Assembly (NCBI GenBank): GCA_964016885.1
Contig: OZ024751.1
Coordinates: forward strand, 5,146,001 to 5,210,000
DNA: 64,000 nucleotides
DNA from: Eledone cirrhosa
Lineage: Eukaryota
Reading direction: 5' to 3'
Shown: piece by piece, positions 1-64,000 of the stretch
Numbering within the stretch: the first letter of the stretch is position 1
How the letters are laid out: the number at the start of each line of letters is the position of its first letter
The notes under the pieces: model-generated
What the model saw: only the letters and a program-made list of their open reading frames with translations
Databases searched by the model: none
Told to the model about the DNA's origin: nothing
Translations under genes and position numbers: made by a program

Positions 1-532
1 TACATACACCCACACACAGAGAAATGGCCTTCAAATATATATATATATATATACATACAGACACATATATTTTTTCCATAATATAAGAAGTTGGGGCAGT
101 GAAATTAAAATAATTCTGTGTGCGCATATATATATAGATATATGTGTGTGCACGTGCAGGGTTTAACATGGATGTGTTGGTCACACAAAGGCATGGTCTG
201 TCAATGAATAAACCTGATTCTACAGAATTGGTCTCTGGTCTTTAATAGTAGTGATTCCGTGCGTATGTGTGTTTATATTTTATGACAATTCTATTGGGGT
301 GATAACCCGTTTAGTTTTGGTTTAAATTTGTTAAGGAATAGATTTTCTTTGTTTATTCTTTGTTGTTGTGTGAACGAATCTGAGCACTTGTAGAAGGGGA
401 AGATTTTAAAGTTGGGTAGTGTCATTCCTTTATGTTTTTTCACAAAAAAGTATTCTGTCTCTTATATATTCCATGTGCCATTACCAACCTCAATTTTCTC
501 TATAACCTTCGTTTTGTGTAGAAAATTACACT

Positions 533-537
<5 letters not shown>

Positions 538-603
<66 letters not shown>

Positions 604-615
604 AGAGGCAGTGAA

Positions 616-656
<41 letters not shown>

Positions 657-666
657 AGAGGCAGTG

Positions 667-708
<42 letters not shown>
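538..708. repeat. (TA)n microsatellite interrupted by two copies of ACCAGAGGCAGTGAAAT
   Basis: Direct reading; the 17-mer occurs at ~601 and ~654. Confidence 0.95.
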
Positions 709-713
<5 letters not shown>

Positions 714-793
714 GTAAACAGAAATAACAACACAATTGGTACAGTATATGGAAGGTATATATTAGGTTAACGCTTGATATACCAGGAATAGGG

Positions 794-829
794 CCTTAAC
801 GTTTCGAACGCTAGTCCTTCATCAGAAGA
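794..829 (-). ncRNA. Minimal type I hammerhead ribozyme motif
   Basis: Minus strand reads UCUU-CUGAUGA-A-GGA cuagcg UUC-GAAAC-GUU-AAGG. Stem I UCUU/AAGG; palindromic AACGUU stem III. Confidence 0.75.
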
Positions 830-1337
830 AAGAAGGAGAAATAAGACAGATTGAGGGGACGGGCGGAATGGAATTGGAAAAATGTCTTTAGATATAAATA
901 ACAGGTCCATTCATGTTGACATCTCTTGCAAAACTGTTGGTGCTGGCGTTTTATGTATGATTTATTTTTTAGAAAAATGGATGATGGAGCGCGTCTATCT
1001 GAAATGGAGAAAAAAACGTTTTGTAAAAAGATCTATACTTGAGCACGTGCGTAAGCATGTGTTTATGTGTGTGTGTGGGGGGGGGGGCGTTTATTATACG
1101 TCCGTACGAAGCTAAGAAAAAAAGTGTGTGTATATGTGAGTAAAAGAGTGTGTGTGCATGTAAGTACGAAGCTATGAGCAAAAGTATGTTAATACAAGGG
1201 TGTGTATGTGTGTATACAGAGCAGTGAAGAGAAAAGTGGAGTGAGCATATATAGTCGGCATGTATTAGTTGTAAGAGAAGCTGCTAATGATCAAGAGAAA
1301 GCGATAGGAATCAAGGGGTGTGATAATGGACGGGGTA

Positions 1338-3436
1338 TTAGAGAAATTGGGGAGGTGAGTTGAGTCCAAGAGGGGAATAGGACCCAAGGCGGTGAATCAG
1401 ACTTTGTTCAGTCCTGGTGCGCGAGGCCTGTGATCGATGATGTAAAAGAACACCCAGGACTGAAACATGTAGGGAAGAATGACCAGGAGAACAGAAATGA
1501 CCGGCGACAGGAGTATCCAAACCATGTCGTATGTCCCTCAAATGTTCGGCAAAACGGTCCGCCGTACGGCGTCCCGTTTGTCCGATATATAAAGACCCGC
1601 AGAGGGAACACCGGAGGGCATAGACAACGTGGGTGGATGTACAGGTGAAGGAATGGCGGATACGGAAAGACCCGTTAGGGCTTGTAAGAGTGGTGAGGGT
1701 GGAAATAAAGGGACAAGTGTTGCAGCGAGAACGGGAACAAGGATGAGAGCCGGGTGGAGTCGTGGGGGAGGACGAAAAGGAACTGCGAACCAGGAGGTCA
1801 CGGAGGTTGCGGACGCGCTTAAAAACAATAATGGGTGGGTTTGGAAAAAAGCGAGAAGTGACGGGTTCAGAAGAGAGGATACGGAAGGAACGGAGGATAT
1901 GACGCCGGAGTGGTAGGGTGAGAGGGAAAGGAACACGTGTTTTAGGAGGGCGGGCGTGAGGTGAGAAGGCTGTGGTGTGGTCTGTTTCACGGGCGCGTGT
2001 GAGAGCAGCTTGGATCGGAGGGGGGGGGGGGGATAACCACACTGGATGAAGCAGAAAGCCATGCGAAGGGAATGGGTTTCGAAATCGTCATCCTGGCTAC
2101 AGAGTCGACGAGGCAGAGGAATTGGGAATAGGGTATGGAGTGTTTGGTGTGGGTTGGGTGGGAGGTGGTGAAGTCGAGATAAGATTGGGAAACTGTTGGT
2201 TTAATGTAGATGGAAGTAGAGAGGGTGTGGTGAGGGTGATTAATAGATAGAGAGATATCTAGTAAAGCGACAGAAGAATCGGAGATGGAGCCAGTGAAAT
2301 TGAGAGCAGGATGGAAAGATTGGACAAAAGAAAGAAAACAGTCGAGCTGTTCTCGTGATAGAGAAGTGGCGCTGATACAGTCGTTGATATAACGACCGTA
2401 TAGCTCAGGAGTCGGTCCATCGTACTGGGAGAAGATCTGGGCTTCGACGTAGCCAACAAACAAGTTGGCATAGTTTGGACCCATTCTGGTTCTCATCGCT
2501 ACCCCCAGAGACCTGTTGATAAAATTCACCCAAAAAAGAAAATACATTGAGGGTGAGAACAAGCTTAGCCAGACGGAGAAGGGTGGTAGTGCTGGGGTAA
2601 GGGGTAGGGCGAAAATCTAAAAGATGTTGGAGAGCGCGGAGGCCGTCATCATGAGGGATGACAGTATAGAGAGAGGTGATGTCCAGGGTAAAGAGATGGC
2701 GGGAGGGACCAGGAGGGAAGGAGAAAGAGTTAAAGAGTCTAAGGGCATGATTTGTATCGTGGATGTGGGAGGGGAGATTGCCGACCAACGGGGCGAGGAT
2801 GGCGTCTAGATACTCAGAAATTATCTCGGTGGGGCAGTTGCACGCAGAAACGATAGGACGGCCAGGATTATTTTGTTTGTGTATTTTGGGGAGGAAGTAG
2901 ATGGTGGGAGTGCGAGGGGGGCGTACAATAAGGTTGGTGGCTGTGGGGGGGGGGGAGATGAGCTCGTGGATGGTGGAGGACACGAGTTGTTGGTAGCCAG
3001 GAGTGGGATCGGAGGATAAAGGGCGGTAAAAAAGGGTATTGTGAAGATGGCGGAGAGCCTCAGCCCTATAGAGGTCAGCGCTCCTAACCACCACAGCGCC
3101 ACCTTTGTCAGCGGGTTTGATGACAATGTCATCGCGACGCCGAAGGTTGCGAAGAGCAGGGAGCTCAGTCCGCGTGATGTTAGAGCGACGAGAATGCTGG
3201 TGGAAACGGAACCGATTCACAGTACGCCGGCAAGTATCGACAAATGAGTCGAGGGTGCTGAACAGGCCAGAGCTCGGCGTCCAATGCCGGCGACTGAGAC
3301 GAGTGAAGTTATCCGTCTGTGTCGATGATGGCGTGACGTGAAAAAAAGCTTTCAGCTTTAATCGACAGAAGAACCTTTCAATCTCGGCACGCGTGCAGAA
3401 CTCGTCGCAGGTAGATGTGGTTGGTATAAAACGCAA
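1338..3436 (-). pseudogene. PLE reverse transcriptase + GIY-YIG endonuclease, frameshifted over three ORFs
   Basis: IKPADKGGAVVV, YFLPKIHK, GRPIVS, LDITSLYT, AMRTRMGPNYANLF, RYIND (YIDD mutated), Cys-rich linker CSRSRCNTC, VVYALRCSLCGSLYIGQTGR, RFAEH, GLN. Confidence 0.92.
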
Positions 3437-3648
3437 ACCACGGGCGAGGAGGGAGCGCTCAGCTTCGGAGAGTGGTAGGTCCTGGGGTATGGTGGTATGG
3501 TGACTACAGGGCAGGGACGTGAGGGAGTGAAAGAGGCGGAGGGTTCAAGGTGGTTGGGCAAAGCGTGTGCAGATTCAGTGGTGGGGAGGGGGAAAGGGGG
3601 TAGTAGGTAACTCACCCCCTCATCCCCTCTCGAAGTCTCCCGCCCCAC

Positions 3649-3685
3649 TTTCCTGATGAAGGATTTATGTCCGAAACGTTGTAAA
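3649..3685 (+). ncRNA. Minimal hammerhead ribozyme motif in an inverted PLE terminus
   Basis: UUUC-CUGAUGA-A-GGA uuuaug UCC-GAAAC-GUU-GUAAA. Stem I is short and bulged. Confidence 0.6.
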
Positions 3686-3793
3686 CAAAACCCCCACCTC
3701 TCTCACGAAGCGGGAAGCTAATAACACCATACGTTTGTTCATTTGTTATTTCGAACTATATATATATATAATATACACCTTGCCGGGCAAACA

Positions 3794-3797
<4 letters not shown>

Positions 3798-3874
<77 letters not shown>
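3798..3874. repeat. (CA)n microsatellite
   Basis: Direct reading. Confidence 0.97.
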
Positions 3875-3880
<6 letters not shown>

Positions 3881-4180
3881 ACATATATATATGATATGTG
3901 AAATGTGGTCGTCGCGATGTAAATGACTATAATTAGAGTTGATTATTGTAAATAATAGTTGAAAAAGCCGAATCCCGTATCTTTGGAAGATTCGAGTTCG
4001 TTCTCCGCTGGCAGCTTTGTCCACATTTCTCAGTCACCAAGGATATTTTATTTGATATTATTACTTATAGTGATCGGCTATTACTATAGTCATTTGCGTT
4101 GTGATAACAACATTGTAAATTTCAAAAGTTTCTAATGTTTCTTATGTCAAACGTGTGTATATATATATATATATATATAT

Positions 4181-4593
4181 GAATGTATATATAGTGTATT
4201 TTACAATACACTGTATGCTTAATTAAAAGCATTTCGAAGACCTTATGCTATTGTTTTAGAGTAGTGAGAGACTCACTTACTTTAATTTTCAGCAAACAGG
4301 GGAGATAAAGCTGGCAGGGCCCTGTTTCGCATTTATTGATGCTTATCAAAGCCAACTACTCCTCCTGTTTGCTGAAATCCTGGATGTTTGGTTCTTATAG
4401 AATTCTAGTAAATAATCAGGAACTGATTATACAGAGCGGTTGCCGGTCAAGCAGAAATTGAAAATTAGAATTGGTGCTCTGAAATAGCTATATATATATA
4501 TGAATGTATATATAGTGTATTTTGCAATACACTGTATGCTTAATTAAAAGCATTTAAAAGACCTTATGCTATTGTTTTAGAGTAGTGACAGAC
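4181..4593 (+). mobile_element. ~320 bp dispersed non-coding repeat ('family D'), one unit plus a partial tandem copy
   Basis: The GAATGTATATATAGTGTATTTT start recurs at ~4181 and ~4502. Homologues at ~17053-17720 and ~51102-51647. Confidence 0.8.
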
Positions 4594-4629
4594 TATATGT
4601 TTGTGTGTGCCTGTCATAGTATATATATA

Positions 4630-4836
4630 TATTATAATAAAATAAGAGGAGATTGGACTTGTGTAAATCCTTGAAAGGTTTATTATACTATGATCATTTC
4701 AATGACCGGGCTCCGTATGAATCCGGTGATATCATCAGGTATTCGAAATACGGAACCGGGTCATTGAAATGATCATAGTATAATAAACCTTTCAAGGATT
4801 TACACAAGTCCAGTCTCCTGTTATTTTATTATAATA
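4630..4836. repeat. Fold-back inverted repeat (~88 bp arms) containing an HHR
   Basis: ATTATAATAAAATAA..GGACTTGTGTAAATCCTTGAAAGG is mirrored by CCTTTCAAGGATTTACACAAGTCC..TTATTTTATTATAAT. Confidence 0.9.
4685..4742 (-). ncRNA. Type I hammerhead ribozyme motif
   Basis: AUAC-CUGAUGA-uaucACCGG..CCGGUcauu-GAAAU-GAUC-AUA-GUAU. Stem I AUAC/GUAU; palindrome AUGAUCAU; stem II closing pair is mismatched. Confidence 0.7.
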
Positions 4837-4979
4837 TTTAACTCCGTACTCGCACCACCAACGACACAAACGAAGACGGTTGAGCTGCTTTACGTTGAGT
4901 ACTCTCCATATTATTACAGCAAGATTGACCATACGGAATGACCAGCTCTATCCAGTGGTGAACCTTCAAATCTAAATAA

Positions 4980-5010
<31 letters not shown>

Positions 5011-5081
5011 AAAAAAAATATATATATACATTCTTAACGTCCATATATATATACCAATTATTATATATATATATATATATA

Positions 5082-8332
<3,251 letters not shown>

Positions 8333-8334
8333 AT

Positions 8335-8361
<27 letters not shown>

Positions 8362-8366
<5 letters not shown>

Positions 8367-8615
8367 TAACAGATTAACGTTTAAGCATAGAATCACTGAT
8401 ATCACACTTAACAGGATCATCTGAAACTAAAAAATCAATCTGTGAACGCAGAAGTAAATATTTTGAAAAACGTTGCAACCGAAGGAAAACAGCAAGACGA
8501 TACTTTGGTTCGTGAAGACGTTCCCTGGCAATGAACGGAAAAAAGCGAAGATAATACGTCGTTATATGGATCGTGAGAACAAAATTACACGCAAAGACAA
8601 AAACCACGTTTTTGG
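8362..8615 (+). mobile_element. Dispersed non-coding repeat ('family B')
   Basis: TTAAAATAACAGATTAA..GATCTTCTGAAACT..CGTTGCAACC is shared with 12775-13382, 29360-29490 and 54675-55180. Confidence 0.8.
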
Positions 8616-8694
8616 TATATATAAATATACATACACACTTACATACAAACATTTACATACACACACATATATATACATATATATATATATATAT

Positions 8695-8954
8695 ATTGTT
8701 ATACTTTGGGAGGGTTATGTTGCCAATAAGAAACACACGCATGCGTGTGTTTCTTATTGGCAACATGACCCTCCCAAAGTATAACAATATCGGTTTCAAC
8801 ACACGATTTCAGATAAAGAATCTTGCTAAACAAATTCAGAAACGAAATATATATATATATATAACAATATCGGTTTATATATATATATATATAACAATAT
8901 CGGTTTCAACACACGATTTCAGATAAAGAATCTTGCTAAACAAATTCAGAAACG

Positions 8955-8960
<6 letters not shown>
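8695..8960. repeat. ~95 bp near-perfect palindrome plus tandem 70 bp repeats ('family C')
   Basis: ATTGTTATACTTTGGGAGGG..CACGCATGCGTG..CCCTCCCAAAGTATAACAAT. The ATAACAATATCGGTTTCAACAC..GAAACGAAAT unit is repeated twice. Confidence 0.88.
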
Positions 8961-9005
<45 letters not shown>

Positions 9006-9777
9006 CATATACATACACACATACATATACATATACATGAACACTCGTATATACATATATACACACACGTACACAAACACACAACACATATACCCCCCCC
9101 CCCCACATAAATATATACACACATAGAGGCACAATTCAAATACGTTATACATGTGGAAAAAGCAGATAGGTAATAAGTACTTACATAACCGTAGTTCCGT
9201 GAGGCCGGTCGAGATGGGGGTAGGTGTAGGGTGGGGTGGAATTGGAGGGGATATTTTATGGAGTGTGGCCTTAAAAAATATATATATATTTTTATCCATC
9301 TGGCTTCAACACTGGCTTAAGATATTTCAAAGTTGCAAAGCTTTTGTGCATGAAATTCGGGCAGTGTTCAGTTTATATGTGTGCGTCTGTGAATGTGCTT
9401 ATAGACACCTAACCTTTTTGTTAGCTTAAGTGAACCATAAAAACGAGGAGTGGCACCCCAGCCTGAACCTGTCTATAGAATTCTTTCTGCCTTTGTTATT
9501 CAAAATATAGTTTTTTAAGAATTCCCTTTTATTTAAACCCATCAACCAATGACCTCCACCCGACCCAATTACCACCCTCTCCTATCACCAGAAAATATAT
9601 AAATACCATCATATTACTTGGACAGCGTGCTTCCTGATGATTTCTCCCCAATGAAACAGTTCTAGTCCTGTAAAATCTTTTCTATATTAAATATTATACT
9701 CTGCTTTGTATTGAGTTACTGTGGTTACCCCCGATTGAACTCGGGATAAACTTATATATATATATATATACATATAC

Positions 9778-11535
<1,758 letters not shown>

Positions 11536-12760
11536 ATACCATCGCCAGTGTAATTAACGATATCACGATGGGGTCCAGCGACACAGCGCAAGAAACTGAT
11601 CTGCTCGGAATATACCTCCCCGATAAGCCTAGGGAGGAGATACCGGCCCTACAAGGAGGTGTATATAGGGACGACGCCCTGTTTACCGATAAGAACCATA
11701 GCCCTCGTAGGATAGAGAACCTTAACAAGCATATATACAGGTTCTTCAAGTCATACGGCCTATCTGTAACTATAGATCTCAACCACCAGGTTGTCAACTT
11801 CCGTAGGTAACAACGTAGATAGCAATAATGATAGCCTTACTGGGGGAATTAGAATGGACCGCGATAGAAATTTGAACTGCCGCGACAGGGGACGCTGCCC
11901 CCTTAGGGGATTCTGCTTGACTGATAGGGTCATATATAGGTGCACTGTAACTAGCCGCAAAGCGTTAAACATTATATAGGGGCTGCCTCTGGCCCGTTCA
12001 AAATTAGATTTTGAACACATCTCTACTCTTTCACAAATAAGAAATTAAGACACTCCATTTCGCTCGCGGACTACATCACATCATTAAAAGACTTAAACAT
12101 CAGCTTCTCCACGCACTGGGATATTGTCGGCAGGGCTGCACCGTACAACTTCAAGAGGAAGTGCGATCTTTGCCTCATGGAGCTCTACCACATCATAACT
12201 GCACCCCACGAACTCATCAACAGCAGAGCTGAAACGACGATTGGCTGTACACATCGCTTAAAAATATCCTTCTTCAGATGGGATAAGGAATAGGCGTGAA
12301 ACCGTATACCGGGTCTCCCTGCAACAAGCTTTAACACTCCGGCGGGCAGGCGCTGCTAAATACATCCGGAAACTAACCATGCATCCCAGACCCAGCTTCA
12401 AATGACCCAAGCGGGCAGGTGCAGAATAACAAACGTCTCAAAACAAACGTTGCTTACCTGACCCTGTGCCTATCGACAATGGTAATGTTGTAACCACATC
12501 TTGTAACGGATAAAAAATTTGTGCGGGAAAGACTGCCCTAACACCGGCCAGAGTTACCTACTGCAAAATCAAAACACGCTTTTTTTTGCGAAGAATGAAT
12601 TCTGACCTGAACTTATCTCCAAAAACCGTTTCCGGGCCATGTGAGGAACACATTTAGTTATTTATGCCCTTGAGAAGTCCATCCGTGCGAAACGTACGTA
12701 GGTGCTGTTTTAAATAAACATGTATTAATGGTCTGTTCTCCTATTTCTTAATTTTCCACG
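11536..12760 (+). mobile_element. PLE copy, internally deleted (RT fragment fused to EN + 3' terminus), head-to-head with the preceding copy
   Basis: GVYRDDALF at 11568-11810 jumps at ~11802 to the EN linker. The 3' terminus carries an HHR at 12666-12705. Confidence 0.85.
12666..12705 (+). ncRNA. Hammerhead ribozyme motif, U3/A8 core variant
   Basis: GCCC-UUGAGAA-GUCCAUCCGUGC-GAAAC-GUAC-GUA-GGUGC. Confidence 0.6.
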
Positions 12761-12774
12761 TATATATATATATA

Positions 12775-13382
12775 GTAATAATAATAAATTTTAAGACTAA
12801 AATCCAATGAGGGCTCGATAAGGATAAATATATATCAAATATATAAGAACCGTAGAGCAAATATTTATTAAAATAACAAATTAAAGTTTAAGCAAAGAAT
12901 CGCTGCTTTCACTCTTAATGGGATCTTCTGAAACTAAAAAAATCAATCTGTGAACTCAGAAGTAAATATTTCGAAAAACGTTACACACTATATATATATA
13001 TACACACACTATATATATATATACACACACAAACAATCACACACCGCGTCATAATATTGAAATGCAGATAGCCAGACATACAGACAGATATTATACCATA
13101 AACGTGGTTTATGGTATAATTTTATTTATACCATAAATGTGGTTTTGTCTTTGCGTGTAATTGTTTTCTCGCTCCACATAATGACGTTTTATTTTTGTTT
13201 TTTCCGTTCATTGCCAGGGAACGTCTCCACCAACCAAAATATCGTCTTCCTCTTCCTTCGGTTGCAACGTTTTTCGAAATATTTACTTCTGCGTTTACAG
13301 ATTGATTTTTTTCAGTTTCAGAAGATCCCGTTAAGGGTGAAAGCAGCGATTCTTTGTTTAAACTTTAATCTGTTATTTTAAT
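12775..13382. repeat. Family B in inverted arrangement
   Basis: 12870-12985 is mirrored by 13265-13382. Small palindrome TTATACCATAAACGTGGTTTATGGTATAA at ~13091-13119. Confidence 0.75.
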
Positions 13383-13444
13383 ATATATCGTTTCTGAATT
13401 TGTTTAGCAAAATTCTTTATCTGAAAACGTGTGTTGAAACCGAT

Positions 13445-13859
13445 ATTGTTATACTTTGGGAGGGTCATGTTGCCAATAAGAAACACACGCACCATATGCT
13501 TTAACTTCAATTTATTATAATAAATTTATAATTTAGGAATTTATAAATTTCCGGTTGGTTGGTTGGTTCCACAACCAGATGATTGTTTATATATTGTCAA
13601 AGCAAGAAAACAAGACACACAAAAACAAGATGGTGTAGGACAGAACAAAGAAGAGGCACAAAAACAAAGAAGAGGTCACTGAAGAGGTCACAGAATGTGT
13701 GACGAAAGAACTTTGACAATATATAAACAATCATCTGGTTGTGGAACCAACCAACCGGAAATTTATAAATTCCTAAATTTATAAATTTATTATAATAAAT
13801 TGAAGTGAAAGCCAGTGGTGCGTGTGTTTCTTATTGGCAACATGACCCTCCCAAAATAT

Positions 13860-13866
<7 letters not shown>
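13445..13866. repeat. Family C fold-back (~155 bp arms) with an HHR in the spacer
   Basis: The left arm ends ..ATATTGTCAAAG (~13602) and the right arm starts CTTTGACAATAT (~13711). Confidence 0.9.
13675..13717 (+). ncRNA. Type I hammerhead ribozyme motif
   Basis: GUCA-CUGAAGA-G-GUCACA gaaug UGUGAC-GAAAG-AA-CUU-UGAC. Stem I is 4 bp and stem II is 6 bp. Confidence 0.78.
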
Positions 13867-13892
<26 letters not shown>

Positions 13893-13947
13893 GGAACCAG
13901 TAAGACCCCGACAGCTGAGCTCAAGCCGTTTCGACGGCTAATTCTGG

Positions 13948-14020
<73 letters not shown>

Positions 14021-14240
14021 GTAAGTAGGACCGAAGTCAGTGTCACAGTATATAACACAAACTTCATCGGGCCCCTGTCATTATGATTGTACCTTGAGTT
14101 TGTAATTTGCCAATAAAGTTTATATATATGCTGCAACACTGACATCGGTCGTACTTACTTTATTCTACGCACTACAGCCGCCTTAACTCTGGAATACAAC
14201 CCGATACGAGACGGATCACCTGTAACTGTAGTTACTCACC

Positions 14241-14355
<115 letters not shown>

Positions 14356-14414
14356 CACACTCACACACATAGTTGTTAAGACTATCCTCTTATTTTTTTA
14401 TCCATTTTTACTGT

Positions 14415-14590
14415 CGGATTGGCAGTATTGGTAGAGGCTCGAACGCCATGACTTGCAAGCATAGAGTTATGGCCCTTTAAGTTCTTAGTTCAAATCCCGC
14501 CGAGGTTAACCTTGCCTTTCCTCCTTACGGGGTCGATACAATAAAGCATCAGTAATGCCAAATATAGAAACAATTATTTGTAAATAGTCA
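14415..14590 (+). mobile_element. tRNA-derived SINE
   Basis: A-box-like TGGCAGTATTGG and B-box GTTCAAATCC. The body GCCGAGGT..TTGCCTTTC.TCCTTACGGGGT.GATA is shared with 34767-34955. Confidence 0.75.
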
Positions 14591-14955
14591 TTTGCCAAAT
14601 ATAGAAACAATTATTTGTAAATAGTCATTGAGACTATCGTCTTGTCCTTTGTCCATTTGTTACTGTCTGTTGTGCACTAGAAACAGTGGTATCGACATTA
14701 AATAAGCGAAACAACGTAACTCTAGCGGTCAACTGATGAAATGAATGAAACTACTGTCTGTATTCGTTCATTTTTCTGTCTTCGCCCATATTATTATTCA
14801 TTCGTATGTCGTATGTTTTTAGTGACGCAGGATAAATTTTGCAAATTTATATATATGTTTAAAGATGGCTCTGTCACTGTGAATTGTATATATCTCCTGT
14901 TGTCAGCTGTTAATTCAGTACTTTTGAAAAGTCAACGTAACCCAACGTATTCAAA

Positions 14956-14988
14956 CATCATCATCATCGTCATCATTATAATCATCAC

Positions 14989-15030
<42 letters not shown>

Positions 15031-15154
15031 TAACGTCATCATCATCACTACAATCATCATCATCATGGGCATCATCACCACTACTACCATTATCATCATC
15101 ATCATCATCAACATCGCCACCGTCATCGTCACCATTATCATCATCACAATCAAC

Positions 15155-15185
<31 letters not shown>

Positions 15186-16065
15186 CCATCATTAGCATCA
15201 TCATCATCATCATCATCAACATTACCATTGCCATCATCATCGTCATCATCCTCATCATTATAATCATCACCACCACCATCATCATCATCAGCATCATCAT
15301 CACAGCATCATCGGCACCATCATTATCATCCTCATCATCATCAATGATATCGTCACCACCACCACCACCACCACCACCACCTCCACCACCACCACCACCA
15401 CCTCCACCACCACCAAAACCATCATCAACATCATCATCATTGTCATCGTCACCACCACCACCAGCACCACTACCACCACCACCACCACCACCACCACCAC
15501 CATCACCACCGCTGCCGCCGCCGCCGCCGCCACCACCACCACCAGCACGACCCAAACCATCATCATCATCATCATCATTGTCATCGTCACCACCACCAGC
15601 ACCACTACCACCACCACCACCACCACCACCACCACCATCACCACCGCTGCCGCCGCCGCCGCCGCCGCCACCACCACCAGCACGACCCAAACCATCATCA
15701 TCATCATCATCATTGTCATCGTCACCACCACCAGCACCACTACCACCACCACCACCACCACCACCATCACCACCGCTGCCGCCGCCGCCGCCGCCAACAC
15801 CACCAGCACGACCCAAACCATCATCATCATCATCATCATTGTCATCGTCACCACCACCAGCACCACTACCACCACCACCACCACCACCCCAACCACCAAA
15901 ACCATCATCATCATCATCATCATCAGCATTGTCATCGTCACCACCACCAGCACCACTACCACCACCACCACCACCACCACCACCACCACCACCATCACCA
16001 CCGCTACCACCACCACCACCACCACCAAAACCATCATCATCGTCATCATCATTATCATCGTCATA
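14956..16065. repeat. Compound (ATC)n/(ACC)n/(GCC)n trinucleotide array with a higher-order ~85-140 bp unit
   Basis: Recurrent AAACCATCATCA..TTGTCATCGTCACCACCACCAGCACCACTACC..ATCACCACCGCTGCCGCC..CAGCACGACCC. Confidence 0.9.
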
Positions 16066-16376
16066 CAGATAGAAAATTGAAATGTAAATCTATATTTCAA
16101 TCTCGACACGGGAAGTTAAAAACCCACTAAACAATAAATTTCAGAGTAAGTTTTCTTGGAAAAATTTAAATAAAAATAAATTGCTCAAAATTTTTTGAAA
16201 TATTAACAAAAAAACTGCATTTTAAAGTGTTTATAATTCCGAAATAGAATTATATTATTGAACAGTAAAGAAAACATAAATACAATATTTGGTTGTTTCA
16301 ATGTCTTTTATATTATTTTATTTTGAATATGAATATTAGTTAGTGTAACAATTGGCTATACATGCATATATATACA

Positions 16377-16443
<67 letters not shown>

Positions 16444-16610
16444 ATGTGTTTCTGCTTATATATATATATATATAGGTAGAAGTTGTATTTAATTTGTTGG
16501 AAGTCCGACAAACATAAATGTTTATAACTGATTTAGAGCACTCAACAGTTTACTGGAGTAAATATTCAATGATATTAAATAAATGGAAACTATATTTATA
16601 AAACCATATT

Positions 16611-16677
16611 TATTTTATTATATATATTTCAAGGGCAACCAAGACAACATTGGTACGCTTTCATCAGATAAAATACA
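16611..16677 (-). ncRNA. Type I hammerhead ribozyme motif (mirror of 16722-16790)
   Basis: Reverse complement of the plus-strand copy; 8 bp stem I retained. Confidence 0.8.
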
Positions 16678-16721
16678 AAGTTTGTTTTTCATGGGTATGT
16701 CTCTATTTATAAAACAAACTT

Positions 16722-16790
16722 TGTATTTTATCTGATGAAAGCGTACCAATGTTGTCTTGGTTGCCCTTGAAATATATATAATAAAATACA
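16722..16790 (+). ncRNA. Type I hammerhead ribozyme motif
   Basis: UGUAUUUUAU-CUGAUGA-AAG..CCAA uguuguc UUGG..CUU-GAAAU-AUAU-AUA-AUAAAAUACA. Perfect 10 bp stem I; predicted cut after 16780. Confidence 0.85.
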
Positions 16791-16922
16791 TATGCTTTTA
16801 TAAATATAGTTTTCATTTATTTAATATCATTGAATATTTACTCCAGTAACCGGTTGAGTGCTCTAAATCAGTTATAAACATTTAAGTTTGTCGGATTTCC
16901 AACAAATTAAATACAACTTCTA

Positions 16923-16985
<63 letters not shown>

Positions 16986-16999
16986 AGAAACACACATCC

Positions 17000-17043
<44 letters not shown>

Positions 17044-17052
17044 ATATATGTA

Positions 17053-17715
17053 TATATAGTGTATTTTGCATTACACTTTATGCTTAATTAAAAGCATTTC
17101 GAAGACAATATGATATTGTTTTAGAGTAGTGACAGACTCACTTGCTTTAATTTCAGCAAACAGGGGAGATAAAGCTGACAGGGCCTTGTTTCTGCATTTA
17201 TTGATGCTTATCAAAGCCAACTACTCCTCTCGTTTGCTGAAATCACGGATGTTTGGTTCTTATAGAATTCTAGTAAATAATCAGGAACTGATTATACAGA
17301 GCGGTTGCCGGTCAAGCAGAAATTGAAAATTAGAATTGGTGCTCTGAAATAGCTATATATATATGAAGTTATATATAGTGTATTTTGCAATACACTTTAT
17401 GCTTAATTAAAAGCATTTCGAAGACCTTATGCTATTGTTTTAGAGTAGTGACAGATTCACTTACTTTAATTTCACACATCCGTGATTTCAGCAGACGGGA
17501 GGAGTAGTTGGCTTTGATAAGCATCAATAAATGCAGAAACAAGGCCTTGTCAGCTTTATCTCCCCCTGTTTGCTGAAATTAAAGTAAGTGCGTCTGTCAC
17601 TACACTAAAACAATAGCATAAGGTCTTCGAAATGCTTTTAATTAAGCATAAATTGTATTGCAAAATACACTATATATACATTTATATATATATGGCTATT
17701 TCAGAGCAGCACCAA

Positions 17716-17722
<7 letters not shown>
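17053..17722. mobile_element. Family D: unit, partial tandem copy, then an inverted copy
   Basis: Homologous to 4181-4593; the strand switches at ~17474. Confidence 0.8.
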
Positions 17723-17770
<48 letters not shown>

Positions 17771-17801
17771 TATATATATAATATATATATATATATAATA
17801 T

Positions 17802-17848
<47 letters not shown>

Positions 17849-17973
17849 TATATATATTATATATATGTGTGAATGAAGTAATTCCATCGGAAAAGTCCAG
17901 GAAAAAAGAGTGCTCTATGTAGGCAACAGAGCTTAATTATTATTATTATGTAATAAACAACATAAGGCAATTA

Positions 17974-18033
17974 TTCCATTTACCAGTGGTTTCTTAAAAG
18001 CAAAAGGTTTTGCTTTCAATCCTCAGAACGAAA
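17974..18033 (-). ncRNA. Type I hammerhead ribozyme motif (mirror of 22194-22253)
   Basis: Reverse complement of the plus-strand copy. Confidence 0.85.
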
Positions 18034-18337
18034 AAATCCTGGTTTGTTTATTGAATTTGGACTACAAAAACAAAAATGCAATCTATATGAAAGTGAGGCT
18101 GGAGAAGGGAGAAGGAAAGGAAAAATAAAACAAAATAAAACTACACATGCAAACACACACACAAAAAAACCCCAAAGCATACTTACACACACATACATAT
18201 ATACATATATATATGTACGCATACATATATACATATACACATATATATAAAACGTACACTTACATACACATACACATATATACACACATATACACATACA
18301 TACATTGATACATATACACACACGCACACACGCACAT

Positions 18338-18370
<33 letters not shown>

Positions 18371-18876
18371 CACACGCATACACGCACACATATATATATG
18401 TACATATATATATATATATATATACATACATATATACATATACACACATACACATACACATACATACACATGTGTGTGTACAAGCATACAGATACACAAA
18501 CATAGCCATACGCACACACATATATATATACACACATACATACATTCACACAAACATACAAAAAGTACATACATACACATACATGAATGCACTCCTCTAC
18601 ATATTCACACACGCAAATAAATATAAGAAAAAAAAATATATATATATATTATTAAACATTTTTGACACCGATACATGACCCAGCTAACAGGACAGACACG
18701 CGTGGTAAGTAATACACACAAAAGCACGTATACATACGTACGAAATAGTAAACACATACACACACTCTCATACATAAATATACATAAACAAATACAAAAA
18801 CACATACATACACATACATACACAAACACGCACACGTATACAATATAAACACACACACATGTATATGTAATTATAT

Positions 18877-18971
<95 letters not shown>

Positions 18972-18977
18972 TGTGTG

Positions 18978-19010
<33 letters not shown>

Positions 19011-19044
19011 ATATAATTACATATACATGTATATGTAATTATAT

Positions 19045-19159
<115 letters not shown>

Positions 19160-19190
19160 CATATATATACAAAAATATAAAAATATAAAC

Positions 19191-19222
<32 letters not shown>

Positions 19223-19389
19223 GTAAACACACATATACATACATAGCTAAACAATTATACACATGCAAATACGTATATATCAAAAACACGCACAACCAAA
19301 TACAAATACACACACACACACACACACACACAAAACCACACACATACATAAAAAAAAAAAAAAAAATAAATACACACACACACATATAC

Positions 19390-19462
<73 letters not shown>

Positions 19463-19612
19463 TACACATACACGTACATATACACATATGCATACACATA
19501 CACACACACATATACATGTGTGTATGTGTAAAACTCAGTATTAGAAAAGACAAATGAACCTTACATAAACGTATATATAGTAGTAAAGTAATAAAGCAAC
19601 ATAAGGCAATTA

Positions 19613-19672
19613 TTCCATTCACCAGAGGTTTCTTAAAAGCAAAAAATGTTTCCTTCAATCTTCAGAATGAAA
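19613..19672 (-). ncRNA. Hammerhead motif with GUG triplet (mirror of 20777-20836), probably inactive
   Basis: Reverse complement of the plus-strand copy. Confidence 0.7.
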
Positions 19673-20039
19673 AAAATGAAAAAAACCTGGTTTATCCACA
19701 TATACATACATATACACACACAAATATACATATATATACACATACACACACACACACATACATATATATATATACACACATATATATACATACATATATA
19801 CATATATATATATATACATACATATATATATACACACAAAAATACATACACATATACATAGGTATGTGAAGGGCAAAACAAAAAGAATATATGGGGGGGG
19901 GGGCTAAGAGGAGGTAAAATATAAGGGGAGGTAAGGGAGAAAAATTTTTTTTGTAAATATACAGAAGTACAGAAGGTAGAATCAGCAAAACAAAAGCCGT
20001 AGCAGAAGTAAAGAGCAGAGAAGGAGTTCAAGGCGGTTG

Positions 20040-20296
20040 ATTTATCATAGGAGTGTCAATCCAGTTACAGATCAGATGCGATTTCAGATGAGGACAGCAT
20101 CTAAAGATCTCAGTCTTTGAGTTAAGACAAGCGGAACGAACATCAACGGCCCTCGCAAGTAAGGTATGGGATCTCAAGGATAGTAATATCCCGTACTCTA
20201 TTGATTGGTCTATATTAGACCATTCGAAGGAGTACCAAAGGGGCACAAAGAATTGTTCTTTGTGCACCACAGAAAAGTATAGGATTTTGCTAAACT
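20040..20296 (+). pseudogene. C-terminal GIY-YIG fragment of a PLE in the fold-back spacer
   Basis: Manual translation STALASKVWDLKDSNIPYSIDWSILDHSKEYQRGTKNCSLCTTEKYRILLN parallels STSLANYITSLKD..W.I..CDLC..E in ORF 6341-7339. Confidence 0.75.
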
Positions 20297-20639
20297 TGAG
20301 AGCCGCTTCCGCTTGCCTTAACTCAAAGACTGAGATCTTTAGATGCTGTCCTCATCTGAAATCGCATCTGATCTGTAACTGGATTGACACTCCTATGATA
20401 AATCAACCGCCTTGAACTCCTTCTCTGCTCTTTACTTCTGCTACGGTTTTTGTTTTGCTGATTCTACCTTCTGTACTTCTGTATATTTACAAAAACATTT
20501 TTTCTCCCTTACCTCCCCTTATATTTTACCTCCTCTTAGCCCCCCCCCCATATATTCTTTTTGTTTTGCCCTTCACATACCTATGTGTATGTGTATGTAT
20601 TTTTGTGTGTATATATATATGTATGTATATATATATATG

Positions 20640-20702
<63 letters not shown>

Positions 20703-20776
20703 GTATGTGTATATATATGTATATTTGTGTGTGTATATGTATGTATATGTGGATAAACCAGGTTTTTTTCATTTTT

Positions 20777-20836
20777 TTTCATTCTGAAGATTGAAGGAAA
20801 CATTTTTTGCTTTTAAGAAACCTCTGGTGAATGGAA
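20777..20836 (+). ncRNA. Hammerhead motif with GUG triplet, probably inactive
   Basis: UUUCAUU-CUGAAGA-UUGAAGG..CUUUUAA-GAAACC-UCU-GGUG-AAUGGAA. Confidence 0.7.
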
Positions 20837-20983
20837 TAATTGCCTTATGTTGCTTTATTACTTTACTACTATATATACGTTTATGTAAGGTTCATTTGTC
20901 TTTTCTAATACTGAGTTTTACACATACACACATGTATATGTGTGTGTGTATGTGTATGCATATGTGTATATGTACGTGTACGT

Positions 20984-21057
<74 letters not shown>

Positions 21058-21270
21058 ATGTGTGTGTGTGTATTTATTATTATTATTTTTTTTTATGTAT
21101 GTGTGTCTGTGGTTTTGTGTGTGTGTGTGTGTATTTGTATTTGGTTGTGCGTGTTTTTGATATATACGTATTTGCATGTGTATAATTGTTTAGCTATGTA
21201 TGTATATGTGTGTTTACGTATATGTGTGTGTGTGTGTGCGTTTATATTTTTATATTTTTGTATATATATG

Positions 21271-21353
<83 letters not shown>

Positions 21354-21852
21354 ATATAATTACATATACATGTGTGTGTGTTTATATTGTATACGTGTGC
21401 GTGTTTGTGTATGTATGTGTATGTACGTGTTTTTGTATTTGTTTATGTATATTTATGTATGAGAGTGTGTGTATGTGTTTACTATTTCGTACGTATGTAT
21501 ACGTGCTTTTGTGTGTATTACTTACCACGCGTGTCTGTCCTGTTAGCTGGGTCATGTATCGGTGTCAAAAATGTTTAATATATATATATATATTTTTTTT
21601 TCTTATATTTATTTGCGTGTGTGAATATGTAGAGGAGTGCATTAATGTATGTGTATGTATGTACTTTTTGTATGTTTGTGTGAATGTATGTATGTGTGTA
21701 TATATATGTGTGTGCGTATGGCTATGTTTGTGTATGTGTATGCTTGTACACACACATGTGTATGTGTGTGTATGTGTATGTGTGTATATGTATATATGTA
21801 TGTATATATATATATATATGTACATATATATATGTGTGCGTGTATGCGTGTG

Positions 21853-21887
<35 letters not shown>

Positions 21888-22193
21888 GTATGTGCGTGTG
21901 TGCGTGTGTGTATATGTATCAATGTATGTATGTGTATATGTGTGTATATATGTGTATGTGTATGTAAGTGTACGTTTGATATATATGTGTATATGTATAT
22001 ATGTATGCGTACATATATATATGTATATATGTATGTGTGTGTAAGTATGCTTTGGGGTTTTTTTGTGTGTGTGTTTGCATGTGTAGTTTTATTTTGTTTT
22101 ATTTTTCCTTTCCTTCTCCCTTCTCCAGCCTCACTTTCATATAGATTGCATTTTTGTTTTTGTAGTCCAAATTCAATAAACAAACCAGGATTT

Positions 22194-22253
22194 TTTCGTT
22201 CTGAGGATTGAAAGCAAAACCTTTTGCTTTTAAGAAACCACTGGTAAATGGAA
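22194..22253 (+). ncRNA. Type I hammerhead ribozyme motif
   Basis: UUUCGUU-CUGAGGA-UUGAAAGCAAA accu UUUGCUUUUAA-GAAACC-ACU-GGUA-AAUGGAA. Stem I 7 bp, stem II 11 bp; predicted cut after 22246. Confidence 0.85.
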
Positions 22254-22352
22254 TAATTGCCTTATGTTGTTTATTACATAATAATAATATATTATATATA
22301 TATATATATATAATATATATATATATATAATATATATATATATATAACATAT

Positions 22353-22476
<124 letters not shown>

Positions 22477-22480
22477 CATG

Positions 22481-22588
<108 letters not shown>

Positions 22589-23004
22589 TATATACATATA
22601 TATATATAAGATCACGCCACCTAGCTTTGACTTTGGAGGCAGTCGATTAACTGCCCTTAGTTCTGACGTCACGTTCTTTTTCAACTTTGTGTGTTGATGT
22701 GAGCAGACGCATTTCACTGTGGCTAAAACAGCGATATCACACCATGCGGTGACAGGATATTTGAACACCGCCATGAAATGATAATTACGAATTACCAATC
22801 AAGGAGCAACTCATATGATAACCTGTTTTGTTTATTGCTCTGAGTAAAATGCTCATTACATATAATGTCGAGGTATGTTATTTTTGACTAATTGTTTACC
22901 GCACCTAACAACATATACAACAGATGTCAAGCAGCCAAGCTAGGGAAACGAACTCCCCTCTAAATCTTAAAACAACGCAGCCTTCTAAAATGGTGACCAT
23001 CTCT

Positions 23005-26588
<3,584 letters not shown>

Positions 26589-26616
26589 TATATATATATA
26601 TAAACAGAAACACACA

Positions 26617-29068
<2,452 letters not shown>

Positions 29069-29127
29069 TTTCGTTTCTGAATTTGTTTAGCAAGATTCTT
29101 TATCTGAAAACGTGTGTTGAAACCGAA

Positions 29128-29325
29128 ATTGTTATGCTTTGGGAGGGTCATGTTGCCAATAAGAAACGCATGCACCAGTTGCTTTCACCCCAATTTATTA
29201 TAAATTAAATTTATAAATTTAAGAATTTATAAATTCTTAAATTTATAAATTTAATTTATAATAAATTGGAGTGAAAGGAACTGTTGCGTGTGTTTCATAT
29301 TGGCAACATGACCCTCCCAAAGCAT

Positions 29326-29331
<6 letters not shown>
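29128..29331. repeat. Family C ~200 bp near-perfect palindrome
   Basis: ATTGTTATGCTTTGGGAGGG..AAGAATTTATAAATTCTT..CCCTCCCAAAGCATAACAAT. Confidence 0.9.
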
Positions 29332-29363
<32 letters not shown>

Positions 29364-29485
29364 TAAAATAACAGATTAAAGTTTAAAACTTTAATCTGTT
29401 ATTTTAATATATATTTGCTCTACGGTTCTTATATATTTGATATATATTTATCCTTATCGAGCCCTCTTAGGATTTTAGTCTTCAA

Positions 29486-29532
<47 letters not shown>

Positions 29533-29607
29533 CATAAATGCATACATACATACATAAATACATATATACATGGATATATATTTACACACACACACACATA
29601 TATATAT

Positions 29608-31990
29608 AAGGAAAAGAAATCGAAAATGTTACTGGTCTTTTTAAGAATATTTATTCATTTACTTTACCAGTTTCAGAGTTTTTATGCTTTTCAAAAGTAA
29701 AATTGAGTTGGAGGGTTTATGGTTTGTTTCGCATCTGGTTCTTGTTTGAAAGTTCTTTTTGTTTTATGCGGGAAGAGTGGCTTGGATTGGTGTTTTTTTT
29801 ATTGTAATTTGATTGGTTGTTGATTGTTACCTGAGTAAGTACAATAAATTTCGCGCTAGTTCGTGTTCCAAAGTTCTTATTTTATTTGCTTTAAAAAGTG
29901 TGGCTCAAATTGTTTTTTAAAAATGTAATTTGGTTGGTTGATGACTGTCACGTGAATAAGTACATCAAATTTAGCGTCAATTCGTGTTCGAAGGTTCATG
30001 ACAGTCACATGATTGGTCATGTAATATAGGTGCCAGAAAAGGATGGTTTATCATAGAAAGTTTTGTGCCAAACAAAAGATAATGGTCAAGAAATGGGAGG
30101 GGGAGAAATAGTTCTCGTTCAGTGAGTATGTGCTGAGGTGTCAAAATTCAGGCTCTCTATCGAACTAAATTGAATGTTTGTATCGATAGTGGTGGTGGCG
30201 GCTATGGTGGTGGCAGGGTAGAAAAGAGAAATATTTGTGTGCATGTGTGTATCTAGCAAAGCGGTTTATCGTTTTGATAATAGAAATAAAATTGATTCCA
30301 TTAGTAGAAATGGAGAAGGGTGTTAAGTGTGTGCATATGTGTGTGGTGGTGGGGGTATGGATAGCATGTTAAGGTGCTAAAGTATTAACGTACGTTAAAG
30401 TGTATTTAGCTCTGGTCTTTTATTTTCGAATATAGCGAAGGGTGTTATATGCGTGCGTGTGTGTATGTGTGTGTATGTGTGTGTATGTGTCTGTGTGAAT
30501 TGTTAGCATGTTATGGTGTTAACATATTAACGTATATTAAACTATAATTAATGCTGGTCTGTATTTTTGAATAAACATATTTTCTTTATTTATTTGTATT
30601 TGCTCTGTTGTATTGTCAGTGCAAAGATAAAGTGGGAAGACTTGGAATTTGGCACATATGTCTAGATCTCCACTGAGTGGTATCTCTCTTGTGGTAGAGT
30701 CTCGTAATTGTTGGCAATGAATTGTCATTCTGTTTTTGAGGATGAGTTTAGTTTGCCCTATATAATCTTCATTACAACCTTTACATTTAATGGCATAAAA
30801 TGAATTTTTTGATGTGCAAGTGAAATTATTTTTTACAACATAATTTTGTCCTGATTGAAATGTATACATGATGCCTTCAATGAGGTGAGTGCAATCCCGC
30901 AATTAGAGCTACCACATTTAGTGGGAGTTGGTTTTGGGTTTGTGGTGGGTAATTTGGCATTGGCGAGTAATGTTTTTAGTGATTTAGGTTGTTTTTGATT
31001 TTGATTATTCATTTAGTTGGTTGAATGTGTGAGACCATAGAATGAGGCAATCACCCAAGTAGCGTTTCCAATTCTCTGATAAATATTTGTGGAAGTTCAA
31101 GTCGTATTTTAATTTGGAATGTTAATATATCTGGAATTCCAAGTATGCCATGACTAAGTTAGCGTAAGTTGGATTGACTTCTGTACCCATCGCAGTTCCC
31201 GATATTTGTTTGTAAGTGTTGCCATCGAAATGAAAAAATGTTGTTTTGTAAAATGAATTTTTCTATTGTTTCCGGGATCTCATTGGAGTATTTTTCTAGC
31301 CAGAATCCTATGGGTATGTGTTTGAGAATTGGTTTTAGTAGTATGTCTATAAAGTTACTCAGTTTATGTGTTTCTATAATTGGTCTTAATTTAAGGTCAG
31401 TGAGGTGTTGTATGTTTATGCAGACTGAGGTGTATTCTTTACAGGCATCGTTAATTATTTTACACTTGTGGATCTTCGGAAGTCCATAACGGTTGCTGGT
31501 CTAGTATTCAAAATGTGTTAAATAATCGCGTATATTTTTTGCTAAGCCTTTCTGGTATTGACAAATGAATGCGTTTAATCTGGTCATCGTTTTTTATTGC
31601 TGGTAGTTGTTTACTCTTTCATAGTAGTTAGTGACTTGTAACAGAGAGAGGATATAGGGTTTATATAATGTTCAGCATCCATAATGACGACAGGACTTCC
31701 CTTATCCGCTTCCTACATTATAATGCCAGTATTGTTTTTTGATTTATGGATAATTCCCCATTCCCTTCGACTCGTTTTGGGTTTACGTTTAGGTTGTGGG
31801 AGTTCATGGTGTGGAACAGTTGCTATGTGGTCACACAATTTGTCCAGAACTCTGTTCCTGCCCTTTGTTGGGTCGTAGCTGTTTATATTCCCTACAACTA
31901 TTTCATCGCTATTCTCCTTGTCAAAGAGTTTCTCTGTTAGACGTAATTTTCTACAGAAGTGTGAATCATCGTCGTTTATCTAACTGAGGT
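29608..31990 (-). mobile_element. Penelope-like element (Neptune-type), heavily decayed
   Basis: GIY-YIG ORF 30537-30902 (FTCTSKN..YAIKCKGCNEDYIGQT). RT remnants DKGSPVVIM, YGLPKIHK and GTAMGT on the minus strand. HHR at 29658-29701. Confidence 0.82.
29658..29701 (-). ncRNA. Hammerhead ribozyme motif, U3/A8 variant
   Basis: UUUACUU-UUGAAAA-gcauaaaaacucu-GAAAC-UG-GUA-AAGUAAA. Perfect 7 bp stem I; stem II is decayed. Confidence 0.65.
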
Positions 31991-32040
31991 TAGAGTATTG
32001 TGCTGTTGGTGTGAATTTCAGTCCTTTTGAGAGAAACAAT

Positions 32041-32078
<38 letters not shown>

Positions 32079-32718
32079 AATATAGACATACTGATAAATA
32101 TATATATATATCTTCATGTATGTGTGTTTTACCTATTTGATTGTGTGTCTCAACACCCCTACACGCCCCATATATATATATATATTCACACAAAAAAAAT
32201 TAAGCGTATTAAATAACAGTGCGGAATAAAAAGAAAGTGAGCTTAGCAAACAAACAAAAAAACTCCCCCCAAAACAGCAGAAATAAAATACAAAAAAAAT
32301 AAATAATACCCCGCGAAAAGGATGAAAGTAGAAAAAAGCAGAAACCACGAGAACAATGACTAGCTTTAATTTCTAAAAACTTTGGTGCTACATCAGGTGT
32401 TAGCAGGAAATTGGCTCCTTCAATAGATTTTCTCCCAGAGAATCACGTCAAGTGAATGAGCGATAAAGTAATATTCATTTTCGTGTTGTTTTCCCCGTTT
32501 CTTCAACAACTATAAGAAATGACTTAGGCCTTTCCATGTTGTATGTCACGCAACATAGACTATCCTGACACGGTTATTTACACAGGAATCTTAACATTCA
32601 TCATATATATTTATCAAATCTCTCTCTCTCTATCGTTATATATATATATATATATATGTAGGTACATAGATATTTACACACTTACACACACCCTTTCCGC
32701 ACCATACATATATGTATG

Positions 32719-32793
<75 letters not shown>

Positions 32794-32920
32794 GTATATA
32801 TAAATATGTAAATATATACATATATACGAATTTATATATACGTATATATAAATATATACACACACATATATATATACGAATATATATATATATACGTATA
32901 TATATATATACACACACGAA

Positions 32921-32956
<36 letters not shown>

Positions 32957-32985
32957 CGTATACGTATGTATGTATGTATGAATAT

Positions 32986-33021
<36 letters not shown>

Positions 33022-33488
33022 GCATATACGCACACACGCACACAAACACACATATACACATACAAATTCATTTCTCTGTCTCTGTAGATCACATACGCGG
33101 AAACAAACATGCACACAAACACACATGAACACATGCCCACATGCACACATGCACACATGCCCACATGCACACATGCACACATGCCCACATGCACACATGC
33201 ACACATGCAATCTCGCGTTTGTTGTCCACAAAACTATTCTTCATGTTATTAAGGAAATCGCATCGGTTTTCTGTCTCACGGTAGCTAGTCCAAGAGAAAG
33301 ATGATAAATATATTCCATTACTTTCTCTTAATGGTAAAATCATTGGCATGAATCGAAGATATATATTTAAAACCCTATCATCAGTAAAAAGCATTCATTT
33401 CATCGTTGACAGCTGTACAACTTAATCTGATTCAAATTTCCTGCTTCTCCATGGAAATCTAACAGCCATCTTATTATTGCTACTGACT

Positions 33489-33492
<4 letters not shown>

Positions 33493-33567
<75 letters not shown>

Positions 33568-33901
33568 CTCCCCACACACCCCAATCCACCATCTCCACCA
33601 CCACCACAACCATCACCACCACCACCACCACCACCACCACCACCACCACCACCACCACCACCACCACCACCACCACCACCACCAAAGGAAGCTCGCTTAT
33701 GACAGTGTCTGTTCCTGCTTGTGCGCAATCCCAATGGCCACCTAAAACCGTTTAGAGTAAGAATGGTACGCGTTACCAAGTCATAGTCAATTGCAAGTGA
33801 CGGCCGTTGTATTTTGTCTTCTTCTTCTTCTTCTTCTTCTTCTTCTTCTTCTTCTTCTTCTTCTTCTTCTTCTTCTTCTTCTTCTTCTTCTTCTTCTTCT
33901 T
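33493..33901. repeat. (CTG)n, (CTA)n, (CCA)n and (CTT)n microsatellites
   Basis: Direct reading. Confidence 0.95.
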
Positions 33902-34085
33902 CCTGGAAAGGTTGAGGGCAGAGTCCTCAAACACTGCTCCAGCAGGTCCTGTCAAGAGTCTCCAACTGATCCGGCTGGATCCCCAAGTGAGAACAGCCAA
34001 GCTGATGGATGTTATCCAACCACCTGTCTCCAACTGATCCGGCCGTGTCCCCAAGCGAGACCAGCCAGTGTCAGAGATATTACTT
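33902..34085 (-). mobile_element. Possible 3' fragment of an RTE-like LINE with a (GAA)n tail
   Basis: Minus-strand RWLDNIHQL..DRTCW resembles an RTE ORF C-terminus and abuts (GAA)n. Confidence 0.4.
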
Positions 34086-34389
34086 AGCCCTATTTCTTCC
34101 GTGTCTTAAGGTTTTCATTTCAAATCACATTCAAGTCCCTTCTTATTTCTCATTGTTCTTTCTTAGTATTTTTGTTGTCTTTTATGTATTAATTGTTCTC
34201 TCATCTTTTATTCCTGCTGGTCAACAGAGAACACTATTATCGCTGAAGTTGTTATTGTAGTCACTGTTGTTATTGTTGGTGTTGTTATTGCTGTTATTAT
34301 TTTTGTTATTGATGTTATTGTTGTTGTTATTGTTATTATAGTATTTGTTGTTGTTATAGTTATTTCTATTAATGTTATTGTTGTAATCG

Positions 34390-34466
<77 letters not shown>

Positions 34467-34757
34467 GGAGGCCGACTCTGAGTATATATCTGTAAACTAA
34501 AGGTGGAAAACTGGGAGAGGGCACTTGCCTTGGTGGTCAGGGTCATTGTGGCTTTTTACTGGGCTTTCTCCACAAATGTCCCTCCGAAGTCTCCCCCCTA
34601 TTGGGGAATTTTTCATTGTTATTTTCATTGTTATTTTTGTTACATCCTCTGTTTTTGTTTTTTTACACGCAGAAATGCCCATTTGTACCGTCCTGCATTG
34701 TCCTGCACTGTCCTTAATGTCTACTTTATGTAAACCCTTGTGGTTAATAAAGAAATC
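34467..34757 (+). mobile_element. 5'-truncated Tx1/L1-type LINE 3' end inserted in (ATT)n
   Basis: Ends CCCTTGTGGTTAATAAAGAAATC, matching CCCTTGTGGCAAATAAAGAAATC at ~63025-63047. Confidence 0.55.
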
Positions 34758-34766
34758 ATTATTATT

Positions 34767-34954
34767 GGGCGGTCGATTGGCAGTATTGGTAGAGGGTCGG
34801 ACGCCATGCTTTGCAGCAAAGAGTTACGTCCCTTTGCGGTCTGAGTTCAAATCCCGCCGAGGTCAACTTTGCCTTTCATCCTTACGGGGTTGATAAAATA
34901 AAGCACCAGTTATACACTGGGATAATTGCTGGCTTTGTGCCAAATGTAGAAACA

Positions 34955-34955
<1 letters not shown>
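34767..34955 (+). mobile_element. tRNA-derived SINE with (ATT)n tail
   Basis: TGGCAGTATTGG A-box and GAGTTCAAATCC B-box; homologous to the 14415 copy. Confidence 0.8.
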
Positions 34956-35001
<46 letters not shown>

Positions 35002-35002
<1 letters not shown>

Positions 35003-35329
35003 GTTCTTTGAGTCTCAGTCATTGATGTTATTTAACTGGAAAGTTTGTTGCTACCTGCAGCCTCAGATATTCAGGACGTATCGGAGGGTTCTTGCTGTTC
35101 CCAGCAAGCATGCCTTTTGAAGTGTTCCAAAAAGCGGGGCTGGACTAATCTTGGAAACTATTTGAGGTAGTACCTAGCGCGCCTATGACAATCGGGACGA
35201 CTCTGATTTCATGGCAGTTCCAAATCCTTTTTACCTCCCACTTTAAGTCCTGGTATCGGTTAATTTTCTCCCTCTCCTTCTCTTGCACTCTCGTGTCGAA
35301 TGGGCAGGCCACATCCACAATCAGGCACC

Positions 35330-35330
<1 letters not shown>
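35002..35330 (-). mobile_element. R4/Dong-type LINE family A, short 3' fragment
   Basis: Near copy of 35385-35738 with small deletions; bounded by (TAA)n on both sides. Confidence 0.85.
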
Positions 35331-35378
<48 letters not shown>

Positions 35379-35384
35379 GCTATT

Positions 35385-37830
35385 ACTCTTTGAGTCTCAG
35401 TCATTGATGTTAGTTAACTGGAAAGTTTGTTAAAATGAATATCAAGCCATTACCTGCAGCCTCAGATATTCAGGACGTATCGGAGGGTTCTTGCTGTTCC
35501 CAGCAAGCATGCCTTTTGAAGCGTTCCATAAAGCGTGAAGGGGCCAATTTTCTTTAACCATCCCTGGAAACTTTTTGAGATAGTCCCTAGTGCGCCTATG
35601 ACAATCGGGATCACTTTGACTTCATGGCAGTTCCAAATCCTTTTTACCTCCCACTTTAAGTCCTGGTATCGGTTAATTTTCTCCCTCTCCTTCTCTTGCA
35701 CTCTCGTGTCGAATGGGCAGGCCACATCCACAATCAGGCACGATCTTTTTTCTTTGTCCAAAACCACCAGGTCAGGTCTATTGTGTTCCAGTTTCTTGTC
35801 CGTCTGTATCCTAAAATCCCACAGCACCTTCACCTGATCGTTTTCTATCACCGCCTCTGGCTTATGCTCATACCACTTCTCAGAATGTGGTAAATTGTTT
35901 ACTTTGCATAGGTGCCAGTGGATCACCCTGCCCATCACATCATGTCTTCAGCCCTTATAGTGAGTCTGGGCTAGGTGTTTACACTCGGATACAATGTGAG
36001 CCACAGTCTCCTCTCTCTCTCCACAGATCCTGCACAGTGGGCTAGCCTCCTCCTTGTAAATGTGGTGTTTCAACCACTTCGTTTTGAGGGCCTGCTCCTG
36101 CGCAGCCATTAACATTCCTTCTGTAGCCTTTTTAAGGTCTCCTCTTTTCAACCTGTTCCATGTCTGTGGATCTCTAAATTCAGTTTTCTCAAAGAAGGTA
36201 CTATGAAGGGATTTTTCCTGAAGGCTGCTCTTTCTCCTTGATGTTATTTCCTCCTTGGACATCCCCTGGCCTATTGTCCCCTCCTTCAGTACAGTTCTGA
36301 GCATTGGCTCCTTACTATCAGTCACGTATTTGTGTAGGTTGTTTTTCTCCATCTGAACACAGTCCTCTATGCTGATAAGACCTCTTCCACCTTCAGATCT
36401 CCTTAAGTAGAGTCTATCGACATCACTCCTCTTGTGGAACATATTGTGGATAGTCAATAGCTTCCTAGTCTTCCTATCCATTTCTTTTTGTTCAGCAACA
36501 TTCCATCTCAGAATTCCCGCACTGTACCTAATAATAGACACAGCTCGGGAATTTACTGCACTTATGGCATTCCTAATGTTCAGATGTGACTTTAATACGC
36601 TCCTTACTCTCCGAAGGTATTCAGTTCTTATCAATTCCTTCATTTTTTTGTTCTTTATGCCATCAGCCTCCAGAACGCCCAAATACCAAATCCTTCCTCA
36701 GAGTCAATTTCCTTTATCATCTCACCTGTTGGTATATGGATTTCGCTACTTCTGCTCAACCTACCCCTCCTCATCACATTGACTCCACACTTACTAATAC
36801 CAAATTGCATACATATATCACTGCCGAAAATACGGACAGTGTCATCAAGCACATCCAACTCCTTCTCACTCTTCCCGAAGAGCTTAAGATCGTCCATGAA
36901 GAGGAGGTGATTGATGGTAAGCCCTCCCTTTCCCAACCTGTATCCTGCTCTCACTTTTCGCAGTACACTGGTCAGGGGCATCAGGGCAAGGACAAACAAC
37001 AGAGGAGACAGACTATCTCCCTGGAAGATACCTCTCTTGATCTTCACGCTTCCCAAGGATTCTCCAGTTGATGTTAACTCTGTTTCCCCGGACTTCATAC
37101 TTTTGCCCAACAACTGTCTGATGTTCTCCAGGCTTTTGGTGATCCAAGAATGAGGCACCATGTCAAATGCCTTTTTGTAGTCTATCCATCCCATGGCAAG
37201 ACCAGTGTGTCTCCTCTTGCAATTCCTCATTACCATCTTATCAATAAGTAACTGGTCCTTTGTACCGCGTGACTTCTTTCGGCATCCTTTCTGTTCGTCC
37301 GGTAACAAGTTGTTTGTGTGGAGGTGATGGTAGATTTCCTCAGACATAATGCTTGTCAACAGTTTCCACGTTACGGACAGACATGTGATAGGTCTATAGT
37401 TGGTAACATCATTACCCTTGATTCGGTCTTTCATTATCAGAACTGTGGTACCTTTTGTCAACCACTCTGGTACCTCACCTGACATCAAGCAGTCATTGAA
37501 CATAGTTGTCAGTTTCGGGTGGAGGGATGTTATGTTTTTAATCCAATACCCCTGCACACCATCTGGGCCAGGTGATTTCCAGTTGGTTAGTTTTTTGGCC
37601 TGCCCCTTAAGAGTTTCAACTGTGATACTCAAATCAGTTTGTTGGTGTGCCTGCTCACTGACCTCCTTCTGTACTGTCTCAATCCACACTGCCTGGTCAT
37701 TATGTTTAACATCCTGCTCCCATATTCCTCTCCAGAATGTTTTAATTTGTTCCGCCTCAGGGATCAAGTCGCTGCCTCTTTCTTTCCCTTCAAGCTGTCC
37801 AAACAGCATCTTCTGGTTGTTGTCGAACAT
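35385..37830 (-). mobile_element. R4/Dong-type RLE LINE family A, 5'-truncated and disrupted
   Basis: RT: KSPGPDG, NYRPITCL, IDYKKAFDMVPH, GIFQGDSLSP, FMDDLKL. Zn knuckle CRIC..H..C. RLE: RPDL..IVDVACP..EK..Y. Flanked by (TAA)n. Confidence 0.92.
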
Positions 37831-37847
37831 TATTATTATTATTATTA

Positions 37848-40812
37848 CAGTTGCATTTATCTTGCTTTATGTTCATACGAGTTATCACCAAGTCACAACC
37901 AGTGACCTCAAGAGACAACAAGGTCCGCCATGTTCAAGAAAGAACATACATACTCACACATTCATCTTTAGTGTTTAGACTTGTGATGTACTTATATTGA
38001 CAGAATCTTCCTTAGTATATGGGCAGTTCCCATTAGTACTATCTTTTGTATTTCTCCTATACGCGGGTTTCCAGGGATTTGCGATAAGTAATCATTAGAC
38101 CCCTTAGGTATCATTCCCAGAGCGCCTACAACCACTGGTATTGTTTTAGTTCTCAATTTCCACATTTTTTCAATTTCTATCTCCAGGTCCTTATACTTGC
38201 TCAATTTTTCAAATGTTTTTATAGATACATTCTTGTCTATTGGAACAGACATATCAATTAGCAGGCATACCCTCTTTTTAAAGTCCTACAATATTATATC
38301 AGGTCTATTTGCATCTATTTTTCGGTCTGTTTGGATGCTAAAGTTCCACAAGATTGAAATGTGATCTTTTTCAAGTATGGGAGGTGGTTGATGCTCCCAC
38401 CAATTCTTTTGATGGGGCAGGTCAAAATGCTTACACATTATCCAATGTATGTATTGTGCAGCTCTGTGATGCCTGTTTAGGTATTCGGTTGGAGCTATAG
38501 GACTGCTCATTGAAATTATATGGTCAATGGTCTCTGGTTGTTTTTTGCATACACAGCATAATGGGCTGCATCCATTTTTTATTATGTTGGCTTTGTAATT
38601 TTTTGTTGGCAGACACTGATCTTGTGCTGATATAATCAGTCCTTCAGTCTCCGATTTCAGTCCAGAGGATGCCAACCACTGATGGGTTAAAGTTTTGTCA
38701 ACATCAGGATTGTTAGCTCGCTCTGGGTATTTTCCATACAGAGGCTTTTCTTGCCATTTCTTAGCCAGTTTCTGTAGCAGTTCTTTCTTTGTAGTTACTT
38801 TTACCTGCTTTGCTTTTTCTGTGTTTTCCATTTCAGCAGTAAATGGGACTTCTGAAATTTGTAGTCCATTACTGTATCTTTGTGCATCTTTTGTAATGGA
38901 ATATGATCTTTTCATGCTTTCGTGTTTCAAAACGAGTTTGATCATCCAATCATGTGATTTCCTTAGATATGTAGATAATCCAATTGTTGCAGTTTTCAAC
39001 GCAATGTCTAACTGGACTAACCCACGTCCTCCTTCTTTCCTAGGGAGATATATTCTATCTATATCTGCCTTAGGGTGATGCATTCTGTGCATGGTTAAGA
39101 ATTTTCGAATTTTTGTATCGAGCCTACGGATCTCTGTGCTTGACCAGTTGATGACATTGTAACTGTAGGTTACTACTGGTATGGCAAGCGTGTTTATGGC
39201 ATCGATCCTATTCCTTGCATTCAATTCCGTTCTTAGTATTGCTCTTACTCTGCGGTAACATTCCTTCCTTATCCTTTCCCTCATTGTCGAGTGCTTGATT
39301 CCGTCTCCTTCACAAACACCTAGATATTTGTAAGTTTTTTCTTGATCAAGTTCTCTTATCACGTTCCCCCGATCAAGATTAATGTCTGAACTCTTCAGCA
39401 GCTTTCCTCTGGTGAACGTTGCTTTGGCGCATTTATCTAGTCCAAACTCCATTTTAATGTCATCACTGAACTGCTCCACAGTGGATAATAGCCCTTGCAA
39501 TTGTTCATCATTTTTTGCAAATAGTTTCAGGTCATCCATGTAGAACAGGTGATTAATGGTTTTGTCATAGACTTTATATCCATGTTTTGTTTAATTGAGC
39601 ATTTTACTTAATGGTTTAAGTGCGATGCAGAATAAAAGCGGTGATAAAGAGTCACCCTGAAAAATTCCACAATTAATATTAACTTCTCAAGCTTCCAGTG
39701 ATTTTGTTTCACTATTCAAAAGGAGTGTCGTTTCCCATGTCTTCATACTGAATGACAAAAACCTCCTGACAACGGGGGATATTTTGAAAATCTCTAAACA
39801 TTTTTCAATCCAACTGTGTGGCAAACTATCGAATGCTTTTTTATAATCTATCCAAGCAATCGATAGATTTTTGTGTCTATTATGACAACCTTCCAGTATC
39901 ATTTTGTTAACCAAAAGCTGATCCTTACAGCCATATGAGCCTCGTTTACACCCTCTCTGCTCAATGGGAAATAGGTCATTTGTTATCAGGTGGTCATATG
40001 TGTATTCAGTTAGGACTGATGTTAAAATTTTATACATTGTGGTCAAGCAAGTTATCGGTCTGTAATTTTTGGGATTGTTTGTCTCATCATTCTTCGGAAG
40101 CAGGAATGTAATGCCGTTAACTAGCCATGATGGTATCTTTTCTGGCTCCTTAACTATTTCACTGTAAAGTTGGGCTAACAGCTCATGAGACTCTGTGAAA
40201 GCATTTATCCAAAAATTTGTATTTTGTCTTTCCCTGGGGATTTCCATTTGCTGGTTTTTCTTAGAGCCAAGCGCAACTGTTCAACTGTTATATTTTCCCA
40301 TATTTGTTCCTCAAGGTGAGCTGTATCTTTCATGTGTCTGTCTATCCATGGGGCATGTATGTTATGAACTTTTTCTTCGGCCCAGATCTTTTCCCAGAAT
40401 TCTTGCACTTCCTCCTTGGGTGGTATTGATTTAGCAGTTATTGTTGACTTACCAATTTTTCTGTAGAAGTCTCTTTGGTTGTTTTTGAACATATTATTGT
40501 CCTTATAGAATCTAGATCGTTTTTCAAAGCGCCTTATACGAGCAGCTTTGGCCGACACTTTTTGCTTGATTATTTCTATCAGCATGTCTATGTCACTTGT
40601 TGATTTTATACTGTACTTTTTTTTCAATTTTCTAAGTTTAGTTTGTTTACCATGTTCACCTACTTTATAGTTTGTTAAAATTTCTATGTCAGATCGGAGA
40701 AGGTTTATTTGGCGATTGATGTTCTCTTGCCAAGTAGATTTCTTGTGGGAATTCCTTTGTTTTTTCATCTTCACTCCACATAAGTGAGTGGTGACTTTAG
40801 CCGATGCATAAT
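37848..40812 (-). mobile_element. R4/Dong-type RLE LINE family B, disrupted
   Basis: ORFs 40205-40774, 39687-40247, 38286-39539 and 37992-38252 carry RT (IDYKKAFDS, YMDDLKL), a Zn knuckle and RPDII RLE. Confidence 0.92.
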
Positions 40813-43280
40813 GTATTCAGTTCTTAACAATTCCTTCATTTTTTTGTTCTTTATGCCATCAGCCTCCAGAACGCCCAAATACTTGTATCCTTCCTCAGAG
40901 TCAATTTCCTTTATCATCTCACCTGTTGGTATCTGGATTCCGTTACTTCTGCTCAACCTACCCCTCCTCATCACAATGACTCCACACTTACTAATACCAA
41001 ACTGCATACATATATCACTGCTGAAAATACGGACAGTGTCATCAAGCACATCCAACTCCTTCTCACTCTTCCCGAAGAGCTTAAGATCGTCCATGAAGAG
41101 GAGGTGATTGATGGTAAGCCCTCCCTTTCCCAACCTGTATCCTGCTCTCACTTTTCGCAGTACACTGGTCAGGGGCATCAGGGAAAGGACAAACAACAGA
41201 GGGGACAGGCTATCTCCCTGGAAGATACCTCTCTTGATCTTCACGCTTCCCAAGGATTCTCCAGTTGATGTCAACTCTGTTTCCCAGGACCTCATACTCT
41301 TGCCCAACAACTGTCTGATGTTATCTGCCACCTTGAAGATCTACAGGCTTTTGGTGATCCAAGAATGAGGCACCATGTCAAATGCCTTTCTGTAGTCTAT
41401 CCATCCCATGGCAAGATCAGTGTGTCTCCTCCTGCAATTCCCCATTACCATCTTATCAATAAGTAACTGGTCCTTTGTACCACGTGACTTTTTCGGCATC
41501 CTTTCTGTTCGTCCGGTAACAAGTTGTTTGTGTGGAGGTGATGGTAGATCAGACACAATGCTCGTCAACAGTTTCCACATTACGGACAGACATGTGATAG
41601 GTCTATAGTTGGTAACATCATTACCCTTGATTCGGTCTTTCATTATCAGAACTGTGGTACCTTTTGTCAACCACTCTGGTACCTCACCTGACATCAAAAA
41701 GTCATTGAACATGGTTGTCAGTTTCGGGTGGAGGGATGTTATATTTTTAATCCAATACCCCTGCACACCATCTGGGCCTGGTGATTCCCCATTACCATCT
41801 TATCAATAAGTAACTGGTCCTTTGTACCACGTGACTTTTTTCGGCATCCTTTCTGTTCGTCCAGTTGGTTAGTTTTTTGGCCTGCCCCTTAAGAGTTTCA
41901 ACTGTGATACTCAAATCAGTTTGTTGGTGTGCCTGCTCACCGATCTCCCTCTGTCCTGTCTCAATCCATACTGCCTGGTCATTATGTCTAACATCCTGCT
42001 CCCATATTCCTCTCCAGAATGTTTTAGTTTGTTCCGCCTCAGGGATCAAGTCGTTGCCTCTTTCTTTCCCCTCAAGCTGTCCAAACTGCATCTTCTGGTT
42101 GTTGTCGAACATGCGGTTCTGTTTATACTGACTGACTCTGTTCTCGTATCACCTGATTTTTGCACTCTTTGCTACAATGCGTTGCTTCAGTTCCTCTATG
42201 ATAATATTTAGCTTTTTCCTCCTAGTTTTGTACTTTATTTCCAGTCTATTTTTAGTGTCTATGTTTTTTAGTGTCCCATTAAGTAGTGACTCAAGCTTTC
42301 CAATGTCTTTTCTCATTTCCCTGATTTGACCACTCAGTCGTTTCTTCCACCAAGGCTCTGCTCTTTCTTGTCTGTTGTTTCCTCTCGCTTTTATACCAAG
42401 TAGTTTCCTCACCGTATTTGCTGTTGCTTTGAGGATATTGTTGCACTGGTGAAGGCTCCTCGCCTCAAGGTATGGGATGACTTTGTTTACCTTAGCTGTT
42501 GTTTCTTTTAACTTTTTCCTGTCTACAAATCTTAGGTTCATAGGTCTCCCACTATCATTGTTCAATTCATCTACCACTAAATTTAGGATGTCAACCGAAT
42601 CTTGTCCTAGCCCGTCAGCATTCATCTCCTCAGTGGCCGTATCTCTGTTCCAGGTATTATTTATCTCAGTATTCAGATAATTGTCTGCTTCGGGTGGTTC
42701 CTCCGTTCTATCGACCTCTTCACCTTCATTTCCCACTGGCTCGTTTGCCTGGAATACTCCACCCTCCATCTCCAAGCTAATCTCTCTGCTCAGTTCCTCC
42801 AGTTCCAGCTCGCTTATCCACCCATTAGTTCTTGTCACCCGAGCCTGCCCGGCCAATTTTTGTTCATCTAATTTAAATAGACCAATCTCGTTCCAGATGT
42901 TATGCATCCGTCTCCTATAGCCCCTCTCCTTGGGGTTACTTTTCAGGTAACATTGCATAACAGTTCTATTCAATTCTTTCGTCCAGTTGGTTCTGGTCCC
43001 TTTCCTTCTTCTTCTTCCTCCGACACCAGCAGTATTTGGTTGACAGCCAGGTCCCTGCTGCTGAGCCAGGGAGCACCTGTTGGGTGAGAGTCTGTCACAT
43101 GACGTTCTAGTCTCCATTTCACCGTTATTCGAACTGTTTAGGTTCGATATTTAAACACTCTTATCGAGGATTGGCGAATGTATGGTTACATAACCATCTG
43201 TGGATTCACCGTCTCCGGTGGTTGCGTCGCTCCACTTGGCTCTTGTGTGGCATTATCACCACGCTGTAGACGAACACAAA
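40813..43280 (-). mobile_element. R4/Dong-type LINE family A, 5' portion (N-terminus + RT), 3' end missing
   Basis: N-terminal ORF 42149-43117 (WTKELN..CY..GYRRRMHNIW, PWWKKRL). RT is near-identical to 36600-37830. Confidence 0.9.
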
Positions 43281-44322
43281 TAAACAAACAAACAAACAGG
43301 CAGAAAAAACCCCAAAAATGAATAAGCATAAGTTTCATTGTAATGTAGTGTTCGAATGTCTGACTTAGTTTTTCCCTTCTCTTCTCTGTCCGTCCGCTTG
43401 TTTCTCTCTTCATTCTTATTTTCTTTAGGTTTTTTTGTTTTTGTTTTTCTCTGTTTTTTTTTTTTGTTGTTGTTGCTGTGCTGCTTTGGTTTTGATTTTT
43501 GTTTTTTCTTTTGAGTATATATTTTGATGCCTTCCTCTTTTTTAGTAGGAATTCTATAATGTGGTGGCAGTGCTGTGCTAGCAGCAACTAGCAGGAAGCA
43601 ATGGGAGAGAATAGCGGCGGTAGCGATACTGAGGCAGTGGTGGTGGTGATGTGATCGTATTACTGTAGTGATGGTGTTGTAGCGGTGGTAGCAATGAAGG
43701 AGTGGTGGCGGCGGTGATGGGATAGTGGTAGTAATGATGGATGGGCGGCGGCGGCAGTGACTGTAGTGATGGCGTTGTCGTTACTGATGTCCGTTCGGTG
43801 AATCTATGGTGTTAGTCGCGTACATGTGTTGACATAAATTCCCTTAATGTTGAAATTAAACATTTTGTTAAAACTTGGGACAATAATAATAGTATTTATT
43901 ATTATCATTATTATGTTGAGATTGGTTGTGGTGGTGGTGAAGTTGCCGTTATCTGGCTGTTGTGTTTAGTGTACACAGAGAGGTGATGGGGTAGGTGGTG
44001 TATCTAGTTTCTGGTGTTGGTGAGATTGGTGTTGTTTGGCTGTTCTATATAGTGTAGACAGAGGAGGGGGGGGTACTTCTTCTTCCATTTATAGCCATTT
44101 TCTATTTTGAATATACAATGTACAATACAAAGTTGAATATTTGAATATTTGAGCCTTATAACAATATATTTTGGGTCCGAATTTTTTTGGGGCTCAAGCC
44201 GGATGCTTTACGTAGCATTTGTACTAAGAGTTGTTATTTCACAAATGATTGAAATATGTTAAAAATTCAAAACTTACGGGAGCGATTTCACGACCTTCTA
44301 TCCACCACGTGCGTCTTCTCCC

Positions 44323-44360
<38 letters not shown>

Positions 44361-44362
<2 letters not shown>

Positions 44363-45802
44363 TGCATTTATCTTGCTTTATGTTTATACGAGTTATCACC
44401 AAGTCACAACCAGTGACCTCAAGAGACAACAAGGTCCGCCATGTTCAAGAAAGAACATACATATTCACACATGCATCCTTAGTGTTTAGACTTGTGATGT
44501 ACTTATATTGACAGGATCTTCCTTAGTATATGGGCAGTTCCCATTAGAACTATCTTTTGTATTTCTCCTATACGCGGGTTTCCTGGGATTTGCGATAAGT
44601 AGTCGTTAGACCCCTTAGGTATCATTCCCAGAGCGCCTACAACCACTGGTATTGTTTTAGTTCTCAATTTCCACATTTTTCCAATTTCTATCTCCAGGTC
44701 CTTATACTTGCTCAATTTTTCAAATGTTTTTATAGATACATTCTTGTCTATTGGAACAGACATATCAATTAGCAGGCATACCCTCCTTTGAAAGTCCTTC
44801 AATATTATATCAGGTCTATTTGCATCTATTTTTCGGTCTGTTTGGATGCTAAAGTTCCACAAGATTGAGATGTGATCTTTTTCAAGTATGGGAGGTGGTT
44901 GATGCTCCCACCAATTCTTTTGATGGGGCAGGTCAAAATGCTTACACATTATCCAATGTATGTATTGTGCAGCTCTGTCATGCCTGTTTAGGTATTCGGT
45001 TGGAGCTATAGGACTGCCCATTGAAATTATATGGTCAATGGTCTCTGGTTGTTTTTTGCATACACGGCATAATGGGCTGCACCCATTTTTTATTATGTTG
45101 GCTTGGTAATTTTTTGTTGGCAGACACTGATCTTGTGCGGATATAATCAGTCCTTCAGTCTCCGATTTCAGTCCAGAGGATGCCAACCACTGATGGGTTA
45201 AAGTTTTGTCAACATCAGGATTGTTAGCTCGCTCTGGGTATTTTCCATACAGAGGCTTTTCTTGCCATTTCTTAGCCAGTTTCTGTAGCAGTTCTTTCTT
45301 TGCAGTTACTTTTACCTGCTTTGCTTTTTCTGTGTTTTCCATTTCAGCAGTAAATGGGACTTCTGAAATTTGTAGTCCATTACTGTATCTTTGTGCATCT
45401 TTTGTAATGGAATATGATCTTTTGGTGCTTTCGTGTTTCAAAACGAGTTTGATCATCCAATCATGTGATTCCCTTAGATATGTGGATAATCCAATTGTTG
45501 CAGTTTTCAACGCAATGTCTAACTGGATTAACCCACATCCTCCTTCTTTCCTAGGGAGATATATTCTATCTATGTCTGCCTTAGGGTGATGCATTCTGTT
45601 CATGGTTAAGAATTTTCGGATTTTTGTATCGAGCCTACGGATCTCTGTGCTTGACCAGTTGATGACATTGTAACTGTAGGTTACTACTGGTATGGCAAGC
45701 GTGTTTATGGCATCGATCCTATTCCTTGCATTCAATTCCGTTCTTAAGATTGCTCTGACTCTGCGGTAACATTCCTTCCTTATCCTTTCCCTCATTGTCG
45801 AG
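44361..45802 (-). mobile_element. R4/Dong-type LINE family B, 5'-truncated copy in (TAA)n
   Basis: Open frame STMRERIRKEC..CRVC..RPDIIL..LIDMSVP..KYKDL; near-identical to 37848-39291. Confidence 0.93.
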
Positions 45803-46786
45803 ATTATTATTATTATTATTATTATTATTGTTATTATTATTATTATTATTACTGTTGTTGTTGTTACAATTCCATTTTCTCCCACCACCGCCACCACCAG
45901 CACCACCACATCCACCACATCCATGGTTATAAACCATATTTATAGTCAATAATAGTTTCCCTGTAGTTTATATAAAAGTTGCTATCATTTATCATATCTC
46001 TGACAACGCAACACTGCATCACTACGGCTGGGTACTGAAACAACTGCTAGACAGCGCACACTAAATGTGGCTGGCCTTCATCTGGGAAAACCATGCTTCT
46101 CCCATGGTTAATTGTATGTAGGACGCTCTAGGGTGAGCTCACCAAACAATCTCTTCATCTCTGCTCCCTAGAGCCGAACAAAAAAATATTGTATACTCTG
46201 AGGCTCTAACAATGTAATTTATGTATTTTCTGTTACTTGGAATTTCCATTATGGTTGTACATATTATTGAAAAGTTTGTTAAAAAATTTGTTCTCTGTTC
46301 AGCCTTTATTGTTGTAATTATCAATTTTCTTTAACATACTGGCTGCTGAACTGGGGAATCCTAAAAACTATTCAAACTGTACATCAGAGCACGTTAACCC
46401 CCCTCTCGCTGACTTGAGAGGGCGTACGGTATCTTGGTACTGGAATGGAAGGGGGATTCCAGAAAAGATAAAATGCCGGTATACCTAGCCGGCCGCCAGC
46501 CGGACGGGTCAGCTAAATATATATATAATGATGATTTCTCAAGAATGAAACAGTTCTTGTCCTGTAGAATCGCATCTATATTAAAACTTGTATACTCTGC
46601 TATGTATTGAGTACCTTACTTACTATGGTTACCTCCGATTCAACCCGGAATAACTCACCTTACTGCCGTCGGGGTGTTAAACATTTTCCTATTACCCACT
46701 CTGCTACCCTAAGTATTGAGTGCTCTGGTGCGTTATGGTCCATCTGGTTCCTTACCACACCTCCTTTGTTATATATATATATATAT

Positions 46787-47701
46787 GAAAACAGTGAGAA
46801 AGAGACGATTATTAGGAGTAAACAAATATTTCTTTCCTTTTTTGTTTCTCTCTCTCTTTTTTCTGGGTTAGAAAATGATTAAAACGAAATGTTTTACTTT
46901 GTGTGAAGTGTTAAGGTATTAGTTGATTTATTTATTATTTAACATTTATTTATCTATTTATATATTTAATTATTGTCTATTACCGGTTTCAGCATTTTTA
47001 TGCATTTTCAAATGATAGTGAAATGTATTAGTGTGGTGTCGCACATGTTAAACAGAAGGTGCAGAAAGAATAATGTTATTTACAAACAAGGTTTTTGAAG
47101 TGAAAAGAAAAAAGAAAAAAGGAAAAAACCGTGCATAATGTGGAACGTAAAAGTCAATGTGGAAGAAAAAATAATGTGGACTGAGGTTTGATATCATATC
47201 AAACCTCAGTCCAGCATTTGCCTCCATCACGGAATCATGGATCAACCAAGCACTCTTGCTATATTAACACATTTGATCTGCTTAACTTCAATGACTGTGC
47301 TTGTAAATAGCATTATTTTTCCTTCCACATTGACTTTTTACGTTCCACATTATTCACGTTTTTTTTTTCCTTTTTCTTTTTTCTTTTCACTTCATAAACC
47401 TTGTTTGTAAATAACATTATTCTTTCTGCACCTTCTGTTTAACATGTGCGACACCACACTAATACATTTCACTATCATTTAATAATGCATAAAAATGCTG
47501 AAACTGGTAATAGACAATAATTAAATATATAAATAGATAACTAAATGCCATTGTTAAATAATAAATAAATCAACTAATACCTTAACACTTCACACAAAGT
47601 AAAACATTTCGTTTTAATCATTTTCTAACCCAGAAAAGAGAGAGAAACAAAAAAGGAAAAAAACAAATTTTTCTTCCTAATAATTGTCTCTTTCTCCCTG
47701 T

Positions 47702-47707
<6 letters not shown>
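46787..47707. repeat. Fold-back (~390 bp arms) with an HHR in the left arm and a mutated one in the right arm
   Basis: GGTGTCGCACATGTTAAACAGAAGGTGC / GCACCTTCTGTTTAACATGTGCGACACC. The spacer holds palindrome GGACTGAGGTTTGATATCATATCAAACCTCAGTCC. Confidence 0.92.
46977..47018 (-). ncRNA. Hammerhead ribozyme motif, U3/A8 variant
   Basis: CUAUCAU-UUGAAAA-UGCAU aaaa AUGCU-GAAAC-CG-GUA-AUAG. Palindrome ACCGGU. Confidence 0.65.
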
Positions 47708-47758
<51 letters not shown>

Positions 47759-47865
47759 AGTAAGTAATAGGGGTCTTACTTACTCCTATTACCCACTCTA
47801 CTACCCCAAGTATTGAGTACTTTGGTGCGTTATGGTCCACCTGGTTCCTTACCATTTTTCCCTCG

Positions 47866-47903
<38 letters not shown>

Positions 47904-47929
47904 TAACTCGTGTGCTTCCTCTCCACATT

Positions 47930-47960
<31 letters not shown>

Positions 47961-48125
47961 AATAACACACCTATATCGGGCAACTCACGTTTGATACCCG
48001 GACAGATCTAAATCTGTTACGCAAGAAGAGCACAGGAATGGTGGCTTTCACTTCATAATTCTTGCGAAACAGATTTAGATCTGTTCGGGTATCAAACGGC
48101 AGTTGCCCGATATAGGTTTGTTATT
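47961..48125. repeat. Small fold-back (~65 bp arms)
   Basis: CCTATATCGGGCAACT..CAGATCTAAATCTGTT / AACAGATTTAGATCTG..AGTTGCCCGATATAGG. Confidence 0.9.
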
Positions 48126-48345
48126 TTTATTGATTTATTACTTTAAATCGAGACAGGCAAACCATATTGTTTTAAATTATTAATTTTCAACCTAGCTAAC
48201 TTGGTCATTTGCAATTTGAACACATGTATACTTGTATCGGTGTTCATTCCTCTCATATATTCAATTATTTTACACGGCTCGGAAAGATTCCCTTCCTTGA
48301 GATATTTAATTGTAAAAGACTATTTTGAGTTTCTAACTCAATCTA

Positions 48346-48920
<575 letters not shown>

Positions 48921-49302
48921 ATAGTATTCTCTTAAGTACGCATCGGCTGAGTAGCCTAATTTGCATACCGAGCGAGTTATGGCTGGCTTTGCCGAATGTT
49001 AAAAATAGACCGATTCGTACAATATGTATATGTATATATGTGTGTGTATGTGTATATACATATGTGTATATATATGTGTGTACGTGTGCATACTTACATT
49101 TATGTATCAGCTGTGCTAAGGCTAGGAATAAAATTCTAATTATATATATATATATATATATTAGAAAGATCGAGTATCGAAAAATCGGCGCACGAGTTCA
49201 CGACAAACGAGATTCGACATGAACGGCAGAGGGCTCAATAATTCAGATGAATCAGAGCTATAACTATCGTTAAAATACCGTCACATATAGAACAAGTCTA
49301 CA

Positions 49303-49332
<30 letters not shown>

Positions 49333-49336
<4 letters not shown>

Positions 49337-50052
49337 TAAAAAGGAAAAGAAAGTGCTGACAAATTTTTCCCAGTGAAAAATAGTTTAATTAGGAATAAGT
49401 ATAAATTAGTAATAAGTATTAGTTAGTAATAAATATTGGTTAGTATTTAGTTTTAGTTTTAAGTTTTTACCGGTTGCGCATTTCTTATGCTTTTCAAAAA
49501 ATAATTTTGAGATAGAGAGCTCGTGATTTTTGCTCTAATCTGATCAGTTTTGGAAATTCTTCATGTTTTATGTGAAAAAAAGTGGCTTGGAAGGTATTAA
49601 AATTTTGTTGGTTGTTGAATGTCACGTGAATTAGCACTATAAATTTCGCGCCCATTCGTGTTGCTAAAATTCTCGTAGTCAAAACAATTTTGATTGGTCG
49701 GAAGAAGTCACGTGAATGTTTAAATTGATTTTAGCGCGAACTGGTTTCGCGCCAAATGTAGGTTGGTCAAAGAGTGTCCTTTTCTGCTTGATTGAGTGCA
49801 GTCATGTTGAGAGGTCAACAGTTCAGGTGTCTATTAAGAAAAATATGTGTGTGTGTGTGTGTAGCAAAGTGGTTCATTGTTGTGATAATGGAAATGAATC
49901 GGTCAGTAGGAATGTGTGTGTACGTGTGTGTGTGTGTGTGGGGGTATTTTAACATGTTGAAACATATTTTTTCAGCTCTCGTTTATACGGAGAAGTGTGT
50001 GTGTGTGTATGTCTGTCTGTATGTTAGTGAGCGCGTGTGCATGCGTGTGTGT

Positions 50053-50141
<89 letters not shown>

Positions 50142-51014
50142 GATGGACCAGTATTTTTGTGGTACTGGTAAAAATGGCGTACATTATTCGATATTTTCAG
50201 TCATTTGCAAAAACGATTCTCTCAAAAGAACATCAATAACATCAATAACAAAAGAGGGCAAATGATGTATAGTATTGTCATAACACCAAGGCATGTGTGA
50301 GGGTCCAAATTGTACGTACTGCAAGGGGAATCCATTAGGCCCTGCCGTATGGGATACTTGTGTACAAATATGTATGCTCCCATCAATGTGCAATACATGT
50401 GTGCGTATGTGTATGTGTGCGTGTCGGCACGTGTATATCTATAAACATCAAAAGGTATGCACATTTGTGTATATTTGTGTTGCACCATAGAACATGTGTT
50501 TTTACGTATGTCATTGTGTTTATAATTGGATAGAAATGTATCTAGGTATGTATGCTGATGTAGGTATGTATGTCAACGTGTGTATCTTCTGGGTTCGTCT
50601 TAGGAAGAAGTGTTTAGACGGGGTCTGTATTTGTTAATAAAGTGAGATTCCTTGCTGATGCGCTGGGTGTGGGTGGCATTATCTTTAAATTTGTAGAGGG
50701 GAAAAATTCTAAAGTTGGGATGATTTTGGGCAGCACAGGTTTCAATGTGTTCACTTAATGCTATTTTTCTGTATTCCCGTATTTTGATTTGGGATCTATG
50801 GACAGTCACGTGTTGGCGGAGGCTGTTTTTAGTCTGACCTATGTATTGTTCTCGACAACCTGAGCAAGTTAATACATATATTAGGTTTTCTGAAGTGCAT
50901 GTGAAATTGTGTTTTACTATAAAACGTTATCCTTGTTTGAAATAGAATTCCAAACCCTCTATTAGGTTGATGCATATACCACAGTTGGGTCTATCGCATT
51001 TTTTTTACTGTGGG

Positions 51015-51016
<2 letters not shown>
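49333..51016 (-). mobile_element. 5'-truncated Neptune-type PLE (GIY-YIG remnant + 3' terminus)
   Basis: Minus strand NFTCTSENLIYVLTCSGCREQYIGQT..HIETC..FPLYK (50600-50990). Degenerate U3/A8 HHR at ~49464-49500 (GAAAC changed to GCAAC). Confidence 0.8.
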
Positions 51017-51101
<85 letters not shown>

Positions 51102-51102
<1 letters not shown>

Positions 51103-51645
51103 GAATGTATATATAGTGTATTTTGCATTACACTGTATGCTTAATTAAAAGCATTTTGAAGACCATGCGCTAATGTTTTAAAGTAGCGACATTGTCGCTT
51201 ATTTCAATTTTCGAAGGTCAGGGGGAGACAAGTTGACAGCGCTGTTTCGTACTAATTGGTACTTGTATATTGCTATTTCATATATATCGCTATATATCGC
51301 TATTTCAGAGCACCAATTCTAATTTTCAATTTCTGCTGGGCCGGCGACCGCTTTGTAAAATCAGTTCCTGATTGTTACTGGAATCCTATAAGAATCCAAC
51401 ATACATAATTTTCGGCAGTCGAGGAGAGTACTGAGTTTTGACAAGTACCAATTAGTACGAATAAGCGGTGTCAACATATCCCCCCCCCCGACTGCCGAAA
51501 ATTTAAGTAAGCGACAATGTTGCTACTTTAAAACAATAGCGCATGGTCTTCAAAATGCTTTTAATTAAGCATACAGTGTATTGCAAAATACACTATATAT
51601 ACATTCATATATATATCGCTATTTCAGAGCACCAATTCTAATTTT

Positions 51646-51647
<2 letters not shown>
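51102..51647. mobile_element. Family D, diverged copy in inverted arrangement
   Basis: Plus partial 51102-51265 and minus unit ~51299-51647. Confidence 0.75.
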
Positions 51648-51678
<31 letters not shown>

Positions 51679-51839
51679 GGGATAACAAGTTATCGTTATA
51701 GGTAATCCAATTAGAGGTTGTGAGTACTCTGCGTCGTAGATAGTTTTAACGTACGGCTTTGTTTGACTCAACAAGATGCTTTCATAGTTATGCAGCGAGT
51801 TCGCGGTAATGTCTATGCAGGTTATACTTGGAGTAATAA

Positions 51840-55180
<3,341 letters not shown>

Positions 55181-55732
55181 ATTCTAACTAGGAGACCGAA
55201 TGAATCTCCGCTTCAGAGTTAAGAATAAAGTAAATAAATACAATACAGGGTTAATAGAAATTAAATAAATGCATACACACATTCAAATACGTACATACAC
55301 AAGCATACGCAAAACACTTGCCATAGGTGTACAAAACCACGCACATATAAATATGTGTGTGTGTGTGTGTGCGTGTATACAAATAAATAATTAAATAAAC
55401 GTATATAAATAAATAAATACGTATATAACAAGCGCACCCACATACCTACATGTAAATACACAAATGTTCGAAGACGTAAGTCAGCCAAAACATGAAGTAC
55501 ACATATACACACACCCTACATACGTACGAACCTGCATACACACGCAGACGCAAAACTCCCGTATACATATAACCAAACTATATGTACCAGAAAATATAAA
55601 AAATGTATACGCCACAACATAATCAATCAAATATACGTATGAGAAAGTATACGTACCTTCACAAAACATACAGGTAATATATACTTACCTATGCAAATAA
55701 GTAATGGTATAAACAAAACATATACTTAGCTA

Positions 55733-55810
<78 letters not shown>

Positions 55811-55939
55811 ACATATATATATATACACAACAACACCAGCAGCTCTCTCTCTCTTCCATTCTCCTTCTCTGACTCCTCTCCCTCTTTCAATTTACTCTCT
55901 CACAACCACTATCTCTTTCTCTTTATCCTTCTCTCTCTC

Positions 55940-56125
55940 TGTTTATGAAGTACTCAGAATAAACCATATCTCGGGAACCCGTGCTTCGATTTACGCGAAA
56001 CTTGTTTTATTCCATTTGTATTACCATTTCAGGGTCAACTTCCTTTCAAAGTATTTTCCCATTATGCGCCCTTTTGGTTGTATTAGATTACAGACAAGCA
56101 AGCAATCACAGACTTTTAGTATTAT
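55940..56125 (-). mobile_element. Non-autonomous repeat, Helitron-like 5' end
   Basis: Reverse-complement homologue of 63128-63315. Confidence 0.55.
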
Positions 56126-56509
56126 TTATATTGATAATATTATATATTAAATATATATAGATGTGTGTATTGTATATTAAGTATCTATAGATGTCTATTG
56201 CATATTAACTATATAGAGATGTCTGTATTGTATATTAAATGTATATACATGTCTGTATTGTATACTAAAAGGCCTTTTCGTATTTAGGACAACATGATCG
56301 GAGAAAGATTTTGCTATTGTTATCTGCAGATCCATCAACGATATAGAGGCAGCCTAGTAAGGTAGTAAGGGAGAAGAAAATAGAATAGGTAATCCAGAAT
56401 TAAATGTAAAGTTGGACGAAAATATAAGAGGAAGCCCAATAAAGTCCACAAATACAAAACTAATTAGTAGGAAAATAAAGGTGTTTAATCTATGTACACG
56501 GTGACTAGT

Positions 56510-57060
56510 AATGTAGGTGAGGAGCAAGTCAATTAAATCGATCCTTGTACTTGATTTGTACTTTATTTTATCTATCCTTTAAGGATGAAATGTAAAGTTG
56601 AGCTTTGCTGGATTTGAACTTAGAATGTTAAAGGCCGGAACAAAATGCTACTATAAGGTTTTCTCAATGTTCTGCTCTTTGGAAGGAATGTAATGAAAGT
56701 GATGAATGTGGAGGCACATGGCCTAGTGGTAAGGGTGTTGGACTTACGATCATAACGTTGTGGGTTCGATTCCTGGAATGAGTTGTGTTGTGTTCTTGAG
56801 TAAAACACTTCATTTCACATTGCTCCAGTATACTCAGCTGAAAATGCGTACCAACAATAGCTGGGGGTTTAACCCTGCGATGGACTGGTGTCCAGTCCAG
56901 GGGGAGTCCTGTACTTTCAGTCGCTTCATGCCACATAAACAGGCATAATTACCAGCTTGACGAGTCTCCTGGCCTGAGACTTTAACGATGAAATGTAAAA
57001 TGGAGCTTGGTGGGATTTGAACTTAGAATGTTAATAGCCGGAATAAAATGCTGCAATGCA
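56510..57060. mobile_element. SINE cluster; tRNA-derived SINE on + at ~56710-56975
   Basis: A-box TGGCCTAGTGG, B-box GGTTCGATTCC, CORE-like GTTGTGTTCTTGAGTAAAACACTT. Flanked by decayed minus-strand SINE pieces (GGATTTGAACT). Confidence 0.75.
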
Positions 57061-57506
57061 TTTGTTTTCCAACGCCATTTCTCCATATTCTGGTCTTTGG
57101 AAGCGATATAATGAAAGAGATGAACGTCATATTGCGAAGACTGTGAGCCATGTTAGTGTAGCTGTAGATTATATGGAGAAATGTCTCGTAAAAGAAGTAT
57201 AGGAAGATTAATAAGTAGAAGGTAAAGATGGAGAAATATGATGGACAATGCCCGGAGAATGGTAGTTCATCACCGAACAAAGATGGACGTTGTGTCACTT
57301 GGTGTGTAAAGTATGGCAGATTTCGGGAATCGATTCTGATGGAGTGATTGATTTATTGATTATCTGATACATCAATACTGTGGCTAAACTAATAGCGAGA
57401 TATTGTGCTGATTTTCTTTACTGAACGGAAAAGGAAATACATGAAATAGATGGGCACAGTAGAGATATCCTCTAAACAATAGACAATGGACTTTTGGTAG
57501 GATTTG

Positions 57507-57629
<123 letters not shown>

Positions 57630-58464
57630 GTATGCATATATTTATATGTATGCATATATATACAAATGTGTGTGTGAGTACATATATATATGTATGTGTA
57701 CCCACATACACACATAAACATACACATGGAACATGCACACACATGCACACACACACACATATGTATATATATCATGTAAGAAGCAGAGGGCAACATAGCA
57801 TACACAGCACACTTGTCAATTATAGGAAGTAGAAAAGTATATTAGGAAATGTGGACGAGAAGCTGATACGTGAAGCTAGGAAAATCAATGGCGAATACAT
57901 GGAAGCTGAAATGGATTATAAACAAAATAATAAGAGCAAAAAAACCCCCTCCAAAATAACAATAAAAAGATGGATGTATGTAAATCTGGGAAAGAAGGAA
58001 AAAAAAGTGCTGCATTGTCAGTTTGTCAGGCAAAAAGAAGACATTGTATCTAGTTTCATTGATCCCGAAAGAGTGAAAAGCAAATCGAGCTCAGCTGGAT
58101 TTATATTAAAAACGTTGAAGGGATGGAAGTATGTACTGGTGAAACGAAAATCACTGCCGCTCCCTTGATTTCTGTTATGGCACTCAACGTTTTAACGAGT
58201 TCCTCTGCGTGCCAAATTGAGATATGTTGTAGCTTTAGTAATCTTCAAAATCTCCTGAGATTTTTCTTATGCATTTCATGCTCTAAGGTGAAAATTCAGA
58301 AATATATGTTTATATACCAAAAAAATTGTTATTATCATGAAATTTCCTTGGGAATTATAATTTTCCTCGTTTGATAAAACCTTATAGAAACCTAACATAA
58401 CGGAATAAGTTATGTATTTGGTAAGTAAAGCATGAGTTGTAAGTTCAAATACATATATCTACAC

Positions 58465-58732
58465 CACAGGTTCTCAAAGTGGGCGCTACCGCCCTCCCGT
58501 GGAGCATTGAGAAGGTCCAGTGGGGCACTGGTGCCTAAGGAGGCGCTAGGGGTCGGTGGTGCGGTAGATCGTTGGTAAGTTTTTGTAAAATTTTCTATAC
58601 AAAAACAGAATTTATTGTGTGAAAATTTATATTGTTTGATAGATTAACACCCAGGCTGAATTGTCAGCTGGGTGGTAATCTCAGTTTTCGCCCCACAGGG
58701 GCGGAAATTTAATTAAAAATATTATTGAGAAG
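58465..58732. mobile_element. Possible decayed hAT-type MITE
   Basis: Starts CAGGTTCTCAAAGTGGG and ends ..TTGAGAAG; GC-rich subtermini; no clear TSD. Confidence 0.3.
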
Positions 58733-59730
58733 TTTATAAAATGTTCCTAACTTTAACAATGTGTGACTTACAGCGAACGCTAGACAGCAAGAAGAGAAGG
58801 AAAGAGACAGATATAGGCGTTATATCTCCCTCTATTTCCATAGAAGTATTTATGGAGACAAATAACAACAAAACTTCATTTCGTAAAGAAATGGATATTT
58901 ACAACAACAAAAGATGAAAATAAGAGCCCACAACAGACACCAAAAAATACAGAAAATGCAGAATTTGAAACAATTGACACAACTACACACGAAAAAACCG
59001 ACAACAACAACAAAATTGAAAAAACAACATTCGCACAGACTGATAAACAAAACAGAGTACAAACACATCGACATAAGCAACTCCAAACAAATGTTGACCA
59101 ATGCAAAACAATTCATAACCTTTGAAGAAAAGGGTGGGTTTCATATAAACTCACCCTTGGAAATTAAACGAGAATTTGCCCCGGAAATCCAAAAAACAAA
59201 AAAAGAGACACCACAAAACCCCCCAAACTCCAATCACCAACACCGCCACAGACACAAACAACAACACAAACAACACCACAACCAAACCTCCCCTACCAAC
59301 CAAACAAACACCAACACCACCCCAAACACAAAAAAGAAAACCCACAGACGAACAACAAACTAAAACAACACAACCAAAACAAAAACAACAATATACATAC
59401 ATCAACACCAACAACAACAATTTGATGGAGGTCATCTCATAGGACCCCAAAGTGGAGACTGAGGGGAAAACTTTTGTAAAAGCAGGCTCTCTACCACACC
59501 TAAAACTAATAAGGGTTTCGAAAGAAACCTATCAGAAATTGAAAGAACAGTTTTCGCAGAATGTTGGCAACCTCTGTCAAAAAACCTATTAACCGCGTCT
59601 TATTAAAATGTTTCCCCACCCAACCCAATACCCCCACCAGAACTGAAATGGAGATTGAATAACCCGATCTCCAGAAAACGAAAAGGTAAGTGCACCTTTT
59701 CGTCCTTTTCGCCAACTCTTCTCCACCAAC

Positions 59731-62700
59731 ATGGCTGACTTACGAGATGGAAGCGGGCATGTGCGTGGCCTAGGGATGCCCTGGAAACAAGGCCAACTTT
59801 TAAACGACCTTAGGTCACACGGTATAGATGTAATAGCCATCACCGAGTCCAGGATCCGCAACAGGTAGCAACTAACCCCCATCTTCAATGGCTTTGAGAT
59901 CTACGCATCTCTCTGTCAGTCGGGAGGTGGAGGGGTAGTGACTGTCATGTTTCGGAAAAACCTGGATCTCGAAGTACAGCAAGTACACTTGGACCCGGAG
60001 GGTAGACTGGTGGTCCAATATGTGAACAGTATTGGAGGTGGAGCCTTCAGACTGGTGGCCAGACTTCTTTAGGCGTCTTGAGTCTTTTCTGGGAACGTTT
60101 CGCTCCTTGCTTTTAGTGGGGGACTGGAATGGTATCCTAGATGCACGATGGGACTATGTGGGAGCATGTCCCAGTAGAGCGGGGTGCAACAGCCTCAAAA
60201 ATCTAATCGGCCATTTCCAACTGGCTGATAGATATCGACTAGATTTCCCAAATGCACCACAATGGACGTGGGAAAACTGCAGCGGGACATCTAGATCGTA
60301 TCTAGATAGGTTTTTCATTAGATAAAAGGACAAGAAGATGTTAAGCTGTCCACAAATACACATGGTTGCCTATTCAGATCACAAACTAGTCGTATGCATA
60401 GTCAACCGTGATTGAGTACATAGACAATGACCCGGATACTGGCAGCTGAACGTGTCGTTGCCGGCACGAAAAGCCTACAGTGAACGGATAAGTAGATTAG
60501 TTAATCAAGAGTTGACGGGAGCCATCGTCAACAATAGATGGTGGTACTCTCTCAAGAGAGCAATTAGAGTAGAATCGATAGGGTTTAGCAGAGAATTAGC
60601 TTTACAGAAAAACAAATCAAAACAGAACTAGTAGCCAAAGTTGAAGAGGCGCTTAGGAGTGGCAACGCAGCTAGAGTGCTAGCATCGAGAACGGCACTGG
60701 ACCAGTTCTTCGACGCGAAACACGAAGGCTGCGTGGTCAGAAGTAAATCACGTGCTCTAGGAAACGAGGGAGCAAAAGCTGTTAGCTGGGCCCGAGTGGC
60801 GGAAGCGAAAAGTGACAAAAAGTCCACGATTCGGTCTTTGAAAGACCAAAACAGACGCGTGCTACTTGACCCCAGGCAGATATGCGAGGCCTTTCAGCGG
60901 TACTTTGCGCGACTGTTTGAGCAGAACGACGGTGCACAGAACGGGGCAATGGACTTTGGTTCATACCTCGACGGCCTGCCGCGTCTCTCAAGCATGGACG
61001 CCGAGTTCTGGGAAAGACCGATCACAGCCACTGAGATACGGGTTGCTCTGGGCCGCTGCAGGAAACGCAAATCACCCGGTCTAGATGATCTACCCTATAG
61101 GCATGCCGGACTTGTTCTCTGGCGTCCTCGAAGCCGTCTACTGCAATTGGCAGCAGAACGGGACAATTCCCAGTTCTGCAGGCAAGGGTGTAGTAACGCT
61201 GATCAGGAAAGACGAGAACAAGCGAGACGAAATAAACAATTTTAGGCCCATAACTCTGCTCAACACTGAGTTAAAGATTTTGGTCAAGGTGCTAGCAACG
61301 AAGCTGGCGCTTGTCGTCGAAAACCTGGTAGGGAAAGCGCAAACGTGTGCAATCCCGACCAGGTCCATACACGAGAACCTCCACCTCATGCGATAGATCA
61401 TAGAGAGGGTGGGGTGTAAACTCTGGTTCGGTGGGGCTCTGATCAATTTAGATCGGTCTAAGGCATTCGATAGGGTCGACCATCGATACTTGGAAGCGGT
61501 TCTCAAGGCGGCCGATTTCGGTCCCGTTTTCAGGGGCTGGATCAAGGCAATTTTACACCAGCATCTGCTCGAAGGTCAAGGTGAACGGCTACCTATCGGA
61601 GCCGTTCACAATCACGCGTTCAATTCGACAGGGATGCCCTCTCTCCTCCATTCTGTACGTATTGACTCTAGAGCCACCACTGCGGAAGTTGGAGCTTTTG
61701 CAAGGCATCCCTTTAGAACCGGGACTGCGAAAAGCGGCGTCGGCTTATGCCGGCGACGTGACGGTAATGGTGTCGAAAACCTCGGAAATCGAGGTAATCA
61801 GCAACCTACTACAGGAATACAAAAGGTTCACAGGAGCAAAACTGAACCCGGACAAGTCTGTCGGTTTGCAACTCGGAACGTGGAGAGGCAAACCGATGCC
61901 GTCCGACAGCGTCGTCGGACGCTGGACGGAAGGACCGGTGAAATTGCTCGGGGTCTGGTTCGGTCCAAACCTCCAGGTGGAGAAAAACTGGAACGAGGTC
62001 ATGACCAAGGTATTTGCGCTCACCCTGAAATGGGCAGAGTGCAAACTGTCTTTGAAAGGTCGAGCGGAGGTGGCGAACACTTTCATAGCGTCCGTCATCT
62101 ACTACCGCTTGACTGTCGTGCCTTGTCCCCGTGAATACCTCACCAAGATGGAACGCATGCTCTTCCAGTTCCTGTGGAAGAAGCAGGATCCACTGGTGAG
62201 GAGATCCGTCTGCTGTAAACACCCTTCCAACGGAGGGCTGGGCATGCTGTGGCTAATGATGCGCAAACATGCACTGAGACTACGGCATCTTCAGGTATTC
62301 CTCACCGACTAACCGGTGTGGGCACTGTTTTTGAGACAAGCCTTCCCACAACTTGTCTCGCTGACGGAGCTGCAGTCCTGGATCAAGCGAAGACCGAAGA
62401 AGATGGGCGCCTGGCATATTGATTGCGCCCAGGCGCTCACAGTCCTCTGTCAAGCGGGCACAGCAATCAGTGGAGACTCTACTTCGACATGCTATAGAGG
62501 GTTAGTACTTTACAAGTGCGACGACGTGTTCGGGGAGACTCTAGGCGTCGAAGACGACGAGCTCACCAGTCTTTTCGGTAGGACTTTCCACGCGGGACCT
62601 ATGGACAACTTCCAGAGGTCCCTGACCTGGCAGTGCTACCGAGGAGCTCTACCCGTTCGAGATAAAATCTACAGGCACGAAAGCCCCGGCAGGGACCCTT

Positions 62701-63044
62701 CCAAGAGGACGTGTCCAAGATGCGGGCAGGACATTGAAACGGTCTTGCACGCAATTGTACACTGCCCATGTGATTGGGTCTTCTCTGTTTATAAGCCTGT
62801 AGGTTAAAGAAGAGAGCAAAAGGAAGAAAGGAGCACTTGCACAACATGCTCCTGAAGTTGAGGGTTGTTCTATCGACGGGGTATTAAACAACCCATTTGT
62901 GGCGTCTCCCCACTTTTGGGGATTTCGATTGTTATAATTGTTTGTTTGTTTTATATTTTTTTTTAACAAGACTGTATGTAAAATCCCCGGCATGTGTCTT
63001 TATATTGTCCCATTTTCTTGTGCGCCCTTGTGGCAAATAAAGAA

Positions 63045-63047
<3 letters not shown>
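59731..63047 (+). mobile_element. Tx1/L1-type LINE ORF2 pseudogene (APE + RT + CCHC) with 3' UTR, followed by (ATCT)n
   Basis: APE: HVRGLG, VIAITES, LVGDWN, SYLDRF, SDH. RT: KSPGLD, FRPITLLN, KAFDRVDH, IRQGCPLS, AYAGDVT. C-terminal CPRC..H..C. Many stops and frameshifts. Confidence 0.92.
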
Positions 63048-63127
<80 letters not shown>

Positions 63128-63128
<1 letters not shown>

Positions 63129-63312
63129 ATCTATATAATACTAAAAGTCTTGCTTGCTTGTCTGTAATGTAATACAGCCAAAAGGGCGCATAATGGGAAA
63201 ATATTTTGAAAGGAAGTTGCCCCTGAAATGGGAATACAAATGGAATAAAACAAGTTTTGCGTAAATCGGACCACGGGTTACCGTGATATGGGGTTTTTCC
63301 GGATACCTTCAT

Positions 63313-63315
<3 letters not shown>
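63128..63315 (+). mobile_element. Non-autonomous repeat, Helitron-like 5' end
   Basis: TCTATATAATACTAAAAGTCT start; second copy at 55940-56125; followed by (GA)n. Confidence 0.55.
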
Positions 63316-63385
<70 letters not shown>

Positions 63386-64000
63386 GAGAGAGAATGGAAG
63401 AGACAGAGCTGGTGATGTTGCTGTGTATATGTGAGTGTAATGGATATATACATGTGTGTGTATGTGTGTGTATGACCAGTGTATATAGATCACAGACACC
63501 CACACACACATATATATATACACACACACATACATATATATTTATATATATACACACATTTATATATATATACACACACGTACATATATATTTATGTATA
63601 CACACACACATTTATATATATACATACACATATATATATATATACACACACACATACATATATATTTATGTATAGACACACACACACATTTATATATATA
63701 CATACACGCACATATATATATATATATACACACACACATACATATATATTTATGTATACACACACACACATTTATATATATACATATACACATATATATA
63801 TATATATACACACACACACATGAAATAGGGGTATGGTTATGGCCCAATTGGTGTTCAAACCAGGATCAAATGATCCCCCCGGTCTGACGACGACCTCTGA
63901 ATGTGGAACCCAGAGCCTATGAATGTAGAACTCGATTTTTTACCAATAAAAATTTTGCCACTAATATTATTGTAATATTTTTTATTTCTTGTCCAATTCT

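What the first reader, a model, noticed from the sequence alone, without database searches (positions are those of the whole stretch)
16441..17000. 560 bp palindromic mini-element with two back-to-back, opposite-strand, canonical hammerheads
The arms are near-perfect, the spacer is ~22 bp and there is no coding sequence. Each strand encodes one complete HHR (10 bp and 8 bp stem I, CUGAUGA, AUA site). A transcript from either side would contain a ribozyme and its own antisense. It could fold into a ~250 bp dsRNA (siRNA or editing substrate, ribozyme off) or cleave co-transcriptionally. This recalls the both-polarity ribozyme layout of viroid-like RNAs, although here it follows from an inverted duplication.
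Basis: partly seen in the sequence, partly recalled or inferred. Interest (0 to 1): 0.75.

Follow-up and report, generated by a model that had tools for sequence, protein, structure and literature searches.

The report
Mirror-image Penelope retrotransposon end stub
The palindrome is real but ordinary in kind: it is two back-to-back copies of the ribozyme-bearing end of a very common Penelope-type jumping gene, likely made during insertion rather than a viroid-like RNA, and this copy stands out only because both long ends and a little neighbouring DNA are mirrored, likely because the new DNA folded back and copied itself.

Summary
The palindrome and both type I hammerheads are there. They are the 3' end (pLTR) of a Hydra-clade Penelope-like retrotransposon whose ~3.45 kb ORF-bearing copies are in the same genome. 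The hammerhead 26-mer has 1,034 exact hits. Of 83 position-ordered insertions, 46 are head-to-head fold-backs, with turning points that vary from copy to copy. The 22-bp "spacer" is extra parent sequence on one arm. So the palindrome is remade at each insertion, not spread as a unit, a layout already in print. Family-wide, 35 of 36 fold-backs pair a short with a long end, and arms share subtype in 23 of 24: both cut target ends likely prime on one RNA. This copy is a rare long/long exception with mirrored host flank, best explained by DNA snap-back. Helix III is two A-U pairs; on either transcript the antisense arm precedes the ribozyme, so cleavage in cis is unlikely. Nothing was tested biochemically. 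The scan reported such fold-backs before, in this genome and others.

The parts
16686..16924 (+). Right arm: 5'-truncated 3' end (pLTR) of a Hydra-clade Penelope-like element, parent positions about -46 to +189 from the hammerhead core, long (tailed) end
   Evidence: 92.7% to the natural pLTR of L118 over 247 columns; ends mapped
16475..16688 (-). Left arm: inverted copy, parent positions about -21 to +189, long (tailed) end
   Evidence: 95.0% to the L118 pLTR over 222 columns; 7 mismatches to the right arm
16689..16710 (+). 22-bp 'spacer': parent sequence present only in the longer-reaching right arm; junction has a 3-nt T microhomology at 16686-16688
   Evidence: same letters upstream of the hammerhead in other copies; overlap 3
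16722..16790 (+). Type I hammerhead: stem I 16722-16731/16781-16790, core 16732-16738, stem II 16739-16768, GAAA 16769-16772, 2-bp helix III, predicted cut after 16780
   Evidence: cleavage not tested
16611..16675 (-). Second type I hammerhead (stem I 8 bp), predicted cut after 16619; lacks the upstream strand that extends stem I in the parent
   Evidence: active fold 6.6 kcal/mol above the minimum, against 2.8 for the + copy
16833..16923 (+). About 90-bp optional 'tail' between the family's short and long 3' ends; in tandem copies it runs on into the 5' leader of the ORF
   Evidence: ends cluster near +107 and +191; L118, L119, L121
16476..16566 (-). Second copy of the tail (the unusual feature: most fold-backs have it on one arm only)
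16458..16474 (.). (TA)n target tract, left
   Evidence: sequence
16925..16982 (.). (TA)n target tract, right
   Evidence: sequence
16441..16457 (.). Mirrored host-flank motif, left copy (not part of the retrotransposon)
   Evidence: one exact match in 3.0 Gb, this site; flank score 12
16983..17000 (.). Mirrored host-flank motif, right copy (one substitution, 2 nt longer)

Best explanation
This is a stub of a Hydra-clade Penelope-like retrotransposon, two 5'-truncated copies of its hammerhead-bearing end joined head to head in a TA microsatellite, and it was likely made in one insertion event and is probably inert. Shown: the parent family, the TA target, the variable junctions, the two fixed 3' ends, the short/long pairing and the shared subtype of paired arms. 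Inferred for the family: the element's GIY-YIG endonuclease cuts both strands of (TA)n; each freed end primes reverse transcription on the same uncleaved RNA, one at the short site and one at the long site; both cDNAs stop early and are joined, leaving outward-pointing arms. Inferred for this copy, which is long/long with mirrored flank: one cDNA primed at the long site stopped 46 nt upstream of the core, folded back on a 3-4 nt A/T microhomology (the 22-nt spacer is the loop), copied itself and about 75 nt of the adjoining host DNA, and rejoined the other end in the TA tract (my odds: snap-back at insertion 0.55, early arm-to-arm repair of a short/long copy 0.3, other 0.15). The hammerhead belongs to the parent's life cycle, where same-strand tandem copies could pair their self-complementary helix III; in the stub it would be masked by its own antisense.
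For: Parent: 67 bp upstream of the core leads to loci whose upstream DNA continues into a GIY-YIG/RT ORF; L118 is pLTR-ORF-pLTR with two same-strand hammerheads 3,450 bp apart; 689- and 699-aa frames in L117 and L112 carry the Hydra-type motifs of Craig 2021. Abundance: 1,034 exact hits; the 17 close pairs among the first 100 are all divergent, 109-4,306 bp apart. Sample of 83 insertions: 46 fold-backs with a mapped partner end, 6 with an inverted piece without one, 31 without partner in the fetched DNA. Ends: 35 of 36 short/long, 1 short/short, 0 long/long (binomial p 1e-9 against 0.5); solo arms 14 short, 12 long, 5 other. 9 of the 35 partner arms are tail only, which fold-back of a short-ended arm cannot make. 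Stem II subtype agrees in 23 of 24 pairs, expected 0.24; arms differ 3.8% against 4.5% to other copies (n 29, p 0.003). This copy: both long/long copies found (window, L002) have mirrored flanks (scores 12, 22), against 9 or less in all 46 sample fold-backs; both window arms share a terminal base seen at 4 places genome-wide, 2 of them these arms; arm divergence 3.4% is the family's typical age. Literature: a PLE protein cuts and extends both target strands and starts at two sites that define the tail, on uncleaved RNA (PMC11167929, passages and section 3 part 2).
Against: The long/long reading rests on two complete cases (a third, L016, has lost its right end). The sample was picked by an exact 26-mer on one chromosome, and for 27 of 83 loci only 1.5 kb upstream was read, so the fold-back share is a lower bound for that subset only. 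One pair in the sample (L157) and one outside it (L017) have arms of different subtype, so two RNAs or later mutation occur. Junction microhomology is weak across the family: 12 of 31 junctions overlap by 1-5 nt, 4 are blunt, 15 have extra letters. Pfam found no family in the two L058 ORF pieces; clade assignment is by motif comparison by eye, not a tree. No listed read or contig bridged this copy's own junction. A 2-bp helix III with a tetraloop does cleave as a monomer in some invertebrate retrozymes (PMC7229834, passages), so 'needs a dimer' is not shown.
Confidence: 0.82

Rival explanations
1. Same retrotransposon stub, but this copy began as a normal short/long twin-primed insertion and was made symmetric soon afterwards by hairpin-mediated repair that copied one arm and its flank over the other.
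For: Short/long is the rule (35 of 36); long inverted repeats with mirrored microsatellites are common in this window; mirrored flank shows DNA-level copying.
Against: Arm divergence of 3.4% equals the family mean of 3.8%, so any conversion must be about as old as the insertion; snap-back explains spacer, microhomology, tail and flank in one step.
Confidence: 0.25
2. A self-propagating palindromic mini-element (MITE-like, retrozyme-like or viroid-like) that spreads as a two-ribozyme unit through an RNA with ribozymes in both polarities.
For: Hundreds of short two-hammerhead palindromes exist; 5' ends cluster 68-84 nt upstream of the core (20 of 48 focal arms, 8 of 40 partner arms), so several copies have similar size.
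Against: Junctions vary among the 32 examined and the 30 loci; distances between opposed cores run from about 50 bp to 4.3 kb, the long ones including ORF sequence; no other locus among the 40 scored in each has this junction with both tails; a short/long palindrome cannot template itself with both ends from one sense RNA; non-LTR retrozymes are same-strand tandem repeats (PMC7229834).
Confidence: 0.04
3. 3' transduction: a read-through RNA from a long-ended source copy carried the TA tract and flank motif, and both primings started downstream of them.
For: Would give long/long arms, a shared terminal base and mirrored flank from one RNA.
Against: The flank motif has one exact match in the genome, this site; the two other copies with the same terminal base lack the motif; priming outside the two fixed sites is rare in the sample.
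Confidence: 0.08
4. Host-used hairpin: the stub is transcribed and kept as a source of dsRNA or small RNAs that silence the family.
For: A read-through transcript would form a ~215-bp duplex; small RNAs against Penelope copies are reported in rotifer and Drosophila (PMC3846280, passages).
Against: Arms have drifted apart at the family's typical rate; nothing singles this locus out. As a side effect across hundreds of fold-backs it is plausible and compatible with the best explanation.
Confidence: 0.07
5. Assembly or long-read fold-back artefact.
For: No listed record from other samples bridged this junction; mirrored flank is a known artefact signature (own knowledge).
Against: Arms differ at 7 sites plus TA length and a 2-nt indel in the flank motif, the mirror stops within about 80 bp, the loop is parent sequence, and short-read contigs of other samples hold head-to-head joints of other copies (tables 5 and 5c).
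Confidence: 0.02

Closest known systems
Hydra clade of C-terminal EN+ Penelope-like elements (Craig et al. 2021, PMC8557442; passages, section 11, supplement parts 2 and 58 read), e.g. Penelope-13_HM
   Same: Single RT plus GIY-YIG ORF with Hydra motifs, insertion in (TA)n, type I hammerhead in the 3' end; Penelope-13_HM is listed with a 5'-truncated inverted copy and the same hammerhead on both strands.
   Different: New family; unit about 3.45 kb with a long 3' non-coding part (published members mostly under 3 kb); tail about 90 bp rather than 30-40; helix III is pure AU.
Inverted pLTR plus one-sided tail of EN+ PLEs (Arkhipova et al. 2013, PMC3846280, passages; Craig 2021 Fig. 2 legend)
   Same: [quoted passage not shown]
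   Different: Those passages describe the layout and suggest self-priming on an antisense template; they give no count of end pairing. This copy has the tail on both ends and a mirrored flank.
Opposite-strand dual minimal hammerheads of Schistosoma PLEs (Cervera and de la Pena 2014, PMC4209133; parts 1-2 of 4 read)
   Same: Dual hammerheads 'about 100-700 bp apart but in opposite strands', short palindromic helix III thought to work as a dimer.
   Different: Other clade and host; that paper does not analyse junctions or ends.
Poseidon element PAc of Anolis in vitro (Frangieh et al. 2024, PMC11167929; passages and section 3 part 2)
   Same: Cuts and extends both target strands, two RT start sites bounding the tail, uncleaved RNA as main template, protein-assisted hammerhead.
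   Different: Penelope/Poseidon clade; inverted insertions were not addressed in what I read.
L1 twin priming (recalled, not read here)
   Same: Two target ends prime on one RNA and give an inverted 5' piece; 9 of 35 short/long pairs have non-overlapping arms as in L1.
   Different: Here the second priming site is fixed about 90 nt from the first and arms usually overlap, so both copy the same RNA stretch.
Non-LTR retrozymes and viroid-like circular RNAs (PMC7229834 passages; 10.64898/2026.07.22.740005 part 1 of 5)
   Same: Non-coding, type I hammerhead, AT-rich, derived from PLE ends.
   Different: Retrozymes are same-strand tandem repeats that yield circles by double cleavage; this has one ribozyme per strand and cannot.

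Membership tests
Penelope-like element, Hydra clade (parent family) | Single ORF with RT followed by C-terminal GIY-YIG endonuclease | tested here: met
   689/699-aa frames in L117/L112 and two-piece ORF in L058; Atlas look-alikes at 0.95-0.96 carry RVT_1, GIY-YIG, HTH_animal. Pfam itself gave 0 hits.
Penelope-like element, Hydra clade (parent family) | RWK-like and DKT motifs, CxCX5C linker, CxxC and CxH around the EN residues, no CCHH | tested here: met
   RLRW, SDKT, CNCR-5-C, CKLC, SCRH, compared by eye with section 11 and Fig. S7 rows; RT4/RT5 read FDITMGS..LVG and GLYRDD as in Hydra rows, unlike Penelope, Nematis, Neptune rows
Penelope-like element, Hydra clade (parent family) | Placement in the Hydra clade by RT phylogeny | not tested
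   Reference proteins were visible only as text of a supplement; no tree built
Penelope-like element, Hydra clade (parent family) | Insertion into (TA)n | tested here: met
   Both ends of the window copy and the great majority of ends listed run into TA tracts
Penelope-like element, Hydra clade (parent family) | pLTR with hammerhead, partial tandems, inverted 5'-truncated copies, optional tail | tested here: met
   L118, L119, L121 tandems; 46 of 83 fold-backs; two 3' ends
Type I hammerhead ribozyme | Core CUGANGA, GAAA, NUH and three helices | tested here: met
   stem II covariation in 12 related rows; helix III only 2 A-U pairs; single-arm fold z -0.39; Rfam 0 hits
Type I hammerhead ribozyme | Self-cleavage | not testable with these tools
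   No assay; no pile-up of 5' ends at the cut site (1 of 40 partner arms)
Non-LTR retrozyme | Same-strand tandem units each with a hammerhead | tested here: not met
   One hammerhead per strand here; 0 of 17 close pairs among the first 100 hits are same-strand
Non-LTR retrozyme | Expressed as small circular RNA | not testable with these tools
   No RNA holder listed
MITE or other self-propagating palindrome | Copies share one internal sequence and both termini | tested here: not met
   Junctions and lengths vary between copies; termini are unequal in 35 of 36
Viroid-like RNA | Circular RNA replicon with different ribozymes in each polarity, no retroelement parent | tested here: not met
   Genomic DNA repeat; both ribozymes are one sequence duplicated; ORF-bearing parent found

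The most novel reading that the evidence does not exclude
The family is a fossil record of how Penelope-like elements integrate: one RNP primes both ends of a double-strand cut in (TA)n at two fixed sites of one uncleaved RNA, strictly one short and one long, with most cDNAs stopping at the RNA's 5' end about 80 nt upstream of the hammerhead; rare long/long copies with mirrored flank, like this one, record a second route in which the cDNA snaps back and duplicates host DNA. This would explain PLE inverted insertions without an antisense template.
Probability: 0.55. Interest if true: 0.55.

Novelty: new member of a known kind. Interest (0 to 1): 0.3.

Why it matters
As a locus it matters little: one of many dead retrotransposon ends. 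The family statistics matter more. How PLEs form inverted insertions is called unresolved in PMC8557442, and PMC3846280 proposed self-priming on an antisense template. Strict short/long pairing, shared subtype and tail-only partners favour two primings on one sense RNA and match the two-strand, two-start-site chemistry of PMC11167929, giving a direct in vitro test. The long/long copies suggest insertion can also duplicate host DNA in mirror image. Hundreds of such hairpins could feed dsRNA pathways, which is untested.

Tried and rejected
Rfam at gathering score: 0 matches in the window. Pfam on two L058 ORF pieces and the window ORF at 10335-11354: 0 families. Sequencing runs: no RNA holder listed, so expression, editing, small RNAs and circles were not examined. 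Laying four DNA-type runs on the element showed the family and joints of other copies but could not be made locus-specific; on the 91-bp junction no listed piece bridged it, which neither confirms nor refutes this allele in those samples. Looked for 5' ends at the hammerhead cut site: 1 of 40, no enrichment. Looked for more long/long copies with two further queries: none beyond the window, L002 and the damaged L016 among 40 scored each; three odd hits were short/truncated forms. L031 and L051 looked like mirrored flanks but are other repeats on either side, not adjoining mirrors. A first mapping script was swamped by TA hits and redone. Paper searches for the two-priming reading: 'twin priming, Penelope, inversion' gave 3 listings, none on PLE mechanism by title and abstract start; 'Penelope-like, both strands, head-to-head, target-primed' gave 0; subscription papers (e.g. 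the 2005-2006 PLE reviews) are not in the library, so absence from print is not established. Host gene context was not determined; ORF listing of 8-30 kb showed only repeat-like and transposon frames.

Full report
Observation. The window lies at G000:C11:5146001-5210000 of a 3.0-Gb, microsatellite-rich animal genome. The inverted repeat is real: arms 16357-16688 and 16711-17042, 22 nt apart. Without the TA tracts the arms are 16475-16688 and 16711-16924, gap-free with 7 mismatches. Each strand has a type I hammerhead (cores at 16732 on +, 16667 on -; stem I 10 and 8 bp; AUA site). Rfam did not detect them. In 12 hand-picked related hammerheads from this genome, stem II keeps pairing through double changes at 7 of 9 pairs around a conserved C-C mismatch; in partner arms, which were not selected on the core, core positions differ from the majority in 7 of 339 cells against 3-6% in neighbouring sequence. 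Helix III is two A-U pairs in a self-complementary 8-mer: +4.7 kcal/mol as a hairpin, -3.2 as a duplex of two copies. The single + arm does not fold better than shuffles (z -0.39).

What it is. The element has 4,423 candidate matches in the genome, of which 40 were scored and all 40 matched on both strands (the query favours palindromes). The centres differed from copy to copy and held successive pieces of one upstream sequence. Searching with that upstream sequence led to loci that continue into a GIY-YIG-type frame and an RT. Fifteen long loci showed a unit of about 3.45 kb, with pLTR-ORF-pLTR tandems carrying two same-strand hammerheads (L118, L121), frames of 689 and 699 aa (L117, L112), and inverted truncated copies at the 5' side. 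The protein motifs match the Hydra rows, not the Penelope, Nematis or Neptune rows, of Craig et al. 2021 (PMC8557442), compared by eye. Pfam found nothing; Atlas look-alikes carry RVT_1, GIY-YIG and HTH_animal. The window's arms are 92.7% and 95.0% identical to the L118 pLTR. The 22-bp spacer is parent sequence: the right arm starts 46 nt and the left arm 21 nt upstream of the core, with a 3-nt overlap.

Family census. An exact 26-mer over the core has 523 + 511 hits, control 0. The first 100 listed (chromosome C1, in order) collapse to 83 insertions; the 17 close pairs are all divergent, 109-4,306 bp apart. I read all 83 (27 of them with only 1.5 kb upstream). 46 have an inverted partner arm with a mapped 3' end, 6 an inverted piece without one, 31 none. 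3' ends fall at two sites about 90 bp apart, short and long; in tandems the tail between them continues into the ORF leader. Of the 46, 36 have both ends at these sites: 35 short/long, 1 short/short, 0 long/long (p 1e-9); 10 with a damaged or intermediate end were left out. Solo arms are 14 short, 12 long, 5 other. Nine of the 35 partners are tail only. Paired arms share stem II subtype in 23 of 24 scorable pairs, expected 0.24, and differ by 3.8% against 4.5% to other copies (n 29). 5' ends cluster 68-84 nt upstream of the core (20 of 48 focal, 8 of 40 partner arms) and not at the cut site (1 of 40); this may be the RNA's 5' end or a small hairpin there. Junctions: 12 of 31 with 1-5 nt overlap, 4 blunt, 15 with extra letters.

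How it likely works. Inference: both ends of a cut in (TA)n prime reverse transcription on one RNA that the hammerhead has not cut, one at each fixed site, and the two truncated cDNAs are joined. Fold-back of one cDNA cannot give a tail-bearing partner to a short-ended arm, and two independent RNAs would not share subtype so often. This fits PMC11167929, where a PLE protein cut and extended both strands, started at two sites bounding the tail and used unprocessed RNA.

This copy is the exception. Both arms are long, both share a terminal base found at only 4 places in the genome, and a host motif beyond the TA tracts is mirrored; the left form occurs once in the genome. The only other complete long/long copy found, L002, also has mirrored flanks (scores 12 and 22, against 9 or less in all 46 sample fold-backs and in 21 further rows, two of which repeat sample loci). 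Two more searches found no other. Mirrored host DNA means DNA-level copying. Since the arms differ by 3.4%, the family norm, it happened at or near insertion: most simply the cDNA end folded back on A/T microhomology, leaving the 22-nt loop, and ran through the tail into the flank. Early arm-to-arm repair is the main rival.

RNA consequences. A read-through transcript of either strand meets the antisense arm first and folds into a duplex of about -310 kcal/mol, so the ribozyme would be masked; a partner for helix III needs a second same-strand copy, which the parent tandem has and the stub lacks. Some invertebrate hammerheads with 2-bp helix III cleave as monomers (PMC7229834), so the isolated arm may cleave. 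No RNA data were available. Short-read contigs of other samples hold head-to-head joints of other copies, but none listed bridged this junction.

Known or new. The layout is in print: opposite-strand dual hammerheads 100-700 bp apart in Schistosoma PLEs (PMC4209133), inverted pLTR with one-sided tail (PMC3846280; PMC8557442), and a Hydra element with the hammerhead on both strands. I did not find the strict end pairing or the two-priming reading in two paper searches, which do not cover subscription journals; supplements of PMC11167929 and PMC4209133 were not read and may bear on this. The scan's own notes hold 66 similar findings in at least 18 genomes, including the short/long rule in this genome; I reached the reading before opening them and take them as leads, not support. 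Verdict: new member of a known kind, interest 0.3; the value lies in the family statistics and the long/long exception, not in a viroid-like element.

Noticed in passing
window 17721-22511: 4.8-kb fold-back (94-95% arms) centred near 20,200 on the C-terminal part of a GIY-YIG-like frame, with another type I hammerhead on each strand (-18026, +22201) and long mirrored microsatellites inside the arms: a second PLE family in the same layout.
   Followed up: partly
window 17035-17810: A different small repeat in three arms (one direct, one inverted pair) right beside the element in the same TA array; no type I hammerhead by my descriptor; its end also appears in the flank of L160. No earlier scan note by sequence.
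   Followed up: no
window 5200-12530 and 51093-53590: Further Hydra-like PLE remnants (41-53% identity to the L117 protein) in nested inverted arrangements.
   Followed up: partly
window 27203-28822 (-): Frames resembling a PIF1-type helicase and Helitron Rep N-terminus (by eye, recalled motifs).
   Followed up: no
family pLTR, 68-84 nt upstream of the hammerhead core (e.g. L079, L037, L148): Hot spot of 5' truncation and of fold-back centres, over a 4-bp hairpin and an initiator-like motif; candidate transcription start.
   Followed up: partly
L112:607-2834, L016:427-496, L121:7407-7472, L139:3689-3766: Sister families share stem I and the AU helix III but have re-paired stem II; L112 has a sister-family fold-back directly upstream of a near-complete ORF of this family.
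   Followed up: partly
L146, L086, L136: Repeated insertions of the family into the TA tract left by an earlier copy, including tail-to-tail neighbours.
   Followed up: no
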